Shown here one piece after another: positions 1 through 64,000 of a stretch of 64,000 bases of DNA. The notes below the pieces were generated by a model that saw only the letters and a list, made by a program, of their open reading frames with translations, had not been told where the DNA came from and searched no databases. Made by a program: the position numbers and the translations under genes. The first letter of the stretch is position 1; each line of letters begins with the position of its first letter. The stretch is from assembly GCA_947629945.1 (NCBI GenBank), contig CANRFR010000002.1, positions 519 through 64,518 on the forward strand, written 5' to 3'. This DNA is from an uncultured Clostridia bacterium (lineage in GTDB: Bacteria > Bacillota > Clostridia > Oscillospirales > Ruminococcaceae).

Positions 1-158
1 ACAATATTCATTTCAAATTTCAAAATCATGTTTGACTTACTCACTACTGTTTGATTCTGTCAATACTTTTTGAAATTTGTACCTTTAAATATAGGGACCT
101 TAAATAAATCATGGTTAGAGCTTTAAGGAAGCACTGATTAAATCGGCGCTTCTTAAAA

Positions 159-401
159 TTATCTTTCGTAAGGCTGAACCGAGATTCCACGCTCGCGAGC
201 CTCGCGGTGAAGAGCCTCAATGCGGCATAACAGCGCATTTTCTTCGTATATAAGCGCGTCGATGGTGCGCTCGTCCGTCACAAGATCAAAGGTAACTCGC
301 ACGTCGTCGAGCCGCTCCGTAAGATAGCTTATCCGTTCTAAAATCTCTTCGCGCTCGTATTCATTAAGTAAATCCCGTGATTTTTTTGTAAAGAGTTTCA
401 C
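159..401 (-). CDS. YaaL/DUF2508-like small protein
   Basis: Sequence ...FDLVTDERTIDALIYEENAL... resembles DUF2508; GTG start at 401 after a GGAGGTG RBS; directly downstream of spmB. Confidence 0.6.
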   Translation of the reverse strand: MKLFTKKSRDLLNEYEREEILERISYLTERLDDVRVTFDLVTDERTIDALIYEENALLCRIEALHREARERGISVQPYER

Positions 402-405
402 AAGT

Positions 406-927
406 TCACCTCCCAAAGAACAAGTAAACCACTGCCCCACAGACTATCCACGCCGTGCAGTCGGCAGTGAGCGCGGCGGGAACTGCGCAGCGCGTTTTTT
501 TACACTTCACCGCACCAAAATACACCGCCGCCGTATAAAATGTTGTCTCACTGGACCCGATAAGCGTTGCGGCAACACGCTCCGCAAACGTGTCCGCACC
601 TACGGAGCTTGCTATCTCGTTGTAAACCGCCATAGAGCCGCTTCCCGAAAAAGGTCGCAGGATCACGAGCGGCACAACCTCGCTTGGAAAACCCAGAGCT
701 TTGCAAATCGGCTGCAGAGCGTCGGTCAGAAATTCCACAGCTCCGCTTGCTCTAAACATTCCAATGCAGACGAGAAGCAGCACCAGCGCCGGCAAAATAT
801 CAGCACAGGTTTTCAATCCCTCAGACGCGCCCTCGCAGAATGCTCCAAACACGTCCACGCGCTTTACCGCCGCGTAGATAAGTACAAAAACAGTGATAAG
901 CGGTATTATCCAGTCAGTAAAACCCAT
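406..927 (-). CDS. spmB: Spore maturation protein B
   Basis: Hydrophobic 173 aa; motifs LRPFSGSGS and GSSETTFYT..VYFG; adjacent to spmA. Confidence 0.92.
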   Translation of the reverse strand: MGFTDWIIPLITVFVLIYAAVKRVDVFGAFCEGASEGLKTCADILPALVLLLVCIGMFRASGAVEFLTDALQPICKALGFPSEVVPLVILRPFSGSGSMAVYNEIASSVGADTFAERVAATLIGSSETTFYTAAVYFGAVKCKKTRCAVPAALTADCTAWIVCGAVVYLFFGR

Positions 928-928
928 T

Positions 929-1516
929 TCACGTTTTTCTCCGAATTCTGCACATTAATTTTGCCGAAACAGTGGCGACGACTACCGAATAAATCGAAAC
1001 CATCCACACACACGGAAGTATGTCAAACGGCTTTTGAGAACCGTTTGAGACTCGTAACGCCGCGGCAGTAGCGGGTATTATTTGAAGACTCGAAGCGTTT
1101 AACACCGCAAGCAATATCATATCGTCGGTCGCGGCTGAACCGTCAAAATCCGCGCTCTCCTCTGCTATCGCCCTCATAGCCGCGATACCGAGCGGCGTGG
1201 ACGCGTTGCCCAACCCAAGAACGTTTGCCGCGAGATTCATCGTGATAAGTCCCGCCGCCTTTCCACCGCGCTTTATTCCCTTAAACAAGAGTCCCACGAT
1301 TGGAGAGAGCAGTTTTGCCAGATTTTCGGTAAGACCGGCGCGCTCCGCGACCCGCATCATACCGCTCCAGAAACAAATTATACCGCACAGCGAGACTACC
1401 AACTCCACTGCCTCTCCCGATTTTGCTAAGATTGCCGAGGATGTATCCCCCATTTTTCCGCTAATCGCTGCAAATATCAGTGAAACTACAGGCACAATTA
1501 TTAATATTACTTGCAT
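929..1516 (-). CDS. spmA: Spore maturation protein A
   Basis: Motifs FWSGMMRVAE..GL, NLAANVLGLGNASTPLG, NASSLQIIP; ATG at 1516 after a GGGAG RBS. Confidence 0.92.
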   Translation of the reverse strand: MQVILIIVPVVSLIFAAISGKMGDTSSAILAKSGEAVELVVSLCGIICFWSGMMRVAERAGLTENLAKLLSPIVGLLFKGIKRGGKAAGLITMNLAANVLGLGNASTPLGIAAMRAIAEESADFDGSAATDDMILLAVLNASSLQIIPATAAALRVSNGSQKPFDILPCVWMVSIYSVVVATVSAKLMCRIRRKT

Positions 1517-1593
1517 TTTTTGCTCCCTTTTGTAAAAATTTACTTTTTTTGTAAAAAATTCGCGCTTATTGCACAAAATGTGCAGTAAATAAT

Positions 1594-1622
1594 TTGACAA
1601 ATTTGTCAGAATATGTTATAAT
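1594..1622 (+). promoter_or_regulatory. SigA promoter of abrB
   Basis: TTGACA-17 bp-TATAAT with a TGn extended -10 (perfect consensus). Confidence 0.85.
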
Positions 1623-1667
1623 TAATATAGAAGGAATTTAAATAATTGAGCGAAGGAGGTATCTGAT

Positions 1668-1940
1668 ATGGTAAAATCTACCGGCATTGTAAGAAAGGTG
1701 GACGAACTTGGACGTATCGTTATTCCGATTGAGCTTCGCCGAAACCTGGACATCGAAGAAAAGGACAGCCTTGAAATTTACGTTGAGGACGATCATATTA
1801 TTTTGAAAAAATACTCGCCCGCTTGCTCATTTTGCGCAAGCGCTGATGGGATCACGGTCTTTAAAGGCAGAAACATCTGCCAAAAATGCCTTGATGAGAT
1901 TTGTTCTCTGAGCAAGACCGAAGAAACTAAGGCAGTCTGA
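1668..1940 (+). CDS. abrB: AbrB-family transition-state regulator
   Basis: MVKSTGIVRKVDELGRIVIPIELRR N-terminus; C-terminal CxxC...C motif; GAAGGAGG RBS. Confidence 0.93.
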   Translation: MVKSTGIVRKVDELGRIVIPIELRRNLDIEEKDSLEIYVEDDHIILKKYSPACSFCASADGITVFKGRNICQKCLDEICSLSKTEETKAV

Positions 1941-1976
1941 ATACTAAAATGGTTTTGGTTGCCCTGTTGTAATAAT

Positions 1977-2016
1977 ATGCCGCGATGTAACGAAAAATTA
2001 CTTCGCGGCATTTTTT
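1977..2016 (+). terminator. Intrinsic terminator of abrB
   Basis: ATGCCGCGA...TCGCGGCAT stem followed by a T-tract. Confidence 0.75.
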
Positions 2017-2074
2017 ATGTAAAATTACAAGTTGCTCATATCAGGCTCTGTCATTGATCAAAAACGCGCAAAAC

Positions 2075-2104
2075 AAAAACGCGGTCCGTTAATACGAACC
2101 GCGT
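2075..2104 (-). terminator. Intrinsic terminator of the surface-protein gene
   Basis: ACGCGGT...ACCGCGT stem with an A-tract on the + strand side. Confidence 0.65.
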
Positions 2105-2149
2105 AAATGTCCATTTATTTGACTTTATGGTCGTTTATTGAAGCTGAAA

Positions 2150-2812
2150 TTACTTTCTCTTCTTAGCAACTACCATAGCGCCAGCAGCTACAACAGCTAC
2201 ACCGAGAACAGCAGCAACGCCCTCAACACCGGTGCTTACATTACCCTTAGAGGTAGTGTCGTCAGCAGCGGGAGTAGACTCAGCAGCGGGAGTAGACTCA
2301 GCAGCGGGAGTAGACTCCTCAGCAGCGGGAGTAGACTCCTCAGCAGCGCCGCCCTTGGTCTTAACGGTAAGAGTTACAGCGCCGCCATCTTCAGCAGCGT
2401 TAACGCCGAGCTTAATGCACATGCCATCGCCCTTAGCCCAGTTGATGTCGGAGCCTTTTACAGTAACAGACGCCGCACCCTTAAAGAAACCTGCTTCGGT
2501 CATATCGCCAATAGCAGCAGTATCGGTCTGAGCCCAGCCATCAGCAGCATCGAGACCTACGCACCACTCGGTCATCTGATCGTTGCCGGTGAAAGTAATG
2601 CTCTCGATATCCTCAGCCTTCAAACCAGCCTGGATCTTATCAAGACCTTCCTGCAAAGTAGCGGCATCATCGATGATCTTAACATCAGTCCAAGCATCAA
2701 TATAATCAACTGCCTGGGTGTAAGTGAGATCTTCAGCGGATGCCATCACGCTCATAGCGGATACAGCTACAACGGAAGCAGCTGTAGCAGCCAAGATTTT
2801 CTTCATGTTCAT
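2150..2812 (-). CDS. Sortase-anchored cell-surface protein (NPxTG-like signal)
   Basis: Signal peptide MKKILAATAASVVAVSAMSVMASA; C-terminal NVSTG, hydrophobic stretch and KKRK; ESTPAA linker. Confidence 0.8.
   Translation of the reverse strand: MNMKKILAATAASVVAVSAMSVMASAEDLTYTQAVDYIDAWTDVKIIDDAATLQEGLDKIQAGLKAEDIESITFTGNDQMTEWCVGLDAADGWAQTDTAAIGDMTEAGFFKGAASVTVKGSDINWAKGDGMCIKLGVNAAEDGGAVTLTVKTKGGAAEESTPAAEESTPAAESTPAAESTPAADDTTSKGNVSTGVEGVAAVLGVAVVAAGAMVVAKKRK
2262..2348 (-). repeat. 18/21-bp tandem repeat encoding (E)ESTPAA
   Basis: tcagcagcgggagtagac(tcc) x4 plus a partial unit. Confidence 0.95.
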
Positions 2813-2880
2813 TGTAATTTTCCTCCAAAAAATATTTTTTGTACAAACGAGCGGACAACCCGCATACGTTTTGTATTTAT

Positions 2881-2909
2881 ATTATACACTATTCCCGTTG
2901 ATAATTCAA
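2881..2909 (-). promoter_or_regulatory. SigA promoter of the surface-protein gene
   Basis: TTGAAT-17-TATAAT on the minus strand. Confidence 0.75.
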
Positions 2910-3015
2910 TGTAACATTTAGCCAAAATTTTTAAAATATTTTTGTGTAATTTTTGGTAAAATTTTCTGTAATAAAACCGAAATTACCAAACATTTTAAAA
3001 TTTAGCTAATTTACG

Positions 3016-5466
3016 TTATTTTTTCTTTCTAAAATTCGGATTATCATCGGGCTCGCGCATAATAACATCATAAAGCCGCCGCGTCTTATTGGTCTTGTGC
3101 TTCTTGGATCTCAACATCTCAAGCTCCGAAGGCTCCGGCTCGGGCGGTGCCTCTGCGGACGCTTTGTCCTCAAAAAGACCCCTCTCCTCCGTCCATATAC
3201 CCGCGGGAGCGTTTTCGGCGGTCACACGCATTGGCGGTTTGCCGTCCTCGGAACGGCTTTTTCTGTCGCTTTGGCTATTGATTTGGCTTTTGCTCCGGCT
3301 GCCGCTCAAACTACCGCCGTCTCTGTCGGATTGCTCCAGAACGTCAAAAATGCTGCCGATATCCTTGAACGGCTCTGCCTCGGGCAGCTCTTCCTCAAAG
3401 GTAGTCGCAGAGTCAACCCTACCGCGCGGAATAATGCTCTCCGCTTGAGCCGACGTGACCACGGGCGTGCCCGCCGCCTTACCGTAAGCGCTTATCGCTG
3501 CGGCATTTTTCTTAATAACTTTCGGCTTCGGCTGTCGTATCTCGGGCGGCTTTTTATCGACGGCGCGGCGGCGCGGCTGCTTGATGCTCGGCTTCATATC
3601 CTCCGGAACCTCATCGTAAATGGGAAACGGCGGCTCTTCATCCGGCTCGAACGGCACTTGATTTGCCGCCTGCGCCGACTTCATCGGGAAGTCCTCAACA
3701 AACTTGGGCGTTTTCTCATCAAATGCTTGGAAAGCGTTTTTGCGCGCTTCCTCCTCTTCATCAAGCTCTCGGCGGCGCGCTATTTCCTCAGCCTTTTCGC
3801 GCTTTACGCGCTTTTCCTCTTCAAGATGTTCCTCCAGACGTTTCAAGTCCTCGTACGGACTGCGCTCATGCTCCGGCTGTCGCTCCGGCTTTCGCTCCGG
3901 CTGTCGCTCCGCCTTTTCGGGAATGTTCGGCGGTGCGGACGACGGCTTAAGCGGCGCTCCGAACGGCTGAAAACCCGAGGGGTCGGGAGCTTTCGTATAA
4001 CCCTCGTGCCCGAGACTTTCTCCGTTGCGTATTATATGAGAGATCTGCGGCTTTTCGTTCTTTTTTCGCTGTTTGGTCGGCGATGTGAAAAAGCCCTCTT
4101 TCAGCGCCCGCTCGTCCTCGGGGTCGCGCTCAGGCGGCTGCGGGATAGCGTCGCGCGTTATCCTTTCGGGCACGAACGGCTTAACTACGCGCTCACGCGG
4201 CGCGGAGAGCGGCTCCGGCTCCTTTTTCGGTACCTCTACGATAGGCGTGCTTTTGGTGATATCCACCTCCAGTGAATAGTCTAGGAAACTTTCAAGCTCT
4301 TCGGGAGTTATCTCGCCGTTTTTGACCTTCTGTTTCATCGCCTCCATATAAGTGCGCCAATATTCGTACTCCTTAACGCTCATATCCTTATCGATACGGT
4401 TGTACATCTTATCGGTGACGTCCTTGGACCTTTTCTCCAGAGTTTCTGTAATGGTGGGTTTGGGGTGTTCTTCCTCCCAGATCTCAAGACAAGTCTTGCC
4501 GTTCGGCACAAAGCGCGAGCAATACTCTTGAGGGTGCTCCTTATCGCGCAGGAAATAGCGTCCGCAGCGTTTACATTTGCCCAGCCACTCGCCGTTTTCG
4601 ATCATCGCGTCTATCTCGAGATCTATGGCGGCTTTAAGACTGCACGGCATATAAAGCTTTTCGCCGTAAGTGTCCATTTTTCCACGTACTACGCCGTAAT
4701 TCGATAAATCCTGAGGCAGACCCGCTTTCATTTTCGCAAAAGCGTCCATGGCTATTTGATCGGATATTTCGCTGTAATCGCCAACGTCGGAATAATCTTC
4801 GCTGTAATCGAAATCCGAAAGCACATTACGCACGATATCCTTTGAAACGGTCGGGAACAGGAACGGCGCCGTAGGCACTCTGCCCACGGAAAACGTCTTT
4901 GTAACGCCCAGATCCTCAATGCGGCAGCCCATTTCACGAGCCGTCACGCTGAACGCCAAATCGAAGTAGTTGCGTCTTGCCACGGCGTCCTCGATAGTTT
5001 TTATCGACATTGAGAAGATGAAATCCGATTTGCTCCGCGCGTAATCCTGAACGCGCGCTATATTCAACCATTCGTTGATAGCGCGGTTATAGCGGAAATC
5101 GCACAGCCGCGAGAACACCGCCTTTTCAAAATCGCTTTTGCAGCGGATAAATCTGTTCCACAGTGCGTTTACGCCTATATTATCTCTCCTGCAAACGTAA
5201 TCTATCCAACAATCCAGCACTATTTTTTCATAAACCGTTCTGATGTTGTGTTCGATATAGCAATGCGCCCCGCAGATATCGCGGCGAAGCTCCGCCATAC
5301 GGTCAAGGTCGAGAACGCCCGATTTCAGCGATTCATTACACAGATCTATGGAATGCTTTGCAAAATAAGAAAAATCGAATTCGCAAAAATCCAACAGCGT
5401 TGTAGGATAACGTAACACGAAAATCTCGTTGGAAGTTTTCCCCACGAGCTTCAGCGTTCTCTCCAT
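3016..5466 (-). CDS. DUF6076-like protein with a Cys cluster and long disordered C-terminal tail
   Basis: CKRCGRYF...YCSR...CLE Cys motif; about 400 aa P/E/K/R-rich tail; ATG at 5466 after an AAGGAG RBS. Confidence 0.6.
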   Translation of the reverse strand: MERTLKLVGKTSNEIFVLRYPTTLLDFCEFDFSYFAKHSIDLCNESLKSGVLDLDRMAELRRDICGAHCYIEHNIRTVYEKIVLDCWIDYVCRRDNIGVNALWNRFIRCKSDFEKAVFSRLCDFRYNRAINEWLNIARVQDYARSKSDFIFSMSIKTIEDAVARRNYFDLAFSVTAREMGCRIEDLGVTKTFSVGRVPTAPFLFPTVSKDIVRNVLSDFDYSEDYSDVGDYSEISDQIAMDAFAKMKAGLPQDLSNYGVVRGKMDTYGEKLYMPCSLKAAIDLEIDAMIENGEWLGKCKRCGRYFLRDKEHPQEYCSRFVPNGKTCLEIWEEEHPKPTITETLEKRSKDVTDKMYNRIDKDMSVKEYEYWRTYMEAMKQKVKNGEITPEELESFLDYSLEVDITKSTPIVEVPKKEPEPLSAPRERVVKPFVPERITRDAIPQPPERDPEDERALKEGFFTSPTKQRKKNEKPQISHIIRNGESLGHEGYTKAPDPSGFQPFGAPLKPSSAPPNIPEKAERQPERKPERQPEHERSPYEDLKRLEEHLEEEKRVKREKAEEIARRRELDEEEEARKNAFQAFDEKTPKFVEDFPMKSAQAANQVPFEPDEEPPFPIYDEVPEDMKPSIKQPRRRAVDKKPPEIRQPKPKVIKKNAAAISAYGKAAGTPVVTSAQAESIIPRGRVDSATTFEEELPEAEPFKDIGSIFDVLEQSDRDGGSLSGSRSKSQINSQSDRKSRSEDGKPPMRVTAENAPAGIWTEERGLFEDKASAEAPPEPEPSELEMLRSKKHKTNKTRRLYDVIMREPDDNPNFRKKK

Positions 5467-5485
5467 ATCAACACTCCTTTCAAAT

Positions 5486-6355
5486 TCACTGCGGCGAAGA
5501 GCTTTGCTCCGAGCTTGCCGCCGAGCTTTGCACGGAACTTGCCGCACTTTGTGCAGCGCTGCCCGAAGTAGATTTTACTGTACTTTTCGTTTTATCGACA
5601 AGATACGGATTTTCCTGCTCAACTTTTCCGTCCACCAACAAGACCTCGGTCTGCTTGCCGCTCTTTGTGGAGGTTTTCCACTCCACAAAGTTCTGCGAAA
5701 GGCTCGTGTAAGCCGCAACGTGAATACTCTTACACCCGAAAACCTTTTTCGCCACACCCTGTGGTAACTTGTAATCATCGCCCGTATATTCAACGTAGTA
5801 AGTCATTGTGTTGCGGTCGGGGTAGCTGTCAAGATAGCGCACCAAACGGTATTCGCCGTTTTTGGAAAGGGATTCGTAAGAAGTATCGCGCGTTGACAGG
5901 TCGGGACCCAGCAAATTCAAGTTGCCGATAAATCTCGTAACGCCTATGTGTCCCGCTATGCCTATAACGAACAGCAGCAGATACATTGTGCCAAGTACGG
6001 TTTTCAGCGTTTCGTTTGAAGCATTGACGAAGAACAGCACCAACATAACCACTACAGGCGGAATAATGATATACCAATTTCCAAAGCCGAAAAAAGTCAC
6101 CAAAAACACTATCGGCGGCAAAATAAATGAATTCACGCGCGTTATCACCTGTCTGCGCGACAGAATAAACAGACCAAGCGCCGCAACGTTTATAAACAGG
6201 TAGAGTATAAATGCGGGCGTGGGGTTTTCAAACTGGAAATAATACGCAAAAGTAAGCCACGCTATCCACACCATAAATCCCGTATAACCCCAGCATATCA
6301 CGGCTATCACACGTCTGAACCACACATTCTTAAAAAAAGCCACCAGCTTGTCCAT
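5486..6355 (-). CDS. Hypothetical multi-pass membrane protein
   Basis: About 5-6 hydrophobic segments followed by a soluble domain and a Ser/Ala/Gln tail. Confidence 0.75.
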   Translation of the reverse strand: MDKLVAFFKNVWFRRVIAVICWGYTGFMVWIAWLTFAYYFQFENPTPAFILYLFINVAALGLFILSRRQVITRVNSFILPPIVFLVTFFGFGNWYIIIPPVVVMLVLFFVNASNETLKTVLGTMYLLLFVIGIAGHIGVTRFIGNLNLLGPDLSTRDTSYESLSKNGEYRLVRYLDSYPDRNTMTYYVEYTGDDYKLPQGVAKKVFGCKSIHVAAYTSLSQNFVEWKTSTKSGKQTEVLLVDGKVEQENPYLVDKTKSTVKSTSGSAAQSAASSVQSSAASSEQSSSPQ

Positions 6356-6438
6356 CGTCATTCCCTCTCTTACTTAAATATGTATTAAACTTTACAGGCA
6401 AAAGCGCCCCTTGATTTAAAAATAATTCCACGTATTAT

Positions 6439-6467
6439 ATTGTATAACAAAACACGAAAAAATGCAA
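6439..6467 (-). promoter_or_regulatory. Probable SigA promoter
   Basis: TTGCAT-17-TACAAT on the minus strand. Confidence 0.6.
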
Positions 6468-6498
6468 GTGGTTTTAGTCAATTTCTTAAAATTATCAA

Positions 6499-6529
6499 TA
6501 AAAAATCCCTCATTTATTAAACGAGGGAT
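6499..6529 (-). terminator. Terminator downstream of ftsZ
   Basis: ATCCCTC...GAGGGAT stem with a T-tract on the minus strand. Confidence 0.7.
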
Positions 6530-6549
6530 CTTATAATATGCATAAAATA

Positions 6550-7755
6550 TCAGCTTTCCTTGCCCTGATTGAACTTGCGTAACAAGCTGTCAATATCGTT
6601 GGCGTCGCCAAAGCCGCCCGAAAACGTCATGTGACCTGACTGCGCCGCAGGCTGTACTGCTTCCTCCGCAAGATCGAACTCAAGAGTCTCTTCCGGAGTG
6701 GGTCCCTCAACAGGAACGTTCGGCGAAGCCACGCCAGTAAGTACCGACGGCTGGGGGTCCTCCGCAAAATCCGTTGCCACAACGATAAGCGAGATCTCGT
6801 CGTCCGCCAGATCGTCGTCGAACACGATACCGCACTTGAACTTGGCATCCGCGTTGAACTTTTCGGAGATCTCCTTGGTAAGTCCGTCGAATTCCTCAAG
6901 CGGGAACGAGGACGGAATGGAAACGTTGAGCAATCCGCGCTTCGCACCGTCTATAGAGGTCTCGAGCAGCGGGCTGTTGAGCACCTCGTTCAAAGCCTCG
7001 TCTATCTTGTTGTCGCCCTTGCCCTTACCGATAGCGATATGCGCTATGCCGCTTTCTTTCAAAGCCATCGTGATATCCGCGAAATCAACGTTGATATAGC
7101 CGTCGCCTTGCAGCAGCTTTATCATACCCGTTACCGCCTTGCAGAGGATATCATCAACCTCGCCGAACGCTTCTTTCAGCGAAACCTTGGGCTTGGAGCC
7201 TTTAAGCTCGCGAACGCGGTTGTTCGGGATAATGATAAGCGCGTCGACATACTTCTTCATCTCGGAAATGCCGCCGATAGCCATCTGCATTTTGGCTTCG
7301 CCCTCCCAATCAAAGGGCTTTGTCACAACTCCTACCGTAAGTATATTTCTTTCCTTAGCCACGCTTGCCACAACGGGAGCAGCGCCCGTACCCGTGCCGC
7401 CGCCCATACCCGCTGCAACGAACAACATCGAAACTCCGTCCAAAACAGCCGCGATATCATCGCGGTTTTCCTCGGCGGAAGCTTGTCCTTTGGCGGGGTC
7501 GTTACCCGCGCCCTGTCCGCGCGTAGTTTTGCGTCCTATCTGAATACGCTTCATCTTGCTGCCGTCTTTTTTTCTCAAAGCGGCAACATCGGTGTTCGCG
7601 ATAACATACTCAACATCCAGCACTCCGCCGTCGACCATGTGCGCCGCAGCGTTTCCGCCCGCGCCGCCTACTCCAAACACCATAATTTTGGTGTCCATTT
7701 GGAAGTCGTCGCTCAAATCAAATCCATCATCAATATCATCAATAGCAAAAGCCAT
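6550..7755 (-). CDS. ftsZ: Cell division protein FtsZ
   Basis: GVGGAGGNA, tubulin signature GMGGGTGTG, INVDFAD T7 loop. Confidence 0.97.
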   Translation of the reverse strand: MAFAIDDIDDGFDLSDDFQMDTKIMVFGVGGAGGNAAAHMVDGGVLDVEYVIANTDVAALRKKDGSKMKRIQIGRKTTRGQGAGNDPAKGQASAEENRDDIAAVLDGVSMLFVAAGMGGGTGTGAAPVVASVAKERNILTVGVVTKPFDWEGEAKMQMAIGGISEMKKYVDALIIIPNNRVRELKGSKPKVSLKEAFGEVDDILCKAVTGMIKLLQGDGYINVDFADITMALKESGIAHIAIGKGKGDNKIDEALNEVLNSPLLETSIDGAKRGLLNVSIPSSFPLEEFDGLTKEISEKFNADAKFKCGIVFDDDLADDEISLIVVATDFAEDPQPSVLTGVASPNVPVEGPTPEETLEFDLAEEAVQPAAQSGHMTFSGGFGDANDIDSLLRKFNQGKES

Positions 7756-7804
7756 ATTACTCTCCTCCTGCTTTTTTGCCTCTTAAATACAATACCCTTT
7801 TTTA

Positions 7805-7833
7805 ATTATACCACATCTTGACCGAAAATGCAA
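7805..7833 (-). promoter_or_regulatory. Internal SigA promoter of ftsZ
   Basis: TTGCAT-17-TATAAT on the minus strand in the ftsQ-ftsZ gap. Confidence 0.75.
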
Positions 7834-7920
7834 GTCATTTTTCCGATAAATTTATGAATATCGGCAGACATTTTTCGTGGATTATGCCCAAACCCGTTTC
7901 TTTCAAGAAAATTTGCATGC

Positions 7921-9135
7921 TTATTCGGTGAGCGCCGGGTCGGTTATCGGTCCCGTAACGGAGTCAGGCTCCGATGTTGGATCAGGGTAGGGTTCCGGCT
8001 CGGGATCAGGCTCCGGTTCGGGGTCCGGTTCCGGTTCGGGGTTCGGTTCCGGCTCGGGATCCGGTTCCGGCTCGGGGTCTGGCTCCGGCTCGGGGTCTGG
8101 CTCCGGCTCGGGGTCTGGCTCCGGCTCGGGGTCTGGCTCCGGCTCGGGAGCGGGAGTTGACTCAACAGCGGACTGAGATGCGGGCGCGGATACTGTTGAA
8201 GATACTGACTGCGAGGAAACGGGTTTGCTCGTTTGAGGCACGGAATTATTCTTTACGGGAACTTTTTCGGGATTTGTAAGCAGCAGCGTAACATGCTCGT
8301 CCTTGCCTATCTGATTTTCGATGATCTCGATTGCCACAAGCAGCTTGCTTTCGACCTCTTCTGCGGGACCGAGTTCCAAAATTACTCGATCCTCCACAAC
8401 TATCTTGACCGAAAACCTATCGGTAATATCCACTTCCGTGACGTTCTTCAGACCCGTTTTTTCCACGGCTTTAAAAATGATATCGGGGATCTCGGTCTTT
8501 CCGTCGGTTTTGGATTTCAGCCATGTGCCGATCTCAAGGTTTTCCGCGTCAAAGCCCTTAACGACGGGAAGCCCGTCCGGCTGACAATGCTCAAGTATTT
8601 TACCCTTGTGCGAGATTGCCGCCGTAACGCCGTTATCGCTTATGCAGTATTGCTTTTCCGCTTCAACAACCGAAATGTTGATATTTGTCGGGAACGATTT
8701 TTTCACTTCCGCCTCATCTACGTAAGCCAAAGAATTTATGATGTTATCGCGGGCTTCGGAAGTGTTTATACGCATAAGATTTTCGCCGAGCTGCAAGCCC
8801 GATTTTTCCCTTATCTCGTCCGCCTGATACCTTTCGTTTCCCGAAACGTTTATGTGACTGCACTTAAAAAGCACGGTATTGGCTAGAATGATAACGACTA
8901 CGATTACGACAATAGCTGCCAGAATATAATACAGCGAATAGTTGCCGCCGCGAAATTTCTTCTTCTTTCGCGGACGGCTCTTATCGCGTACGGACGTTTC
9001 GGCATTTTTGCGCACGGAACGCACCGTGGAGGAATTCGCGTACATCTCTCTACGCTCGCGGGTAGACCGGGCGGTTTTTCTTTTTAAGTCCTCGGGCGTT
9101 GTTCTTGAACTGCCTCGGCTTTTTTTCCGTACCAT
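7921..9135 (-). CDS. ftsQ: Cell division protein FtsQ/DivIB
   Basis: Basic N-terminus, single TM, POTRA-like region (INVSGNERY...[14 protein letters not shown]); position between murA and ftsZ. Confidence 0.85.
7987..8148 (-). repeat. 18-bp tandem repeat x9 encoding PEPEP[D/N/Y]
   Basis: ggctccggctcggggtct-type units in the 3' end of ftsQ. Confidence 0.95.
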
Positions 9136-9183
9136 TTTTGTCACTTCCTTTTATGAACTGCCGGAATAAATTGTATTCCGAAA

Positions 9184-10458
9184 TCATACTCTTTTAATAT
9201 CAGCGCCTATCGAACGCAGCAAGCTTTCAATGCTCTCGTAACCCCTGTCGATGTATTGCAGACCGCTTATCTCGCTTGTACCTTCGGCGGCAAGCGCCGC
9301 GATTACAAGCGCCGCGCCGCCGCGAAGCTCCGCCGCGCGGACTTTCGCGCCAGAAAGCTGTTTTACGCCCTGCACAACGCAGACCCTGCCCTCGGTTTTA
9401 ATAGAAGCGCCAAGACGCACCAGTTCGGGAACGTGCCTGAACCTATTTTCGAAAATAGTCTCCACAAAAACACTCGTACCCTCTGCCGTGGTGCAAAGCG
9501 CAGTGAACGGCGCTTGAATGTCAGTCGGAAACCCGGGGTACGGCATAGTTCTGACGGTTGGAGGCGCCGTGCAGCTTTTATTGCCGCTTTTTCCGCTGAT
9601 ATATATTTTCCCGCCGCCGTAGGTGTATATACGCATTCCCATTGCTTCGAGCACCTGCAAAAAGCCCGTCATGTGCTCGGGACGGCAGTGCGTTAGTATC
9701 ATCTCACCGTGAGTGATCGCCGCCGCGCAAAGGTAAGTTCCCGCGGCGATCCTGTCGGGAATAACGCTGTGTTCACATGGCTCCAGACGCTCAACTCCGT
9801 CAACAGCGATAACGCTTTCACCCGCGCCGCGTATTCTAGCGCCGCATTTGTTCAGAAAATCGGCGAGATCGACTATTTCGGGTTCACGCGCGGCATTGTG
9901 TATCTCGGTCTCTCCCTTGGCGGTAACGGCGGCTAACAGAATGTTCTCGGTAGCGCCCACGCTTGGGAACGACAGCACTATCTTAGCGCCGTGCAGACCC
10001 TTTCCGACGGTACAGTCGAGATAACCGTGCTGCTCGGTTATCTCCGCGCCCATTTGACGAAGCGCCGAAAGATGGAGGTCGATGGGTCTGGCACCCAGTT
10101 CGCAGCCGCCCGGAAACGTCAGCTTACAGCGCCCCGTCCGCCCGAGCATTGCTCCCAAGAACACTATCGAGGAGCGCATTTCACGCATCAGATTATCCGG
10201 TATCTCACTGCCGAATACATTTGACGCGTCTACTGTTATGGTATCCCCGCTGCGGCGGCATTTACATCCGATATGCGTTAAAATTCTGCAAGCAACGTCC
10301 ACGTCGGTAAGCGCGGGACAGTTGTGCAAAACGGTCTCGCCGTGCGCGAGAACGGACGCCGACAGCAGCGGAAGCGCGCTGTTTTTCGCGCCGTGAACTC
10401 TCAGTTCTCCCTCCAGGTGTCTGCCGCCGTTTACAATAAGTTTTTGGCGATCGCTCAT
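9184..10458 (-). CDS. murA: UDP-N-acetylglucosamine 1-carboxyvinyltransferase
   Basis: GAKNSALP, PGGCELGARPIDLH (catalytic Cys), PYPGFPTD, FENRF. Confidence 0.96.
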   Translation of the reverse strand: MSDRQKLIVNGGRHLEGELRVHGAKNSALPLLSASVLAHGETVLHNCPALTDVDVACRILTHIGCKCRRSGDTITVDASNVFGSEIPDNLMREMRSSIVFLGAMLGRTGRCKLTFPGGCELGARPIDLHLSALRQMGAEITEQHGYLDCTVGKGLHGAKIVLSFPSVGATENILLAAVTAKGETEIHNAAREPEIVDLADFLNKCGARIRGAGESVIAVDGVERLEPCEHSVIPDRIAAGTYLCAAAITHGEMILTHCRPEHMTGFLQVLEAMGMRIYTYGGGKIYISGKSGNKSCTAPPTVRTMPYPGFPTDIQAPFTALCTTAEGTSVFVETIFENRFRHVPELVRLGASIKTEGRVCVVQGVKQLSGAKVRAAELRGGAALVIAALAAEGTSEISGLQYIDRGYESIESLLRSIGADIKRV

Positions 10459-10587
10459 ATCATCACCCTTTCAACAATGATACTGCATAATATGTTGAAT
10501 CGGGCAAAATGTGATTACGGTTTACGATAAACGCGTATTTCTTGCTGAATTTATATTGATTTCCGCGTTACACAAATGTTTAGTCGA

Positions 10588-11721
10588 CTATTTAAAACTA
10601 TCCTCGCCGCAAAGCTCCACGATTTCTTTAAGAATAATATCGGCGGCGTTAGCCTTACGCATTTTGCCGGCGTTTTCCTCCATAAGCCGCAAGCGACCTC
10701 TGTCCGCGTAGAGCTTTGACACCTCGTCCACCAGCTTCGCCTTGGTGAGATTTTTGTCCTCGATTAGTACGGCGGCATTTTCGTTGACCAAAGTCATCGC
10801 GTTGTAGTATTGATGATTTTCGGCGGCAGCGGGATACGGCACAAGCACCGACGGTCTGCCTATCTCGGTAAGCTCCGTTATCGTCATAGCTCCCGCGCGG
10901 GAGATGATAAGATCCGCCGCGCACATACAGGTATACATATTATCGATATACTCCTTAAAGATCAAGTGACGCTTGTCCTCGCGAACATTCGCCTCCTTTA
11001 AGGCGCTGAGAAACAGATCCTTGTTTTTGCCGCCGTAAGCGTGAATGTGATTTATCTCGCCCGTTTTTTGTTCCCACGCGATAAGCTCGGCGACGGCGGA
11101 CGTAATTTTGTTCGCGCCCAGACTTCCGCCGAACGAAAGCACAGTAAAGCAGTCCGGAATACCCAGCCGCTTCCGTGCCGCCGACCTCTCTTCAATGGGA
11201 ATGTTCGTTCGCAGAGGATTGCCTGTAACAACGCACCGCGACTCGTCTTTAAGATATTTTTTTGCGTCCTCGGTCGCCAACAGCACCTTGTCTGCTTTAT
11301 CGGACAAAAGCTTAGTAGCCGCGCCCGGATAAGAGTTGCTTTCGTGAGTGACCGTCTTTATTCCCAACGCAACAGCTTGCCGCAGAACCGTTCCCGTGAC
11401 GTAGCCGCCCGTTCCGACAGCCAAATCGGGCTTGAACTCCTTGATGATCTTTCGAACGGCGAGTTTTGCGGAGACGAGATAGCAATACGCCGCCTTAACG
11501 TTTCTCAAAACAGACTTCGGCGAAAAGTCGCGCTGAAATCCCGACATCTCCACGCCCTTGAAATTATAGCCCGCTTTGGTCACCAAGCGGCTCTCCATAC
11601 CGTTGGGCGTTCCGATAAACAGTATTTCCGTTTCGGGGAATACCTGTTTCATTTTATCCGCGATGGCAAGCGCGGGATTTATATGCCCCGCCGTGCCGCC
11701 CGCCGCAAAAATCACCTTCAT
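10588..11721 (-). CDS. murG: Undecaprenyl-PP-MurNAc-pentapeptide GlcNAc transferase
   Basis: GGTAGHINPA, GTGGYVT, GNPLR, GGSLGA, SRAGA motifs. Confidence 0.96.
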   Translation of the reverse strand: MKVIFAAGGTAGHINPALAIADKMKQVFPETEILFIGTPNGMESRLVTKAGYNFKGVEMSGFQRDFSPKSVLRNVKAAYCYLVSAKLAVRKIIKEFKPDLAVGTGGYVTGTVLRQAVALGIKTVTHESNSYPGAATKLLSDKADKVLLATEDAKKYLKDESRCVVTGNPLRTNIPIEERSAARKRLGIPDCFTVLSFGGSLGANKITSAVAELIAWEQKTGEINHIHAYGGKNKDLFLSALKEANVREDKRHLIFKEYIDNMYTCMCAADLIISRAGAMTITELTEIGRPSVLVPYPAAAENHQYYNAMTLVNENAAVLIEDKNLTKAKLVDEVSKLYADRGRLRLMEENAGKMRKANAADIILKEIVELCGEDSFK

Positions 11722-11752
11722 TTTTACACCTCCGAATTTCAATCGACATTTG

Positions 11753-13195
11753 TCAATTAACTCTCGCCCGCTTGCTTATGGAAAGCAGCAGACCAATTTC
11801 CCAAAGCTGCAGCACCAGCGCCGTGCCTCCGTAGCTGAAAAACGGCAGCGACACGCCCGTATTTGGTATGCAGCAGAGATTTACCGCGATATTGAGCAGC
11901 GCCTGAACGCCGATTTGAAACGTTATTCCGGTTGCCATCAAACAGCCGAATTTGTCCTCGGCTTTTCGCGCGACATAAAGCCCGCGCATAATAAAAATTA
12001 TGAACAGTACAATAACGAAAACGCCGCCCACAAATCCGAACTCCTCAACAAGAATAGCGAAAACGAAGTCGTTTTGCGCCTCGGGAAGATAGTTGTACTT
12101 CTGACTGGAGTTTCCGAAGCCCTTGCCCCAAACGCCGCCCGAGCCTATTGCCAGCGCGGACTGAAAGTTTTGATAAGATTGGTCTCCCGGATCGGAAAGC
12201 GGATCCATATACTCAATGCGCTGCTGGAAGTAACCCACCTGCACCACGCTGACCACAAAGTAAACGATGAGCACAAAGCCTACAGCCAACGGCACCGCCT
12301 GCTTCATATTAACGCCGCCCACAAACAGCAGCACAGCGAAAATCATAAAGATGATGAGCAGACACGACAAATGCTTCTGCACAACGACCGACGCAGCCAC
12401 GGGTACCATTATCAGCAAAGGCTTTAAAATACCGTATTTGAATGTACGCATTTTGTCGGAATGTTTGTGAATATAATACGCCATAAAAATTATGAGCGCT
12501 ACTTTAAGGAAGTCCGACGGCTGAAACTGTCCCATAATGGGAATTTGCAGCCATCGCTTCTGTCCGCCGACAGCTTCGATACCGACAAAATAACACATCG
12601 CGTTCATGATAATGCATATCACGAGGAAAATATGCGCCGCCGTGATATGCAAATGCTTCGATTCAAACCTCAAAAAGCGGTAATCAAAAAGCGTCAAGCA
12701 AGTCATTCCCACAAGTCCTATAACGGCGGCGGTCATTTGACGCGTTACATACCCGTAGCTGTCGCCTTGGTTGTCAATGTAAGAATACGCGGGGCTTGCA
12801 GAAAACATCATCGTAATGCCGATCGCCAAAAGCACAAGCGTTATTATCAGCATAGGGATATCCACTCTGCCCTCAAAGCTGAAAAAGCGGATACGGTTGG
12901 GGTCTTTTTCTTTTTTCTTCTTGCGTTTCAGCTTGTCGGACGGGTCTTTGGGAACTTTGCGCGGCTTGACCGCTGCGCTTGAGCCGACAGAGGTTCTCAT
13001 CCGAGCTTCGGCGCGCGGATCCGCCGCGGAACGCCGAGCTTTCACGCGGGCGGCGTTCGCATTTTGTACGTTTTTCACTGCGGAACGCGGACGCTGCGTC
13101 TGCGGCGCGGGACGCGTTCTTCCGTTTGAACGCGGCGCGGACGCTCTCGGCGGAGCCTGTCTTCCCCTTTCCGAAACATTTCTTGATTGCTGCAT
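11753..13195 (-). CDS. ftsW: SEDS peptidoglycan polymerase FtsW/SpoVE
   Basis: GQKRWLQI..FQPSDFLK, LPEAQNDFVFAILVEEFG, LPFFSYGG; about 95 aa basic N-terminal extension. Confidence 0.92.
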   Translation of the reverse strand: MQQSRNVSERGRQAPPRASAPRSNGRTRPAPQTQRPRSAVKNVQNANAARVKARRSAADPRAEARMRTSVGSSAAVKPRKVPKDPSDKLKRKKKKEKDPNRIRFFSFEGRVDIPMLIITLVLLAIGITMMFSASPAYSYIDNQGDSYGYVTRQMTAAVIGLVGMTCLTLFDYRFLRFESKHLHITAAHIFLVICIIMNAMCYFVGIEAVGGQKRWLQIPIMGQFQPSDFLKVALIIFMAYYIHKHSDKMRTFKYGILKPLLIMVPVAASVVVQKHLSCLLIIFMIFAVLLFVGGVNMKQAVPLAVGFVLIVYFVVSVVQVGYFQQRIEYMDPLSDPGDQSYQNFQSALAIGSGGVWGKGFGNSSQKYNYLPEAQNDFVFAILVEEFGFVGGVFVIVLFIIFIMRGLYVARKAEDKFGCLMATGITFQIGVQALLNIAVNLCCIPNTGVSLPFFSYGGTALVLQLWEIGLLLSISKRARVN

Positions 13196-13210
13196 TTTAT
13201 CCCCCCAAAA

Positions 13211-13259
13211 CAGTTGACAGTTGACAGTTATTGGCAATTATACCGAAAGCTGTACACTG
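13211..13259. repeat. Heptamer-repeat element (cagttga x2, cagttat ... tacactg) between mraY and ftsW
   Basis: Directly visible; abuts the GGGGGG RBS of ftsW. Confidence 0.8.
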
Positions 13260-14306
13260 CTATTTACCGAACATACTAAACGCGAGAAGAACGGCAAGCC
13301 CGCCAAACAGCAAGCCGACAAACGAGAACACGCCGTCTATTTTAAGCTCGCTCCAGTTTGACAGCTCAAAATGGTGGTGAATGGGCGTCATCTTGAAAAG
13401 GCGCTTGCCCTCTTTGGTGTGATGTATCTTGCGGGTGATTTTAAAGACAGTCGATTGAATAACCACTGACAACGCTTCAAGAACGTACACTATCCCCGCG
13501 ATGACCATTAGAAATTCCGCGTTGCAGCCCAATCCCAGAGCGCAGACCAATCCCCCGAGGAACATCGAACCCGTATCTCCCATAAAGACCTTTGCGGGAG
13601 GAGCGTTCCACGTAAGAAAACCGATACAGCCGCCCGCCGCGCAATACGCCAGAAGCTGCTGTCCGAACATTCCGAGCACCGCCGTTATCACCGAAAACGC
13701 TATCATATAAACGGTGGTAACGCAGCTGCAAAGCCCGTCAATGCCGTCCGTAAGATTTACGGCGTTCACCACATAAATTATCAGCAGTCCCACAAGCGGG
13801 TAGTAAAACAGCCCCAAATCCCATTGCAGACCGCCCGGAAAGGATATTACCGTGCGCGAAAGACCGTTTATATACATAGTCGCGAAATACGCTGCGATAA
13901 TCATTACCTGAAAAATTATCTTCTGTATCCAAGTAAGACCCTCGTTGTGCTTTTTCTTCACCTTGATAAAGTCGTCCAGAAAGCCCATAAGTCCGAAAAG
14001 CAGCGCCATAACCATTCCCGACACCGCGCGGATAAACTCGGGCTTGTCGGTATCGACATAATTCGCGCCGTTTTTCGCGAAAACCATCATTCCTATGGTA
14101 AAGCACACCGTCACCCCGATAATAAACGAAATGCCGCCCATTGTCGCCGTGCCCTCTTTTTTCGCCTTATGCCACTTAGGACCTATATCGAGTATTGTTT
14201 GCCCGTATTTCAGCTTATGCAGCAGCGGGATAAGCCAGAAGCCTCCAAGCCACGTCAGCGCGAAAGAACCGAGCGCCGCTCCCACAAAAATCCAAGTCTC
14301 GTTCAT
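13260..14306 (-). CDS. mraY: Phospho-N-acetylmuramoyl-pentapeptide transferase
   Basis: GTATMGG, GFLDDFIK, NAVNLTDGIDGL, FMGDTGS, PIHHHFE. Confidence 0.97.
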   Translation of the reverse strand: MNETWIFVGAALGSFALTWLGGFWLIPLLHKLKYGQTILDIGPKWHKAKKEGTATMGGISFIIGVTVCFTIGMMVFAKNGANYVDTDKPEFIRAVSGMVMALLFGLMGFLDDFIKVKKKHNEGLTWIQKIIFQVMIIAAYFATMYINGLSRTVISFPGGLQWDLGLFYYPLVGLLIIYVVNAVNLTDGIDGLCSCVTTVYMIAFSVITAVLGMFGQQLLAYCAAGGCIGFLTWNAPPAKVFMGDTGSMFLGGLVCALGLGCNAEFLMVIAGIVYVLEALSVVIQSTVFKITRKIHHTKEGKRLFKMTPIHHHFELSNWSELKIDGVFSFVGLLFGGLAVLLAFSMFGK

Positions 14307-15658
14307 AAATTCTCACCTATTTTTTCCACAATTTCTTCCATTTTCATACCGCGGCTGCCTTTGAAGAGTATCACGTCGCCGCTTTTTATCTCTTTAAGCA
14401 ATTCTTCCGAAAGCTTTTCTTTATCCGCGCTTTGAGTTACGCGAACGCCCTTTTTGCTGAGTTCGTCGCGCAGCGCCGTCATTTCCTCTCCGTAAAGGAA
14501 AAATTCATCGGCAAGTCCCGAAAACTCCGCAAGCCCCGCGTGAAGCTCCCGCGACTTTTCCCCAAGCTCCAGCATATCGCCCAGCACCGCGATTTTCCGT
14601 CCGTTCATCGTTGATAAAACGTTCAGCGCGGACTTCATCGACGTGGGCGAAGCGTTGTAGCAGTCAAGAATTACGGTAACATCGCCGCGCTTTTCGATTT
14701 TCTGCCGCATACCCGAAGCCCGATAGCTCATAAACGCGGAAATTATCTCGTGAACGCTCATTCCAAACTCAATGCCGACCGCGAACGCCGCCAAAGCGTT
14801 CAGTATATGGTGCTCACCCACAACCGGCACCCGAGCCGCGTACTTGCCGCCGCGATAATTCAGCGTGAAGCGTTCGCCGCCGTCTATATGCTCAATATTG
14901 GACGCGTAAACATCGTTTTCCGCGTTAAATCCGTACTTCACAAGCCTGTGTGCGCCAATGTTCTCCATATTCAGACCGCTCAAATATTCGTCGTCGCCGC
15001 AGACGATAAGCGGAGCGTTTTCGCTGTCCATACCGTCAAGTATCTCCAGCTTAGCCTTAAGAATATTCTCGCGGGTCTTAAGGTTTTCGATATGACACCA
15101 GCCTATGTTGGTAATAACGGCGCAGTCGGGGTGAGACGCCTTTGACAGCACCGATATCTCGCCGAGACCGCTCATTCCCATTTCAATGACTGCCGCGCCG
15201 TATTCCTCGTCCAGACGAAACAGCGTTCGCGGAAGCCCGATATCGTTGTTGAAATTACCCTCGGTTTTCAGCGTTCTGTATTTAGCCGCCAGCACCGCGT
15301 ATATCATATCCTTTGTCGAGGTTTTTCCCACAGAGCCTGTCACCCCGCACAGCTTAACGGAGAATTTGTCGCGGTAATGCCGCGCGAGCGCGAGCTGCGC
15401 CGTTCTTGCGTCCTCAACGTAAATTATCGGGATATCCGCGCGGACGCTGCCCGGCAAACGGTCGGAGATCGCCGCGGCTGCGCCGTTCTGCGCCGCCTGC
15501 CCGATATAGTCGTTGCCGTCGAAGCGCTCGCCGTTTATCGCGATAAACAACGCGTCCTTTTCGATCGTGCGCGTATCCGTGGAAACGGAAGTCACCACCG
15601 CGTCGCCGTTATAAAGTTTCCCGCCCGTAACATTTTCGATCTCTTTTGCCGTAAACAT
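14303..15658 (-). CDS. murF: UDP-MurNAc-tripeptide D-Ala-D-Ala ligase
   Basis: GVTGSVGKTSTK, NNDIGLP, IEMGM, DCYNASP, LGDMLELG, KGSRG. Confidence 0.96.
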   Translation of the reverse strand: MFTAKEIENVTGGKLYNGDAVVTSVSTDTRTIEKDALFIAINGERFDGNDYIGQAAQNGAAAAISDRLPGSVRADIPIIYVEDARTAQLALARHYRDKFSVKLCGVTGSVGKTSTKDMIYAVLAAKYRTLKTEGNFNNDIGLPRTLFRLDEEYGAAVIEMGMSGLGEISVLSKASHPDCAVITNIGWCHIENLKTRENILKAKLEILDGMDSENAPLIVCGDDEYLSGLNMENIGAHRLVKYGFNAENDVYASNIEHIDGGERFTLNYRGGKYAARVPVVGEHHILNALAAFAVGIEFGMSVHEIISAFMSYRASGMRQKIEKRGDVTVILDCYNASPTSMKSALNVLSTMNGRKIAVLGDMLELGEKSRELHAGLAEFSGLADEFFLYGEEMTALRDELSKKGVRVTQSADKEKLSEELLKEIKSGDVILFKGSRGMKMEEIVEKIGENL

Positions 15659-15661
15659 AAC

Positions 15662-17116
15662 TCATTTCGCTTCCTTAAAGTATTCCTCAACTATCTCCTT
15701 TTCGTCAAAGTGATAGTAGGTGTCGCCGATTGCCTGATAGTCCTCGTGACCCTTGCCGCAAAGCGCCACAACGTCGCCCTTACGCGCAAGCTCCAGCGCC
15801 CTGAGCACCGCCGCTTTTCTGTCGATAAACTCCTCATGCGGCATACTTTCGGGAATGCCCCGCGCAACGTCGTCGATAGTCCGCTGAGGATCTTCGTGGC
15901 GCGGACTGTCGGTCGTCACAATCATCAGATCGGAGTATTTCGCCGCCGCCCTGCCCATATCGGGGCGCTTGCCCGCGTCGCGCTCTCCCGCCGCGCCGAA
16001 CACCGTGATAAGCCGCCCCTCTGTCAAGGGCTTCAGCGTTCCGAGCAGCTTTTCCAAGCCGTCGTCGGTGTGGGCGTAATCGCGTATCACCGTGAAATCG
16101 CCTTGATACAGCGTTTCCAGCCGCCCCGCAACGCCCTTTATTTTTTGCAGAGCGTTCAATGCCTCGTCAAGCGGAACGCCCGTCAAGTGTACGGTCACAG
16201 CCGCTTCGACGGCGTTCGCGACGTTATATTTGCCCGTCAGCGCGAACCGCACGGGATAGCTTTTCCGCGCCGCCCTGTCCGTCAAGATAAACTCCGAGCC
16301 GCGCGGAGTGAGTTTCACAAATTCCGTGTAGAAATCCGCTTCGCCATCTATTGAAACCGTCTTTAGCGGAACGCCTTTTTCCCGGCAATAGTCAGCAATT
16401 TTCCGTCCGTATTCGTCGTCGACATTAACGACCGCATTCTCGCACATATCGAACAGCCGCCGCTTAGCCGCGAAATAATTTTCCATGGTCTTGTGGTAGT
16501 CCAGGTGGTCGCGCGTAAGATTTGTAAACGTGCCGACTTTAAAGCTCTCCGCCGCAAAACGGTACTGCGCCAGCGCCTGTGAACTTGCCTCTATAAAGCA
16601 GTATTCGGTTTTCTCATCGCGCATTTGCGCGAAAAGCTGATAAAGCTTTCGCGGCTCGGGTGTGGTCGGCGGACCGTTGTGCGAATAATGAAGTCCGCTG
16701 CCCGTATCCGTACCCAGCGTTCCGATAACGCCCGTTCTGTAACCCAGTTCACGAGTTATTTCCGCGCAAATATTCGCTATCGTGGTTTTGCCGTTGGTGC
16801 CCGTGACCGCGCATAGCTTAAAACTCCGCGTTGGTCGTCCGTAATAAGCCGACAGCAGTTCGGGATAGACCGCCCGCGAATTCGGAACGTTTATCTCGTT
16901 TTGCAAACCGAGACGCTCGGCAGTCACCACAGCCGCCGCGCCTTTTTTTAACATCTCGGCGGCTTTCGAGTGCCCGTCAAAGCGTTCGCCCTTGATACAT
17001 ACGAACACAAAGCCGCTCTCGACCTCGCGCGTGTCGGAGGTCACTCCGGAGACCGCAATATTGCTAAGTTCGGCGGGAATTTCGCAAATTCCCTTAAAAA
17101 GTTCTCCTATGTTCAC
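15662..17116 (-). CDS. murE: UDP-MurNAc-dipeptide diaminopimelate ligase
   Basis: VTGTNGKTT, EASSQAL, FTNLTRDHLDYH, DYAHT, DSPR, GKGHE. Confidence 0.96.
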   Translation of the reverse strand: MNIGELFKGICEIPAELSNIAVSGVTSDTREVESGFVFVCIKGERFDGHSKAAEMLKKGAAAVVTAERLGLQNEINVPNSRAVYPELLSAYYGRPTRSFKLCAVTGTNGKTTIANICAEITRELGYRTGVIGTLGTDTGSGLHYSHNGPPTTPEPRKLYQLFAQMRDEKTEYCFIEASSQALAQYRFAAESFKVGTFTNLTRDHLDYHKTMENYFAAKRRLFDMCENAVVNVDDEYGRKIADYCREKGVPLKTVSIDGEADFYTEFVKLTPRGSEFILTDRAARKSYPVRFALTGKYNVANAVEAAVTVHLTGVPLDEALNALQKIKGVAGRLETLYQGDFTVIRDYAHTDDGLEKLLGTLKPLTEGRLITVFGAAGERDAGKRPDMGRAAAKYSDLMIVTTDSPRHEDPQRTIDDVARGIPESMPHEEFIDRKAAVLRALELARKGDVVALCGKGHEDYQAIGDTYYHFDEKEIVEEYFKEAK

Positions 17117-17158
17117 GAAATCCCCCCAATTATAGTAATTAAGAGCTGTAAACCGTTA

Positions 17159-19585
17159 TCAATCACCAAAGCTGCTGGCTTGGAACGTCACCTCAATGAC
17201 CGTGCCCAGCGGCTGAGACGAACCCGCCTCATAGCTTTGCGCCGTAGCTTTAGCGTCGGTGTTTGCCGCCGCTCCGCCCGTAAGCTTGATGTTAAAGCCC
17301 GCGTTAGTAATGGCTTCATTGGCTTCCGCGGCGCTCATACCCAGAACGTCCGGCACGGAGCCGTATTCCGTCTGGGCGTCGCCGAGATAGACCACGACTG
17401 TCGAGCCTTTCGGTATGCTTGCGCCCGACGGCGGATAAGTCGCTGATACGGTAGCTTCGCTGTTTGCGTCGCCCACGAACTTTGCCTTAAAGTTGTTCGC
17501 GGTAAGGTTGCTCTCTGCATACATAGACATATCGCCGATTACCCACGGCACAACCGCGTCCATCTTTGCCTGTTCCTCGGCAGTGTAAGTGGGGTAAAGT
17601 CCCAAATGCTCCAGACCCTCTTTAAATACCGCCGAGATAACGGGCGCGGCAACTGCCGAACCGTAGTATTCGGGACCTGTGGGCGTGTCGGCGAGAACCA
17701 GCATTACTATCTGCGGATCGTCCATGGGAACGACTGCCGCCATTGTTGATATGTACGTCATTTTAGTGCGTCCGGTCGCGTTATATTCGTCGATTTTCTC
17801 CGCTGTTCCCGTTTTGCCGCCGATGCGGTAACCCGCGATATACGCGTTGTGACCGCCGTTTTGAGCAACTATCGTTTCAAGGATATCCCTCATCTGCTTC
17901 GAGGTGTCCTCCGAAATAACCTGCCGCTTTATCTGCGTTTCTTTCGTTTCGATAACGTTGCCGTCGCTGTCGAGGACTTTGTCCACCAAATGAGGAGTTA
18001 CCAGATATCCGCCGTTTACGAGCGCACAGTACGCCGTGCACATCTGAATGGGGGTTATTTTGTTCGTCTGACCGAAAGCCGAAGTCGCAAGCTCGACGGG
18101 ACCCATTTTCGAGCGTTGAACGTATAAGCTCTGCGCTTCGCCCGGAAGATCTATTCCCGTAGGCTCGGTAAAGCCGAACGATTCAAAATAGTTAAAGAAT
18201 TTATCCACGCCGAGCGCCAATCCAACTTGAATAAAGTACGGGTTACAGGATTTTGTAATGCCCTCCTGTAAATTCAGCGATCCGTGACCGCCGAGACTCC
18301 AACAGTGGATATCCGTTCCCGCGACGTTGTAAACTCCCGCGCAGTCGAACGTGGTATCCATATTGATAACTTCCTCGTCCAAAGCCATCGCGGTAGTTAC
18401 CGATTTGAAAACCGAGCCGGGATAATAAAGTTCCGTCACCGCCTTGTTTTTCCATTGCCCCTCACGGAGAACAGCTTCTTCCGCCGCTATCTCGTCCTCG
18501 GATTTTCCTTCCTTCTCCATTTGCGCAAGCTTTTGTTTGTCAAGGTCGCTGTAAATCGTTGAAGGTTCGTTCAAGTCGTAAGAAGGGGAGGTAGCCATAG
18601 CAAGCACTCCGCCCGTCTTGCAGTTCATAATAATTCCGCACGCGCGGTTTATTACGGAGTGCTGCGAAATGCACTGTTCCAGGTTCTTTTCGAGATAATG
18701 CTGCAAAACCTCGTCCAGCGTCAGCACAAGACTGTAGCCGTCCACTGCCGAGAAATACTTGTCATTTTCGTATTCGACGAGCCGCCCCGTGCCGTCTTTT
18801 CTGTAAAACGCCTTACCGTCCGTGCCTTTAAGATAGTCGTCGTAATAGGCTTCAAGTCCGTAAACGCCCTCGCCCTTATAGTCCGTAAAGCCTATTACGT
18901 TCGACGCAAGCGAGCCGTTGGGATAATAACGTTTGCTGGACTGCTCGGTGTAAACGCAGTCGGAACTTATATAGTTTTTCGCCAAAAAGTCGTTTATCAT
19001 CGTGACCTGCGGCTTTTCGACCTTGCTTTTGACTATGTAGTAATTGTGAGCCTGATCGTTGTTGTAAGCGTCGCGCATTCCGTCGGGCGATATCTCGAGT
19101 ATCTCCGCCAGACCGTCTATAATGGTATCGCTGAGCGGCTTAAACGGCTCCATAGGCTCCTTGCTTGTGTCGCTGTTGTTTTCCCACTCTTCTTTGCGCC
19201 GATTGTAGTCCTTTTCCCAATCCTCGCTCTGCTTTTGGGTGGTGTTCTGCGCGAAGATAACGTTCCACACCGCCGAGCTTTGCGCCAGAACGGTGCCGTT
19301 CGCGTCGTAAATGGACCCTCGGTTCGCCATAATAACGTGCTGACCCGTCTGCTGAGTATTCGCGAGTTCGCGCCACTTATCGCCGTCAAGCACGGTGAAT
19401 TTCAGCAGATGATAGCCCACGAAAACCGAAAATCCGAGTATGCAGCACAAAACCAATATCTGTCTGCCGCGATATCCTATGATCGGCTTCTTCTCGGCTT
19501 CCTCAAGATCTTTTTTCTTTATCAACTCCCAAAGGCGTTTAAAAAAACCTTGGTCGTTTCTTTTGTTTGCGGAATTGTTTCCCAC
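17159..19585 (-). CDS. Class B penicillin-binding protein (FtsI/SpoVD family) with PASTA domains
   Basis: RGSIYDANG, PGSVFKS (SxxK), SCN, GGKTGT, two C-terminal PASTA-like repeats; GTG at 19585 after GGAGG. Confidence 0.93.
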   Translation of the reverse strand: MGNNSANKRNDQGFFKRLWELIKKKDLEEAEKKPIIGYRGRQILVLCCILGFSVFVGYHLLKFTVLDGDKWRELANTQQTGQHVIMANRGSIYDANGTVLAQSSAVWNVIFAQNTTQKQSEDWEKDYNRRKEEWENNSDTSKEPMEPFKPLSDTIIDGLAEILEISPDGMRDAYNNDQAHNYYIVKSKVEKPQVTMINDFLAKNYISSDCVYTEQSSKRYYPNGSLASNVIGFTDYKGEGVYGLEAYYDDYLKGTDGKAFYRKDGTGRLVEYENDKYFSAVDGYSLVLTLDEVLQHYLEKNLEQCISQHSVINRACGIIMNCKTGGVLAMATSPSYDLNEPSTIYSDLDKQKLAQMEKEGKSEDEIAAEEAVLREGQWKNKAVTELYYPGSVFKSVTTAMALDEEVINMDTTFDCAGVYNVAGTDIHCWSLGGHGSLNLQEGITKSCNPYFIQVGLALGVDKFFNYFESFGFTEPTGIDLPGEAQSLYVQRSKMGPVELATSAFGQTNKITPIQMCTAYCALVNGGYLVTPHLVDKVLDSDGNVIETKETQIKRQVISEDTSKQMRDILETIVAQNGGHNAYIAGYRIGGKTGTAEKIDEYNATGRTKMTYISTMAAVVPMDDPQIVMLVLADTPTGPEYYGSAVAAPVISAVFKEGLEHLGLYPTYTAEEQAKMDAVVPWVIGDMSMYAESNLTANNFKAKFVGDANSEATVSATYPPSGASIPKGSTVVVYLGDAQTEYGSVPDVLGMSAAEANEAITNAGFNIKLTGGAAANTDAKATAQSYEAGSSQPLGTVIEVTFQASSFGD

Positions 19586-19605
19586 TGCTTTGTTCCTCCA
19601 AAAAT

Positions 19606-19660
19606 CAAAAAAGCAAGCTCGGCGCACAAAGCTATTGTGCCGCCGACCTTGCCGCTTTTT
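19606..19660. terminator. Terminator-like hairpin between ftsL-like gene and PBP
   Basis: gcaag-tcggcg-gcacaa/ttgtgc-gccga-cttgc stem with T6 tracts on both strands. Confidence 0.6.
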
Positions 19661-19721
19661 TGTGCAATGTGCTGTAAAGTCCAACGACAATAAGGGGCTT
19701 GTTCACCCTTATACTATGCCG

Positions 19722-20222
19722 TTAAAACCCGATGTATTCCAAAAACGACTTAAACCCTTTCTTAATTGAGCCCAAAAAGCCCTCGGAATCGTCTTTTTCG
19801 ACTTCAATCAGGCTCTCGGTATTCACGCTTATATATTTCTTCTGCGCCGAAGTGACCTTGTTCATTTGAAGATTGTTTTTCGCGTATTCCTCAATATATC
19901 CTATATTCGCCTTTGCGTCCAGCTTGCTTTGAAGAAGCGCGTTGTTTTCAAGTTCCTCGTTCAGCAGTTCCTGCTGCTCCGCGACAAGACGCGCGGTATC
20001 GTCTTTTTTCGTGTTGAACCAGTTTACCGCGAAGAACGCCGCGAACATTACCGCAATCGCCAAAAACGCCGTTATCTTCGTTCCGCTCTTTGAAAGCGAC
20101 GACGCGGGCGCCATACGGATCTTTCTCGCTTCTTCCTCTTTCTTGCGCTCCCTTTCGCGCCGCTCTCTGTCCGAATTATCGAACCGCGACAAATCGTACG
20201 CTAAATTATCGTCGTTATACAT
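19722..20222 (-). CDS. FtsL-like cell division protein
   Basis: Position after rsmH; single TM followed by a coiled coil; N-terminal LAYDL motif. Confidence 0.7.
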   Translation of the reverse strand: MYNDDNLAYDLSRFDNSDRERRERERKKEEEARKIRMAPASSLSKSGTKITAFLAIAVMFAAFFAVNWFNTKKDDTARLVAEQQELLNEELENNALLQSKLDAKANIGYIEEYAKNNLQMNKVTSAQKKYISVNTESLIEVEKDDSEGFLGSIKKGFKSFLEYIGF

Positions 20223-20235
20223 ACTTATCCCCCCT

Positions 20236-20368
20236 ATTTAAATAATTTCAAAATCTTGACTTTGATTTCTCGGTCGCTTCGCTCCCCCCGTTGCGCTTCA
20301 AAGTCAAGATCGATCAAAATTTTGCTTAGCGATAGCCCGGCAAAATTTTGACGTTTTTTGAAATTTAT
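20236..20368. repeat. Palindromic intercistronic element, family I, copy 1
   Basis: Near-identical to 31303-31429; outer IR AATTTCAAAA/TTTTGAAATT plus two internal hairpins. Confidence 0.9.
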
Positions 20369-20372
20369 CCGC

Positions 20373-21299
20373 TCATTCACGAACCTTTTTTATAACTCGC
20401 AGCTTCGCGCTTCTGCTTCTCGGATTGCTTTCCAGTTCTTCTAAAGACGGCGTTATCGGCTTTTTGCCGATAAGTTCGCCGCGCGGCTTCTTTCCGCACA
20501 CGCACACCGGAAACTCCGGCGGACAGGTGCAGCCCGTGCAGAACTCCTTGAATCTGTTTTTCACTATTCTGTCCTCAAGCGAATGAAACGTAATCACCGA
20601 CATCTTGCCGCCGATCTTCAGCCTGTTGAACCCGTCCGTCAGCGCCTTATCAAGCGCGTCAAGTTCGCCGTTCACTTCTATTCTTATCGCCTGAAAACTC
20701 TTTCGGCAAGGATTTTTCTCCCGCCTGTACGCCGCCGGAACGCTGCTTTTTATTATCTCTGCAAGTTCGCCCGTCCGTTCTATCGGCTTCAAAACCCTTG
20801 CTTTGACTATTCCCTCGGCTATCCTCGGCGCGAATTTCTCCTCGCCGTATTCATAAAGAACGCGCCTAAGCTCGTCCTCGGTATAATCATTCACGACGTC
20901 TGCCGCGGAAAGTCCCTCGCCGCTCATTCTCATATCGAGAGGAGCGTCGTTGTGGAACGAAAAACCGCGTTCCGCGTCGCCCAGTTGGTGGGAAGACACG
21001 CCCAGATCGGCGATAATACCGTCCAGCTTATCTATACCCAATTCATCCAAAACTTCATTTAATTCAATGAAGTTACGATTTACAAGCGTCACAGGCAGAC
21101 CCTTTAGCCGCCCCCCGGCAGCCTCGATAGCCTCCTTGTCCCTGTCGAAGCAGATAAGTCTCCCCCCCGAGAGCCTTTCCGCCAGCTCCAAGCTGTGACC
21201 GCCGCCGCCCGTTGTAAGATCCGCATAGACACCGTCCGTTTCCCCAAACGCGCCGTCCACCGTTTCCCTCAACAGAACCGTTGTGTGTCGAAAGTCCAT
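20373..21299 (-). CDS. rsmH: 16S rRNA m4C1402 methyltransferase
   Basis: HTTVLLRE, D.T.GGGGHS, DLGVSS.QL, RGFSF, PLDMRM, FQAIRIEVN, ITFHSLEDR, RSAKLR. Confidence 0.97.
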   Translation of the reverse strand: MDFRHTTVLLRETVDGAFGETDGVYADLTTGGGGHSLELAERLSGGRLICFDRDKEAIEAAGGRLKGLPVTLVNRNFIELNEVLDELGIDKLDGIIADLGVSSHQLGDAERGFSFHNDAPLDMRMSGEGLSAADVVNDYTEDELRRVLYEYGEEKFAPRIAEGIVKARVLKPIERTGELAEIIKSSVPAAYRREKNPCRKSFQAIRIEVNGELDALDKALTDGFNRLKIGGKMSVITFHSLEDRIVKNRFKEFCTGCTCPPEFPVCVCGKKPRGELIGKKPITPSLEELESNPRSRSAKLRVIKKVRE

Positions 21300-21718
21300 C
21301 AAATACCCAACTCCTCAGCCAATTTAGAGATATCTTCAAGAGAAGTTTGACTGTTATACTCTTCCCAGGCGGCTTTATCCCAGATCTCGGCGCCGTCCAC
21401 AAGCCCCACAACAACGACCTCACTTGTAATGTTCGCGTAACTGCGAAGTGCGCTCGGTATTGCAATTCTTCCTTGCTTGTCCGGCTCGACTTCGCTTCCT
21501 CCGCCTATCAAGAAACGCTCGATAGGCTTCGCGATCTTCGACGGCTTGCCGCGCAGGGAATCCTTCAAAGCTTCCCAGCTTTCGGCGGTATACACCGTCA
21601 AACACTTTTCGTTCAGGCTTTTGCAGATATAGAAATGTTCGCCGAACTCTTCACGCAGCTTCGCGGGGAAGTTCATACGTCCTTTGGCGTCAACGGTGTG
21701 TTCATACTCGCCGTACAT
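21299..21718 (-). CDS. mraZ: Transcriptional regulator MraZ
   Basis: GEYEHTVDAKGR..FP and DKQGRI.IP repeats; EIW motif. Confidence 0.96.
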   Translation of the reverse strand: MYGEYEHTVDAKGRMNFPAKLREEFGEHFYICKSLNEKCLTVYTAESWEALKDSLRGKPSKIAKPIERFLIGGGSEVEPDKQGRIAIPSALRSYANITSEVVVVGLVDGAEIWDKAAWEEYNSQTSLEDISKLAEELGI

Positions 21719-21738
21719 TTCTATATCCCCCCCTTTTT

Positions 21739-21895
21739 CAGTTGACAGTTTACAGTTGATAGTTGAGAGTTGTTAAGCGCTCCCGTAATTCAAAAGGTTT
21801 TCGCTCACGAATAATACGTTTCCCGCAAAGCGCGGGTGTTTCAATCCGCATAAGCCCCTAATAACTATCAATTGTCAACTGTACACTTTCAACTG
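21739..21895. repeat. Heptamer-bordered element: cagttga-type array and inverted tcaactg-type array
   Basis: Five units at 21739-21773 and five inverted units at 21861-21895 around an 87-bp spacer; abuts the mraZ RBS. Confidence 0.85.
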
Positions 21896-22027
21896 TTCCG
21901 TCCTCCTCAGACGGAAATTTCGTAGATCACATATTTTCCCTATGTATCGGTAATAAGGTGAGATTTTATATTTTAGTGAACTTTTCACCCCGAGAGTGAA
22001 ACAATTCACCCTCTTTACCCACTTTTA

Positions 22028-22056
22028 ATTATAAACCACTTTTCCTTTTTTTTCAA
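22028..22056 (-). promoter_or_regulatory. SigA promoter of the dcw cluster, overlapping GTGG (MraZ-box-like) motifs
   Basis: TTGAAA-17-TATAAT on the minus strand; GTGG at 22036-39 and 22019-22. Confidence 0.75.
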
Positions 22057-22120
22057 GTGTTATTTGTGTTTTTTAAGAAAAATTCGGAATAAAGTTTTGT
22101 TCATATTTTTGTGCAATTTC

Positions 22121-22160
22121 AACAAAACAGCGCCCCGAAACTTCCGCTTCGGAGCGCAAA
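22121..22160 (-). terminator. Probable terminator of the polyamine operon
   Basis: gcgc(c/t)ccgaa...ttcgg(a)gcgc stem followed by a TGTTTTGTT tract on the minus strand. Confidence 0.6.
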
Positions 22161-22343
22161 AATTGTGCAATTTATCGGTATATGTTGAGTTAGCGTTGTA
22201 GAACCTTAACTACATCTTGGGTCGATCTTCGATCTGTTCATACGATTTGCGGCGCAGAACCTTAGTTTATTAAGTAAGAACCTAATAACGATATGTGGAA
22301 AACTTGTTGAAAATTTGTGCAAAACTTCCAATCGCCAATTTGT

Positions 22344-23615
22344 TCACTTTCCCGAGTTTTTCAGAAGTTCCTTTTTTCTCCGCTTTGCCTTTCCCCGCAG
22401 CTGCTGAACTCGCGCAATTTCGTACTTGCAGCCGCTGTCGTGAGGATCCTTTTGAAACTGCTCCAACGCAAGGTTGCAAAGCTCGATAACACGGTCGGGG
22501 TCGCCGTCCGCGTCGTCGAGAGCCTGCGCTTTATCACGGTAAACCATACCGATATCGTATACATTGTCGGGCGTGTGTTCCAAACGCAGCGCCAGTTCCG
22601 CTTCAAACATCTCGTTGCTCTTGTCATACTGCTTTGTTGCGGCGTAAAAGCCCGCCATCGTTCCGTAAAACTTTGCGAGCCTGTCAAAATCGCCGCTCCC
22701 TTTGATTATGCCGCCCGCTTTATCGTACCACTCGGCAGCTTCCTCCAAACGGTTCAGCGCCCATAAACAGCGTCCGACAAGTTTATAATGGTCGGAAAGT
22801 TCCAAATCGTCTGCATTAGTCTGCTCTAAGCGCTTGATTATCTCCAATTGGATGTCGAGAGCGTGAGCGAAATCGCAGTGCAGCGCGTTTCCGTAAAACT
22901 CCGCCTCAAACAGCGAATTCAATTCGTCGAGAGTAACGGTGGCAAAGCGTTCCGCCTTGCGCTGTTCGTAAGTCTTTCGCGTGACAACGTGCAAAAACGC
23001 CACGTTACCGCCGTCCTCGTCGTATTCCGCAATAAGAAACGCGCCGTTATCCTCGTCAAAATTTATCGAGGTATGCTGAGTGCTGCCGCCCGACGGCATT
23101 ATAAGGGAACGCTCCGCGCCGTGTTTTTTCAGCACAGCGTCGATCTCCGCGCCTTGAAACAGAAACTTGTCCGAGCTTTTAAACAGCGCCGACACAAACA
23201 TAACGCTCATCAGCCCGTCAAGCGTTACTCCGTCTGACGGTCCCCAATGTACCATACGGTTTTCGTCGTCGATCTCGCCGAACGCAATATCCAAATCCCG
23301 AGTACCGAGATCTATTCCGACGAACATCTTATCCGAACCGATACTCTCTGCCGTGCCGATCGCCATAATATGTACTTCGCCGCTGTCGGTCGACAAATGT
23401 ACCATACGTATACCGTCGGGGTGAAAAAAAGTTATCTGCCCCTTATTCATATCAAGATACGCATATTTTTCCAGAAACTCGCGCAGCGGCGCTGGAATAT
23501 CCAAGCCGCTCTGTTTCTTTGCTTTAATAAAGTCTCCGTTCCAAACTCCGTTATGTTCGCCGTCGTAGTACAGCTCCATAGCTTTGAGCGGCTCTATATT
23601 GTACAGTACAGCCAT
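22344..23615 (-). CDS. SMI1/KNR4 (SUKH)-like domain fused to TPR repeats
   Basis: IPAPLREFLEKY motif; C-terminal helical repeats (LEEAAEWYDKA, YDKSNEMFEAEL); paralog of 23640-24287. Confidence 0.55.
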   Translation of the reverse strand: MAVLYNIEPLKAMELYYDGEHNGVWNGDFIKAKKQSGLDIPAPLREFLEKYAYLDMNKGQITFFHPDGIRMVHLSTDSGEVHIMAIGTAESIGSDKMFVGIDLGTRDLDIAFGEIDDENRMVHWGPSDGVTLDGLMSVMFVSALFKSSDKFLFQGAEIDAVLKKHGAERSLIMPSGGSTQHTSINFDEDNGAFLIAEYDEDGGNVAFLHVVTRKTYEQRKAERFATVTLDELNSLFEAEFYGNALHCDFAHALDIQLEIIKRLEQTNADDLELSDHYKLVGRCLWALNRLEEAAEWYDKAGGIIKGSGDFDRLAKFYGTMAGFYAATKQYDKSNEMFEAELALRLEHTPDNVYDIGMVYRDKAQALDDADGDPDRVIELCNLALEQFQKDPHDSGCKYEIARVQQLRGKAKRRKKELLKNSGK

Positions 23616-23639
23616 TTTAGTTCTCCTTCGCAAGTAAAA

Positions 23640-24287
23640 TCATAAGCCTTTCAAAAATTTCTCCGAGCTTAAAAAGAAGAACCTCGCCAATTCGCCGCCG
23701 TTAAACTCAGCCGCCATAAACGTACGCGTTTCCTCGGAAAAGCCGATAGAATATTCGCGGTGCAGAGCGGGATTGTTCTCGATTTTCTCAATATCGAAGC
23801 CGTTCTCGCGCAGCAGCTTTACGGCAAGCTCGGGGTCGTCGGCAGCCACTGCTCCGTCGGTTTTCATAATCAAATTAACCAGCATAACTTTAAACAGCTC
23901 GGTGAGCGTATCGTCGGAGGGCAGCAGCTGCGCTTGATTAGGCGTGATTTTCATAAGAAATACGCAAGGGTCGTTGGACGGCTCGTCCAACACCGTTATC
24001 TCGAACTCGCCCACTCGCCCGACGATAAGAAGCGGCAGCTCTTTATTATCCCCGTAACGGAAAATACGCTTCGTCATAATATTCGGATGAATAAAGCGCG
24101 GGGCGTCGGAAAGCCTGTTCACAGCCATATAGCCGTATTCGCGCAGAAATCTGTGCAAAACCGTCGGCAAAACAATAACTCGCGATTTAAGATTTGCCGC
24201 GAAATCATCTTCGGAAAATCCGTCGGTTTCTCCCTGATAAAAAATTTTCAGCGCGTCAAACGCGTCGAGATTATGCAGTACAGCCAC
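23640..24287 (-). CDS. SMI1/KNR4 (SUKH)-like protein
   Basis: LPTVLHRFLREYG motif; aligns by eye with the N-terminal half of the downstream gene. Confidence 0.55.
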   Translation of the reverse strand: MAVLHNLDAFDALKIFYQGETDGFSEDDFAANLKSRVIVLPTVLHRFLREYGYMAVNRLSDAPRFIHPNIMTKRIFRYGDNKELPLLIVGRVGEFEITVLDEPSNDPCVFLMKITPNQAQLLPSDDTLTELFKVMLVNLIMKTDGAVAADDPELAVKLLRENGFDIEKIENNPALHREYSIGFSEETRTFMAAEFNGGELARFFFLSSEKFLKGL

Positions 24288-24299
24288 CTTAAAAGCCCC

Positions 24300-25433
24300 C
24301 TAACTCAACCTTGTTTTAAAATTTTCGTAACCGAATTCTTTCAAAAGCGCAAGCTCTCCGTTTTCGCGCAGTAAGTAAATACTCGGCAAAGCCATGCCGT
24401 TGAACGTGTTGTTCTTGCACATTGAATAGATAGCCATATCCTCGAACACGAGCCTGTCGCCCTCGGAAAGCGCTTTATCAAACGAATAATCGCCGATGAT
24501 ATCCCCCGCGAGACAGGTGTTGCCGCCTAACCGATAAGTAAACTGCTTTTCGTTTGGCATTCCCGCGCCCCGAATATTCGGACGGTAGGGCATTTCCAAA
24601 ACGTCGGGCGCATGACAGGCGGCAGACGCGTCCGTTATCGCGATATTCATACCGTTTCGGAACGTATCGAGCACCGTCGTGACCAGATAACCCGCGTTCA
24701 GCGCGACTGCCTCTCCCGGCTCCAAATACACTTCAAAGCCGAATTGTTCCTTGGTGAAGCGTATTTCCTCGATAAGCAGCTCACGGTCGTAGTCGGGGCG
24801 CGTAATGTGGTGTCCGCCGCCCATATTCAGCCACTTTATTCTTCCGAAAAATTTTCCGAACTTCTTTGTGACTTCAACTATTGTTTCACAGAGCGGTTCT
24901 GCGTTTTGCTCGCAGAGCGTATGAAAATGCAGACCCTCAACTCCCTCGGGAAGTTCCGTTAAATTCGCGATAGTTGTTCCCAAGCGTGAAAACTCGCTGC
25001 AAGGGTCGTAAATTCCGTGCTCCTGCGTGGAGTATTCGGGATTTATCCGTATACCGCAAGACGCGCCCGCCGCCCTGTCCTTGAACTTTTCATACTGTCG
25101 AGCGTTATTGAAAACGATATGATTACAGATTTTCGCAATCTCGTCGAACTCCTCGTCACGGTAAGCGGGCGAGAAAATGTGGTTCTCCCGTCCGAAAGGC
25201 TTTGCCATTTCCTCGTAGCCGAGCCGCGCTTCATACAGACCGCTTGCGGTACAGCCGTCAAGATATTTCGCTATAAGCGGATAAGTTGCGAACGCAGAAT
25301 ACGCCTTCTGCGCGAGAAGTATTTTACAGCCCGCGCGTTTCTTCACGTCCGCAAGTATTTCCAGATTTTCCCTTAGCCGCCGTTCGTCAATGACGTAGCA
25401 CGGGGTTTTAACTTTTGTTATCCAATCAGACAT
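24300..25433 (-). CDS. nspC: Carboxynorspermidine/carboxyspermidine decarboxylase
   Basis: TPCYVID, LAQKAY (PLP Lys), GLHFHTLCEQ, NMGGGHHIT, LEPGEA, KNNTFNG. Confidence 0.95.
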   Translation of the reverse strand: MSDWITKVKTPCYVIDERRLRENLEILADVKKRAGCKILLAQKAYSAFATYPLIAKYLDGCTASGLYEARLGYEEMAKPFGRENHIFSPAYRDEEFDEIAKICNHIVFNNARQYEKFKDRAAGASCGIRINPEYSTQEHGIYDPCSEFSRLGTTIANLTELPEGVEGLHFHTLCEQNAEPLCETIVEVTKKFGKFFGRIKWLNMGGGHHITRPDYDRELLIEEIRFTKEQFGFEVYLEPGEAVALNAGYLVTTVLDTFRNGMNIAITDASAACHAPDVLEMPYRPNIRGAGMPNEKQFTYRLGGNTCLAGDIIGDYSFDKALSEGDRLVFEDMAIYSMCKNNTFNGMALPSIYLLRENGELALLKEFGYENFKTRLS

Positions 25434-25453
25434 TTGCGGCGCTCCTTAATTTA

Positions 25454-26404
25454 CTATCTGACTATCGCGTAAGCCATATACCCGCCGTACAGCGCGACCA
25501 AAATTCCGCCCTCAACGCGGTTTACAGTCTTGTTTGTACAGCAGAACACATAAGCGAGAGCAGAAATTCCCATAAGAATAATCAAATCGGTAAGTCCTTG
25601 CGCGTTGATATTCATAGGAGTAATTGCTGCGGAAGCCGCCAGTACGAATAGGATATTGAACACGTTAGAGCCGACAACGTTGCCCACAGCGATATCGCTC
25701 TCACCTTTTCTCGCGGCGACAATGCTCGTTACAAGCTCGGGGAGCGACGTTCCCACGGCGACTATCGTAAGACCCGCCAGCGTTTCGCTCATTCCCAAGC
25801 CGATTGCGATGGTTTTCGCGTTGTTTACGACCAACTCGCCGCCGATAACTATCCCCACAAGCCCCAAAATCGTGAATATTATGCTCTTCGGAAGACTTAC
25901 GGGCTTTGCGTTCTCGGGTTCGGGCTGACGGTTGTTTAATGCAAACGTTACTATCGAATACAAAAAGATACCGAGCAGAATTATCATAATAAACGCTTCG
26001 TTTCGGGAGATAACGTTGCTCTCGCCGCCGCCCAAAGCAGTATCAAACGCTGACAGAGCCAGAACTGCCGTTGCCACCAGCATAAACGGGAACTGCTTTT
26101 TGACTATCTCGCCGTCCACGCGCACGGGTTTTATCAGCGCGGCAATACCGAGCACTCCCAAGAGGTTGAACATATTCGAACCTATTACGTTGCCAACTGC
26201 GATATCGTTTGAACCGTTCACTCCCGCGATAATGCTTACCGCCGCTTCGGGAGCGGAAGTTCCCATAGCGACAATCGTAAGTCCAATGACGATTGACGGA
26301 ATTTTGAGCTTTCGGGCTATACCCGAACTGCCGTCAACGAAGATATCCGCACCCTTAACAAGCAAGACAAAGCCCACTAAAAGTAATACTATCGCTAAAA
26401 ACAT
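25454..26404 (-). CDS. Ca2+/Na+ antiporter (YrbG family)
   Basis: Duplicated alpha-repeats GTSAPE/GTSLPE and GNVIGSN/GNVVGSN. Confidence 0.92.
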   Translation of the reverse strand: MFLAIVLLLVGFVLLVKGADIFVDGSSGIARKLKIPSIVIGLTIVAMGTSAPEAAVSIIAGVNGSNDIAVGNVIGSNMFNLLGVLGIAALIKPVRVDGEIVKKQFPFMLVATAVLALSAFDTALGGGESNVISRNEAFIMIILLGIFLYSIVTFALNNRQPEPENAKPVSLPKSIIFTILGLVGIVIGGELVVNNAKTIAIGLGMSETLAGLTIVAVGTSLPELVTSIVAARKGESDIAVGNVVGSNVFNILFVLAASAAITPMNINAQGLTDLIILMGISALAYVFCCTNKTVNRVEGGILVALYGGYMAYAIVR

Positions 26405-26416
26405 CTCAATCTCCTT

Positions 26417-27622
26417 TTAGTCCACAAGAACCGGGTCTCTGTCCTCTTCCCAAGGCAAACCCCACTTATTGAGGTTCTCCATAAAAGGATCGGGGTCGAA
26501 CTCCTCAACGTTGAACACGCCCGGCTTCTTCCACAAGCCCTCCAGCACCATAGCCGCGCCTATCATAGCGGGAACTCCCGTGGTGTACGAAATAGCCTGT
26601 GAGCCGACTTCTTTATAGCACTCCTGATGGTCGCAGATGTTGTAGAGATAGTAATTCTTCGGCTTGCCGTCCTTTTTGCCTTGGAAAATACACCCGATAT
26701 TCGTTTTGCCCTTGGTTCTCGGACCGAGAGAAGCGGGGTCGGGGAGCACGGCTTTGAGAAACTGCAAAGGCACTATCTCTTTGCCCTCGAACATAATCGG
26801 CTCGATAGAGGTCATTCCAACGTTTTCAAGGCACTTCAAATGTGTAAGATAACTCTGCCCGAACGTCATAAAGAAACGTATTCTCTTAATTCCTTTGATG
26901 TTCAGCGCAAGGCTCTCCAATTCCTCATGGTGGAGCAAATACATATCCTTTTCGCCCACGCCTTTAAAGTTGTAAACGCGTTTTATCTCCATAGGCTCTG
27001 TCTCAACCCATTTGCCGTCCTCGATATAAGAGCCTTTCGCCGACACCTCTCTAATGTTTATCTCGGGATTGAAATTGGTCGCAAACGGATAGCCGTGGTC
27101 GCCGCCGTTGCAGTCGAGAATATCAATATAATTTATCTCGTCGAACTCGTGCTTTTGCGCGTAAGCCGAGAACACTCCCGTAACACCCGGGTCAAACCCG
27201 CACCCGAGTACTGCCGTGATACCCGCTTTCTCGAAACGCTCACGGTAAGCCCACTGCCATGAATACTCAAACTTTGCCGTGTCCTCGGGTTCGTAATTCG
27301 CGGTATCAAGGTAATCCACTTTGCACTCAAGACACGCGTCCATAATGTGCAAATCTTGATACGGAAGCGCTATATTCATAACAATCTCGGGCTTGTACTC
27401 CTTAATGAGAGCTACAAGCTCGGGAACGTTGTCCGCGTTTACCGCCGCCGTTGAGATAACGGTTTTTGTGGTCGGCTGAAAACGTCTTTTGAGCGCGTCG
27501 CACTTGGATTTCGTGCGGCTCGCTATCATAATCTCTCCGAAAACCTCGCTGTTTTGGCAGCATTTCGCGACCACTACGCTCGCTACGCCGCCCGCTCCGA
27601 TAATCATTGCTCTGTGTGCCAT
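26417..27622 (-). CDS. Carboxy(nor)spermidine dehydrogenase (saccharopine dehydrogenase family)
   Basis: IIGAGGVA, YLDTANYEP, GCGFDPGVT, FATNFNPEINIRE, QAISYTTGVPA; context with nspC. Confidence 0.92.
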   Translation of the reverse strand: MAHRAMIIGAGGVASVVVAKCCQNSEVFGEIMIASRTKSKCDALKRRFQPTTKTVISTAAVNADNVPELVALIKEYKPEIVMNIALPYQDLHIMDACLECKVDYLDTANYEPEDTAKFEYSWQWAYRERFEKAGITAVLGCGFDPGVTGVFSAYAQKHEFDEINYIDILDCNGGDHGYPFATNFNPEINIREVSAKGSYIEDGKWVETEPMEIKRVYNFKGVGEKDMYLLHHEELESLALNIKGIKRIRFFMTFGQSYLTHLKCLENVGMTSIEPIMFEGKEIVPLQFLKAVLPDPASLGPRTKGKTNIGCIFQGKKDGKPKNYYLYNICDHQECYKEVGSQAISYTTGVPAMIGAAMVLEGLWKKPGVFNVEEFDPDPFMENLNKWGLPWEEDRDPVLVD

Positions 27623-27651
27623 AGTTTTTTCTCCTTAATTAAAATAAAATA

Positions 27652-27716
27652 CGGTTATTGCCGCGCGAAGCGCAACCGAAATTGTCAACTGTACATTGTA
27701 CATTGTCAATTGTTCA
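27652..27716. repeat. Heptamer element with GCGAAGC mini-hairpin
   Basis: cggttat remnant, gcgcgaagcgc, then tcaactg tacattg tacattg tcaattg ttca; matches 33096-33140. Confidence 0.85.
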
Positions 27717-28361
27717 AATTCCGCTCATACTCAACGTATAGAGCACAAGCGCCAATAAACCGAGCGTCAAAATCAAGAAAATACCGCCCAATAATTTATT
27801 GCCGCCTTTACCCAAAACTCCGCTTCTGCCGCCGATAAAGCCGACCGTCACCAAGGCGGCAAACCCTATGCCGCAAAGTATTCGCAAACCGCCGAACTCC
27901 TTAAAACGCATATCTATATAATAATATGTGTTCAATTTCTCACCCGACGTTATTATGTTTTCGGCGAGGAGCTTGGAATTTATCGAACTTACTTCCGATG
28001 TTGCCTTATAATTCAACCGCGTTACTCTGCCTTTGATTTTCTGCGAACCAAGCATCGCTATGCCGCCGGAAAAGTTCTTTTCTATATAAGAGGGCTTCGC
28101 TCTTACAAGAAAAGGCGCTGCGCTGTTGTCGTTCGTCATCATAAGATAATAATGGTCGCTGCCCGTGGGAATTAGGTTTACGGAATGTTTCAGTTCAAGA
28201 ACCTCAAACGCGTAAACCGCAGTAAACTCGCAAACATCGCCCTTGTCTGCGCTGTTTATCGGCACGGAGCCGTTCTTCAAAAGCGCGGCTGCTCCCGAAA
28301 TCAAGAAAAACAACGTAAAGACGATCAAAATGATAAAGGCCGCTATAGATTTACGGGTCAT
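27714..28361 (-). CDS. Hypothetical membrane protein (N-terminal TM, two C-terminal TMs)
   Basis: ATG at 28361 after AAGGAG; hydrophobic termini. Confidence 0.7.
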   Translation of the reverse strand: MTRKSIAAFIILIVFTLFFLISGAAALLKNGSVPINSADKGDVCEFTAVYAFEVLELKHSVNLIPTGSDHYYLMMTNDNSAAPFLVRAKPSYIEKNFSGGIAMLGSQKIKGRVTRLNYKATSEVSSINSKLLAENIITSGEKLNTYYYIDMRFKEFGGLRILCGIGFAALVTVGFIGGRSGVLGKGGNKLLGGIFLILTLGLLALVLYTLSMSGI

Positions 28362-28422
28362 AAAATTCTCCTTGTGAATATAATTACGTCGTTGGTTTTC
28401 GTTTGCCAAACAAATGACCGTA

Positions 28423-28755
28423 TCAGTTTATCAGCAGCCCGATAATCGCGAACGTAAGCATAGCGACAAGTCCCAACAGCATACAAGCCCCGCCGATAGC
28501 AAGCGACTTGCGGCTCTTCAGCTTATCCACTCGCAATAACGTAAGCCCCGTTGCCAAAGCGGTAAGCAGCCCGAAAACCGCCGCCGTGATAAGAAACGCA
28601 AATCTTTTCGGATACTGCGCGGAAATCGTAACGCCGAGCACCACAAGGCTCAACGCAAGCAATCCCATTGCCGCCATAACCACGATTCCCGTCAGCTTAA
28701 CGGATTTGATTTGCATATTACGTTCTTCCTGTTCATTAAGTTCTTTATTTTCCAT
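28423..28755 (-). CDS. Hypothetical small membrane protein (3 TM)
   Basis: ATG at 28755 after AAGGAG; three hydrophobic segments. Confidence 0.7.
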   Translation of the reverse strand: MENKELNEQEERNMQIKSVKLTGIVVMAAMGLLALSLVVLGVTISAQYPKRFAFLITAAVFGLLTALATGLTLLRVDKLKSRKSLAIGGACMLLGLVAMLTFAIIGLLIN

Positions 28756-28771
28756 TTTTATCTCCTTAAAT

Positions 28772-29623
28772 TCATACTCTCCCCGCGAGCACATCGCGCA
28801 CATTGTTCGGGAGCGCAAAACAGCCGCTATGTACATATTGATTATAGTACTTTGTTTTAAGTCCTTGCGAGAGCCACCATTCCGCGTTTTGGTCTTTCAC
28901 GGGGTGGAATTTTTTCGAGGCGAACCCGAAAAGCCATTGTCCGCTCGGATAAGTCGGGATATGCGTCTGATACACCAGCGCTATGGGGAAAAAGCTCTTT
29001 ATACGCTCGTGGGCACGTTTCATCGCTTGCGCGTATTCGTCGTAGAACGTGCTCTCGTGCTGATTTACAAGTATTCCCGTATCGTTCAGCGCCTTGTAGC
29101 AATTGCCGTAAAACTCCTTAGTAAACAAGCCCTCGCCCGGACCGAACGGGTCGGTACTGTCAACGATTATCAGGTCGTATTCATTTTCGGCTCGGCGAAC
29201 GAATTTAAGTCCGTCCTCATAGTGGATATGCACGCGCGGGTCGTCCAAAGAACAAGCCGTAAACGGCAGATATTCTCGGCACAATTCCACAACGCGCCTG
29301 TCTATCTCCACAAGGTCGATATGCTCAATGCTCTTAAAACGGCAAAGTTCGCGAACCGCGCCGCCGTCGCCGCCGCCGATAACAAGCACTCGCTTTATCT
29401 CGGGATTTACCGACATCGGAACGTGCGTAATCATCTCATGATAGATGTACTCGTCCTTTTCCGTCAGCATAAGAAAGCCGTCCAGAACGAGTATTCGCCC
29501 CAATTCCTCGCTGTCGAGTATGTCTATTTTCTGAAACTCGCTCTGCTCCGATACCAAATGCCGCTTTATTTTTATTGAGAACCGCACGCTGTCAGTGTGA
29601 TTTTCCGTAAACCAAAGTTCCAT
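28772..29623 (-). CDS. speE: Polyamine aminopropyltransferase (spermidine synthase)
   Basis: MELWFTE, LVLDG..MLTEKDE..YHEM, VLVIGGGDGG, IIVDSTDP.GP. Confidence 0.96.
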   Translation of the reverse strand: MELWFTENHTDSVRFSIKIKRHLVSEQSEFQKIDILDSEELGRILVLDGFLMLTEKDEYIYHEMITHVPMSVNPEIKRVLVIGGGDGGAVRELCRFKSIEHIDLVEIDRRVVELCREYLPFTACSLDDPRVHIHYEDGLKFVRRAENEYDLIIVDSTDPFGPGEGLFTKEFYGNCYKALNDTGILVNQHESTFYDEYAQAMKRAHERIKSFFPIALVYQTHIPTYPSGQWLFGFASKKFHPVKDQNAEWWLSQGLKTKYYNQYVHSGCFALPNNVRDVLAGRV

Positions 29624-29634
29624 TTTTTCTCCTT

Positions 29635-29752
29635 ATTTAAAAAAATTTGCAAACAGCTCTCTTCGCTGCGCTTCGTTCGCTAGCCGAGAGACATTGCCTT
29701 CGTTTCGCTGACGCTTCACTACGGCAACGTCTCTCGCTTTTGCAAATTTTAT
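29635..29752. repeat. Palindromic intercistronic element (family I-like architecture)
   Basis: Perfect 12-bp outer IR AAAATTTGCAAA/TTTGCAAATTTT; inner cgagagac-ttgcc/ggcaa-gtctctcg hairpin; gcttcg-rich loops. Confidence 0.8.
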
Positions 29753-29783
29753 GCGACCCAACAAGGTGGATTTTATTCAAGCT

Positions 29784-30236
29784 TTACACAGCCTTTTTCA
29801 GTTTGTCGTGATAAAATTCATACGCTTCCTTGCACAGTCTGTCGCCGTGCTCCTCCCAGAACGCGGTATTAGTCTCCATAAGGATATTTTCGTCCTCGTC
29901 CGTGAGGTAATCGAAAATGTCCGAATAGTAAGTAAGCCGCTCGTCCTCGCGAAACTTGTCGAACACGTCCGTGTAAGTTCCGTGGAGCAGCTCCAGAAGC
30001 TCCCGATACCCCATTCGCTGAATGCCGCGCATTGCGTACCAATAGCACTCATAGCCCCAATTGGTGAAGAACTGCTCGAAGCCGCCGTTGTACGTGTCCA
30101 CTACCAATTTCCAGAGCGCGGCTATCTCCTGTTCATCGGCGTCGAGCTTTTTCCAGTCGCCGCCGCAGTCGTATACCAGCTTTTTGTTGAACTCGCCCGA
30201 ATAATCGTCCCACAACTCGTCATAATCTTTTTCCAT
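29784..30236 (-). CDS. DUF4375/DMP19-like acidic protein
   Basis: EQEIAALWKL...YNGGFEQFFTN motif. Confidence 0.7.
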   Translation of the reverse strand: MEKDYDELWDDYSGEFNKKLVYDCGGDWKKLDADEQEIAALWKLVVDTYNGGFEQFFTNWGYECYWYAMRGIQRMGYRELLELLHGTYTDVFDKFREDERLTYYSDIFDYLTDEDENILMETNTAFWEEHGDRLCKEAYEFYHDKLKKAV

Positions 30237-30258
30237 TTTAAATTTTCACTTTCTTATG

Positions 30259-30672
30259 TCAAGATATAAAGGTTCCGTCATCGCCCATAGCCTCAAAATG
30301 TCTTCTGTAACGCTTTGGAATTCGAACATCCGAGAAATAACCGATGTCTGACAGAACTTCGGAAATAGCCGCAAATCCGTCGTTATAAAAGCGCGTAATA
30401 CGCCTTTTGCGGTCTGAAATGTTTTTATAGTCGGGCGGACAAACAAATGTCCAATCCGCGCTCTCATCGTCAACAATTATTCGGAAATATTTGTCAATTT
30501 CCGTTTCATGTACTTCACATTGAGCCAACAAAATATGATGTTCAAAAGCGTCGTCCACGCGCGCCATAAGCACGGGTTTCGTATCGTCAAACGGTATTGC
30601 GATAATCAGCGGCTCTTTTTGCTTGATGTATTTGTTTACGGTCTCTTCATCCGGAAATTTGAGGTAATTCAT
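30259..30672 (-). CDS. Conserved hypothetical protein (EHHILL motif)
   Basis: 137 aa ORF with GGAGG RBS; no family recognised. Confidence 0.7.
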   Translation of the reverse strand: MNYLKFPDEETVNKYIKQKEPLIIAIPFDDTKPVLMARVDDAFEHHILLAQCEVHETEIDKYFRIIVDDESADWTFVCPPDYKNISDRKRRITRFYNDGFAAISEVLSDIGYFSDVRIPKRYRRHFEAMGDDGTFIS

Positions 30673-30700
30673 ACTTCGCCTCCAAAAAATCTGTTTAACA

Positions 30701-31291
30701 CTATCTTCTCGGCGGTCTTGTAAGGTAACTCGGCTTTACAAACCACTTTATAAGCCGCGGAAACCGCTGCGCGTTACACATAACGTAAACGGAAACCGCC
30801 ACATAAATCAGCCATAACGCCGCAAATATTCCGCAAAATATCGAAACCGGACGCTTATCCTCGGCGTCGTGACGTTCCGCGTCCTCTTGCGAGAGCAGTT
30901 CCGTATTGTCGTAACGTATGCAAACGAGTTCGTCCTTAGCGGTAATCACGGAAAGGCTCTCGCCCTCTTTAAGCTTGTACAAACCCTCAAGGTCGCAAAC
31001 ACTCGCCCACGCCTTATATTCTTTGCCCGAAAGCGTGAGCACTATGCGGTCTTCCTTGCGGTAACTGCCCTCGTAAACCAAATTCGTCCGAACGTAGTCG
31101 CGCTTATGAAGCCCCATATTCATACACATTATCCACACGCCGACTATAAAAGCAAGGAGTATCACCCACACGGCAATAAATTCGCCCGGATAGTAAACGT
31201 TGCCGTTAAACAAGCGGCTTCGAGTGTTGTAAACGCGCATTTTGCGGCGGTAGTTGCGGTTTTTGGTGCGCGAGGCGTTTTTTCTGCCCAT
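30701..31291 (-). CDS. Hypothetical membrane protein (2 TM)
   Basis: AAGGAG RBS directly after the repeat element; two hydrophobic segments. Confidence 0.7.
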   Translation of the reverse strand: MGRKNASRTKNRNYRRKMRVYNTRSRLFNGNVYYPGEFIAVWVILLAFIVGVWIMCMNMGLHKRDYVRTNLVYEGSYRKEDRIVLTLSGKEYKAWASVCDLEGLYKLKEGESLSVITAKDELVCIRYDNTELLSQEDAERHDAEDKRPVSIFCGIFAALWLIYVAVSVYVMCNAQRFPRLIKWFVKPSYLTRPPRR

Positions 31292-31302
31292 TTCAGCTCC
31301 TT

Positions 31303-31429
31303 ATTTAAATAATTTCAAAATCTTGAGTTTGATTCTCGGTCGCTTCGCTCCCTGCGAACCAAACTCAAGACCGGTCAAAATTTTGCTTAGCGATAGCCCG
31401 GCAAAATTTTGACACTTTTTGAAATTTAT
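31303..31429. repeat. Palindromic intercistronic element, family I, copy 2
   Basis: Near-identical to 20236-20368. Confidence 0.9.
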
Positions 31430-31458
31430 GCGCCGCCAGTTAAGTTGCTCACGAAAAG

Positions 31459-32979
31459 TTACTCGACTACCTCCAAATACTCCACATTCATATCCTGAGG
31501 TCCCGTGAGCGAACAGCCTTTCTCCTTAGCGTATGCTATGTAGTCGAGAATATCCCGAGTAATACGCTCTCCGGGCGCGAGAATGGGAATTCCGGGCGGA
31601 TAGCACATCACGAACTCGCCGCAAACGCGCCCCGCAGTCTCGTTTATCGGCAATGATACGCGCTTAGCGTAGAACGCGGCTTGCGGCGGCATATCCACCG
31701 TGGGATTTATATATTCGTGGTCGAACAGCCCGACCGGAGAACGCCCGTAAAGCCGTTTTATCTCGGAAAGCGCCGACACCAGCCGCTCAATATCGAGCGC
31801 TCTGTCGCCGCCCGTGATTATCGCGAGAATATTTCCGATATCGCCGAACTCTATTTGAATATCGTACTCATCGCGCAGTAAATCATACACTTCAATTCCC
31901 GCCAAGCCCATAGCGCGCGTGTGAACGGACAGCTTCGTCGTATCGAACGCGTAAAAATCTCTGCCGTTGCAAAGCTCCGAACCGAACGCGTAATAGCCGC
32001 CTATTGCGTTAATTTCGCGCCGCGCGTATTCGGCGAATTCCACGGTTTTCGCGTAAAACTCCTTGCCGTGCAAAGCCAAATTCTGCCGCGCCAAGTCGAG
32101 CGACACCATTAAAAGATAACTCGCCGAAGTGGTTTGAGTCAGGTTAATTACCTGACGAACATAATCGGGATTCACCGTATCCGCCATTAACAAAATAGCG
32201 CTCTGCGTAAGCGAACCGCCCGTTTTATGCACGGAAGCCGCCGCCATATCCGCGCCCGCCGCCATTCCGTTTATCGGCAAGCCCTCGCCGAAATAGAAAT
32301 GCGTTCCGTGAGCCTCGTCGCACAACACCAAAAGACCGTGCCTATGCGCGATCTCAACGATCTTTTGTAAATCGGAGCAAATGCCGTAGTAAGTCGGGTT
32401 GTTCACCAAAACGGCTTTCGCATCGGGGTTTTGCACAATGGCAAGTTCCACTTCTTCAGGCATCATTCCGAGAGGTATACCGAGTTCTCCGTTCACCCCG
32501 GGATTTACGTAAACGGGAATCGCTCCGCAGACTACCAATGCGTTTATCGCACTGCGGTGAACGTTTCGCGGCAGAATTATCTTGTCGCCCGCCTTGCACA
32601 CGCTCATTATCATAGCCTGAACCGCGCCGGTAGCGCCGTTGACCATAAACAGTGAGTTTGCCGCTCCGAAAGCGTCCGCCGCCAATTCCTGAGCCTCTTT
32701 TATAACGGACACGGGATGGCACAAATTATCGAGCGGCTTCATGGAGTTCACGTCGTTTTTAAGCGCGCTCTCCCCCAGAAAGCCGGTAAGCGTTTTGTTT
32801 CCGCGTCCGCCCTTGTGCCCCGGAACATCAAACTTCACCACGCGGTTGTTCTGATACTCCCGCATAGCCTCGTAAAGCGGCGCGCGGTCTTGGTTCAATT
32901 GACAATTGACAGTTGACAATTGACAATTATTGAGCGAATCCCCAAGCTCATCGCTGTCTTTGTTATCTTTTAAGACCAC
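31459..32979 (-). CDS. PLP-dependent arginine/lysine/ornithine decarboxylase (class I/II fold)
   Basis: APLYEAM, FDVPGHKGG, PRNVHRS, DEAHG, SVHKTGGSLTQS, YPPGIP; likely GTG start at 32979 after GGGGG. Confidence 0.93.
   Translation of the reverse strand: MVLKDNKDSDELGDSLNNCQLSTVNCQLNQDRAPLYEAMREYQNNRVVKFDVPGHKGGRGNKTLTGFLGESALKNDVNSMKPLDNLCHPVSVIKEAQELAADAFGAANSLFMVNGATGAVQAMIMSVCKAGDKIILPRNVHRSAINALVVCGAIPVYVNPGVNGELGIPLGMMPEEVELAIVQNPDAKAVLVNNPTYYGICSDLQKIVEIAHRHGLLVLCDEAHGTHFYFGEGLPINGMAAGADMAAASVHKTGGSLTQSAILLMADTVNPDYVRQVINLTQTTSASYLLMVSLDLARQNLALHGKEFYAKTVEFAEYARREINAIGGYYAFGSELCNGRDFYAFDTTKLSVHTRAMGLAGIEVYDLLRDEYDIQIEFGDIGNILAIITGGDRALDIERLVSALSEIKRLYGRSPVGLFDHEYINPTVDMPPQAAFYAKRVSLPINETAGRVCGEFVMCYPPGIPILAPGERITRDILDYIAYAKEKGCSLTGPQDMNVEYLEVVE
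32896..32930. repeat. Heptamer array x5 inside the decarboxylase N-terminus
   Basis: caattga caattga cagttga caattga caattat, read as NNCQLSTVNCQL. Confidence 0.9.
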
Positions 32980-32997
32980 CGAAACACCCCCGTTATT

Positions 32998-33140
32998 CAA
33001 TGGACAATGGACAATTGACAGTTGACAATTATTTCAACGTCCCGACTTGCAGACAATCTAAATCGCGCGCGGGTGGACGCGAAGCGTCCACACTCGCAAC
33101 CAAAATTGTCAATTGTCAACTGTACTTTGTCAATTGTTCA
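32998..33140. repeat. Heptamer-bordered element with GTGGACGC-GAA-GCGTCCAC hairpin
   Basis: Array at 32998-33032, inverted array at 33102-33140 ending in the speD TGA stop. Confidence 0.9.
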
Positions 33141-33953
33141 GTATATGTTCATTCCGCTGAATATCTCTATCATCTCGCTTCGCAAAGCGTTTGTTATTCT
33201 AAGCCGCTCCTGCGGGTGGACTTCGTACACGTCCGTATTAAACAAGTAATTTTGCAGTTCAATTTCCTTAATGAGCATTTTTGTGTGAAAAATGTTGGAC
33301 TGATAAACGTTAACATCCATAGCGTCGTATTTTGTAAGAGTCTCGGGGTCGATAAACTCCTGAATGGAATGCATCGGCGAATCCATAAAACACTTCTTCC
33401 CCGAAACATCACGGGTAAATCCGCGCACTCTGTAATCTATTATAATAATGTCGGAATCAAAGCTGCCGATAAGAAAATCCAAAGTTTTAAGCGGAGATAT
33501 CTCGCCGCAAGTAGCCACGTCGATATCTACCCGAAACGTCGAAATTGCCTTGTCCGGGTGATATTCCGGGAAAGTGTGCACGGTAATGTGGCTTTTATCC
33601 AAATGCGCGTTCACAGAGCAGCCCGCTGACTGAAAATAATTCAGACCCTTGTTGCAAGAGCCGTCGATATGCTCCGGGTTTATGTTTCCCTCCGCAAACA
33701 AAACGTTTACGGACGCGCCTTGCGGATCGTAGTCCTGCTTCGATATGTTAAGTACCGTGGCGCCGATCCGCTCGGTGACGGCGCACAGAATGCCCGTAAG
33801 GCGCTCGGAATTGTATTGCTCGTCAATATAGGCGATGTAATCCTTCTGTTCTCTCTCACTTTTAGCGTAACACACATCATATATATTGAAGCTGAGCGTT
33901 TTTGTGAGATTGTTAAAGCCATACAGCGACAGCTTTTTTTCCAACCCTAACAT
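33138..33953 (-). CDS. speD: S-adenosylmethionine decarboxylase proenzyme
   Basis: GFNNLTKTLSFNIYD, QDYDPQGAS, self-cleavage HLDKSHITVHT, DYRVRGFTRD. Confidence 0.96.
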   Translation of the reverse strand: MLGLEKKLSLYGFNNLTKTLSFNIYDVCYAKSEREQKDYIAYIDEQYNSERLTGILCAVTERIGATVLNISKQDYDPQGASVNVLFAEGNINPEHIDGSCNKGLNYFQSAGCSVNAHLDKSHITVHTFPEYHPDKAISTFRVDIDVATCGEISPLKTLDFLIGSFDSDIIIIDYRVRGFTRDVSGKKCFMDSPMHSIQEFIDPETLTKYDAMDVNVYQSNIFHTKMLIKEIELQNYLFNTDVYEVHPQERLRITNALRSEMIEIFSGMNIY

Positions 33954-34049
33954 CAATCCTTTCCGTATTAAGATAAAAGGTTCTGCGTAAATATTATATT
34001 GTAAACCTGTCGAATTATTTCGTAATTTTGTATAATTGCAGTCAAACTG

Positions 34050-34078
34050 ATTATAACATATTTATTTCAAAATAGCAA
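34050..34078 (-). promoter_or_regulatory. SigA promoter of the polyamine operon
   Basis: TTGCTA-17-TATAAT with TGn on the minus strand. Confidence 0.75.
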
Positions 34079-34195
34079 TAGCTTTTGAATATTTTTTACA
34101 AAGTGAATTTTCGGATAAAGACGAAACGAACTTCGGATTTAGAAATTATGTTAAAATCATTCTGTAAAATGTAACAATTTTATGAATAATGACTA

Positions 34196-34224
34196 TTGAA
34201 ATTCACAATATGTTGTGTTATAAT
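34196..34224 (+). promoter_or_regulatory. SigA promoter of the SCP2 gene
   Basis: TTGAAA-17-TATAAT with TGn. Confidence 0.75.
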
Positions 34225-34353
34225 TGTAAATGGAAATGAATTTTTAAAAAATCACTGCGGACCCCCCAAAAAAACAAGCCGCAGATCAAACAAAAAGAGA
34301 AAAAATGCGGGGAGCTTATCATAAGTCTGTCGCCGCACCATAAGGAGGATATT

Positions 34354-34914
34354 ATGGATAAAAAAGAACTGTCAATGAAAGTTTGGGCAAACGTTGAAAA
34401 GAGCAAAAAGAAAGCCGAGAAATTTGAGGACACGGTTGCTGTTTCATTTTCTCTCATCTCGGAAGAGAACGAGGATCTCTTTGTTGCGGTAGTCAATGGA
34501 GAACTTCGCGTCGAGCCTTACCACTACGATGATTACGGTTGCGAGATCGAGGCTTCCGCCGAGACCGTAAACAAGCTGTTCGCGGGCGAGATTTCGTTCG
34601 ACAAGGCGCTTAAAGACGGCGTTGCCGTTGTTAAGGGCGGCGATGTTGCGAAATTCAAGGCTCTCGAGTGCCTTGTTCCCGCAAAGAAGAGCGCGGCAAA
34701 GGATACCGACAAGAAGACTGCCGCAAAGGACGCGGACAAGAAATCTGCCGCTAAGGCTGCCGAGAAAAAGACTTCCGCTAAGGTCGAAGAAAAGAAGCCG
34801 TCCGTAAAGACCGAAGAGAAAAAAGCCGTTTCTTCCGCAAAGGCTGAAGAAAAGAAAGCCGTTCCCGCTTCTAAATCCGCAAGTGCCGCTGCAAAGCCCG
34901 CTGCTAAGAAGTAA
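34354..34914 (+). CDS. SCP2 sterol/lipid-binding domain protein with Lys/Ala-rich tail
   Basis: FVAVVNGELRVEP...EIEASAETVNKLFAGEISFDKALKDG..VVKGG; histone-H1-like AKK tail; AAGGAGG RBS. Confidence 0.75.
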   Translation: MDKKELSMKVWANVEKSKKKAEKFEDTVAVSFSLISEENEDLFVAVVNGELRVEPYHYDDYGCEIEASAETVNKLFAGEISFDKALKDGVAVVKGGDVAKFKALECLVPAKKSAAKDTDKKTAAKDADKKSAAKAAEKKTSAKVEEKKPSVKTEEKKAVSSAKAEEKKAVPASKSASAAAKPAAKK

Positions 34915-34933
34915 CTGAAAATCAAAGGATTTA

Positions 34934-34983
34934 CTCACCGAAATCGTCTCGGATTTTACGTCACGATCGGTGAGAAATTTTTA
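34934..34983 (+). terminator. Terminator after the SCP2 gene
   Basis: ctcaccga/tcggtgag plus atcgt/acgat stem and a T-tract. Confidence 0.6.
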
Positions 34984-35039
34984 GCCTCATACCGAAAGTA
35001 TACTATAGATATCAGCACAAACGAAAGCTCAACCAACCT

Positions 35040-35972
35040 ATGAAAAACAAAAAAATACCAATTATAATTGGAATTGTTTCTCTGTCCGTCTCAACTGCGG
35101 TCATCTGCTCTTGCTTTTCGGAAAGAGCGACTGTCGCAACGACGGTCTACGCGCCCGCAGACTCGGCGGAAACCTCAAGCGTTTCGGATAATACGCTTTC
35201 GGAGACGAACACAAACATTCCCGAAAACGATTCGAAAAGTCCAACCGAGAGCACAACGGAAAATCTTACCGAAAAAGATGTTTCTCACTCCGAAAACAGC
35301 GAAAGCGGTACATCCGACATTTCGCAAACCGGCTTCGATGACCCGGAAAGCTACTTGGAGTACAATCCGATAAACGGAACGTATTTTATTCCCGACGACG
35401 AAAAAGAGTTCTGCGAACAGTCGCTCTTCGTGGGCGACAGCATTTGCAACGGCTTTTACTGGAGCGGGGTGCTGCAAAACAAAAACCTCTACGCTTCGCC
35501 ATCCGTCGGCGCGCGGAATATGCTTACATACGATATGACTTACTGCAACGAGCCTAAAAAGTTCGTTCCCGTTTTGAACACGTTAAAGCCCAAAAACATA
35601 TTCTTCTGGATGGGTATGAACGACGTTAATCTGACCGACTCCAAGGAGTATTGCGAAAACTACAAAAAAATCATCGACACAGCGCTGAAAAACTCCGACG
35701 CCGAAGTTTACGTGTGTGGAATCACTCCGATAAGCAACCTGAAGTTTACCAAAAAAGAGACCATTAACGAATTTAACGACGCTATTCGTCGATTTGTTGA
35801 ACATCAATACGACGAACGCGTTCATTATCTTTATTTCGGTGAACCGCTCAAGGACGCAAACGGACTGCTTGCCGAGGACTGCGACAGCGGCGACGGCGTT
35901 CATCTAAGCTGCAAAGCCCATTATATCGCCATGCACGAAATATTTGTGCAGTCGGGCAGAAAAAATCAATAA
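35040..35972 (+). CDS. Membrane-anchored SGNH/GDSL hydrolase
   Basis: FVGDSI, MGMND, DGVHL catalytic blocks; S/T/E-rich linker. Confidence 0.85.
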   Translation: MKNKKIPIIIGIVSLSVSTAVICSCFSERATVATTVYAPADSAETSSVSDNTLSETNTNIPENDSKSPTESTTENLTEKDVSHSENSESGTSDISQTGFDDPESYLEYNPINGTYFIPDDEKEFCEQSLFVGDSICNGFYWSGVLQNKNLYASPSVGARNMLTYDMTYCNEPKKFVPVLNTLKPKNIFFWMGMNDVNLTDSKEYCENYKKIIDTALKNSDAEVYVCGITPISNLKFTKKETINEFNDAIRRFVEHQYDERVHYLYFGEPLKDANGLLAEDCDSGDGVHLSCKAHYIAMHEIFVQSGRKNQ

Positions 35973-35974
35973 CG

Positions 35975-36010
35975 AAAACCGCGCAAGAAATGAAACTCTT
36001 GCGCGGTTTT
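35975..36010. terminator. Bidirectional terminator
   Basis: AAAACCGCGCAAGA/TCTTGCGCGGTTTT 14-bp stem between convergent genes. Confidence 0.85.
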
Positions 36011-36038
36011 GTATTTATACCCGCCGGCGCGGCGGGAT

Positions 36039-36941
36039 TCACAGCTTCTTTGTGCTGAACGCAATATATCCGCAATAAGTTCTCCAAATCATACTGTAAT
36101 CCGGATAAACATTATCCTTATATTGAGCGTAGAAGTTTTCCTCCGGTATCGCCGCGCTTTTAACACGTTTTAAATCTCCATTCAGCATAGCCAAGCACAC
36201 TTCAAGGTTGAACGACTTCATCATCTCCGAAAACAGCGGCAACATAACGCGGTCAAGCTCGATAACTTCGCGCTTTACAAGCTTTCTTCCCACGGTCTCC
36301 AGCATCGAATGCTCAATGCAAGTCGTTACGGAATACAACACGCCGTCGGGCATTTCGAAAACGTCGTTATAGCAGAACAGCGGTCCCAGCTTATGCCCCG
36401 AATATCTTTTGCTTAAAAGCTCGGCGTTTACGCCGAAAAGACTTGTGGAGTAACCGCGGATTATGCCGTCAAGTGCGTTTTCCACGCTTTCATTGGCGCT
36501 GCGGCTCCATTTGCTGTGTTCCTTACCGACAATGGCTCTGTCCTCGATAAGAATGTGCGCCGTAAGCCAGCCCGCGCAGACGCCCGCGAAGTGCTCAAGC
36601 GATTCCTTGGAATAACCCTTGGTCTCCATTTCCTTTTCCAACGCGGGAATAACGACATTTTTCATATTGTCGTGTATCTTTTTATGTATAGCGTAGCCGG
36701 AGTAGCCGATTTTTAACTGATACGCTTCCTCCTCGGCAAAATGTTTTGCGGCGTAAGTTTTGAGATATTTTATCGCCTCGATACAAGTGGTCTTGTTGCG
36801 GTCGAAATCGTGGCTGCCGAAATTGCTGATTATTCGCGAAACTATTCTAAACAAATTTCGGCGCGCGTCGTCTATAACATCAACGCCAATATTGTACTCA
36901 TCGCACCATTCAATCTCAATCGAGTTTTGGTCGAGTTCCAT
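36039..36941 (-). CDS. Hemerythrin domain protein with a CheX-like C-terminal domain
   Basis: W..EY.IGV..ID, HFAEEE, HKKIH, WLTAHILIED; the C-terminal domain call is tentative. Confidence 0.75.
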   Translation of the reverse strand: MELDQNSIEIEWCDEYNIGVDVIDDARRNLFRIVSRIISNFGSHDFDRNKTTCIEAIKYLKTYAAKHFAEEEAYQLKIGYSGYAIHKKIHDNMKNVVIPALEKEMETKGYSKESLEHFAGVCAGWLTAHILIEDRAIVGKEHSKWSRSANESVENALDGIIRGYSTSLFGVNAELLSKRYSGHKLGPLFCYNDVFEMPDGVLYSVTTCIEHSMLETVGRKLVKREVIELDRVMLPLFSEMMKSFNLEVCLAMLNGDLKRVKSAAIPEENFYAQYKDNVYPDYSMIWRTYCGYIAFSTKKL

Positions 36942-36984
36942 AAATTACACCCCTTATATTTTTATCCGATAAAGTTCTTTTATT

Positions 36985-37013
36985 ATTATAGCACATTTTA
37001 TGAAAATTGTCAA
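36985..37013 (-). promoter_or_regulatory. SigA promoter of the hemerythrin gene
   Basis: TTGACA-17-TATAAT perfect consensus on the minus strand. Confidence 0.85.
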
Positions 37014-37090
37014 TAAGTACCAAGTTTAATTATTGGACAATTTTAACAATTTTCATAAATTATTCGCCCAAAAATTGGCTAATATCTATA

Positions 37091-37119
37091 TTGCAATACA
37101 TAGTACTGTGTGCTATAAT
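37091..37119 (+). promoter_or_regulatory. SigA promoter of the padR operon with a candidate PadR operator
   Basis: TTGCAA-17-TATAAT; near-palindrome ACATAGTACTGTGT in the spacer. Confidence 0.7.
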
Positions 37120-37163
37120 ATTATTACAAAGAATTGCGGTCAAACCGAAAGGGCGGTGAGTCG

Positions 37164-37511
37164 ATGAATTCACAGATGAAAAGAGGAACGCTGGAACTGT
37201 GCGCGCTTTCCGTGGTCAGCCGCGCGGACTGCTACGGCTACGAGCTTGTGAACCATATCTCGAAATGTATGGAGATAACGGAAGGCACGATATATCCGCT
37301 GATGAAACGTCTGAAAGAAAACGGACTTATTGAAAGCTACATTGTGGAATCGTCCGAAGGTCCGCCTCGAAAATACTATAAAATAACGCAAACGGGAAAA
37401 GAAGAGTTCGCAAGGCTCTCGGAGGAATGGTTTGAATTTACGGCAAGCGTAAGCGAGCTGCTGAAAGGGGAATACGAAAATGATAGCGGAAAACAAAGCG
37501 GAGTTTCTTGA
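37164..37511 (+). CDS. PadR-family transcriptional regulator
   Basis: QMKRGTLELC, YGYEL, EGTIYPL..RL, GPPRKYY.IT..G. Confidence 0.93.
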   Translation: MNSQMKRGTLELCALSVVSRADCYGYELVNHISKCMEITEGTIYPLMKRLKENGLIESYIVESSEGPPRKYYKITQTGKEEFARLSEEWFEFTASVSELLKGEYENDSGKQSGVS

Positions 37512-38667
37512 ACAGCTCGGAGTGGAACTTAAAAGGCTCGGCGTGGAGGACGCGTCCGAACTTATGACAGATTTTGAGGAGCACTTCGCCGAGGGTGCGC
37601 GGCGCGGACTTTCGGAAGCCGAAATATGCCGCGAACTGGGCAATATACGCGAGATAGCGCGAAGCTGTCTGGATATAAAAAGTTCTATGATAAACAGTAT
37701 GGTGGCGCGGGACGTTCAGCGCAAAAAAGTGAGCCTTACAAAGCCGGGGCGCTCCGTTCCCGCAGACCCGTCGCTTAAATCCAAAGCCGGAGAGGACTGT
37801 GTGCGCTCGTACACCCCCGATCATTTTTCGGAAGAAATATATCCTAATTCCACGCCTAAATCAAACTCAAATGCCGGTTCTTTCGGTACGGGCAATTCGT
37901 CGAGCAAAAACGCGGCAGCCGCTAATGCGGGAGCGTCCTCAAAAGCGGGCACAAGCGGACGGACTTCCTCTGGAGCGGGCGGTAAAAGCGGCACCTTTGA
38001 AAAAATCGGCAAAACCGTAGACGAGGTTTGCGACAAGGCGGGAAAAGCCCTTAACAATGCGTTCGGAAAGGCGGAGGACGCTATGAACAAAGCCGGAACC
38101 GCCGTAAACGGAGCCATGGGCAAAGCCGGAACCGCAGTAAACGGCGCAATGGGCAAAGCGGGAAACGCCGTTGGCGACGCAATGAACAAGGCGGGAAAAG
38201 CTGTGGGCAATGCGGCGCGTAATTTCCGCCCAAGCGACAGCTACCGCAAACACACAAACAACGACAGGCGCGGCGGCGACATTCCTCCGCAGTTTACAAA
38301 GGCGAAAACAAAGGGCGGCTATAAGTTCGTTGACGTTTCGGAATTAAAACGCAATGTAAACAAGGAAAAACTCACTTTCGAGATAGTGCTGGATGTTCTT
38401 TTGTGGCTGTGGGTGTTGCCTGCGGTTTGCGCAGTGGCGCTGGCGGTTTTTGCGGGGGCGATAGCTCTTGCAATGCAGGGCGTATATTGCTTGGCGGGAC
38501 ACGGTGATTTTGTTGGGTTCGTACCGATTACGCGAATATTTTTCACGGTGGGATTTTTCGCTCTCGCGACGGCAGTGTTCAACATAGGTCTGCTGCTTTT
38601 TAAAGCCGCCATGTCTCTTGTAAGATACATTATAACGCGCCACGTTAAGGCAATTTACGATATATAA
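37480..38667 (+). CDS. DUF1700/HAAS-domain membrane protein
   Basis: NKAEFLEQL...DFEEHFAEG...SEAEI..ELG N-terminus; C-terminal TMs; canonical context after padR. Confidence 0.8.
   Translation: MIAENKAEFLEQLGVELKRLGVEDASELMTDFEEHFAEGARRGLSEAEICRELGNIREIARSCLDIKSSMINSMVARDVQRKKVSLTKPGRSVPADPSLKSKAGEDCVRSYTPDHFSEEIYPNSTPKSNSNAGSFGTGNSSSKNAAAANAGASSKAGTSGRTSSGAGGKSGTFEKIGKTVDEVCDKAGKALNNAFGKAEDAMNKAGTAVNGAMGKAGTAVNGAMGKAGNAVGDAMNKAGKAVGNAARNFRPSDSYRKHTNNDRRGGDIPPQFTKAKTKGGYKFVDVSELKRNVNKEKLTFEIVLDVLLWLWVLPAVCAVALAVFAGAIALAMQGVYCLAGHGDFVGFVPITRIFFTVGFFALATAVFNIGLLLFKAAMSLVRYIITRHVKAIYDI
38002..38220 (+). repeat. 33-bp (11-aa) repeats KAGxAVxxAMx
   Basis: Units start at 38002, 38035, 38068 (7-aa partial), 38089, 38122, 38155, 38188. 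Confidence 0.85.
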
Positions 38668-38681
38668 AGGAGGCTGCATTT

Positions 38682-39956
38682 ATGGTAAAAGCGCTTATCG
38701 CTTCAATAATTACCGCGGCGGTATTCTTTACGCTGGGCGGTATCACCGTTTTGATATTCAGAGGTTCCGATTCCGAACCGGTGCATACCGATCACGGACA
38801 AGTAAACGTTCCGTTTTCGGGTGATTCGGTCGTAACATTGATAGATGAAAAGGTCTTGGGAAGCAAGGAATTTAAGCTAAGCAAAGTGCAGTATATAACT
38901 CAGCTTTTCGTAGATTCTTCGGACGTTAAAACATATATCGCGCTTTCAAACGACAACAATGTGACCGTTTCGGTTGACAGCGGCACAAGCGCAAACGCCG
39001 TGAAAGTTAAAGCGGAAATGGATCCGTTTGAAAGCAGATTTGACATAACCGTCGATAAGGATTGTTTTTTGGGAATAGACATAGGCGATTCAACGGTTAC
39101 GCTCTCGCTGCCCGATACGATTTACGATAATCTGAATCTTACCTTGGGCAGCGGCACGCTTCAGGCAAAGGACATTAGAGCGCGGCAAAACGAGTTTGAT
39201 ATAGGCTCGGGCACATTTGAACTTTCGCAAAAAGAAAACTTCTCCGCCGAACTTATGAAAATTGATATCGGCTCCGGCTCGGTAAAAATCGCCAACGCCG
39301 ATTCAGAAATCTATAATGTTGATATGGGTTCGGGCAGTTTCAATATAAGCGGCTTGACAGGCAGCGGCGATATAAATATGGGCAGCGGAAAAGGTATTGT
39401 CGAATTTGCGAAATTAGGTTCGCTGCAAAACAATATTACGCTCGGCAGCGGCTCGCTTTCCGTTTATGTTCCCTCCGACGCGAAATCCGACCTTTATACG
39501 GATATCGGTTCGGGAAAAGTCAAAGTCGAGTGCTGCGACGTTTCGCAATCTCTGAAAAACAACGGTCACGTTGCCTTTAACGGCGGTCACGATATGCAGC
39601 AATACGCCCAATACAACGATGAAGATGACGAGGATATTGATTATGACGCTTATCGAGACGGTCTCGATGAGATTTATGTGGACTTAGGCTCGGGAAAGGT
39701 TACATTTTATGATACTTCCGAGTTCAAGCCGCCGCAGATGTTCGAGGACTTCCCCGAAGATACAAACAGCATTCCCGATAACGCCAGCGTAGGTGTTCAA
39801 AACAATACAGAAGCAAACGTTACAGAAGACAGCAAAACAAACGCTACCGAAAACGTTGAAGCAGACGCTGCACAAACCGCTGAACCAAACGCTCTGGAAA
39901 ACGTCGAAGCAGACGCTGCACAAACCGCTGAACCAAACGCTCCAGAAAACATCTGA
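38682..39956 (+). CDS. DUF4097 beta-strand repeat protein
   Basis: N-terminal TM; many xxGSGx repeats (LGSG, IGSG, MGSG). Confidence 0.85.
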   Translation: MVKALIASIITAAVFFTLGGITVLIFRGSDSEPVHTDHGQVNVPFSGDSVVTLIDEKVLGSKEFKLSKVQYITQLFVDSSDVKTYIALSNDNNVTVSVDSGTSANAVKVKAEMDPFESRFDITVDKDCFLGIDIGDSTVTLSLPDTIYDNLNLTLGSGTLQAKDIRARQNEFDIGSGTFELSQKENFSAELMKIDIGSGSVKIANADSEIYNVDMGSGSFNISGLTGSGDINMGSGKGIVEFAKLGSLQNNITLGSGSLSVYVPSDAKSDLYTDIGSGKVKVECCDVSQSLKNNGHVAFNGGHDMQQYAQYNDEDDEDIDYDAYRDGLDEIYVDLGSGKVTFYDTSEFKPPQMFEDFPEDTNSIPDNASVGVQNNTEANVTEDSKTNATENVEADAAQTAEPNALENVEADAAQTAEPNAPENI

Positions 39957-40034
39957 GCAAACGCCTCGCAAATCATTGAACCTAACGCTCCCGAAAACAT
40001 CTAAGCAAACACCTCGCAAATCATTTAATAAAAC
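39795..40034 (+). repeat. 24-bp tandem array (48-bp higher-order unit) running through the DUF4097 stop codon
   Basis: About 10 units, e.g. gctgcacaaaccgctgaaccaaac x2 exact. Confidence 0.85.
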
Positions 40035-40052
40035 GTTGGCGAAAGATTGAAC

Positions 40053-40090
40053 AAACAAGCGCGAACCGCACATACGGTTCGCGCTTGTTT
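40053..40090. terminator. Bidirectional terminator
   Basis: 16-bp perfect stem AAACAAGCGCGAACCG/CGGTTCGCGCTTGTTT. Confidence 0.85.
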
Positions 40091-41141
40091 ATTTACCGCC
40101 CGTTTTTCCGCGGTGAACGGCGCGCCCCGCGTCAATAAGTAAAATCGCGCACATCAAAAGCACGCAGACCGAAAGCACGGCGTTTTTGGAAAACGGCTCG
40201 ACAGCGGAGCCGTTTGCAAGCGTTTCGGCTGCCGCGGGCGGAAAGTTCTTCGCGAACGGCAAGGCGATAAGCGCACTTAAAACGGCAGCGGCGGCTCTGG
40301 AGATCAAGAAGCCTTTAAGCGGGATATCGGCGGCGATTGCTCGTATCTGCATTATCACGCATATCCCGCCAAACGAGAGAAGCGCGGCGCAAAATACGAA
40401 AGCGTGTTCCGAAGAAGAAATACCTCTTATCCTTGTGACCTCCAGCAGCGCGGGAAGTATCTCGTCTGAGCCGAATGCGGCGCTGAAAAGCGAATAAACG
40501 CCGATTTTCTTAAGAACTGCCGAAATCGCCGCAAAGCCCGTTATCATAGCGCAGACCGTAAACATTACCCGCGCCGCGCCCGAAACCGAAGATATAAGAG
40601 TTTGCGAGTTAAGCTCGAAACGGTTGGGCGCGTCCGTAAGGGTAAATTTACAGCGTGCGCTCATAAACGCGGCGATAAGCAGCGATGAGCAAAAACAAAT
40701 TCCGAACAACGCTAGTCCCGCTTTTGCGCTGCCGAAAATCCTCATTCCCGCAATGCCTATCATAAAACCCGGACCGCTGCCAAAGCAAAAGCACAACATC
40801 TCCCCCGCGTTTTTTCGCGAAAGACGACCTTGAGCTACAAGTTCCGAAAGCAGCTTCGCCCCCACGGGATAACCGCCGACGTTCGACAACACAAAAACCG
40901 CGCAAAGTTCCTCGTCAAGCCGCAGCAGCTTTGAAAGCGGAAACGTTATCGGTCTTAGAGCAACTCGGTATAATCCGCTTTTCTGCAAATAAACCGCCAA
41001 TATCGTGAACGCGAACAGGCTCGGCACGACAACCTCAAGACAGCTCTCCGCCGAAACGCGCACGGCTTCGGAAACGGCTTCCGGGCTTATCAGAAGAACG
41101 ACTGCCGCAACAGCGCTCAATATAGATAATATGTATTTCAT
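40089..41141 (-). CDS. ylbJ: Sporulation integral membrane protein YlbJ-like
   Basis: CLEVVVPSLFAF, GGYPVGAK, FCFGSGPGF, LEVTRG, FGGICV..Q. Confidence 0.8.
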   Translation of the reverse strand: MKYILSILSAVAAVVLLISPEAVSEAVRVSAESCLEVVVPSLFAFTILAVYLQKSGLYRVALRPITFPLSKLLRLDEELCAVFVLSNVGGYPVGAKLLSELVAQGRLSRKNAGEMLCFCFGSGPGFMIGIAGMRIFGSAKAGLALFGICFCSSLLIAAFMSARCKFTLTDAPNRFELNSQTLISSVSGAARVMFTVCAMITGFAAISAVLKKIGVYSLFSAAFGSDEILPALLEVTRIRGISSSEHAFVFCAALLSFGGICVIMQIRAIAADIPLKGFLISRAAAAVLSALIALPFAKNFPPAAAETLANGSAVEPFSKNAVLSVCVLLMCAILLIDAGRAVHRGKTGGK

Positions 41142-41151
41142 ATTCCGCTCC

Positions 41152-41532
41152 TTATTTATTCGCCGAGGAATTTACTCCCGAAACGCCGCCCACCGCGGCA
41201 AACGCAACGCACAGCGCGGCTTTCAGCACGGTGTTGTCTGCAGAGCGCGAAAAGATCAGCGTAAAAACGAGCATCGGCACGCAAAACAGAACGCCGCACA
41301 ATATGCCCGTTTTAAGTCCGTCTCTTTGACGGATAAAGCCCGCAATCTTTCCGCAGATGAACGCGCCCGCGGCAAGCGAAATGACCGCCGCCGCGCCCGC
41401 CGCCTTTGAAGCGGTCTTCATAAAAGACAATATAAGCGCCGCGGGAAACACCGTCAAGATCACCGCCGCATATCCCAGCAGCGTTCCCAGCAAATACGGC
41501 TTCAGCTTGTCGTTTCGCTTATTTTTTCGCAT
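41152..41532 (-). CDS. TIGR04086-like small membrane protein
   Basis: 4 TM; G.IAG..RQRDGLKTGIL.G and A..GGV.G motifs. Confidence 0.7.
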   Translation of the reverse strand: MRKNKRNDKLKPYLLGTLLGYAAVILTVFPAALILSFMKTASKAAGAAAVISLAAGAFICGKIAGFIRQRDGLKTGILCGVLFCVPMLVFTLIFSRSADNTVLKAALCVAFAAVGGVSGVNSSANK

Positions 41533-41797
41533 TTCATCACCCCTTGTATTTTATGCGGGGGCTGTACGGGTTAGAAGCGTTCTATGCGGTTAGCTTTGGC
41601 TAATAAAGTCAATCAAATCGATATATTTTGACGAGATTTGTGCAAAACCAACAAAAAAATCGCTGTAAATTCTACATGGAAATATTTCACATTAAGGTGC
41701 TTAAATCTAGATTTTTTGCGGTTTATATGATATAATATATAGTAACATATCGTGTTTAACATATACGATAAATCAAGATACAGGAGGCTAATTACAT

Positions 41798-42292
41798 ATG
41801 GCTTTAAAAAAGAGCGCGGTTCCGTTTTCGGGAACGCCCGAACAGGAGCAGCGGCTGCGCGCGGTCATCGCCGAACATAAGGACGATCCGGGCGCGCTTA
41901 TGCCGATACTCCAAAAAGCACAGGACATCTACGGCTATTTGCCCATAGAGGTGCAGACGATGATAGCGAACGCTATGGATATACCGCTTGAAAAGGTATA
42001 CGGCGTAGTTACATTCTACGCGCAGTTCTCGATAAACCCCAAAGGACAGTACAAGATATCGGTATGCTTGGGTACGGCTTGCTATGTCAAGGGTTCGGGC
42101 GATATTTTCAACAAGCTCCAGGAAAAGCTAGGCATAGGCAGCGGAGAGATAACTCCCGACGGAAAATTCTCGCTGGACGCTTGCCGCTGCATTGGCGCGT
42201 GCGGACTTGCTCCCGTGCTTACGGTCAACGAGGACGTTTACGGCAGACTTACCGTGGACGACGTGGACAAGATACTTGAAAAATACAACTGA
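41798..42292 (+). CDS. hydC: [FeFe]-hydrogenase 2Fe-2S subunit (NuoE-like)
   Basis: LQKAQ..YGYLP, VYGVVTFY, VCLGTACYVKG, CRCIGACGLAP. Confidence 0.92.
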   Translation: MALKKSAVPFSGTPEQEQRLRAVIAEHKDDPGALMPILQKAQDIYGYLPIEVQTMIANAMDIPLEKVYGVVTFYAQFSINPKGQYKISVCLGTACYVKGSGDIFNKLQEKLGIGSGEITPDGKFSLDACRCIGACGLAPVLTVNEDVYGRLTVDDVDKILEKYN

Positions 42293-42354
42293 TTCGCGGG
42301 CTTGAAAAAAGCGGTTCGCAAATTTTAATTTAAAATAAGAAAGGAAATCCGCTT

Positions 42355-44229
42355 ATGGATAGAATAAACACATTAGACGAGCTTAACGCCGTTAAAGCCA
42401 AAGCCGCGGAGGTCGTGAACGTCCGCGTTGAGGGCAAGGATAACGGCGTTAAGGACGTTTTGGTCTGCGGCGGTACGGGCTGTACGTCGTCAGGCTCTAT
42501 GAAGATAATCGAGAAGCTTGAGGAGGAGATAAAGCTTCAAGGTCTCGAGGGAAAGGTGAACGTTATCAAAACGGGCTGCTTCGGCTTATGCGCGCTGGGT
42601 CCGATTATGATAGTTTATCCCGAAGGCACGTTCTACTCAAAGACCGAGCTTTCGCATATTCCCGAAATAGTTGAGAGCCATTTGAAAAACGGCGTTCCCG
42701 TGAAGAAATATCTCTACGCCGAGACCGTTGAGGGCGACACAATAAAATCGCTGAACGAAACTTCGTTCTACGCGCACCAGCACCGCGTGGCGCTTCGCAA
42801 CTGCGGACTTATCTCTCCCGAACACATTGAGGAATACATAGCCAGAGACGGTTATCAGGCGCTGCACAAGGTTCTTACAACGATGTCGCCGGATGACGTT
42901 ATCGATGTAATGCTGAAGAGCGGACTTCGCGGACGCGGCGGCGCGGGCTTCCCGACGGGCAGAAAATGGCAGTTCGCAAAGGCTTCGCAGAACGAGCAGA
43001 AATACGTTTGCTGCAACGCCGACGAGGGCGACCCCGGCGCGTTTATGGACCGCTCCGTTTTGGAGGGCGACCCGCACACCGTTATCGAGGCAATGGCGAT
43101 AGCGGGCTACACGATCGGCGCGAACCAAGGCTACATTTATGTAAGAGCGGAATATCCCATTGCCGTTGAGCGTTTGGAGATTGCGATAAAGCAAGCGGAA
43201 GAAGCGGGAATGCTCGGCGACAACATCTTCGGCACGGGATTCTCTTTCCATTTAGGACTGAGACTTGGCGCGGGCGCGTTCGTCTGCGGCGAGGAGACTG
43301 CGCTTATGACCTCTATCGAGGGCAAGCGCGGCGAACCGAGATGCCGTCCGCCGTTCCCCGCCGTAAAAGGTCTGTTCGGCAAACCCACCGTACTCAACAA
43401 TGTTGAGACTTACGCAAACGTCTGTCAGATAATTCTGAACGGCGCGGACTGGTTCGCTTCAATGGGTACGGAGAAGTCCAAGGGCACGAAAGTATTCGCG
43501 CTCGGCGGTAAAATTCACAACACCGGTCTTGTCGAGGTTCCTATGGGAACGACGCTCCGCACGGTCATTGAGGACATCGGCGGCGGCATACCGAACGGCA
43601 AGAAGTTTAAGGCGGCGCAGACGGGCGGACCGTCGGGCGGCTGCATACCTCCCCAGCATTTGGATATCCCGATTGATTACGACAACCTGATCTCCATTGG
43701 CTCTATGATGGGTTCGGGCGGACTTATCGTAATGGACGAGGACAACTGTATGGTGGATATCGCGAAGTTCTTCCTCGAGTTCACCGTTGACGAAAGCTGC
43801 GGCAAGTGCACGCCGTGCCGTATCGGTACTAAGAGAATGTATGAGATACTCACCAAAATCACCGAGGGCAAGGCTACTATGGAAGACCTTGACAAGTTGG
43901 AGAAGCTTTGCTACTACATCAAGGACAACGCGCTGTGCGGTCTCGGACAAACCGCTCCGAATCCCGTGCTTTCGACTTTGCGCTACTTCCGCGACGAATA
44001 CGTTGCTCACGTTAAGGACAAGAGATGTCCCGCGGGCGTGTGCAAGAGCCTGCTTGCGTACTATATCCGCACCGACCTCTGCAAGGGCTGCTCGCTCTGC
44101 GCGAAGAAGTGCCCTGTTGGCGCTATCAGCGGCGAACTGAGAAGCCCGTTCAAGATCGACACGGACAAGTGCATAAAGTGCGGCGTCTGCGCTTCCAACT
44201 GCAAGTTCGGCGCTATTCAGAAGATATGA
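42355..44229 (+). CDS. hydB: [FeFe]-hydrogenase NADH/FMN subunit (NuoF-like) with N-terminal thioredoxin-like 2Fe-2S and C-terminal 2x4Fe-4S
   Basis: LRGRGGAGFPTG, CNADEGDPGAFMDR, GAFVCGEETAL, ESCGKCTPCRIG. Confidence 0.94.
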   Translation: MDRINTLDELNAVKAKAAEVVNVRVEGKDNGVKDVLVCGGTGCTSSGSMKIIEKLEEEIKLQGLEGKVNVIKTGCFGLCALGPIMIVYPEGTFYSKTELSHIPEIVESHLKNGVPVKKYLYAETVEGDTIKSLNETSFYAHQHRVALRNCGLISPEHIEEYIARDGYQALHKVLTTMSPDDVIDVMLKSGLRGRGGAGFPTGRKWQFAKASQNEQKYVCCNADEGDPGAFMDRSVLEGDPHTVIEAMAIAGYTIGANQGYIYVRAEYPIAVERLEIAIKQAEEAGMLGDNIFGTGFSFHLGLRLGAGAFVCGEETALMTSIEGKRGEPRCRPPFPAVKGLFGKPTVLNNVETYANVCQIILNGADWFASMGTEKSKGTKVFALGGKIHNTGLVEVPMGTTLRTVIEDIGGGIPNGKKFKAAQTGGPSGGCIPPQHLDIPIDYDNLISIGSMMGSGGLIVMDEDNCMVDIAKFFLEFTVDESCGKCTPCRIGTKRMYEILTKITEGKATMEDLDKLEKLCYYIKDNALCGLGQTAPNPVLSTLRYFRDEYVAHVKDKRCPAGVCKSLLAYYIRTDLCKGCSLCAKKCPVGAISGELRSPFKIDTDKCIKCGVCASNCKFGAIQKI

Positions 44230-44252
44230 GAATTTGGGAGGAATAAAGAATT

Positions 44253-45998
44253 ATGGCTAATGTAAACATCAAAATCAACGGTGTGGATTATTCCGTTCCC
44301 GAAGGCTCTACCATTCTTGAAGCGGCAAGATACGCGGGAATTAAAATACCTACGCTGTGCTATTTAAAAGACATTAACGCGATAGGCGCTTGCCGTATCT
44401 GCGTTGTTGAAGTTAAAGGTGCGAGAACTCTTGTCGCGTCTTGCGTATATCCGGTAAACGAGGGTATGGAGATCACGACCAACTCTCCGAAAGTTCTGGA
44501 GAGCCGCAAGACAACCTTGGAGCTTATCATCTCCAACCACAAGAAAGAGTGCCTTTCCTGTAAGAGAAGCGGCACCTGTGAACTTCAGGCGCTCTGCAAT
44601 GAATACGGTATCGACGAGAACAAGTTCGCGGGCGAAAATCCCGCCGTTGAGATAGACGATTCCGCGGCGCACATGATCCGCGACAACTCCAAGTGCATAC
44701 TTTGCCGCCGCTGCGTTGCCGCTTGCGGAATTACTCAAGGCATCGGAGTTATCGGCGCGAACGAGCGCGGATTTGCTACTCAGATAGCTTCGCCGTTCGA
44801 TATGACGCTCGCGGAGACCGCTTGCGTATCTTGCGGACAGTGCATTATCGCGTGCCCGACAGGCGCGCTCACCGAAAAGGACGACACGGACAAGATTTTG
44901 GACGCTATCGCAGACCCGACAAAAACTGTCGTTGTTCAGCCCGCGCCCGCTGTTCGCGCGTCTTTGGGCGAGGCTTTCGGATATCCTATCGGCACGAACG
45001 TCGAGGGCAAGATGTACGCGGCGCTCCGCAGACTCGGCTTCGATAAGGTTTTCGACACCAACTTCTCCGCCGACCTTACCATTATGGAAGAAGCGCACGA
45101 GTTCCTTGACAGAGTTCAGAACGGCGGCACTTTGCCGATGATAACGTCTTGCTCTCCGGGTTGGGTGCGCTACTGCGAGAACTACTTCCCCGAGTTTATC
45201 CCGAACCTGTCGACGTGCAAGTCGCCGCAGCAGATGTTCGGTGCGATCGTAAAGACCTATTACGCTCAAAAACTGGGCAAGAGCCCCGAGGACATAGTTT
45301 CCGTATCGGTAATGCCGTGCACCGCGAAGAAATTCGAGAAGATAAGAAAAGATCAGTCGGCGGCGGGTATCCCCGACGTGGACATTTCGATAACCACTCG
45401 CGAGCTTGCTCATCTTATTGAGAAAGAGGGCATAATGTTCCGCGATTTGCCCGACGAGCAGCCCGACAGTCCGCTCGGAACTTACACGGGCGCGGGAGTT
45501 ATCTTCGGCGCAACAGGCGGCGTTATGGAAGCGGCTCTTCGTACGGCGGCTTGGAAGCTCTCGGGCGAAAACAACGACGCGCCCATTGACTTCAAGGAAG
45601 TTCGCGGCGTTGAGGGTATCAAGACCGCCGAGTACACCGTTGGCGACAAGACGGTTCGCGTTGCGGTTGCAAGCGGACTTGCGAACGCCAAGGAACTCTT
45701 GAAGAAGGTCAAGGCAGGCGAGATGAACGTTGATTTCATTGAAATTATGGCTTGCCCGGGCGGCTGCGTAAACGGCGGCGGACAGATAATCCAGCCCGCG
45801 AGCGTTCGCAACTTTACGGATATCAGAGCAGAACGCGCTAAGGTGCTTTATGGTATCGACGAAAACGCGAAGCTCCGCCGTTCTCACGAAAACCCCGACA
45901 TTCAAGCGCTTTACAAGGAGTTCCTCGGCGAACCCAATTCTCACAAAGCGCACGAAATTCTTCACACAAGCTACAGAGCGCAAGATCTTTACAGATAA
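44253..45998 (+). CDS. hydA: Group A [FeFe]-hydrogenase catalytic subunit (heterotrimeric, probably electron-bifurcating)
   Basis: H-cluster motifs TSCSPGW, MPCTAKKFE, EIMACPGGCVNGGGQ; N-terminal 2Fe-2S and 4Fe-4S modules. Confidence 0.96.
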   Translation: MANVNIKINGVDYSVPEGSTILEAARYAGIKIPTLCYLKDINAIGACRICVVEVKGARTLVASCVYPVNEGMEITTNSPKVLESRKTTLELIISNHKKECLSCKRSGTCELQALCNEYGIDENKFAGENPAVEIDDSAAHMIRDNSKCILCRRCVAACGITQGIGVIGANERGFATQIASPFDMTLAETACVSCGQCIIACPTGALTEKDDTDKILDAIADPTKTVVVQPAPAVRASLGEAFGYPIGTNVEGKMYAALRRLGFDKVFDTNFSADLTIMEEAHEFLDRVQNGGTLPMITSCSPGWVRYCENYFPEFIPNLSTCKSPQQMFGAIVKTYYAQKLGKSPEDIVSVSVMPCTAKKFEKIRKDQSAAGIPDVDISITTRELAHLIEKEGIMFRDLPDEQPDSPLGTYTGAGVIFGATGGVMEAALRTAAWKLSGENNDAPIDFKEVRGVEGIKTAEYTVGDKTVRVAVASGLANAKELLKKVKAGEMNVDFIEIMACPGGCVNGGGQIIQPASVRNFTDIRAERAKVLYGIDENAKLRRSHENPDIQALYKEFLGEPNSHKAHEILHTSYRAQDLYR

Positions 45999-46015
45999 TC
46001 TTCGATAAATAAAGT

Positions 46016-46052
46016 CCGCGCCGTATGACAATATACGGCGCGGATATTTTTT
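46016..46052 (+). terminator. Terminator of the hydrogenase operon
   Basis: CCGCGCCGTAT/ATACGGCGCGG stem plus T-tract. Confidence 0.8.
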
Positions 46053-46058
46053 GAAAAC

Positions 46059-46160
46059 TATAGCAATCCACGAAATGTTTGCACAATTTTCAAACAACTT
46101 TTCCCAAGGTTATGCGATATTTACCGTTTAGATGATGTTTGAATTGCGTGGATTGCTATA
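46059..46160. repeat. 102-bp element with a 14-bp perfect terminal inverted repeat
   Basis: TATAGCAATCCACG (46059-72) / CGTGGATTGCTATA (46147-60). Confidence 0.75.
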
Positions 46161-46192
46161 ATACCCCCGAGCGAAACGCCCGGGGGTATTTT
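46161..46192 (-). terminator. Terminator of the EF-G paralog gene
   Basis: ATACCCCCG/CGGGGGTAT stem. Confidence 0.7.
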
Positions 46193-46199
46193 GTGAAAT

Positions 46200-48221
46200 T
46201 TACTGTTTTATTTCGGTGCCGGCGGGGAGCATTTCATAGCGCGAGAACTCCGCGGTGAACTCTCCCAGACCCTGAGTAATTTGACGGAGCACCGGCGAGA
46301 AATCTTGCATTTCCGCTTCGGGAGCCTCGGCGGTAAGCTCGGTGGTGCCGTCGCCGAAACTGTTCATTCCGAGAACCGCGCCGCGCTTTTTCGAGATAAC
46401 GCTCATAACGTCGCCCTGTTTGTCGTCGGGCACGCGTATCGTCAAGCTCTGTATCGGTTCGAGAAGATACGGCTCGGCAATCTTCATACAATCCTTGAAC
46501 GCCATTGAAGCGGCGGTCTTGAACGCCATTTCGGAGCTGTCAACAGGGTGATAAGAGCCGTCGAGCAGCGTGGCTTTCAGTCTCACTACGGGATAACCGC
46601 CGATAGAGCCTTTCTCACAGCTATCCTGCAAACCTTTTTCTATCGCGGGGAAATAGTTTTTCGGAACGGAACCGCCGAAGATTTTCTCCTCGAATTTCAG
46701 TTCCTCGCCATCATACGGCTCAAACTCGATCTTAACGTGACCGTACTGTCCGTGACCGCCCGACTGCTTCTTGTACTTGCTTTCGATAGTGACTTTTTTC
46801 TTAATAGCTTCGCGGTACGCTACTTTCGGCGCGGTAAGTTCTACGTCAATGCCGAATTTCGCTTTAAGCTTCGCCGCGGTAACGTCAAGGTGCTGTTCGC
46901 CCAAGCCGCCGAGAATACGCTCGTGGGTTTCGTGGTTATGAACATAAGCGAGCGTCTTATCCTCTTCCAGCAGACGCTTTATAGCCGCGGAAAGCTTGCC
47001 CTCATCGCCGCCGCCCATAAGCTTTACGGCGCGGAAGTAATTCGCTTTCGGAAACTCAATTGACTCCAAAGCGTTTGTATCCGTCGGGTCGCACAAGGTG
47101 TCGCCCGTGTTAGCTTCAAGTTTTGTAACGGCGCAGATATCACCCGCCATAATCTCGCTTATCTCTTCCTGCTTTTTGCCTACGGTGGTGACGAGCTTGC
47201 CGAAGCGCAGCTCCGCACCGTCCGTTGATACGGGAACGCTCTTTGCGCCAAGCTTGCCTTGCACTGCCTTGATGTAGCTTATCTTCCCGACAAACGGATC
47301 GGCTACCGTTTTGAAGATAATGCCCTTAAACGGTTTGTTTTCGTCATAGTCCACGGCTTCGCCGTTTATCTTTTCAAGCTTGCGCTCATTGGGCGACGGC
47401 AGCATTTTCGTCACTGCGTCGAGCAGCATATCCACGCCCGAAAGCGTGTCGTTCGCACAGCAGACTACGGGCGTTATCGAGCCGCTTGCCACACCGTCGT
47501 GAATACCCTTGACAAGCTCTTCTTGAGTGAACTCCTCCTCGTTGAAGAACTTATCCATAAACTCCTCGTTGGTCTCGGCTACCGCTTCAGCCATTGCCGC
47601 GCGAAGTCCCGCGATACGGTTCTCCGAAGCGGGCATTTCAACCTCGGTGGGAACGCCCTTTGTGTCGTATTTATACGCTTTCATGGTAAGCAGATTTATG
47701 TACGCTTCAACAAAGCCGTGCTTATCATAGGGCACGACTATCGGGCAGACGGACGGTCCGAACACGGTCTTCATCTGCGTGAAAACGCAGTAGAAATCGC
47801 TGTTCTCCACCTCCATACAAGTAACGGCAAGCATACGCGCCTTGTTTTCCTTTTCGGCAAGCTGATACGCCTTGATCGTTCCGGGACAAACGCCGTCCTT
47901 GCCGTTCACAGTGACAATAACGCTTTCGGCGGCGCGCATACCCTCGTACATTCCGCCAACAAAGTCAAATTGACCGGGCGCGTCGATAACGTTTATCTTG
48001 GTATCGTTCCACGTCATATTGACCACAGAAGCGTTTATCGAAATTTTCCGCTTTATCTCCTCCGCGTCGAAATCGCACACCGTGTTGCCGTCCGCGGTAT
48101 TTCCCATTCTGTCCGTAAGCCCGCATTTAAAGAGCATAGCCTCCGCAAGCGCGGTCTTTCCGCTTCCGCCGTGACCCGCCAAACAAACGTTCCTTATTCC
48201 GTCCGCTGTGAATGTTTTCAT
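46200..48221 (-). CDS. Elongation factor G paralog (EF-G2-like) with degenerate GTPase motifs
   Basis: GHGGSGKT, DAPG, domain IV KKQSGGHGQYGHV and DGSYHPVDSSEMAF. Confidence 0.9.
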   Translation of the reverse strand: MKTFTADGIRNVCLAGHGGSGKTALAEAMLFKCGLTDRMGNTADGNTVCDFDAEEIKRKISINASVVNMTWNDTKINVIDAPGQFDFVGGMYEGMRAAESVIVTVNGKDGVCPGTIKAYQLAEKENKARMLAVTCMEVENSDFYCVFTQMKTVFGPSVCPIVVPYDKHGFVEAYINLLTMKAYKYDTKGVPTEVEMPASENRIAGLRAAMAEAVAETNEEFMDKFFNEEEFTQEELVKGIHDGVASGSITPVVCCANDTLSGVDMLLDAVTKMLPSPNERKLEKINGEAVDYDENKPFKGIIFKTVADPFVGKISYIKAVQGKLGAKSVPVSTDGAELRFGKLVTTVGKKQEEISEIMAGDICAVTKLEANTGDTLCDPTDTNALESIEFPKANYFRAVKLMGGGDEGKLSAAIKRLLEEDKTLAYVHNHETHERILGGLGEQHLDVTAAKLKAKFGIDVELTAPKVAYREAIKKKVTIESKYKKQSGGHGQYGHVKIEFEPYDGEELKFEEKIFGGSVPKNYFPAIEKGLQDSCEKGSIGGYPVVRLKATLLDGSYHPVDSSEMAFKTAASMAFKDCMKIAEPYLLEPIQSLTIRVPDDKQGDVMSVISKKRGAVLGMNSFGDGTTELTAEAPEAEMQDFSPVLRQITQGLGEFTAEFSRYEMLPAGTEIKQ

Positions 48222-48339
48222 TATAAAATACCCCCGAAATTAAATTGACGATATGGAATTGACGCCGGGACAATTTTACCGAATTGATAAAAACCGCCGC
48301 CCTGTTGTCAATTCTCAATTGAAAAATGTTTACAAATAT

Positions 48340-48368
48340 ATTATACAATAAAAATTCACAAATTGCAA
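48340..48368 (-). promoter_or_regulatory. SigA promoter of the EF-G paralog
   Basis: TTGCAA-17-TATAAT on the minus strand. Confidence 0.7.
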
Positions 48369-48408
48369 GGGCTTTTGTTTAGTTTTTTGTATAATTTTAA
48401 AAAGGGGG

Positions 48409-48437
48409 TTGATTTTGGGCAAGAAATGTTGTATAAT
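48409..48437 (+). promoter_or_regulatory. SigA promoter of the nucleotidyltransferase-kinase operon
   Basis: TTGATT-17-TATAAT. Confidence 0.7.
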
Positions 48438-48473
48438 TATTATGAGGTATTATGTATAAAAGGAATGATCTGT

Positions 48474-49988
48474 ATGATAATTTTACCGCAGCAAGTGACC
48501 GAGGCTTTGGATATTCTGGAAAATTCGGGCTTTGAGGCGTACGTTGTGGGCGAATGCGTCAAGGAAATGATACTCGGGCACTCGCCGCAAGACTTCGATA
48601 TAGTTACCAACGCCGAGATAAACGACATACTCTTTGCGTTTAGAGACTACCGCATTTCCGACGAGGGAATGAACAAGGGCGAAATTATGGTGACGGTTCT
48701 GGGAATGGTAATCGCGGTGTCGCCGTACCGCCGCGAGGTCGTGGGACAGCGCGTGATGTACGCTCCCGATCTGGAGACCGATCTTGCACGGCGCGGTTTT
48801 ACGATGAACGCTATGGCATACTCGCCGAAAACGGGGCTTATCGACCCTTACGACGGCAAAAGCGCCCTTGAAAAAATCGCGGACAGCGATGAGATGAAAA
48901 AAGTGGTAGCCATCGGCGAAAATGTCACGGTAAACGTGAAACAGGGCGGAAAACCCGTAGCCCAGACAATCTATGATATGTCGAAAAGCTTTTCGATGTG
49001 TCCGTCACGGCTGCTGGAGGCTATCCGTTACTGCGCCGAGGATGAGTACGAGATTGAGGAACAAACACGCAACTGTATGCGCGCGAACGTCGCGTGCTTC
49101 GATTATGCCGACTCCGATTCTATACGCGAGGAATTGCAGCGCATCGTAATGGGAAAATTCGCGGCGCGCGCCCTTGAACAGAACGCCGACATACTTAAAT
49201 ATATTCTCCCCGAAATAGAACCGTGTATCGGCTGTAACCAGTGTTCGCCGCACCACGATTTCGACGTGTGGACGCACATCTGCAAGGCAGTGGGTTATTC
49301 GCTGCCCGAACCGTCGATACGCTTCGCTATGCTGTTCCACGATTTGGGAAAACCGGACTGTATGTCGCTCGACAAAAACGGCAGAGGGCACTTCAAAGGG
49401 CACGGAGAGCGTTCTCGGCTGCTTGCCGAGAGCATTATGCGCCGCCTTGATTTCCCGAAAAATTTAAGCAGCGAGATAAGCTGGCTGGTGTTCCACCATG
49501 ATGTGAAAATACCCGCCGAGCGCAAGGAGCTTAAAGCACTTATCCGAGAACTGGGTCCGCAAGATCTTAAAGACCTGCTTCAATGCGAGATAGCCGACAG
49601 CCGCGCGAGAAAAACCGACAGCGAACCTCCGCAGGCTCAAGTTTTGCGGAAGTCGCTGGAGAATTTGAACGAGATAGTGTCAACGGGCGAATGCTATGAC
49701 ATAAGTCAGCTTGCCGTCACAAAGCGCGAGCTTCTTGAACGCCGCCTGGCGCGAAACGACCATGAAGCCGACGAGCTTATGAACGCGCTGTTCGAGATAG
49801 TACTGGATAAGCCGTCGTTCAACAACCGCCTTATGCTTATCGATATCGCCGAGAAAAGCAAGCACAAGCTTGAGGAAATACAAGCCGAAAAACGCCGCGC
49901 CGAAGAGGAAATCGCTAAACTCGAACGCGAGCGAAAAGCAAAAGGACGGCGCGCCGAGCCTATCTTCACAAAGAAAAAGAAGCTATGA
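48474..49988 (+). CDS. Class II CCA/poly(A)-polymerase-fold nucleotidyltransferase with HD domain (degenerate motifs)
   Basis: AYVVG.CV, DFDIVT, DLARR.FTMNAMAY, PHHDFDVWTH, LFHDLGKP. Confidence 0.85.
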   Translation: MIILPQQVTEALDILENSGFEAYVVGECVKEMILGHSPQDFDIVTNAEINDILFAFRDYRISDEGMNKGEIMVTVLGMVIAVSPYRREVVGQRVMYAPDLETDLARRGFTMNAMAYSPKTGLIDPYDGKSALEKIADSDEMKKVVAIGENVTVNVKQGGKPVAQTIYDMSKSFSMCPSRLLEAIRYCAEDEYEIEEQTRNCMRANVACFDYADSDSIREELQRIVMGKFAARALEQNADILKYILPEIEPCIGCNQCSPHHDFDVWTHICKAVGYSLPEPSIRFAMLFHDLGKPDCMSLDKNGRGHFKGHGERSRLLAESIMRRLDFPKNLSSEISWLVFHHDVKIPAERKELKALIRELGPQDLKDLLQCEIADSRARKTDSEPPQAQVLRKSLENLNEIVSTGECYDISQLAVTKRELLERRLARNDHEADELMNALFEIVLDKPSFNNRLMLIDIAEKSKHKLEEIQAEKRRAEEEIAKLERERKAKGRRAEPIFTKKKKL

Positions 49989-50980
49989 GATTTTTTCTGA
50001 ACTTCCTTTACAGCCGCCGCAGAATAATCGCCGTTATTTTGACGGTCTGCGCGGTGTTCGCGCTGTTTTTTCTGCTTTACGGTCTGCCGCTTACCGCCGT
50101 GCTTTACGCGGCGATCATCTGCGCCGTAATAACGTCCGCCGCCGCTGCGGGAGACTTTTTGCGCTTTAAGCGAAAACGCCGAACGCTCGAACAGCTTCAA
50201 AACGAGATATTGCTTACGCTGGAGCATATCCCCGAGCCCGATAACGAAATTGAAAATCAATACAATCAGCTTCTTGAAATATTGTATCTGGAAAAGAATT
50301 CGCTCGCCGTTGCCGCCGACCGCCGATATTCCAACGCCGAGGAATATTTCACGCTGTGGGCGCACCAAATAAAAACGCCGATCACCGCTATGAGCCTTGC
50401 TCTGCAGGAATGTGAACTGCCCGAAAAGGACGAATTCGCCGAATATTTGCAAAGAATAGAGCAGTATGTCGAGATGGCTCTGTTTTACATTCATCTTGAC
50501 CATGACGAAAACGATCTCGTTATCAAGCAGCATTCGCTTGACGGCATAGTTAAACAGGCTGTGCGGAAGTTTTCAAGACAGTTTATCCGCAGAAAACTCG
50601 CGCTGGTCTACGAACCGCTGAACGTTGATGTTTTGACGGACGAGAAGCTGCTTTTGTTCGTTATGGAGCAGCTTATTTCCAACGCTCTGAAATACACAAA
50701 AAAGGGCTGTATTACAATAGCTCTCGAAACGCCCGGCGAGCCGATACTCATAATCCGCGACACGGGAATCGGCGTCGCGTCCGAGGATTTGCCGCGGATT
50801 TTCGAGCGCGGCTTCACGGGTCAGAACGGCAGAGCCGACAAACGCGCTACGGGTATCGGACTGTATCTTTGCAGACGTATCTGCGATAAACTGGGACACA
50901 AAATATCGGCGCTCTCCGATGAAAACGGCACGGAGATACGCGTTGATATGCGCTCCGCCGACATTGACGTTCGTGAATAG
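49985..50980 (+). CDS. Sensor histidine kinase, BceS/GraS-like intramembrane-sensing type
   Basis: Two closely spaced TMs; WAHQIKTP H-box; QLISNALKY, D.GIG, IFERGFTG.NGR, TGIGLYL. Confidence 0.92.
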   Translation: MRFFLNFLYSRRRIIAVILTVCAVFALFFLLYGLPLTAVLYAAIICAVITSAAAAGDFLRFKRKRRTLEQLQNEILLTLEHIPEPDNEIENQYNQLLEILYLEKNSLAVAADRRYSNAEEYFTLWAHQIKTPITAMSLALQECELPEKDEFAEYLQRIEQYVEMALFYIHLDHDENDLVIKQHSLDGIVKQAVRKFSRQFIRRKLALVYEPLNVDVLTDEKLLLFVMEQLISNALKYTKKGCITIALETPGEPILIIRDTGIGVASEDLPRIFERGFTGQNGRADKRATGIGLYLCRRICDKLGHKISALSDENGTEIRVDMRSADIDVRE

Positions 50981-50986
50981 ACAACA

Positions 50987-51019
50987 CCTCTCTCGGTTAA
51001 ACCCCGGGAGAGGATTTTG
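50987..51019 (+). terminator. Terminator after the kinase gene
   Basis: cctctctcgg/ccgggagagg stem plus ATTTT. Confidence 0.6.
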
Positions 51020-51133
51020 CTCGAAAAATGTAACATTACCGAAAATTTACTGTCTATATTTATGAAGGGATATATTTGTACCTCGCTTATCTTTGCGCAA
51101 TTGTTTAAATTTGCCGAAATTTACGCTAATATC

Positions 51134-51162
51134 TTGACATTCACATAATTTTGTAGTATTAT
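51134..51162 (+). promoter_or_regulatory. SigA promoter of the MBOAT operon
   Basis: TTGACA-17-TATTAT. Confidence 0.75.
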
Positions 51163-51234
51163 ATATAAGGTATAGCTGTATATTTCTATTTTCTGAATTA
51201 AAGCACTAAAACACAATAATTGGGGTGTAAAAAT

Positions 51235-52650
51235 TTGATATTTTCCAGCTTGATCTTTACTTACGCGTTTCTTCCGCTGTGTCTGATCTTGTATATGCTC
51301 GTAAAGCCGCTTAAGGGGAAAAACGCGGTGTTGATAGTCCTGTCGCTGTTCTTTTACGCGTGGGGAGAACCTGTGCGCGTCGGACTGCTGATACTTTCGG
51401 CGGTGGCGAACTACTTTGTCGGCATAGGGATAGGCTCTATAAAAAGCGAAAAGGGACAAAAGGGCGTTCTGGCGGCGGGACTTGTGTTCAATATCGGAAT
51501 GATCGCCGTGATAAAATACAGCGGCTTTTTGATGACAAACGTAAACTCGCTGTTTCATTCAAGTCTGCCCGTGCCCAATATAGCGCCGCTTGCCGGGATA
51601 AGCTTCTACACGTTTCAGATAATAAGCTACATAGTGGACTGCTATTGGGGAAAGGTAGAACCTCAGCGTAATTTTTGGAAGCTTCTGCTTTACATTTCGC
51701 TGTTCCCGCAGCTTATCGCGGGTCCAATAGTCCGCTATCAAACCATTGCCGACGAGATCAACGACCGCCGCACCACTCTTCAAGACTACAGCGAAGGCTT
51801 TTCAAGATTTGTGGTAGGCTTGGCGAAAAAGGTGGTACTGGCTGACCAGCTGCACAAAATCGTTGACAGCTTCCTAGGCGGGAGCGTCGGCGGTCTTACG
51901 ATAGCGGGGTCTTGGTACGGCGTTATCGTGTACTCGCTCTACATATACTTCGACTTTTCGGGATACTCGGATATGGCTATCGGCATAGGGCGCATATTCG
52001 GTTTTCATTTCAACGAGAACTTCGACCACCCTTATCTTTGCAAGGACGTTCAGGAGTTCTGGCAGCGCTGGCACATCTCGCTTGGCTCTTTCTTTCGTGA
52101 TTATCTTATGCCGATAACGTTCTTCGGACACAGAAACAAGTATCTGAGTCTCGCTCTTGTGTGGCTGTGCACGGGCGTTTGGCACGGAGCGGCGTGGAAC
52201 TACATTCTCTGGGGCGTTTACTATGGTCTGTTTATACTGTTTGAAGAGCTTCTCGGCAAAAAGCGCATAAAGAAAATACCTATAGCTATCAGACATATTT
52301 ACAGCAAACTGGTAATTATAATCGGCTTTGGGATATTCTACTTTGACGACACAAAGGGCGGTATCAAAGCTCTCGGACTGTTTTTGCGTAACCTTACTCC
52401 CGCGAACCCGAACGGCGGCATAGGCATCGCCGAAAAGATATCGTTCTGCAACAATCTGTTTCTTATCATCGCGGCTGTCGTGTGCACTTTCCCGCTTATC
52501 AAGTGGTTCAAAAAACTGTCGGAAAAGTCGCTCGGAGTGAAAACGGCAGTCTCGGTCTCATCTACCGTAGTCTGCGCGGTCTTGCTGATACTAAGCTCGA
52601 TACTTATGGTGGACGCTACCACGCAAGCGTTCCTGTATTGGCATTTTTAA
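51235..52650 (+). CDS. MBOAT O-acyltransferase (AlgI/DltB/PatA family)
   Basis: GISFYTFQ.ISY, FPQLIAGPIVRY, YFDFSGYSDMAIG, FWQRWHISL, GVWHG catalytic His, C-terminal FLYWHF; TTG start. Confidence 0.93.
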   Translation: MIFSSLIFTYAFLPLCLILYMLVKPLKGKNAVLIVLSLFFYAWGEPVRVGLLILSAVANYFVGIGIGSIKSEKGQKGVLAAGLVFNIGMIAVIKYSGFLMTNVNSLFHSSLPVPNIAPLAGISFYTFQIISYIVDCYWGKVEPQRNFWKLLLYISLFPQLIAGPIVRYQTIADEINDRRTTLQDYSEGFSRFVVGLAKKVVLADQLHKIVDSFLGGSVGGLTIAGSWYGVIVYSLYIYFDFSGYSDMAIGIGRIFGFHFNENFDHPYLCKDVQEFWQRWHISLGSFFRDYLMPITFFGHRNKYLSLALVWLCTGVWHGAAWNYILWGVYYGLFILFEELLGKKRIKKIPIAIRHIYSKLVIIIGFGIFYFDDTKGGIKALGLFLRNLTPANPNGGIGIAEKISFCNNLFLIIAAVVCTFPLIKWFKKLSEKSLGVKTAVSVSSTVVCAVLLILSSILMVDATTQAFLYWHF

Positions 52651-52662
52651 GGAGGTGCGGTT

Positions 52663-53316
52663 TTGAATAAAGACAAAAAGAAAGATATGGAGAAAAAACC
52701 CGCCGACCCCAAAACCGAAAAACGCGAACGCACTCTGCGTATCGTGAATATCGCGGCTCTGATGGCAGTGTTTGTCGGTATAACGCTGTTTATGACGTTC
52801 GGCAAACGTCCGAACGTTTCCTACACCGAGAACCGCGACCTCGAAAAGCCGCCCGAATTTACTTGGGAGGGGTATTTCAGCGGATATGTTACCGACCAAT
52901 TCGCAAAGTACTACAACGACACCGTGCCGCAAAGAGCGACTTGGAAACTGTTCATCTCAAACTTCCGCGCTCATCTGGGCGTTAAATACGGCAGCGGCGT
53001 GACTATCGTCGGCGACGTACCCGTTATTGAAAATCCCGTCAAGCCAAATTCCGACACAAGCGGCGGACAAAGCAAGCCCGCGAACTCCATTCCCGATGTG
53101 GTGATTGCACAGCCCTCCGGTACCTCCTCCGAAACGTCCTCAAGCACGGCTTCTTCAAGTTCAAACCCCAAGGTGCCCGATGTGGTCATTCCAAATCCGA
53201 ACGGCTCTTCGGAAACAGACGAACCGGAGGAACCGGCAGAATCAAATCCCGATGACGCAGAAAGCTCTAATCCCAAGGTGCCCGAGGTGGTCATTCCAAG
53301 CATACCTATCGTATAA
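52663..53316 (+). CDS. N-terminal anchor domain of a DHHW-family protein without the catalytic domain
   Basis: TM plus S.TENR.L...P.F...YFSG...YYNDTVP.R motif; S/P/E linker ending in three P(K)VP[DE]VVI repeats. Confidence 0.65.
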   Translation: MNKDKKKDMEKKPADPKTEKRERTLRIVNIAALMAVFVGITLFMTFGKRPNVSYTENRDLEKPPEFTWEGYFSGYVTDQFAKYYNDTVPQRATWKLFISNFRAHLGVKYGSGVTIVGDVPVIENPVKPNSDTSGGQSKPANSIPDVVIAQPSGTSSETSSSTASSSSNPKVPDVVIPNPNGSSETDEPEEPAESNPDDAESSNPKVPEVVIPSIPIV

Positions 53317-53395
53317 CTCAATAAAAAGTGATTTCACCGCCCGGGGGGAAAACCAAAAATCTCTCAAAAAATTATGTAACAGAGGAAAAAATGCT

Positions 53396-54541
53396 ATGAA
53401 TACCAAATTTAAACAAATCGTTTCGGCTATCGCGTTTTCATCACTTATATTGACCCTTACAGGCTGCGGCGCAGGTCAGCCCGACGCCGCCGAAGGGCGT
53501 TCTTCAAGTCCGCTTGAGGACTTGGTAAAAAGCGGAGCCTCGGAAATTTCAAGCGCCGTCCATAGCGCTTCCGAGGAAGTTTCGCAAAATGTCAGCCGAA
53601 ACGGAGCGGCTCCGTCAAACGAAACGTCTTACATACCGCCCGAAAACAATATGAAGGGCGAGGTCTCGGACGGTATTCTCGTACTGGAAAACGGTCGCGG
53701 CATAATGCTCTACGGCATAGGATACGAGCCGGGACGTAATTACGCGGCGACCGTGAATAAGTACAAGGAGCAGCTCGGAAAGAACGTCAACGTTTACTCA
53801 ATGGTCGTTCCCACACAGGTAACGTTCTATATGCCCGACGAGTACGCGGAACTTTCCGACAAGGAACTCCCCCACATTGACGACATCAACGAGCATTTGA
53901 GCGGTATTATCCCGATAGACGCTTACGCCGCTCTAAAAAGTCACGTAAACGAGGAAATATATTACCGCACCGACCACCATTGGTCGCAGCTTGGCGCGTA
54001 TTACGCGGCTGAAGCGTTCGCGGAAACCGCAAAAGTGCCGTTCGACGACCTTTCGACTTACGACAAGCACGAACAGAGCGGATATGTAGGCACGCTTTAC
54101 GGCTCCTCAAACGAAGACCCGCGTATCGGCAGCAATCCCGAAACGTTTGTGTGGTATGTTCCCAAACGCGAGGTGAGTACCACTTATCTTGACGCAAAGG
54201 CTCAGGACGGATACAGCGGAAGTTATTTCTTTAAACCCGATGATTTCGGTTCCACTGCTGAGTGGAACCTCACCTATATGGGCGGCGACTCACATATAGT
54301 ACATGTGGAAACGGGGCTCAATACGGGCAGAAAGCTGATGATACTCAAGGACAGCTACGCCGACAGTCTCGCGCCGTGCCTTTTCGGGTCGTTTGACGAT
54401 ATTTGGGTGGTGGATATGCGCTATTGCGAAACGAGCGCGGTAAAGCTGGCGCAGGATAACGGCATTACCGACTTGCTGTTTTGCAGCTGCACGTTCAGCG
54501 CGACAGCCAACAATCAATACAAATTAGCCGAGATAATGTGA
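53396..54541 (+). CDS. DHHW-family (AlgJ/AlgX/DltD-like) lipoprotein 1
   Basis: Lipobox LTGC; YRTDHHW; KDSY; VDMRY. Confidence 0.85.
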   Translation: MNTKFKQIVSAIAFSSLILTLTGCGAGQPDAAEGRSSSPLEDLVKSGASEISSAVHSASEEVSQNVSRNGAAPSNETSYIPPENNMKGEVSDGILVLENGRGIMLYGIGYEPGRNYAATVNKYKEQLGKNVNVYSMVVPTQVTFYMPDEYAELSDKELPHIDDINEHLSGIIPIDAYAALKSHVNEEIYYRTDHHWSQLGAYYAAEAFAETAKVPFDDLSTYDKHEQSGYVGTLYGSSNEDPRIGSNPETFVWYVPKREVSTTYLDAKAQDGYSGSYFFKPDDFGSTAEWNLTYMGGDSHIVHVETGLNTGRKLMILKDSYADSLAPCLFGSFDDIWVVDMRYCETSAVKLAQDNGITDLLFCSCTFSATANNQYKLAEIM

Positions 54542-54642
54542 ACAGCGATACCGAAATTATGCAAATGTTCACATAGGCGTGACCGTATTATCACGGACAT
54601 ATTATATCATAATATAAAGGAACATATAAGGGGGATACTTTA

Positions 54643-55848
54643 ATGAAGAAAGCAAAAACAACGGCTGCCGCTGCGGCTGTTATTACGGCGGCGCTGCTCG
54701 CACTTACGGGGTGTGAAAGCATGGACGCGTCGAGCGTGCCGACAATCAGCGTAGATATGGTAAACAACGGCGATTCTTCCGCAAGCTCTCAAACAAGCGC
54801 GGAAAGCGGGGCAACTTCGCAGAGCGGTTCAAATTCGGAAAGCGGCTCCAATTCGGAGAGCGGCTCTGCCTCCGAAAACGAGCCTGTATCCTCGCCCGAA
54901 TCGAGCGTAACGCAAACAAGCCAACCCGCGCCCGAACCCGACACCTCGTCCACGGGCGTGAAAGGCGAACTTTCGGGCACCATAATCGTGGACGCCACGG
55001 GACGCGGTATGCCGATATTCGGCGGCGGAACGGGCGAGACCTACGCCGCCGCCGTAAACGAGGTTAAAGACAAGGTAGGCGCGGAGGTGAACGTATTTTC
55101 GATGATTGTTCCCACGCAAGGCTCTTTCTATATGCCCGAGGGATTGAGTATGGCAAGCGAGTGGGATTGTATCGCGAACGTGAACGACCAGCTTTGGGGC
55201 ATTATTCCCGTTGACGCTTACACCGCGCTTTCAAAGCACGTCGACGAGGAGATATACGCGCGTACGGACCACCACTGGATGCAGCTCGGCGCTTACTATG
55301 CGGCGGAAGAATTTGTAAAGACCGCGAAGATAAGCGAACCGTTCACGCCGCTTTCGGAGTACGAAAGGCGTGATATCGAGGGATATCTGGGCACGCTTTA
55401 CGGCTACAGCAACGAAAATGCCACAATGGCAGCAAACCCCGAAACGTTCACCTATTATATAGCGCCGAATGATTTCGCGACCTATTATATGAACCCCGAG
55501 GACTATGACTTCACCCGAAACACGATGTTCCTCGATATGCCCACAAGCTCTTCTTACAGCACGTTTATGGGCGGCGATGAGAAAGTCGTTCACATAGAGA
55601 CTGACGTTAAGAACGGAAGAAAACTGCTTGTCGTAAAGGACAGTTACCCCAACGCGCTGATACCTTGCCTTACAGGCTCTTTTGAAGAGATATGGTCGGT
55701 GGATATGCGCTATCTTGAGGAAATGAAGAATTTCCCGACGAGCATTTCTCAGATAGTCCGTGATAAGGGCGTTACAGACGTGCTGTTCTGTATGGATACG
55801 TTCAGCGCCGTAGGCGAAAACGCTAACCACCTCTCGGGAATTGTTTAA
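54643..55848 (+). CDS. DHHW-family lipoprotein 2
   Basis: Lipobox LTGC; ARTDHHW; KDSY; VDMRY; paralog of the preceding gene. Confidence 0.85.
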   Translation: MKKAKTTAAAAAVITAALLALTGCESMDASSVPTISVDMVNNGDSSASSQTSAESGATSQSGSNSESGSNSESGSASENEPVSSPESSVTQTSQPAPEPDTSSTGVKGELSGTIIVDATGRGMPIFGGGTGETYAAAVNEVKDKVGAEVNVFSMIVPTQGSFYMPEGLSMASEWDCIANVNDQLWGIIPVDAYTALSKHVDEEIYARTDHHWMQLGAYYAAEEFVKTAKISEPFTPLSEYERRDIEGYLGTLYGYSNENATMAANPETFTYYIAPNDFATYYMNPEDYDFTRNTMFLDMPTSSSYSTFMGGDEKVVHIETDVKNGRKLLVVKDSYPNALIPCLTGSFEEIWSVDMRYLEEMKNFPTSISQIVRDKGVTDVLFCMDTFSAVGENANHLSGIV

Positions 55849-55886
55849 GAACCTGTACCAACAGCTTCTAAGAAAGGACTTTGCCC

Positions 55887-57677
55887 ATGTTACCCGAACT
55901 TTGCCGCCCGTTTGACGGCGATGAAATTATGACTAAAAAGAAGAAGCTTCTGCGGCTTCTCAAAGAAAATGAAACGGGAACGCCGCTTAGAATAGCGGTG
56001 CTCGGCGGTTCTACGACCTCGGATATCGTAAAAGTGCTTGAACTGTTTTTGCGAAACCGAGGTATCGTGCCGACATTTTACGAGAGCGAATACGCCCAAT
56101 ATCAAAACGACGCGCTGTTCTCAAATGCGGAGCTTGACAGCTTCAAGCCCGAAATAGTGTTTATCCACACGACTTCGCGCAATATCGAGGAAAAGCCCAC
56201 GATTGGCGAGAACGAAGCTTCGGTCTGCGAAAAGCTGGAGCGTGAATACGCGCGATATGAGAGAATGTGGGCTTCCCTTTCGGAAAGATTTGGTTGTATT
56301 ATCATTCAGAACAACTTTGAACTGCCGAGTGAACGGCTTTTGGGAAACCGAGAGGTCGGGTGCGCTTTCGGACGTATCGACTTCATCACGCGCCTGAACG
56401 TCAAGCTGTATGACTACGCACGAACGCACGGCAATTTCTATATTCACGACATCAACTACCTTTCGGCGGCTTATGGTCTGGAAAACTGGCACGAGCTTCG
56501 GCACTGGCATTTGTATAAGTACGCAATGAGCGTTTCGGCAATACCCGAGTTCGCTTACAGCTTATCAAACATAATCTGCTCCGTAATGGGCAAAAACAAA
56601 AAGGTATTGGCGCTCGACCTTGACAACACGCTGTGGGGCGGCGTAATCGGCGACGACGGTCAGGCGGGTATCGAGATCGGTCACGAAACGCACGAGGGAC
56701 AAAGTTACCTGGCTTTGCAGAAATTCGTCAAAGCGCACAAAGAACTCGGCATTTTGCTGACTGTATGCTCGAAAAACGACCCCGAAAACGCGCTTGAGGG
56801 CTTGAACCACCCCGACGGCGTTCTGAAGCCCGAGGACTTCGCGCTTATCAAAGCGAACTGGAACGAGAAGTCGCTGAACCTTGAGGAAACGGCTTCCGAA
56901 CTTAATCTGCTTCCCGAAAGTTTTGTGTTCGTTGACGATAATCCCGCAGAATGTGAAATTGTGAAAGCACAGCTTCCCGAAGTTACGGTGATAAACTTTG
57001 AAAACCCCGAGGAATGTATACGTGCAATCGACAAGTGCGGCTTGTTTGAGGTGACAAACCTATCCGCCGACGACGCTAAGCGCGGCGAGATGTATGCGGC
57101 AAACGCTCAGAGAGCCGCCGCCGAGAAAAAGTTCGCAAGCTACGACGAATTTTTGTCTAGCCTTGAAATGAGCGCGATCATAGGAGAATTCGACCCGGTG
57201 CACATTCCGCGTATAACTCAGCTCACCAACAAAAGCAATCAATTTAACTGCACGACCAAGCGCTACACGCAAGCCGAAATGGAAAGCGTCGCGCAAAGCC
57301 CGAATTATATCAGGCTTTGCGGAAGACTGACGGACAAATTCGGCGACAACGGAATTGTTTCCATAGTTATCGGCGAGAAAAAGGGTTCGGAGCTTCATAT
57401 AGATTTATGGCTGATGAGCTGCCGAGTATTGAAGCGCGGAATGGAATACGCGATGATAAACCGTCTTGTAGAGGAAGCAAAAAAAGCGGACGTCAAGACG
57501 ATTTACGGATATTATTACCCGACAAAAAAGAACGCTATGGTGAAAGAGCTTTTCGGCGGCTTTGGGTTTTCAAAGGTCTCCGAGGACGAAAACCAAAATA
57601 CGGTTTGGACGCTGGACGTAAACTCCTATACACCCAAAACCGTACATATCGATATAAAGGAGAATAACAATGGATAA
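55887..57677 (+). CDS. FkbH-like HAD-IIIC protein (glyceryl-ACP forming) with N-terminal SGNH-like and C-terminal GNAT-like domains
   Basis: LDLDNTLWGGVIGDDG, CSKND, VDDNPAE, QLTNKSNQFN, DKFGDNG, MSCRVL; ATG at 55887 after AAGGA. Confidence 0.9.
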   Translation: MLPELCRPFDGDEIMTKKKKLLRLLKENETGTPLRIAVLGGSTTSDIVKVLELFLRNRGIVPTFYESEYAQYQNDALFSNAELDSFKPEIVFIHTTSRNIEEKPTIGENEASVCEKLEREYARYERMWASLSERFGCIIIQNNFELPSERLLGNREVGCAFGRIDFITRLNVKLYDYARTHGNFYIHDINYLSAAYGLENWHELRHWHLYKYAMSVSAIPEFAYSLSNIICSVMGKNKKVLALDLDNTLWGGVIGDDGQAGIEIGHETHEGQSYLALQKFVKAHKELGILLTVCSKNDPENALEGLNHPDGVLKPEDFALIKANWNEKSLNLEETASELNLLPESFVFVDDNPAECEIVKAQLPEVTVINFENPEECIRAIDKCGLFEVTNLSADDAKRGEMYAANAQRAAAEKKFASYDEFLSSLEMSAIIGEFDPVHIPRITQLTNKSNQFNCTTKRYTQAEMESVAQSPNYIRLCGRLTDKFGDNGIVSIVIGEKKGSELHIDLWLMSCRVLKRGMEYAMINRLVEEAKKADVKTIYGYYYPTKKNAMVKELFGGFGFSKVSEDENQNTVWTLDVNSYTPKTVHIDIKENNNG

Positions 57678-57918
57678 GCAGAAAATAACGGAGCGCCTCA
57701 CAGAGGTATTCAGAAACGTTTTCGACGACGAGGACTTGATAATAAACGAAAACACCACAGCCGACGACATCGAGGAGTGGGACAGTCTGGAGCACATCAG
57801 CCTTATCTCGGCGGTGGAGAAAGCGTTTAAAATGCGCTTTACAATGAAAGAGGTAAGCGGTATGAAAAACGTCGGCGAGATGATAGATATTCTTTGCGAA
57901 CGCGCAAAAAAAGTTTGA
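57670..57918 (+). CDS. Acyl carrier protein
   Basis: 82 aa acidic protein; WDSL phosphopantetheinylation site; overlaps the FkbH stop. Confidence 0.92.
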   Translation: MDKQKITERLTEVFRNVFDDEDLIINENTTADDIEEWDSLEHISLISAVEKAFKMRFTMKEVSGMKNVGEMIDILCERAKKV

Positions 57919-57966
57919 TAACGAGCAACGGACTATTGCCCGCTTTTCATTAAACAGGGGGTTTTT

Positions 57967-58674
57967 ATGTACTTTGATTGGACTTACTTGGTATTCGTCG
58001 TTCCCGCGATGATTTTCGCTATGATTGCGAGCGCGAGCGTGGATTCCACGTTCAAGAAATACTCGCAGCAACTCTCGTCGAGAGGTATAACGGGCGCTCA
58101 GGCGGCGAGGTTCGTGCTGGATAAGAACGGCTTGCAGAATATCCCGATAGAGACGATCAGCGGCAAGCTCACCGACCACTACGACCCGCGTTCCAACGTC
58201 ATTCGGCTTTCCTCCGACGTTTATTCCGGAACCTCGACAGCCGCCATCGGAGTGGCTTGCCACGAGGTGGGACACGCTATACAGCACGCTACGGGCTACA
58301 CGCCCATTAAAATTCGCACGGCGATAGTGCCGATAACGAATATCGGCTCCAAAATGGCAGTGCCGCTTATCCTGATAGGGATAATCTTGAGTTCGCTCGG
58401 AGAATTTTTTGTATGGCTCGCCTATGCGGGCGTTATCCTTTATTCTTTGACAGTCGTGTTCCAGCTTGTGACGCTCCCGACGGAATTTAACGCTTCGCAC
58501 CGCGCTTTAGTGACGATACGTGATAACGGTATATTAACTAACGACGAACTTGCGGGCGCACGTAAAGTCCTCACAGCCGCGGCTATGACGTATGTCGCGG
58601 CGCTTGCGGTCGCGTTCGGTCAACTGTTGAGACTGCTGATTATCGTAAGCGGAGGACGTTCTCGGAGAAATTGA
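57967..58674 (+). CDS. YugP-like membrane zinc metallopeptidase
   Basis: LTDHYDP, ACHEVGHAIQH, TLPTEFNAS.RA, AAAMTYVA. Confidence 0.9.
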   Translation: MYFDWTYLVFVVPAMIFAMIASASVDSTFKKYSQQLSSRGITGAQAARFVLDKNGLQNIPIETISGKLTDHYDPRSNVIRLSSDVYSGTSTAAIGVACHEVGHAIQHATGYTPIKIRTAIVPITNIGSKMAVPLILIGIILSSLGEFFVWLAYAGVILYSLTVVFQLVTLPTEFNASHRALVTIRDNGILTNDELAGARKVLTAAAMTYVAALAVAFGQLLRLLIIVSGGRSRRN

Positions 58675-58734
58675 TAATGTAACGGAAATTCCACTTCGTT
58701 TTTGTGAAAATTATCCAAAATTTTCCTCAAACTA

Positions 58735-58763
58735 TTGCATTATTAGATGAAATATGTTAAAAT
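58735..58763 (+). promoter_or_regulatory. SigA promoter of hpf
   Basis: TTGCAT-17-TAAAAT with TGn. Confidence 0.7.
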
Positions 58764-58848
58764 AGATATAGGGTGATATCGAACGAGGTATACGTTTCCA
58801 ATCTCTTGCCTCTGAACATTCAAACACCTAAAAGGGAGGACTGAAAAT

Positions 58849-59367
58849 ATGAAAGTAACGATAACCGCAAAGAAAATGAATATCTCGCAGTCGTTCAACG
58901 ACTATGCGGAACAGAAGCTGGGCGCAAAGCTCGACCGCTTCTTCCCCGAGGAAGCCGAAGCAAAAATAACGCTGGCGGAGCGCCGCGATGTTATAATCTT
59001 GGAACTTACCGTAAACTATAACGGTATAATCTACCGCGCAGAGCAGACCGCAAAGGATAAAAACGACGCGCTTGACGTTACTATAGACCGCATTATCCGT
59101 CAGATAAGGAAGCAAAAAACCAAGGTTGAGAAGAGCTTGCGCGCAAACGCGTTTGAGGGCTTGGCTCCCGAAGCCGAGGAAAGCGAATATGAAGTCATTC
59201 GCGAGAAGAAGTTCAGACTGCGCCCCATGAATATCGACGAGGCTATCTTGCAGATGAATCTGCTCGACCACACGTTCTTTATGTTCAAAAACGCTGAAAC
59301 CGGAAAGGTAAACGTAGTCTACAAGCGCGACGAGGGCAACTACGCCGTACTTGTTCCCGAGGAATAA
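58849..59367 (+). CDS. hpf: Ribosome hibernation promoting factor (long HPF)
   Basis: S30AE N-domain; C-terminal K.F.LRPM..DEAILQM.LL.H.FF.F...VVYKR..G.Y. Confidence 0.93.
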   Translation: MKVTITAKKMNISQSFNDYAEQKLGAKLDRFFPEEAEAKITLAERRDVIILELTVNYNGIIYRAEQTAKDKNDALDVTIDRIIRQIRKQKTKVEKSLRANAFEGLAPEAEESEYEVIREKKFRLRPMNIDEAILQMNLLDHTFFMFKNAETGKVNVVYKRDEGNYAVLVPEE

Positions 59368-59427
59368 CAAATTTGCCCCCCGCCGAAAGCGAGGGGTTTT
59401 CATTACAGCGAGATGAGGTGAAATAAA

Positions 59428-59964
59428 ATGAACGCGGAACAAAACGCGCTTGGACGCGTACTGTGGATATCAAGGGCGGCATATTCGGCAATCGTCGAGG
59501 GAGAAATCTCGCTTAACGTTCCCGCGCTGCTTGACAGTCTTTCGGCGATAATGTCGCATTTGAACAACGACAAGCAGCCGATGTCAAAACTTATGCGGCG
59601 CCTGAAAAGCGAGATAAAAGCGAAAAACAAAGCGTTTTACGTCACTGCCAAGCAGTACTTCTCGAAAATTTACCCCATTCTCGACTACGATTTTGAAAAA
59701 GCCGCGAAACACGTTCCCGCGCTGATTTTCGGCAACGACAAAATATGCGCGCAATATGTGGCGGGCGACAAAAGCCGCGTGAAAGCGATGTGCGAAGCAA
59801 TGAAAAGCTACCCGGGCTTCCTGTTCGGAGAGTTTGAGGCGCTGTCCGATAAACAGTTCTACGACCTCGTTTTCGGGTACTATCCAAAGCTGTATGAAAA
59901 AGAGGATTTTATGGGAGAAATGCGCCACCTGTTCTCCGACGGCGAACCGCCGAAGCAGTCTTAA
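59428..59964 (+). CDS. Hypothetical protein
   Basis: 178 aa ORF with GAGGTG RBS; no family recognised. Confidence 0.7.
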   Translation: MNAEQNALGRVLWISRAAYSAIVEGEISLNVPALLDSLSAIMSHLNNDKQPMSKLMRRLKSEIKAKNKAFYVTAKQYFSKIYPILDYDFEKAAKHVPALIFGNDKICAQYVAGDKSRVKAMCEAMKSYPGFLFGEFEALSDKQFYDLVFGYYPKLYEKEDFMGEMRHLFSDGEPPKQS

Positions 59965-59968
59965 ACAA

Positions 59969-60012
59969 AGTTCCCCCTTTTTGTGACGAACGCGTTTCAA
60001 AAAGGGGGACGT
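59969..60012. terminator. Bidirectional terminator
   Basis: CCCCCTTTTTG/CAAAAAGGGGG stem between convergent genes. Confidence 0.75.
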
Positions 60013-60019
60013 TTTATGC

Positions 60020-61255
60020 TCAAAATCCGAAAAGACGGTTTTCGTAGCGCTCAAACGCGTATTCCAACGCGTCCAAGCTGTCAATGTTCGAGGTGCCGTT
60101 ATCAAGTCGCACATCTTTGTGAAGATCGCGCTCGTCCCAAACGGCGTTTTGCAGCGCATCAATAACGTGAACGCACTCGTTCAGCACGAAAAAGCGCTTG
60201 GCGGCGATAAGGCGGTTCAGCATATTGATTCGGGTGTTGATCGGCTTTTTCAAAGCGTTTTTTACCTCAACGCCGTATTTTCCTACGGCTTGACGAAAAC
60301 TCTTTATCAAAAGCTGCTCGGCACTGTCGCAATAAGCGGCTTGAAGCGGCGAAAAATCGCTTTTGCATTGCGTGACGAACAACTCGAAATTGTTGATGAG
60401 ATTTTCTGCGGAGCGGTTTCGCTTGTCGTAATACTCCGAAAGTACGTATAAGTTTCTGAAGCCCGCGTCTATTCCGACCAAAACGAACGCCGAAGCGCTG
60501 CCGTTGCCGCCGTAATCCACGCCGACTGCTGCGGTCATCAGTCTGTTTTTTTCCAGCCGCTCCTTAAGCTCCGCGCGCGTGACGATGTTCGCCGCCGAAA
60601 AGCTCTCGTAAACTCTTCCCTCGGCGGCGACCCATTTTCCCAATATGTAACGGTCGTAGAAAACGCCGTGAAACTCCTTTTTCAGCGAACCCACATATTC
60701 CGCGGGCAGAAAATCGTTATCGTCCAGCGTAAATTTCATCGAGAGCAGGTCAAGGCTCTTGTCATCGAGATAATTGCGCTTTACCCAGTGCGACGGGTTA
60801 TCGGGGTTTGTCGTCGCAAATAGCTTTGCGCCTTGTTCCGAAAGCCGAGAGAGCAGCATTACGAAAAAATCCTCGCCGAACAAAGTCAGCTCGTCGCAAT
60901 AGGCGCCCATAAGCGTCATTCCGCGTATTTTGCTTTCGGCTTCGGAATTTGACGCGCCCTCCAAATAAACTCTTCTGCCGAAAAGCAAGCCCTCTTTTTT
61001 GTATTCGCTGTATTGAAAACAATTGCCAAGCAAGCTTTTCAGCGGCTCCAGAACGTTTCGTTTGAGCGTCGTCAAAGTTTTTCCGCACATCAGATAAGCG
61101 CTGTCCGGAGGACTTTTCGCCAACCAGAACGCCCACATTATCATTGAAATATATGTCTTTCCGCTGCGGACGCTGCCCTCGAATATGTTCAAACGGCGGA
61201 GCTTTCCGTTTTTCAACAGGAGCATAGCCTGCCGCTGTTTTGGTGAAAAAGTCAT
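60020..61255 (-). CDS. Phage terminase large subunit (PBSX/Terminase_3-like)
   Basis: Walker A EGSVRSGKT, Walker B GAYCDE, coupling motif TTNPD.P.HW, GKWVAAEG, nuclease GVDYG, YCDSAE, D.LDALEY. Confidence 0.9.
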   Translation of the reverse strand: MTFSPKQRQAMLLLKNGKLRRLNIFEGSVRSGKTYISMIMWAFWLAKSPPDSAYLMCGKTLTTLKRNVLEPLKSLLGNCFQYSEYKKEGLLFGRRVYLEGASNSEAESKIRGMTLMGAYCDELTLFGEDFFVMLLSRLSEQGAKLFATTNPDNPSHWVKRNYLDDKSLDLLSMKFTLDDNDFLPAEYVGSLKKEFHGVFYDRYILGKWVAAEGRVYESFSAANIVTRAELKERLEKNRLMTAAVGVDYGGNGSASAFVLVGIDAGFRNLYVLSEYYDKRNRSAENLINNFELFVTQCKSDFSPLQAAYCDSAEQLLIKSFRQAVGKYGVEVKNALKKPINTRINMLNRLIAAKRFFVLNECVHVIDALQNAVWDERDLHKDVRLDNGTSNIDSLDALEYAFERYENRLFGF

Positions 61256-61515
61256 TTTCCGTCCTCCTTATCCATATCGTTAAACGCGCCGATAAGCTCG
61301 CTGAGCTTGCCCTCGGAATTCGTCGAAGCATTTTCGGAAAGCATTTCAAAAACGATCTTCCACACCTTGGCTAGCTTTTCAAGATCCTTTTCGGCTAAGG
61401 CTCTTATAAGCTCGCGGTCGTTCAACAGCTCCGCGAAATTCTCTCCGAACGCCGTAAACTTCGGCGTATTTTTTTCAAAATATTCCTTTGCTGTCATTTT
61501 CTTTCTTGTTGCCAT
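61252..61515 (-). CDS. Small protein coupled to terL, possible terminase small subunit
   Basis: 87 aa; 4-bp overlap with terL; helical, acidic C-terminus; GAGGAGG RBS. Confidence 0.55.
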   Translation of the reverse strand: MATRKKMTAKEYFEKNTPKFTAFGENFAELLNDRELIRALAEKDLEKLAKVWKIVFEMLSENASTNSEGKLSELIGAFNDMDKEDGK

Positions 61516-61831
61516 AGTTTCCTCCTCAAATCAACGTCGGTTCGTTTTTTCTCCGCACATAAAAAAACAAAGACCGCTTTATTATATCAAAGCTTTTTCA
61601 ATATAATATTAACAAAGTAACATCTGCACAAAACTGAATTTTTGACATTATATACTTTTTCAACAAAAATCTCTTGTAAAAAATCGAAAAAATTGTCAAA
61701 AAAGCAAGGCAGTGATGTTTTCAAAGTTTACAAAAAGTTAAAGATAGTGTGTTATAATTGTGATAAAATAGGATAAACAGAACAGCAATAGGACACGTCG
61801 AATATGGACGTTTTGAATAGGAGTTGCACAA

Positions 61832-62707
61832 ATGAAAACAGGACTTATTCTTGAGGGCGGCGCGGTTCGCGGAATATTCACTGCGGGCGTGTTAGACAGA
61901 CTTTTGGAGGACGAAGTTCTCTTTCCGTATGTAATAGGCGTTTCAGCGGGCGGCGGCAACGCGATGAGTTACGTGTCGGGGCAAAAAGGACGCACTTGCC
62001 GAATGATAAACGTGCCGCGCAGCGAAAGTTACTACGGCTTTAAACAGTTTCTGGGGTCGGGAAAAATCATAAACCTTGACAAAATGGCGTTTGAATATCC
62101 TTACAAACAGTTCCCGTTTGATTTTGATACATATTTTAACAGCGGCATAGAAACGGAATACGTCTGCACCTGTATGGAAACGGGCAAGGCGGACTATCTT
62201 TCCGAAACGGAGGACTGCGGCAGACTGCTCACCATCACCAAAGCAACTTGCTCGGTGCCGATGCTCTGCAGCCCCGTAGTTTTGGACGGCAAGCACTATC
62301 TCGACGGCTCCATTGCCGACTCCATTCCGATAGAGCACGCGTTGGAAATGGGCTGCGACAAGCTCGTGATAATCCTTACAAAGCCCGGAAAAACCACGCC
62401 GCCTACGGACTACAAAAAGTTCCGTAAGGTGATACATAGAATGTATAAGCAATACCCCGCGTTCGAGGAAGCTTGTATGACGCGCGTTGACCGCTACGAA
62501 AAAACCATCGAGCTTATGGAACGGCTGGAGGACGAAGGCAGACTTATTACATACCGTCCTACGCTTGCGCCTATTTCCAAATTTGAAAAGGACAGCGGGA
62601 AGATAATGGCATCCTACCGCGACGGATACTCTCAAGCCGACGAGCGCATAGACGAGTTGGCGCGGTTTATAGAGAACAACGTTCGATCGCGTATTAAGGT
62701 GGGTTGA
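61832..62707 (+). CDS. Patatin-like phospholipase
   Basis: LILEGGAVRGIFTAGVL, GVSAG (Ser), DGSIAD (Asp). Confidence 0.92.
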   Translation: MKTGLILEGGAVRGIFTAGVLDRLLEDEVLFPYVIGVSAGGGNAMSYVSGQKGRTCRMINVPRSESYYGFKQFLGSGKIINLDKMAFEYPYKQFPFDFDTYFNSGIETEYVCTCMETGKADYLSETEDCGRLLTITKATCSVPMLCSPVVLDGKHYLDGSIADSIPIEHALEMGCDKLVIILTKPGKTTPPTDYKKFRKVIHRMYKQYPAFEEACMTRVDRYEKTIELMERLEDEGRLITYRPTLAPISKFEKDSGKIMASYRDGYSQADERIDELARFIENNVRSRIKVG

Positions 62708-62732
62708 GTTTACAACACGGATAAATAAACGG

Positions 62733-62762
62733 TTTCCCTGTCGGTCGGCAGGGAAATTTTTT
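62733..62762 (+). terminator. Terminator after patatin
   Basis: TTTCCCTG/CAGGGAAA stem plus T-tract. Confidence 0.75.
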
Positions 62763-62850
62763 AAGGGATAAAATTCATCACTGATAACAATTTGGCATGA
62801 AAAATTTGTAAAAAATACCGAAGAACCAAAAAAAATTGATGAAAACCCCC

Positions 62851-62879
62851 TTTACAAATGATTTTATTTGTGTTATAAT
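62851..62879 (+). promoter_or_regulatory. SigA promoter of rpsO
   Basis: TTTACA-17-TATAAT with TGn. Confidence 0.8.
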
Positions 62880-62884
62880 AGTAT

Positions 62885-62965
62885 CGCCGTGTAAAACGCG
62901 GCGCAAAACTACCGCTCCACGGACTGCGGGTCAACACCAACGCCCTCTCTGTGACGCGGACTATT
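62885..62965 (+). ncRNA. Probable S15 autoregulatory leader
   Basis: About 100-nt structured 5' UTR (cgccg/cggcg, ccgc/gcgg, gtca/tgac helices) before rpsO; S15 leaders are known in Firmicutes, but this match was not model-tested. Confidence 0.45.
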
Positions 62966-62985
62966 AAATTTTATGAGGTGTTATT

Positions 62986-63252
62986 ATGTTAAGAAAAGAA
63001 GAAAAACAGGCAGTCATCGAAGCTAACCGCAAGCACGACAACGACACGGGTTCTCCCGAGGTACAAATCGCCATTCTCACCAAGAGAATAAATGACCTTA
63101 CCGAGCACATTAAGGTACACAAAAAGGATCACCACTCCACTCGCGGTCTTTTGAAGATGGTAGGACGCAGAAGAAATCTTTTGAACTACCTCCAGAAGAA
63201 AGATATCGAGCGTTACCGCGCTATCGTTGCAAAGCTCGGACTGCGTAAGTAA
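62986..63252 (+). CDS. rpsO: 30S ribosomal protein S15
   Basis: [18 protein letters not shown]...[22 protein letters not shown]. Confidence 0.98.
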
Positions 63253-63259
63253 TTGCTTT

Positions 63260-63285
63260 GGGGCAGGATTTTTTCTGCCCTTTTT
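63260..63285 (+). terminator. Terminator/attenuator between rpsO and pnp
   Basis: GGGCAG/CTGCCC stem plus TTTTT. Confidence 0.7.
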
Positions 63286-63313
63286 GCGAATTTAAGCCGA
63301 AAGGATTAAAAAT

Positions 63314-64000
63314 ATGTTTGAGAATTACAAGGTATTCAAAACCACATTTGCGGGGCGCGAACTTTCCGTTGAAACGGGAAAAGTCTGCGGTCTGGCGAAC
63401 GGTTCTTGCTGGGTAAGATACGGTGAGACCGTGGTCATGGTCAACGTCGCCGCTTCCCCGAAGCCCCGCGAGGGCGTGGATTTCTTCCCGCTTTCCGTGG
63501 ACTATGAGGAAAAGCTCTATGCTGTGGGAAAAATTCCGGGCGGATTTCTGCGCCGCGAGGGTAAGCCGAGCGAAAAAGCCATACTCACCTCGCGCGTGGT
63601 TGACAGACCTATGCGCCCGCTTTTCCCGAAAGATATGCGTAACGACGTTGCAATAACGATGACGGTGTTGTCGGTCGACCCCGACTGCTCTCCCGAAATT
63701 ATGGGAATGATAGGCGCGTCAATTGCCGTTTCGATTTCCGACGTTCCGTGGAACGGACCTATCGGCGGCATTTCCGTAGGTCTGGTGGACGGCGAGATAG
63801 TCCTTATGCCGAACGCGGAGCAAAGAGCGAAGTCCGATTTGAATTTGACTGTCGCTTCTTCCGAAAAGAAAGTCGTTATGATTGAAGCGGGTGCGAACGA
63901 GGTGCCCGACGATCTGATGTTTGACGCTATTATGGCGGGTCACAACGAGATAGTAAACACGCTTATCCCGTTTATCAAAGATATTCAGGCGCAGATCGGC
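63314..64000 (+). CDS. pnp: Polyribonucleotide nucleotidyltransferase (5' part, truncated by the window edge)
   Basis: Translated by hand: MFENYKVF...DFFPLSVDYEEKLYAVGKIPGGFLRREGKPSE...DRPMRPLFP. Confidence 0.96.
   Translation, partial: MFENYKVFKTTFAGRELSVETGKVCGLANGSCWVRYGETVVMVNVAASPKPREGVDFFPLSVDYEEKLYAVGKIPGGFLRREGKPSEKAILTSRVVDRPMRPLFPKDMRNDVAITMTVLSVDPDCSPEIMGMIGASIAVSISDVPWNGPIGGISVGLVDGEIVLMPNAEQRAKSDLNLTVASSEKKVVMIEAGANEVPDDLMFDAIMAGHNEIVNTLIPFIKDIQAQIG

Follow-up and report, generated by a model that had tools for sequence, protein, structure and literature searches.

Layout of the element in the window

The window, a 64,000-nucleotide stretch of DNA from an uncultured Clostridia bacterium, contains two palindromes of about 130 bases. 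Copy 1 lies between an rsmH/mraW gene and the gene in the ftsL position, and copy 2 is flanked by an Orn/Lys/Arg decarboxylase gene and a gene for a protein of 196 amino acids (Table 1). We read the element 5' to 3' on the minus strand, since that strand encodes the genes here. An earlier note on this DNA had described both palindromes, and we found each where it had been placed, with its bases quoted correctly. The outer inverted repeat, AATTTCAAAA/TTTTGAAATT, occupies 20244-20253/20356-20365 in copy 1 and 31311-31320/31417-31426 in copy 2; both copies have the same second hairpin, TCAAAATTTTGC-loop-GCAAAATTTTGA, and the loop GCGAAGC is present on the minus (gene-sense) strand. The base-pair swap was also found as described: C20260/G20303 in copy 1 becomes G31327/C31364 in copy 2, and this pair belongs to hairpin B. 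The predicted folds have energies of -42.5 kcal/mol for copy 1 and -51.7 kcal/mol for copy 2. By nhmmer and covariance-model scores, the two copies are far beyond chance.

Table 1. Coordinates of the element copies, their parts and the adjoining genes in the window
Feature	Position	Strand	Details
Copy 1, whole element	20240..20369	-	Three-way junction; covariance model R1 78.8 bits, E=1.3e-16
Copy 1, neighbouring genes	20373..21302; 19722..20222		rsmH/mraW gene; ftsL-position gene
Copy 1, P1 5' strand	20356..20366	-	RNA AAAUUUCAAAA
Copy 1, hairpin A	20312..20352	-	GUCAAAAUUUUGC / GCAAAAUUUUGAU, loop 14 nt
Copy 1, hairpin B	20254..20309	-	UCUUGACUUUGAA / UCAAAGUCAAGA, apical GCGAAGC
Copy 1, P1 3' strand	20244..20254	-	UUUUGAAAUU, then AUUUAAAU
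Start of ftsL-position gene	20220..20234	-	GGGGGG ribosome-binding site 20229-20234, ATG 20220-22
Copy 2, whole element	31307..31430	-	R1 102 bits, E=2.7e-22
Copy 2, neighbouring genes	31459..33000; 30701..31291		Orn/Lys/Arg decarboxylase gene; gene for 196 aa
Copy 2, P1 5' strand	31417..31427	-	
Copy 2, hairpin A	31374..31413	-	Stem and loop same as copy 1
Copy 2, hairpin B	31321..31370	-	UCUUGAGUUUGG / UCAAACUCAAGA, G/C swap relative to copy 1
Copy 2, P1 3' strand	31311..31320	-	
Copy 2, left-hand module	31430..31449	-	AGCAAC-N-GGCGGCGC, 3' of decarboxylase stop codon (31459-61)
Copy 2, conserved 3' border	31289..31309	-	UUUAAAUAAGGAG + spacer + ATG; ribosome-binding site AAGGAG 31297-31302, ATG 31289-91
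Diverged subfamily copy	29640..29752	-	28.9 bits, E=2e-4 (covariance model)
Truncated or degenerate copy	12..81	-	33.7 bits, E=1.6e-5 (covariance model)

The left-hand module seen beside copy 2 is common to many copies. Two further relatives were recognized in the window by the covariance model. The diverged subfamily copy has the usual borders (GCAUAAA ... UUUUUUAAAUAAGGAG), but its P1 is compensated, AAAAUUUGCAAA/UUUGCAAAUUUU. The degenerate inverted repeat reported earlier at 14-80 proved to be a real relative, though truncated to P1 and one short hairpin; it is not next to a ribosome-binding site, the nearest downstream one being about 95 nt away.

Fold, covariation and strand asymmetry

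The copies all fold alike, into a three-way junction of an outer stem (P1), hairpin A and hairpin B. Terminal inverted repeats of 10-11 bp, AAATTTCAAAA/TTTTGAAATTT, are present in every strong copy, and P1 is the best-conserved helix, with six of its nine pairs invariant across 44 copies; covariation in P1 was seen in two subfamily copies. Among 44 distinct cross-species copies, compensatory double changes were found at 20 of the 26 model pairs, a count that was reached in 0 of 500 shuffles and that overstates independent events because the copies share ancestry. In this alignment, which had been fitted to the covariance model, 95.3% of cells were paired, compared with 22-49% in slid controls. 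These comparisons uphold the earlier proposal that the structure is maintained, and they show that the maintained form is a three-way junction of P1 (AAAUUUCAAAA/UUUUGAAAUUU), hairpin A and hairpin B. Predicted stability ranges from -40 to -60 kcal/mol; P1 and hairpin B, stacked one on the other, make up about 27 bp.

Several details recur across the copies. The apical loops are GCGNAGC with a variable N, GGAG or GGA occurs in nearly all loops, the foot of hairpin A is (C/T)GTC base-paired with GAC, and hairpin B keeps a G·U pair at its foot in 40 of 44 copies. Hairpin-A and hairpin-B types were found in all four combinations, and comparison among copies shows that the hairpin modules have been exchanged, making the family mosaic.

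The mismatches are asymmetric, with 42 G·U against 5 A·C on the sense strand, and the sense fold is that of the more stable strand in 16 of 19 copies and in a second set in 43 of 43. This bias reads as selection on a single strand, and G·T pairs in one DNA strand would fit it equally. One alternative is a non-autonomous ssDNA transposon of the PATE, REP/RAYT or IS200/IS605 type, which we regard as unlikely. Here hairpins A and B would be subterminal hairpins read by an HUH/Y1 transposase on one strand, and the orientation bias would arise from the lagging-strand template rather than from mRNA. Consistent with this, both hairpins vary freely in stem sequence while their structure is kept, the mismatches are skewed to G·T on one strand, and the apical GCGNAGC matches the pattern of the d(GCGNAGC) mini-hairpin, which is established chemistry. 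However, the best-conserved helix is P1, whereas IS200/IS605-type ends have no terminal inverted repeat.

Distribution, placement and mobility of the family

A genome-wide nhmmer search detected many copies beyond the two, as expected of the dispersed element that the earlier note had suspected. This genome carries about 21 strong copies at approximately 16 loci (22 nhmmer matches at E<1e-13), and other MAGs examined carry from 14 to >143. The repeat unit is non-coding and about 105-135 nt long, with copies of 93-142 nt, and some copies form direct tandem arrays of up to four; the four-copy array, on C25, has a period of 124 bp. The family was found in 22 of 101 species of the host genus (Oscillospiraceae), with 1 to >140 copies each, and was absent from all 150 other genera of Oscillospiraceae searched (150/150). 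Apparently, this is an undescribed repeat family restricted to one genus of gut Oscillospiraceae.

At all of the roughly 16 loci in this genome (~16/16), the element lies between co-directional genes in sense orientation and abuts a ribosome-binding site. The upstream gene is co-directional and the next start codon lies 16-27 nt 3' of the element at every locus; the 3' border, UUUAAAU-AAGGAG, ends 6-8 nt from the next gene's ribosome-binding site or includes it. An identical layout was found in 26 of 30 copies from four other species. The flanking pairs are junctions within conserved housekeeping operons, are unrelated in function and include MraW(rsmH)|ftsL-position gene, SecY|Adk, Def|Fmt and SpoVAD|SpoVAC-type, among others. 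TAAGGAG precedes 79% of element-linked genes compared with 8% of background genes, and the A content of the spacer is 60% compared with 36%. The ribosome-binding site is predicted to be accessible, and stop codons occur in two to three frames within the last 30 nt, just 5' of it. At copy 1 and two other compared sites the ribosome-binding site is native, not donated; the GGGGGG site of copy 1 also occurs in relatives without the element. In G050 and G006, the core lies within a longer element that has other terminal repeats, occurs in both orientations and sits away from ribosome-binding sites, so the link to the ribosome-binding site is not intrinsic to the core.

The strict sense orientation, the fixed spot 5' of TAAGGAG, the mosaic modules and the limit to one genus had all escaped the earlier reader.

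Fixed placement beside the ribosome-binding site would also be expected of a cis-regulatory leader RNA for a global factor, for example CsrA bound to GGA-rich loops and the ribosome-binding site, which would set translation of a regulon. We consider this very unlikely. The junction sequences and the G·U pair are conserved, GGAG or GGA appears in almost every loop, and a CsrA gene is present. However, the downstream genes have no function in common, their orthologs in congeners lack the element, copy number varies from 1 to >140 with species, tandem arrays reach four copies, and the long form occurs in both orientations. With Rfam 15, the window had no match at the gathering score, and five copies had no relevant match even at E<=1.

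A transcription signal would surprise us even more, be it a portable promoter or an intrinsic terminator (or attenuator) formed by hairpin B and the AUUUUGAAAUUUUUU behind it. A U-rich run does follow hairpin B, and AAATTTCAAAAA elsewhere in the genome is an UP-element-like tract 5' of real TTGACA promoters. Against this, neither promoter-like nor terminator-like sites turned up in consensus scans of the elements; hairpin B has an AU-rich foot, and the U-run is taken up by pairing in P1. Moreover, termination would be harmful because elements sit within essential operons (dcw, spc, def-fmt).

Presence or absence of the element differs between related species at orthologous sites, as the earlier note had anticipated. 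The rsmH|ftsL junction is filled in G047 and empty in other congeners with a readable junction; where copy 2 sits, relatives read TAATG or TAAATG and lack any spacer. Several sites that are empty in this genome are filled in relatives, and one such empty site is an ATGA stop/start overlap. From these comparisons of orthologous sites, we conclude that the sites to which the family has spread differ from species to species. TAAAT occurs on both borders in 9 of about 15 copies, without per-copy co-variation. When copy 1 is compared with G009, where the site is empty (GGATAAAAAGGGGGGG), the sequences are consistent with a TAAA(T) duplication, the relatives being only ~80-88% identical.

For the ssDNA transposon, TAAAT would be a target and cleavage motif in the left flank and at the right end, and both borders carry it; the core in G050, which is not tied to genes, is still strand-asymmetric. 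On the other hand, replication orientation alone leaves the gene-sense, ribosome-site-abutting loci (~16/16) unexplained. A RAYT/HUH partner, which the earlier note had envisaged, was not found in six element-bearing genomes, all MAGs: Y1_Tnp (PF01797) had zero matches in G000 and G047-G051 while control genomes were positive, a result that weighs against an ssDNA transposon and is not proof. This genome also contains no IS-sized pair of terminal repeats. Of the earlier REP/MITE idea, dispersal, maintenance of structure and presence/absence differences stand, and the RAYT/HUH partner is unsupported. Each outcome that the note had named as refuting its idea was contradicted.

A probable mobile repeat in operons and its known counterparts

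The reading that we favor, and hold to be somewhat probable, is a mobile non-coding repeat of bcr1/MITE-like type that persists in operons by bringing or preserving a ribosome-binding site; it is for this reason that the element would survive there. The element would be co-transcribed with its operon. In the RNA runs, about 10% of the region was represented, by short contigs, and they showed no molecule ends. Insertions would survive because transcription continues, ribosomes reading into the element are terminated, and the next cistron gains a strong ribosome-binding site that is exposed amid AU-rich sequence. At junctions with a former stop/start overlap, the new site would replace translational coupling. 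In the transcript, the very stable junction probably serves as a barrier to decay, or as a site of RNase III-type processing, so that the cistrons before and after it meet separate fates. The DNA may be mobilized in trans through its P1 terminal repeats at a TAAAT-like target; alternatively, it may move by recombination at the stop-codon/ribosome-site junction.

A bolder possibility, distinctly unlikely in our judgment, is that the short form spreads itself as an intercistronic cassette, homing specifically to the stop-codon/Shine-Dalgarno junctions of operons and insulating the transcript. No classical transposase would be needed for homing, which could use, for example, recombination or an RNA-templated step. 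If this were true, the element would be a natural insulator that combines a decay barrier with a ribosome-site donor and frees gene pairs from translational coupling, so that each gene is initiated independently.

As a mobile repeat, the element resembles several known systems in part. Like classical MITEs, it is small and non-coding, with terminal inverted repeats and presence/absence at orthologous sites; unlike classical IS-derived MITEs, no autonomous IS with the same ends was found in this genome, itself a MAG. It shares with REP/BIME sequences an extragenic palindrome, often between co-directional genes, and the (C/T)GTC foot of hairpin A recalls CGTC/TGTC-tagged REPs, which also lack a transposase (PMC3733652). 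However, a REP is one 20-40 nt hairpin whose GTAG/CGTC tag is unpaired, and REPs are mostly inverted dimers and are unreported in Firmicutes, whereas here the tag is base-paired, the three-way junction exceeds 100 nt and the arrays are direct.

In Correia/NEMIS, ERIC and BOX repeats, which are co-transcribed with their neighbors, the terminal inverted repeats pair with each other in the mRNA; BOX has mosaic modules, and these repeats have been proposed to affect the processing and stability of mRNA (PMC3184786). The element has similar MITE-like terminal inverted repeats, and its mosaic modules recall BOX. Those repeats occur in both orientations at variable distance from genes, and several come with a duplicated TA and a candidate IS partner, whereas in our element orientation and distance are fixed, and a partner was not found. 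Neisseria REP2 and Borrelia IR-A, of 120-180 bp, have two internal stem-loops and a ribosome-binding site directly upstream of ORFs (PMC3184786). The ribosome-binding site within the repeat, immediately upstream of ORFs, is a shared feature; REP2 lacks terminal inverted repeats and includes both a promoter and an ATG, whereas the present element has a strong terminal stem, no visible promoter and a location inside operons.

MIRU repeats lie between operon genes, in operon orientation and in direct tandem arrays, and their insertion at a stop/start junction keeps the next gene expressed (PMC3184786, PMC12548453). Our element is likewise intercistronic, operon-oriented and found in direct tandem arrays. 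MIRUs are not strongly palindromic and carry a small ORF that couples translation through stop/start overlap, whereas the element has stops in two to three frames, a Shine-Dalgarno site and a stable three-way junction. Finally, bcr1 of the Bacillus cereus group is a non-coding Firmicute repeat of ~100-155 bp, at 11-130 copies per genome, with no conserved genomic distribution, no known transposase, TTTAT borders and a 'cruciform-like' RNA fold of two independent stem-loops with compensatory changes (PMC3184786, PMC6542083). Both repeats have two stem-loops kept by compensatory changes, a variable copy number and an AT-rich border pentanucleotide. By its description, bcr1 is restricted to the B. 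cereus group, whereas this element belongs to one genus of Oscillospiraceae and is therefore not classed by us as bcr1, has TAAAT borders instead of TTTAT and, unlike bcr1, is strictly gene-sense and intercistronic, 6-8 nt from a TAAGGAG ribosome-binding site.

Anatomy and strand-specific fold of the element

The earlier note described two palindromic elements in the window, and both were borne out with positions and bases exact. The compensatory swap of C20260/G20303 for G31327/C31364 was confirmed in the sequence, and the flanking genes agreed with the intercistronic placement claimed for both copies. Because the genes of the region are on the minus strand, we read the element on that strand. 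A covariance model found a diverged and a truncated copy as well. Just left of the window (contig C2:343-441 of the source genome, G000) and about 95 nt downstream of the truncated copy is a 32-codon ORF with its own ribosome-binding site, encoding an Asn/Gln-rich peptide (MSNQNNQNNQNNQNQKQNQ...).

Copies of the element in the window
Feature	Position	Strand	Context	Basis
Copy 1	20240-20369	minus	between the MraW/RsmH gene and a 166-aa gene at the ftsL position of the dcw cluster	
Copy 2	31307-31430	minus	between the Orn/Lys/Arg decarboxylase gene and a 196-aa gene	
Diverged copy	29640-29752		borders unchanged, outer stem P1 compensated	covariance model
Truncated copy	12-81			covariance model

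In the sense direction, the element begins with an optional left module, GCAAC-N7-9-GGCGGCGC, followed by AU and the 5' strand of an outer stem, P1 (AAAUUUCAAAA). The linker AG(U/C), hairpin A (GUC...GAC) and the linker CGG come next, and hairpin B (UCU...AGA, with an apical GCGNAGC) leads into the P1 3' strand (UUUUGAAAUUU). Beyond P1 are a U-rich stretch, UAAAU, AAGGAG, 5-8 nt and the ATG. Left-module tandem units of 41-45 nt (..CGCTGCCGTAAAAGCAACAAACCGGCGGCGCATAAATTTC..) were also observed upstream of some copies, at C24:4730-4880 and C55:6352-6420 of G000 and at locus L126 of the relative G047, each unit being able to fold into a hairpin rich in GC, in which the sense strand has a U·G pair.

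All full copies fold as the same three-way junction of P1, hairpin A and hairpin B, at -37 to -60 kcal/mol, and two decayed copies reach about -21. RNAalifold on 19 G000 copies returned 26 pairs, 9 of which had compensatory changes. We then considered 44 distinct copies from seven genomes and found 95.3% of cells paired and changes on both sides in 20 of the 26 pairs; because the copies share ancestry and their alignment was fitted to the model, these are not event counts. None of 500 shuffles reached any of five measures, and sliding the partner by 1-3 columns left pairing at 22-49%. The covariation effect is very large despite the model-fitted alignment and the relatedness of the copies, in support of the earlier proposal of an element maintained for its structure. 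P1 itself covaries in two subfamily copies, the diverged copy of the window (AAAAUUUGCAAA/UUUGCAAAUUUU) and one on C26 (AAAAUUUGAGAA/UUCUCAAAUUUU), and the stems of hairpins A and B each come in several versions that are unrelated in sequence. Hairpin A has two main types, as does hairpin B, and every one of the four possible pairings is present; thus the copies recombine, as BIME or BOX mosaics do. The elements that three species have in front of a FlhB-C-like gene, at an orthologous site, differ in their hairpin modules but share one fold.

The mismatches are heavily biased to one strand. In G000 the sense strand has 42 G·U versus 5 A·C mismatches, the antisense fold has 17 and 15, and tandem G·A/A·G mismatches are on the sense strand as well. 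Of the two folds, the sense one was the more stable in 16 of 19 G000 copies and in all 43 copies taken from other genomes (G·U, 93 versus 24), and 40 of 44 copies retain a G·U pair at the base of hairpin B. We conclude that selection acts on one single strand, which could be RNA or single-stranded DNA. DNA tolerates G·T and sheared G·A pairs too, so the strand bias fits both. The main rival explanation is a relic of a single-strand-DNA transposon read by an HUH enzyme, as the GCGNAGC loops and the strand bias would suggest. We consider this unlikely, given the strong terminal stem and the failure of the RAYT/HUH partner envisaged in the earlier note to appear: PF01797 (Y1/RAYT) gave no hit in six element-bearing genomes, all of them MAGs. 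An IS-sized pair of the terminal repeat was likewise not found in G000.

Candidate identities were also compared with this anatomy. Rfam gave no relevant match to the element at the gathering score and E<=1. A hammerhead-type ribozyme was rejected on its linkers (AGU and CGG, with none between hairpin B and P1), the missing CUGANGA/GAAA core and the absence of an Rfam match. An integron attC site was rejected as well, since the copies occupy housekeeping-operon sites outside an integrase context and have no GTTRRRY at the right end.

Copy number and position in operons

G000 is a MAG of 2.75 Mb in 206 contigs. We counted 22 copies at E<1e-13 with nhmmer, plus several fragments, and 21 with the covariance model. 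These copies make up about 16 loci, among them direct tandem arrays on C25 (four copies, period 124 bp), C72, C24/C102 and C133. Because the repeats break the assembly, leaving some copies at contig ends, the count may be an underestimate. Per orientation, the P1 10-mer has about 40 occurrences where 3.9 are expected, an excess explained in part by UP-element-like tracts preceding ordinary promoters; many solo AAATTTCAAAAA matches in G000 are such tracts before TTGACA promoters.

At every G000 locus a start codon lies 16-27 nt downstream of the last copy, and the nearest upstream gene is co-directional. The flanking pairs are unrelated to one another, with textbook operon junctions among them, and include MraW and the ftsL-position gene, SecY and Adk, Def and Fmt, SpoVAD and a SpoVAC-type protein, a carboxyltransferase and a biotin carrier, a GlmU-like protein and an isochorismatase, and DUF624 and PurA; plsX, ychF and an ABC ATPase gene are also downstream of elements. 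We rejected a regulon because the downstream genes are unrelated, and we regard a CsrA-type regulatory leader as improbable, even less likely than the HUH-read relic.

TAAGGAG precedes 79% of element-linked genes versus 8% of 1549 background genes, and A makes up 60% of the stretch between it and the start codon, versus 36%. Folding predictions leave the ribosome-binding site mostly unpaired and the P1 3' strand paired, and the final 30 nt of the elements contain stop codons in two or three frames. The G000-type layout recurs in 26 of 30 copies from four other species, the exceptions being internal array members or copies with extra sequence between element and ribosome-binding site. The short form, which is the operon-dwelling repeat of G000, is restricted to the stop-codon/ribosome-site junction of operons, in sense orientation. 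Scans with promoter and terminator consensus sequences found no such site inside the elements, and a transcription signal is a very remote explanation, also behind the HUH-read relic.

Upstream of the copy at an SPFH gene (L017:1641-1780, on C55 of G000) we observed an AT-rich palindrome of about 140 nt (CTGCAGCTTATGCAG...), whose Rfam matches are plant miRNA at chance level only. Public RNA runs cover about 10% of the region, with contigs that break inside elements at 20314 and 20341; these reads have neither molecule ends nor clean empty-site joints at either copy and are uninformative. Two public runs have contigs in which 30229 is connected to 30702 by 20 different letters and the 137-aa gene (30259..30672) is missing, pointing to a related organism that has the operon minus that gene.

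Distribution, filled and empty sites, and a longer form

Exact-pattern matching against 185,579 species genomes located the element in several animal-gut Oscillospiraceae/Ruminococcaceae MAGs. With the covariance model, it was present in 22 of 101 species of the genus and in none of 150 other genera of the family, with a ceiling of about 35 on the copies counted in any one genome. Counted free of that ceiling, five genomes hold at least 143, 68, 17, 14 and 4 copies.

Presence/absence differences between relatives, a prediction of the earlier note, were found at orthologous sites that are filled in some species and empty in others. In G047, the closest relative found, the rsmH-ftsL junction is filled, with an element 92% identical to that of G000 versus 80-84% for flanking coding DNA. 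The readable rsmH-ftsL junctions of other congeners have no copy of the element; the gap there is often no more than 10-30 nt, and unrelated palindromic inserts are present in a few. These other inserts (L069 in G011, L070, L076-L078) are about 150-190 bp with ends like ..CAGACTGTATA.., making the junction a repeated landing place for more than one repeat family. At the copy-2 site, the decarboxylase stop codon of relatives abuts or overlaps the next start (TAAATG, TAATG), and in G047 an additional small ORF separates the decarboxylase gene from the 196-aa gene, so the 167-nt spacer with AAGGAG is peculiar to G000. The reverse also occurs: several sites are empty in G000 and filled in relatives, one of them an ATGA stop/start overlap in G000.

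The ribosome-binding site is native in some of these pairs. That of copy 1 is GGGGGG with and without the element, and two other filled/empty comparisons (cases A and i) agree. It looks brought in at copy 2 and in cases ii, iv and v, where the family TAAGGAG and A-rich spacer are unlike the empty site. One "empty" G000 site (C6:18195-18223) looks like a deleted remnant, CATAAAGTTAAAAAGCGTC...GACC...AAAATTAAGGAG. Most copies have TAAAT at both borders, a pentamer without per-copy co-variation. The empty site of the relative G009, GGATAAAAAGGGGGGG, fits what a putative TAAA(T) target duplication would predict for copy 1; at about 80-88% identity, the relatives are too diverged to place the junctions exactly.

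In G050, a mouse-gut MAG, and G006, the core is contained in an element of about 190 bp with unchanged inner borders (..GGCGCAU / core / UAAAUAA..) and outer inverted repeats CAGNCTGTATANAAAGG. The CAGNCTGTATANAAAGG motif occurs 185 times in G050 versus 0-2 times in controls. These long-form elements occur in either orientation, sit between convergent genes and keep no proximity to ribosome-binding sites, and therefore the ribosome-site link is a property of the short form and not of the core. One of them (L154, G050) has an identical 20-bp hairpin sequence (CCGCACATAGCTTGTGCGGT) on either side, which looks like a duplicated terminator-like target.

A second repeat family of G000, outside the window, begins CAGTCTGTATAAAAAGTCGGTTATAAAAAA...GGTCAACCTCATTGAGTGG with G-rich sequence after it (C10:34405, C15:29365, C40:19092, C50:14654, C58:7874, C86:134, C109:98, C137:6586 and C155:5332). 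It always starts directly behind a GC hairpin that resembles a terminator, and many of its copies are at contig ends. The family shares its end motif with the outer repeat around the three-way-junction core of G050.

Interpretation and comparison with known families

Taken together, we conclude that the element is a genus-restricted, mosaic, evolutionarily mobile repeat with a single-strand fold under selection. We are highly confident that the family is mobile or was formerly so. The element would be co-transcribed with its operon, and could be tolerated because it stops any translation that runs into it and offers a ribosome-binding site that is strong and exposed. The stable junction, with P1 stacked on hairpin B (about 27 bp), would probably act as a decay barrier or RNase III-type site, which may uncouple neighboring cistrons in stability and translation. 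That the RNA fold measurably affects the operon is a tentative suggestion, with the odds slightly against it. The whole model, a mobile operon repeat tolerated through ribosome-site presentation with its fold as a barrier or processing site, is the one we moderately favor.

The family is an unusually clean case, with one orientation, one position relative to the ribosome-binding site, classical junctions (mraW-ftsL, secY-adk, def-fmt), many natural filled/empty pairs among the species of a single genus, and a core that also leads a second life within a longer element bounded by terminal inverted repeats. It makes testable the tolerance of mobile elements inside essential operons, the rewiring of translational coupling, and the reading of the fold as RNA or single-stranded DNA. 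As a practical point, such repeats break MAG assemblies and can pass for regulatory RNAs.

Small, structured repeats are long familiar, with bcr1, BOX and REP2 as examples going back decades. Closest in kind to the element is bcr1 of the B. cereus group, a repeat of about 155 bp in 11-130 copies with a TTTAT border motif, a mobility mechanism that is unknown, and a cruciform-like RNA fold whose two stem-loops are kept by compensatory changes (PMC3184786, PMC6542083). MIRU is similarly intercistronic, oriented and array-forming, and follows the same logic of inserting at the start codon with minimal harm, but it relies on a small ORF that is coupled (PMC12548453). Neisseria REP2 likewise lies upstream of ORFs and bears a ribosome-binding site, but it has a promoter and lacks terminal repeats (PMC3184786). 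A CGTC-tagged REP was rejected, the resemblance being limited to a tetranucleotide at the foot of hairpin A (PMC3733652). The element is a new family that unites traits of bcr1, MIRU, REP2 and REP and is a member of none of them.

Follow-up and report, generated by a model that had tools for sequence, protein, structure and literature searches.

Organization of the locus

The window analysed is a stretch of 64,000 nt of contig CANRFR010000002.1 (assembly GCA_947629945.1) from an uncultured gut Clostridia bacterium (Oscillospirales). It contains six co-directional genes, encoding an MBOAT, a DHHW N-terminal module, two DHHW lipoproteins, an FkbH-type loader and an acyl carrier protein (ACP). 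All six were named in the original prediction, and each is recovered in searches with profile HMMs. The features of the locus are as follows.

50987–51013, +, intrinsic-terminator-like hairpin; 10-bp stem with 7 GC pairs, then a T-run
51134–51162, +, sigma-70-like promoter; TTGACA, 17 nt spacer, TATTAT; 11/12 matches, top site of the region
51235–52650, +, MBOAT of PatA type, 471 aa; start TTG 51235, RBS GGGGTG; PF03062 at 3e-25
51643–51651 and 52057–52074, +, MBOAT clade signatures YWG and FWQRWH
52174–52188, +, MBOAT GVWHG; catalytic His codon 52183–52185
52630–52647, +, MBOAT C-terminal FLYWHF, fitting FxYxxF; predicted acyl-shuttle Tyr codon 52636–52638
52663–53316, +, DHHW N-terminal membrane module, 217 aa; DHHW profile positions 1–111, E 0.009
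53393–54541, +, DHHW/AlgX-like SGNH acyltransferase 1, lipoprotein; PF14286 ~2e-34; LTGC lipobox
53969–53983, 54353–54355 and 54413–54424, +, TDHHW, KDSY Ser and DMRY of lipoprotein 1
54643–55848, +, DHHW/AlgX-like SGNH acyltransferase 2, lipoprotein; PF14286 ~2e-34; LTGC lipobox
55264–55278, 55642–55644 and 55702–55713, +, TDHHW, KDSY Ser and DMRY of lipoprotein 2
55887–57677, +, FkbH-type loader, 596 aa; FkbH_N 1e-13; TIGR01686
56616–56630 and 57420–57422, +, FkbH motif DLDNT and Cys of MSCRV; also SKN (CSKN) and DDNP
57670–57918, +, ACP, 82 aa; predicted phosphopantetheine Ser39 in WDSL, 57784–57786
57967–58674, +, Zn_peptidase_2 membrane metallopeptidase, 48 nt 3′ of the ACP gene

The hairpin closes the upstream histidine-kinase gene, and forms the 5′ border of the six-gene unit. 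Just 3′ of this strong terminator lies the one promoter that had been placed ahead of the MBOAT gene, which here has an 11/12 match; as promoter-like sites in the region number 9 against 9.4 expected by chance, only position and score speak for this one. FkbH and the ACP, said to overlap, do so by 8 nt; they are translationally coupled, in one operon with the MBOAT and DHHW genes. The more likely start of FkbH is the ATG at 55887 rather than the first TTG of the open reading frame, and the 596 aa protein read from it is identical to database protein P0001. The Zn_peptidase_2 gene may be co-transcribed with the cassette, since it has the same orientation and the 48 nt gap contains no strong terminator. 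It is probably not a part of the acylation system, because relatives carry the cassette without a conserved Zn_peptidase_2.

The MBOAT has both of the motifs ascribed to it, the catalytic histidine within GVWHG and the terminal FLYWHF. This histidine and positions F471, Y473 and F476 are invariant in an alignment of 47 MBOATs. The 217-aa module following it has no catalytic domain; it consists of a transmembrane helix, a juxtamembrane region with ENRDL and a low-complexity tail of Ser, Pro and Glu. Its residues 16–153 align at 49% identity (2e-38) with the N-terminal residues 27–160 of a DHHW protein of full length, and docking on the MBOAT is its probable role. The same split-off module is found in loci L113, L037 and L032. 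The two lipoproteins are paralogous (47% identical), and retain the DHHW and KDSY motifs as predicted and DMRY in addition; KDSY, TDHHW (block V) and DMRY (the DxRY of block II) together characterize a PatB1-type partner. Lipoprotein 1 matches PDB 4NZK from Eubacterium siraeum at 7e-71 and BcPatB1 (5V8E) at 2e-10. BcPatB1, an O-acetyltransferase acting on SCWP, is the sole characterised member of the DHHW family (PMC9487903).

FkbH scores 287.9 bits on TIGR01686 (cut-off 146.65), covering profile positions 3–319 of 323. It is built of three parts, FkbH_N, a HAD-IIIC phosphatase domain and a C-terminal domain of GNAT fold; of these, the HAD domain is poorly predicted by AlphaFold (pLDDT 37–68). 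The DxDxT, SKN, DD and MSCRV motifs are invariant, and identical in PKS-type FkbH proteins of the same order encoded beside FkbI/FkbK-like genes. The ACP scores 19.3 bits on PF00550, just below the gathering score of 20.8, and matches the ACP of PDB entry 2LML at 1.6e-17. The genome encodes three PPTases.

Conservation of the cassette and phylogeny of the MBOAT

Synteny in relatives had been named beforehand as one of the tests on which the proposal could fail. A survey of 301 genomes of the order of the window gave FkbH above cut-off in 42, at a total of 46 loci, and in 36 of the 46 an MBOAT and/or DHHW gene lies within 10 kb. At most of the loci sampled, FkbH–ACP adjoins MBOAT/DHHW genes; it does so too in public assemblies, where independent examples have the identical gene order. 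Loss of synteny does not refute the proposal. Three FkbH-linked architectures occur, differing in the outer-face partner, which is DHHW, a GDSL-like protein or a CE4-domain protein. In the genome of the window FkbH–ACP is also linked to an AT3 acyltransferase. No further conserved neighbour of the FkbH–ACP cassettes is found in this sample, and no glycan-synthesis gene travels with them in the order-wide loci.

In the MBOAT tree 13 DHHW-cassette proteins form a clade (support 100/99) with three encoded away from FkbH–ACP, elsewhere in genomes that carry DHHW–FkbH–ACP. Its sister (98/97) comprises 16 MBOAT–DHHW pairs with neither FkbH nor ACP nearby, including a paralogue from the genome of the window. 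Compared with this unlinked clade the cassette clade has lost two arginines, YRG becoming YWG and FWRRWH becoming FWQRWH. At the second of these sites the carrier-protein-dependent DltB has asparagine (FWNRWH). Neither loss is present in the GDSL-type or CE4-type ACP-linked MBOATs, nor in the DHHW-cassette outlier L033. The two losses are a single evolutionary event, and no proof of a donor switch.

A probable carrier-fed acylation system and the alternatives

The original prediction noted the absence of PKS, NRPS, adenylation enzyme and FkbG/I/K-type tailoring genes from the window. There is no KS or AMP-binding match on the contig of the window; the sole AMP-binding protein of the genome is on contig C52, outside the window, and the sole non-FabF KS protein on contig C28. 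No FkbI/FkbK homologue is present in the whole genome (tblastn with FkbI/FkbK-like queries from related loci), no PKS lies next to either FkbH copy and no DltD scores above cut-off in the genome. The system is thus neither Dlt nor polyketide.

The locus had been described as a part-for-part analogue of Dlt in which FkbH replaces DltA. This stands as a working analogue. By family it does not, since DltD is absent and the MBOAT scores only 163 bits on the DltB model TIGR04091 (cut-off 375); the MBOAT–DHHW pair is of PatA/PatB1 type. Matches to DltB structures in the PDB reach only 92–95 bits.

We consider the locus fairly likely to encode a carrier-protein-fed MBOAT–SGNH acylation system for an extracytoplasmic polymer of the cell envelope, with glyceryl made by FkbH as the group. 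Because the operon joins a PatA/PatB-type machine to its own ACP and FkbH loader, by analogy a glyceryl group derived from glycolysis, and not acetate, is probably esterified onto the surface polymer. That the ACP is the acyl donor for the MBOAT is the firmer part, and is likely; that it is the donor and the transferred group is also glyceryl has about an even chance. OzmB reportedly carries out FkbH-type glyceryl-ACP chemistry. An FkbH-like enzyme with a standalone ACP uses 1,3-bisphosphoglycerate to make glyceryl-ACP (PMC7489565).

On the chemistry of its family, FkbH would take 1,3-bisphosphoglycerate to form an acyl-S-enzyme on the cysteine of the GNAT-fold domain. The HAD domain would strip the 3-phosphate, and the neighbouring ACP would receive D-glyceryl on its phosphopantetheine. 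If the parallel with DltC/DltB and PatA holds, glyceryl-S-ACP would then dock on the MBOAT from the cytoplasmic side, and the MBOAT histidine would drive passage of the acyl group along the membrane tunnel to the tyrosine of FLYWHF at the outer face. From there, as in PatB, BcPatB1 and DltD, the acyl group would move to the catalytic serine of the DHHW lipoproteins, and on to a hydroxyl of the wall glycopolymer. The detached DHHW N-terminal membrane module might hold both lipoproteins near the MBOAT.

The system could be carrier-fed as proposed and yet deliver a group other than glycerate, which we consider unlikely. Either the long form of FkbH would load another small acyl phosphate, or glyceryl-ACP would be modified, for example to lactyl, by an enzyme whose gene lies elsewhere. 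The FkbH of the window does fall in a long clade separate from the short PKS-type clade, and we know of no assayed member of the cassette-type long form. However, the HAD phosphatase motifs and cysteine are all conserved and so fit a substrate requiring dephosphorylation, like 1,3-bisphosphoglycerate; the operon has no modifying enzyme; and the FkbH proteins of the CE4-type MBOAT cassettes are short and fall among the PKS-type ones.

Somewhat less likely again, the MBOAT and DHHW proteins might be an ordinary acetyl-CoA O-acetyltransferase of PatA1/PatB1 kind, with FkbH–ACP merely co-transcribed and feeding another product. MBOAT–DHHW pairs without FkbH are indeed much the commoner, DHHW occurring in 216 of the 301 genomes and FkbH in 42. 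Linked and unlinked DHHW proteins have identical catalytic residues, and on alignment their catalytic domains differ at one position only, with no interpretable difference. In the current model a carrier protein is confined to Dlt, the other MBOAT/SGNH pathways using acyl-CoA with no carrier (PMC12148441). Against this, FkbH–ACP is repeatedly linked to outer-face partners of three unrelated kinds, and to the AT3 acyltransferase in the same genome. The linked MBOATs group in a clade of their own, including even members encoded away from FkbH–ACP, and the second, unlinked MBOAT–DHHW pair of the genome can serve acetylation. No other consumer of glyceryl-ACP was found, there being no FkbI/K, tetronate FabH-type or PKS neighbour.

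It is improbable that glyceryl-ACP acylates a membrane glycolipid, a lipoteichoic-acid anchor or a secreted protein instead of a polymer: no glycan genes are linked to the cassette and LtaS-like and TagF-like genes are present in the genome, but polysaccharides are the substrates of the characterised DHHW/AlgX relatives (PMC9487903), and two outer-face lipoprotein transferases suit polymer modification.

Returning to the carrier-fed glyceryl pathway, the wider reading is put forward tentatively, at slightly less than even odds. This would be the second carrier-fed MBOAT–SGNH pathway after Dlt, with an independent origin in a PatA/PatB1 pair of acetyl-CoA type. In one MBOAT lineage an FkbH-loaded ACP would have taken over as donor, with loss of two arginines of the donor tunnel (one where DltB also lacks arginine), and D-glyceroyl esters from 1,3-bisphosphoglycerate would be placed on a Gram-positive wall polymer. 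To our knowledge no O-glyceroyl ester has been described on a wall polymer of Firmicutes, and no carrier-fed (FkbH–ACP) wall acylation route of this kind was found in the searchable literature. Envelope acylation (O-acetylation, D-alanylation) governs resistance to lysozyme and antimicrobial peptides, autolysis, phage adsorption and immune recognition. If correct, the pathway would bring a new donor logic to abundant gut Clostridia. The wall substituent would probably be new as well: a glyceroyl ester, hydrophilic and bearing a diol, coupled directly to glycolytic flux. FkbH–ACP would in that case be a portable module of general use, supplying glyceroyl groups to MBOAT, AT3 and sugar-N-acylation systems. 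Such a loader may account for glyceroyl groups on bacterial sugars, an example being Pse5Am7Gra (PMC5378307). Since sister clades with and without a carrier protein exist, even inside one genome, the cassette is a natural experiment on change of donor in the MBOATs.

Comparison with known systems

The Dlt pathway is an analogue in operation. As in the proposed system, its own small carrier protein is charged in the cytoplasm, an MBOAT conveys the acyl group through the membrane, a tyrosine in FxYxxF serves as the shuttle (as established in DltX and PatA; PMC12148441), and the outer-face transferase is of SGNH type. DltB also lacks an arginine before RWH (FWNRWH, compared with FWQRWH in the window). 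The differences lie in the components. DltA is an adenylating loader, whereas FkbH is a HAD/GNAT enzyme; the tyrosine motif is within the MBOAT, where Dlt has a separate DltX microprotein; DHHW-family proteins take the place of DltD as outer transferases; and the group is predicted to be glyceryl, in place of D-alanyl on teichoic acids. With no DltD, no DltA candidate in the window and the low score on the DltB model, the Dlt pathway itself is ruled out.

By descent the nearest kin of the membrane half are PatA/PatB and PatA1/PatB1 (also AlgI/AlgJ/AlgX and WssH/WssI). In these too the MBOAT is of ~470 aa and carries FxYxxF at its own C-terminus, and the DHHW partner has Ser, DHHW and DxRY. They use acetyl-CoA with neither carrier protein nor loader, unlike the present operon with its ACP and FkbH. 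The MBOAT of the window moreover falls in a distinct clade in which two conserved arginines are replaced, and its DHHW component is split into an anchor and two lipoproteins.

The cytoplasmic half resembles the methoxymalonyl-ACP pathway of FK520 (FkbH/FkbJ), the tetronate 'glycerate utilisation' operons and OzmB. Each has an FkbH above the TIGR01686 cut-off with an adjacent standalone ACP, and the FkbH of the window has all the HAD motifs and the MSCRV cysteine in common with them. The window has no FkbI/FkbK/FkbG, FabH-like tetronate enzyme, PKS or NRPS, and with no FkbI/FkbK in the genome and no PKS near FkbH a methoxymalonyl/hydroxymalonyl-ACP or tetronate pathway is ruled out. In contrast to those pathways, the predicted consumer of glyceryl-ACP is here a membrane acyltransferase.

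The cassette and its proteins

The cassette comprises six genes in the same orientation, encoding in order an MBOAT, a 217-aa DHHW-type anchor protein, two lipoproteins (DHHW1 and DHHW2), FkbH and a small ACP. They are separated by gaps of 12, 76, 101 and ~38 nt and share a single 8-nt overlap. Two features lie on the 5′ side:

50987–51013, plus strand: strong intrinsic terminator, closing the histidine-kinase gene 5′ of the cassette
51134, plus strand: promoter match TTGACA/TATTAT, 3′ of the terminator

The best start of the MBOAT is a TTG at 51235, with GGGGTG as the ribosome-binding site ahead of it. That of FkbH is an ATG at 55887, giving a protein of 596 aa identical to a database entry (P0001). 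A Zn_peptidase_2 gene located 48 nt 3′ of the cassette may be co-transcribed with it; among relatives this gene is not kept with the cassette.

HMM searches confirm the MBOAT, DHHW and FkbH domains named in the original prediction, with weaker support for the ACP, and every motif named there is found in the window proteins. The MBOAT matches PF03062 (3e-25), has GVWHG and terminates in FLYWHF; its score against the DltB model is 163 bits, well under the cut-off of 375. The 217-aa protein has a weak match to positions 1–111 of the DHHW profile, while the two DHHW/AlgX-like proteins match at ~2e-34 apiece. Both of the latter carry the LTGC lipobox, TDHHW, KDSY and DMRY, the last corresponding to the oxyanion motif DxRY in BcPatB1 (PMC9487903). 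FkbH matches FkbH_N (1e-13) and TIGR01686 (288 bits; cut-off 147), and contains DLDNT, CSKN, DDNP and MSCRV. The 82-aa ACP, with the motif WDSL, scores 19.3 bits against PF00550 (cut-off 20.8); several ACP NCBIfam models match weakly, and the ACP structure 2LML in the PDB matches at 1.6e-17.

The HAD motifs and the cysteine of MSCRV are common to all FkbH classes, including the PKS type. All the phosphatase motifs are kept, which argues that the FkbH substrate would still carry a phosphate that must be removed. The sole solved relative of FkbH is an uncharacterised fragment of BF1531 (3SLR, 1.7e-47). The AlphaFold model of FkbH has a mean pLDDT of 69.5; the N- and C-terminal domains are confident, and the HAD domain is poor. 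The first two domains match 3SLR, and the C-terminal domain matches GNAT acetyltransferases (E ~1e-7, target TM 0.6–0.7), a fold that would fit a domain binding the pantetheine arm and transferring the acyl group.

Residues 16–153 of the anchor protein align, with 49% identity (2e-38), to residues 27–160 at the N-terminus of a full-length, 488-aa DHHW protein encoded in a related cassette. The anchor is thus the N-terminal part of a DHHW protein (transmembrane helix plus juxtamembrane module), cut off from its catalytic domain, and the downstream DHHW catalytic domain has acquired a lipoprotein signal of its own. The same split, with an MBOAT, an anchor of ~116–129 aa and a lipoprotein DHHW, occurs in other assemblies (loci L113/L114, L037 and L032). 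A frameshift artefact is ruled out by this recurrence and by the signal peptide and lipobox of the lipoprotein itself.

DHHW1 matches the uncharacterised structure 4NZK (Eubacterium siraeum EUBSIR_00411) at 7e-71, and BcPatB1 at 2e-10. Scores of the size found for 4NZK are typical of cassette-type lipoprotein DHHWs, so the outer transferase of the cassette probably has a solved structure already. Comparison of the DHHW catalytic domains linked and unlinked to FkbH gave a single distinguishing column (Ala versus Tyr, position 206), which is not interpretable. DHHW1 (53393–54541) replaces several residues that are otherwise conserved in linked and unlinked DHHWs alike (N292 for Tyr, Y295 for Phe, V305 for Ile, A323 for Gly and D324 for Asn), and its catalytic residues (Ser, His, Asp, Arg) are intact. 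The two paralogues may by now serve different acceptors or roles.

Linkage of FkbH to MBOAT and DHHW genes

A TIGR01686 search of 301 genomes from the order of the window gave 42 with a match above cut-off; DHHW genes are far commoner, occurring in 216 of the 301. For all 46 FkbH loci ~10 kb of flanking sequence was fetched to either side, or less where a contig ended sooner, and the ORFs were scored with the window proteins; Pfam was run on selected neighbours only. The loci fall into four classes, which together with the second FkbH copy of the window's own genome make up the total of 46.

Classes of FkbH loci in the order sample
Class A, 22 loci, the window among them: long FkbH with ACP and one or two DHHW genes; an MBOAT usually accompanies them
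Class B, 7 loci: long FkbH with ACP and MBOAT; in one locus (L040) a GDSL-like membrane protein comes next
Class C, 7 loci: MBOAT, CE4-domain membrane protein of 608 aa, small PP-binding protein, short FkbH
Class D, 9 loci: without MBOAT

The synteny of FkbH and ACP with the MBOAT that the original prediction called for is kept, with MBOAT or DHHW genes, at most of these loci. MBOAT and/or DHHW genes are present at 36 of the 46 loci, and two independent public assemblies found by protein look-up have the identical gene order with precomputed Pfam labels. Around the 46 loci there is no further conserved gene family beyond the core genes, such as one that would name an acceptor polymer. At three class D loci the set is canonical and includes dehydrogenases like FkbI and FkbK (c29 and c28), one of these sets being next to a protein of 2528 aa, probably a megasynthase; radical-SAM and ABC genes are found at other loci of this class. 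In the FkbH tree the window protein groups with class B and the forms linked to sugar clusters, all in the long clade, and the class C proteins branch among the short PKS-type FkbH.

In class C (L048, L050, L058, L064, L069, L070 and L071) FkbH is PKS-like and the CE4 domain is a C-terminal polysaccharide-deacetylase domain. The MBOATs read FWRRWN, without the second His of the RWH motif. These loci may perform a deacetylate-then-reacylate chemistry.

In a phylum-wide sample, 14 of 400 further genomes have FkbH, at 15 loci. Three are MBOAT-linked, five are PKS-type in appearance, two have a weak CE4-like match (16–20 bits) with an ACP, and two are unassigned. The remaining three lie in apparent amino-sugar/nonulosonic-acid clusters, as judged by N-terminal sequences only. 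At these (L098, L103 and L105) a long FkbH and ACP are located amid NeuB-like, cytidylyltransferase-like and aminotransferase-like genes, and the pairs are candidates for N-glyceroyl decoration of Pse/Leg sugars.

MBOAT phylogeny and genome context

A maximum-likelihood tree was calculated for 47 MBOATs, including 20 pairs fetched around DHHW genes without FkbH nearby. Thirteen class A MBOATs form one clade (support 100/99). Its sister clade (98/97) contains 16 MBOAT–DHHW pairs without FkbH or ACP nearby, including the second pair of the window genome. The class C MBOATs form their own clade (100/100), and those of class B form two groups outside the class A and unlinked clades. Three 'unlinked' pairs from a single genus fall inside the class A clade. 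Genomes of this genus have an FkbH–ACP locus at another site, so the genes seem to stay linked in function although they lie apart. The genus is of the same family as the window; its FkbH loci (L059, L060, L062 and L044) comprise a 442-aa DUF308 membrane protein, two lipoprotein DHHWs, FkbH and ACP, and the MBOAT of clade A is encoded together with a full-length DHHW (L094, L095 and L097) at a different chromosomal place.

The linked clade is marked by the replacement of two arginines that are conserved elsewhere, YRG becoming YWG and FWRRWH becoming FWQRWH, in a single evolutionary event. At the second site DltB, which depends on a carrier protein, reads FWNRWH in the PDB alignment, and conserved arginines of PatA line its putative acyl-CoA pocket (PMC12148441). 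The loss thus points suggestively, if weakly, to a change of donor. It is ruled out as a general sign of ACP use, since both arginines are retained in the MBOATs of the GDSL type (class B) and the CE4 type (class C) and in L033, an outlier of class A.

In the second MBOAT–DHHW pair of the window genome, on contig C32, the DHHW-like protein is full-length, and neither ACP nor FkbH is present. Its MBOAT (493 aa) ends in FLYFNF and keeps YRR/FWRRWH; the pair, placed in the unlinked clade, is probably an ordinary acetyl-CoA system. An AT3 gene lies 2 kb away, and these genes together occupy C32:10213–12927 (minus strand) and C32:15038–16402. A 232-aa MBOAT fragment (C21:22601–23299; PF03062 2.5e-8, profile positions 80–259) is apparently a truncated gene remnant.

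The second FkbH–ACP pair is on contig C138 (L035:3266–6617, minus strand), continuing on C198:2–283, and is followed by an AT3 membrane acyltransferase in place of the MBOAT (369 aa, Acyl_transf_3 at 4e-26; 52% identical to that near the C32 pair). This FkbH is 57% identical to that of the window and has an in-frame AAA-to-TAA nonsense codon at a position that is Lys in relatives (QLTN-K-SNQFN), which marks either recent pseudogenisation or a fault in the assembly.

The absence of PKS and tailoring genes from the window, pointed out in the original prediction, extends to FkbI/K-like genes throughout the genome. The only non-FabF KS protein and the single AMP-binding protein are on other contigs. 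The former is unsupported as a consumer of glyceryl-ACP, lying on contig C28 in a genome without FkbI/K genes. It belongs to a small KS cluster (C28:15639–19990) unrelated to both FkbH loci, in which a 739-aa protein with two ketoacyl-synthase matches adjoins an SDR and an Sfp-type PPTase; no ACP is seen nearby. The genome has three PPTases, one TagF-like and three LtaS-like genes, and no DltD. Together this context agrees with an envelope role, and the TagF- and LtaS-like genes make teichoic-type polymers possible acceptors.

Comparison with known systems

No paper tying FkbH to MBOAT, envelope or cell-wall acylation was found in the open-access literature. MBOAT/SGNH pathways besides Dlt are said to be without a carrier protein (PMC12148441). 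N-glyceroyl groups occur on bacterial sugars, with genes unassigned (PMC5378307), so a glyceroyl substituent would be chemically plausible. The reading as a carrier-fed acylation system is supported as a working model. We consider it likely that the ACP feeds the MBOAT, and give roughly even chances to its doing so with a glyceryl group.

The loader is in the FkbH family of the methoxymalonyl and tetronate pathways, without any of their downstream genes. The original prediction of a part-for-part Dlt analogue stands as a functional parallel (carrier protein, MBOAT, Tyr shuttle and SGNH transferase); in membership the window system departs from Dlt at each feature examined, namely DltA, the DltB equivalog, DltD and DltX. 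Its membrane half is, in descent, an MBOAT–DHHW pair of the PatA/PatB1 type. As a working model, the system would be a variant of MBOAT–SGNH acylation that is fed by a carrier protein through an FkbH loader.

Follow-up and report, generated by a model that had tools for sequence, protein, structure and literature searches.

A solitary terminase gene pair as the probable packaging module of a split, vertically inherited, GTA-like particle system in uncultured gut Clostridia

Given that terminases work only with a portal and a procapsid, an intact phage terminase pair with no prophage around it raises the question of what it is doing among housekeeping genes. We addressed this question for a pair located in a 64,000-nt stretch of DNA (hereafter the window) from an uncultured Clostridia bacterium (GCA_947629945.1), which is part of contig C2 of a 206-contig, 2.75-Mb MAG with 97.75% completeness (G000 below). 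A preliminary description of the window had taken the pair to be not a decaying prophage but a packaging module that had been domesticated, and had listed a dispersed gene transfer agent (GTA)-like system, a satellite, an anti-phage decoy and a repurposed ATPase-nuclease as options. Our survey set comprised 100 species representatives of the focal genus, which is represented by MAGs of uncultured Oscillospiraceae/Ruminococcaceae recovered from the guts of rabbits, mice, ruminants and humans (Hadza); numbers with the prefix G denote genomes. The results favor the first option, and we assign a probability of about 0.7 to the reading that the pair serves as the packaging module of a GTA-like particle system that derives from a phage, is fixed in the chromosome and is inherited vertically.

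The larger ORF of the pair is an intact PBSX-family large terminase (TerL), with catalysis predicted from its motifs. It scored 153 bits against the TIGR01547 profile (cut-off 105), which covered residues 23-403, matched phrog_2 at 1e-43, and exceeded the Pfam cut-offs for Terminase_3 and Terminase_6N, while Terminase_3C remained sub-threshold (19.8 bits vs a Pfam cut-off of 26.7). The ATPase motifs (Walker A GSVRSGKT, Walker B AYCDE and coupling motif ATTNPD) and the acidic positions of the nuclease (VDYGG, CDSAE and a D..D close to the C-terminus) were invariant or nearly so across 47 orthologues. The pair is flanked by hpf (S30AE) and an unmatched ORF on one side and by patatin, rpsO and pnp on the other, and its GC content is similar to that of the surrounding DNA. 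ORFs, profiles, motifs and family matches thus bear out the earlier account of a TerL with intact motifs and an overlapping small partner, lying between hpf/hypothetical and patatin/rpsO genes (Table 1). The unmatched ORF had no match in Pfam, PHROG or NCBIfam, and the corresponding loci in other species, with G250 as the closest among them, contained no homologue. The hairpin beyond the terL stop codon has 10-bp arms (59973-59982 and 59999-60008) with T-rich tails on both strands and is plausibly a bidirectional terminator, as proposed earlier, though not a strong consensus match. Searches of contig C2 for a portal, a capsid and a tyrosine integrase returned zero matches. The earlier statement that no prophage surrounds the pair holds for the window only, as the genome as a whole carries several prophages.

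Table 1. Coordinates of the features discussed. Unprefixed positions count from the first letter of the window; prefixed positions refer to extracted loci (L) or contigs (C) of the named genomes.
Feature	Position	Strand	Basis or remark
TerL, PBSX-family large terminase (ATPase + RNase-H-like nuclease), 411 aa	60020..61255	-	TIGR01547, phrog_2, Pfam
p87, 87 aa, all-helical, candidate small terminase subunit	61252..61515	-	4-bp overlap with terL
Shine-Dalgarno GAGGAGG, 5 nt ahead of p87 ATG	61521..61527	-	sequence read directly
Promoter-like element: TTCAG-TTTTG-TGCAG (61624-61638), 12-nt spacer, TAATAT (61606-61611)	61606..61638	-	
Hairpin between convergent stop codons of the 178-aa ORF and terL, CCCCCTTTTT ... 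AAAAAGGGGG	59973..60008	.	terminator-like, both strands
Unmatched 178-aa ORF between hpf and terL	59428-59964	+	no family match
c2/c1 genes beside p87-terL	L020:2326-4846 and 10 other loci		
Permuted operon of G236	L169 (G236:C1:186000-200000), 2895-11472		
DUF6017 genes	L138:507-1745 (G015), L132, L136, L144; G000 contig C181:2607-3782		
C4 prophage late region (G000)	L041:109-14708		two TerS-like genes, TerL, portal, minor head protein, scaffold, capsid, tape measure

The small partner, p87, was directly upstream of TerL in all 16 orthologous loci with long flanks, p87 matches were found in 42 of 47 TerL loci, and the pairing is also kept in sister genera. Its conserved core is KDLEKLAKVWKLVFE, and an AF2 model built with 32 orthologues in the alignment showed three helices (pLDDT 74). 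We sought to recognize p87 as a small terminase subunit (TerS) by homology, and this attempt yielded nothing specific: there was no family match in Pfam, PHROGs or NCBIfam, no credible match in a profile search against PDB sequences, no Foldseek match in the PDB, only generic helical matches (Z at most 5.4) in a VIA-wide fold search, and no BLASTP similarity to the TerS of the paralogous prophage on contig C4. Since family, PDB-sequence and fold matches are absent, we infer the TerS role of p87 from gene position and co-conservation only. p87 is possibly a small terminase subunit without a DNA-recognition domain, by analogy with FpGTA of Faecalibacterium prausnitzii, whose TerS-like protein is small and has no evident DNA-binding domain, and with RcGTA, whose TerS lacks sequence-specific DNA binding (Borodovich et al., Nat Commun 2026; PMC12946183).

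Full-length, stop-free TerL orthologues with 65-86% identity were detected in approximately 85 of the 100 genus species, and prophage TerL paralogues formed a separate identity band at or below 56%. Outside the genus, only 2 of 150 other genera of the family had a TerL of orthologue grade (65% and 58% identity). The p87-terL pair is single-copy. In the 16 loci with long flanks, no phage genes lay beside it; its neighbors there included groEL, the CCA-adding enzyme, ABC transporters and a SpoIID/PG-binding protein. The neighborhood differs between species, with changes that track clades: the patatin flank of the window was common to just G016 and G250, the two closest relatives among the species examined, and 11 of the 16 loci had in common a flank, termed c2/c1, in which an unknown protein of ~386-390 aa and a SpoIID-like protein with three PG_binding_1 repeats are divergently adjacent to the pair. 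In the focal genome the c2/c1 genes sit on contig C15, apart from the pair. We considered c2/c1 as a lysis module and set this idea aside, adjacency being its sole support.

Across unsaturated species pairs, TerL had a dN/dS of 0.02-0.08, and most p87 values fell below 0.15. The maximum-likelihood trees built from the full-length PNPase, TerL and portal sequences of 21 genus genomes agreed in their clades: any pairwise comparison gave 12-13 of 18 bipartitions in common, and 2000 label shuffles gave at most 3 common bipartitions, with TerL terminal branches about 10 times as long as those of PNPase. This congruence argues for vertical inheritance, and together these data indicate that the pair and the head cluster described below are inherited vertically in the genus, with purifying selection on TerL and p87. 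PNPase identity to the focal genome was unsuitable as a clock, its N-terminal 228 aa being too conserved (ranks are flat at 93%); the N-terminal identity ranks showed no rank correlation with those of TerL, and full-length trees were used instead. The preliminary description had proposed synteny, dN/dS and TerL phylogeny as checks, and each came out on the side of domestication: sister species carry the orthologous pair among housekeeping genes, TerL is under strong purifying selection, and the TerL tree follows the host tree.

A whole-genome search for unlinked structural genes, likewise proposed earlier, identified a second, genus-conserved locus that supplies the portal and procapsid on which a terminase depends. 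Each of five near-complete genus genomes contained exactly one phrog_533 portal (~360 bits), heading a syntenic, terminase-less cluster. The portal is followed by a scaffold-like ORF, a phrog_422 major head protein, two head-tail adaptors and a phrog_1194 protein, and the cluster ends in a ~500-aa tail protein (phrog_6616) and a ~430-aa protein (phrog_19291), with an alpha/beta-hydrolase gene and phoH downstream. Tape-measure and tail-tube genes are absent from the cluster, so the particle would be short-tailed, and no integrase, replication or excision genes were found beside either the pair or the head cluster. Portal orthologues (57-87% identity) occurred in approximately 85 of the 100 species: TerL and portal orthologues were both present in 78 species, 7 had TerL only, 7 had the portal only and 8 had neither, corresponding to a co-occurrence odds ratio of 12.7 that is inflated by kinship and incomplete genomes. 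Among the exceptions, G003 (97% complete) has the head cluster and no PBSX-family TerL, and G233 (99% complete) has TerL and no portal orthologue. In the focal genome the head cluster lies on contig C68, adjoining an RpiR-family regulator and a flavoprotein, and this contig ends at the start of the gene following the second adaptor. Searches with proteins of the closest species did not recover any tail genes from the assembly; as C68 ends inside the cluster, this reflects an assembly gap and not a demonstrated loss. The capsid proteins, when looked up in public databases, were named, if at all, just "hypothetical protein".

The relationship between the two loci became apparent from sister genera. 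In G171 and G058, which represent two sister genera, and in MAGs from rabbit named "Ruminiclostridium sp.", a single stretch of ~9.3 kb comprises the genes in the order p87, TerL, portal, scaffold, capsid, three small genes, phrog_1194, tail protein and a ~460-aa protein. The operon of G171 ends in a holin and has a cardiolipin synthase gene directly upstream, and no integrase gene was found next to the sister-genus operon. One member of the focal genus, G236, has a permuted single operon (portal through tail, then p87 and TerL) with one copy of the motif described below before the portal, which could be a stage on the way to the split or the outcome of a later re-joining; in all other genus members examined the pair is detached from the head genes. 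We infer from these gene orders that the ancestral state was a single operon, later dispersed, which would have been cut between terL and portal in the focal genus. Three stages are thereby visible, namely the single operon of the sister genera, the permuted operon of one species and, in the remaining species, two loci, with the promoter element duplicated. A domesticated phage operon seen in the midst of its dismantling would illustrate the step by which GTAs turn into dispersed host regulons.

The two loci are also connected by a promoter-like element. A rare direct repeat, T[GT]CAG-N5-TGCAG, whose spacer is A/T-rich in most cases, was located 56-125 nt from p87 on the upstream side across loci and is followed after ~12 nt by a TAtaAT-like hexamer; the window copy of the repeat is TTCAGTTTTGTGCAG (minus strand), and the element as a whole lies ~110-125 nt upstream of p87. 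The motif was present upstream of p87 in 22 of ~34 informative distinct loci, approximately 7 more having a near-miss variant, and upstream of the portal in G015, G011, G008, G002, G003 and G236, with a variant in G000. A search of five genomes with TGCAGWWWWWTGCAG gave 3-6 copies per genome and 22 in all, and the reversed control gave 0. Further copies precede an XhlA-like/holin/GH25-endolysin cassette beside spoIIP (G015 and G011) as well as an amidase endolysin and an M23 peptidase in G002, and a few stand ahead of genes with no relation to these, namely a glycosyltransferase and an unknown 198-aa ORF. The common motif may reflect co-regulation of the packaging, head and some lysis loci and gives a direct handle for finding the regulator. 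Copies of TGCAGTAATTTGCAG were also seen inside the aspartate aminotransferase coding region (L133, L135 and L145, from G011, G008 and G003, respectively); these are probably coding coincidences and not regulatory. A separate cassette of the focal genome, on contig C5 (5849-7014), consists of an orphan holin (79 aa) and a GH25 endolysin (307 aa) with no TGCAG repeat upstream and no phage genes nearby; its neighbors, judged from their first residues, are presumably rapZ, whiA, ferredoxin and clpC. This cassette may be the lysis module of the particle system in G000.

The motif also precedes DUF6017/replication-initiator-like genes, in six of six genomes examined, and is therefore not specific to the particle system. 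The DUF6017 family (r0), whose N-terminus resembles a phage replication initiator, was detected in 64 of 101 genus genomes, with up to 8 matches per genome that are 30-70% identical. In the focal genome, the DUF6017 gene lies on a 3.8-kb contig, C181, beside a 641-aa ORF that we take to be relaxase-like from its first residues. We tried r0 as a dedicated activator or conserved part of the system and rejected it as patchy, multi-copy, divergent and adjacent to that relaxase-like ORF. Being multi-copy, patchy and probably mobile, the DUF6017 genes are not a fixed component of the particle system; they probably belong to mobile elements. A doubtful extension of these observations is that the TGCAG-N5-TGCAG repeat is the operator of the DUF6017/Rep-like proteins of such elements, through which resident plasmids or integrative elements, and not just the host, would switch on the split GTA-like regulon of the host and gain a ride in its particles. 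If true, mobile elements would engage in cross-talk with a particle system that the host has domesticated.

Several phage-derived elements coexist in the focal genome, and alternative functions of the pair have to be weighed against this background. G000 carries several prophage-type portals and capsids, including those of a complete-looking prophage on contig C4 whose TerL is 52% identical to that of the window and whose portal and capsid belong to phrog_533 and phrog_422; the domesticated element thus has a relative in the C4 phage lineage. A further SPP1-type portal match (161 bits) at C161:3680-4675 contains two in-frame TAG codons and could represent a decaying prophage or a recoded phage. 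One could accordingly suppose that the host terminase, with or without the head genes, disrupts or exploits related resident siphophages in a PICI-like manner, for example by cutting or mis-packaging phage concatemers or by occupying phage procapsids. Prophages of the genome and its relatives do possess TerL (~50% identity), portal (phrog_533) and capsid (phrog_422) of the same families, and TerL and the head cluster sometimes occur without each other. However, the terminase co-diverges and co-occurs with its own portal, capsid and short-tail set, the sister-genus operon joins it to that set and a holin as a self-sufficient particle kit, one flanking ORF run against a defence-gene library gave no match, and 40-52% identity to the phage partners makes cross-recognition doubtful. 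We therefore consider such anti-phage hijacking unlikely.

The variable neighborhood of the pair and the presence of the motif before Rep-like DUF6017 genes typical of mobile elements might be explained by a satellite or cryptic element, either cf-PICI-like or a small mobilisable module, that moves horizontally with the aid of helper phages. Such an element is nevertheless very improbable, as integrase, replication and excision genes are absent beside the pair and the head cluster, the pair is single-copy with a TerL tree congruent with that of PNPase, and the neighborhood changes track clades (the c2/c1 flank in 11 of 16 loci, the patatin flank in the two closest relatives). The few near-complete genomes that retain just one locus would fit an old prophage remnant in non-packaging use, in which a stand-alone TerL ATPase-nuclease or a DNA-free capsid compartment was kept and the loci are unrelated. 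This, too, is quite unlikely in view of the joint conservation of coupling motif, nuclease, portal, scaffold and adaptors, and the common promoter motif and ancestral single operon argue for one system. Among the options of the preliminary description, the dispersed GTA-like system is thus the one supported, and a satellite, a decoy or a repurposed ATPase-nuclease fits less well and is not needed.

The GTA-like reading is in line with what distinguishes these classes of elements. As in GTAs, phage-derived head, tail, packaging and lysis genes are chromosomal and come without integrase, replication or lysogeny modules, and they are vertically inherited under purifying selection (dN/dS ~0.02-0.1; ~85 of 100 species). 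A prophage is at odds with the lack of a tyrosine integrase on contig C2, the housekeeping flanks and the 80-plus stop-free orthologues distributed genus-wide, and a PICI or cf-PICI with the lack of an integrase/replication module beside either locus and with trees that follow the host. The unlinked clusters, the selection and the host-like tree likewise support the earlier view of a domesticated packaging module as opposed to a decaying prophage. We describe the system as a domesticated podovirus of GTA-like type, in which the packaging and head operons are split and have a motif in common. Our confidence is high for the architectural and evolutionary claims and moderate for the prediction that the system makes DNA-transferring particles.

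In the mechanism that we propose, a factor reading the TGCAG-N5-TGCAG element would turn the loci on together. Besides the pair, these would comprise the head/neck/short-tail operon and, in at least some species, the XhlA-like/holin/endolysin cassette, both located elsewhere. The products of the head operon would assemble into procapsids, and TerL would dock on the portal, possibly aided by p87, which has no recognisable DNA-binding domain. TerL would then cut and pump host DNA by headful packaging with no sequence preference, and the short-tailed particles would be released by holin and endolysin for transfer of the packaged DNA. The loci described here amount to a complete candidate GTA gene set for an uncultured gut genus of ~100 species in animals and humans, and they indicate that "orphan" terminases in Clostridia genomes are not to be taken as prophage debris.

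Four known systems come closest to the element. cf-PICIs are mobile, carry integrase and replication genes and use helper-phage tails. They resemble the focal element in having a compact block that encodes TerS, TerL, portal and capsid of their own, whereas the focal element lacks an integrase, is vertically inherited and encodes its own tail proteins. PBSX of Bacillus subtilis, which packages host DNA, has a TerL of the same family (TIGR01547), and a further feature in common is the XhlA-like lysis protein (phrog_937) in the lysis cassette associated with the focal element. PBSX spans ~28 kb in one piece, has a contractile tail and encodes a repressor and a sigma-like activator of its own, in contrast to the short-tailed, split focal element. 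In RcGTA of Alphaproteobacteria, the terminase genes lie inside the main cluster, and the regulators GafA and CtrA are known. The focal element is likewise domesticated, vertically inherited and spread over several loci, although it comes from an unrelated lineage and RcGTA has a siphovirus-like morphology. The several loci of RcGTA, itself domesticated and vertical, are under common host control (PMC12946183).

The closest known system, judged on gene set and order and not on sequence homology, is FpGTA. Its operon I (~10-10.5 kb), at 2536737-2546346 of CP030777 and with RCH50849.1 and RCH50851.1 among its proteins, encodes a TerS-like protein, TerL, portal, scaffold, major capsid and conserved hypothetical proteins, and a second locus contains tail/further structural and lysis genes, with replication and integration genes absent (PMC12946183). 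FpGTA particles measure ~40 nm, are apparently short-tailed or tail-less, were characterized by proteomics, and contain packaged DNA of 8.4-8.9 kb (PMC12946183). Long-read sequencing of gut virus-like particles also revealed GTA-like packaging in Oscillospiraceae and other Ruminococcaceae, with genes assigned for Faecalibacterium only (PMC12946183). At the sequence level, we examined distant TerL relatives from the family and order (35-42% identity) as a link to FpGTA and discarded them, as they belonged to ordinary long prophage-like chains with GC contents of 37-52% and not to Faecalibacterium. A capsid search of a 5.8-billion-protein set gave, among the matches listed, just close relatives with at least 60% identity. 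FpGTA and the focal element differ in that the terminase pair of the focal genus lies apart from the head genes behind a separate copy of the promoter-like motif, and in that particles and packaged DNA have been observed for FpGTA, while the focal element is represented by genes. Compared by gene content, both have a gut Clostridia host, the same parts list, a podovirus-like character and more than one locus, and in gene order and size the single 9.3-kb operon seen in the sister genera matches its FpGTA counterpart.
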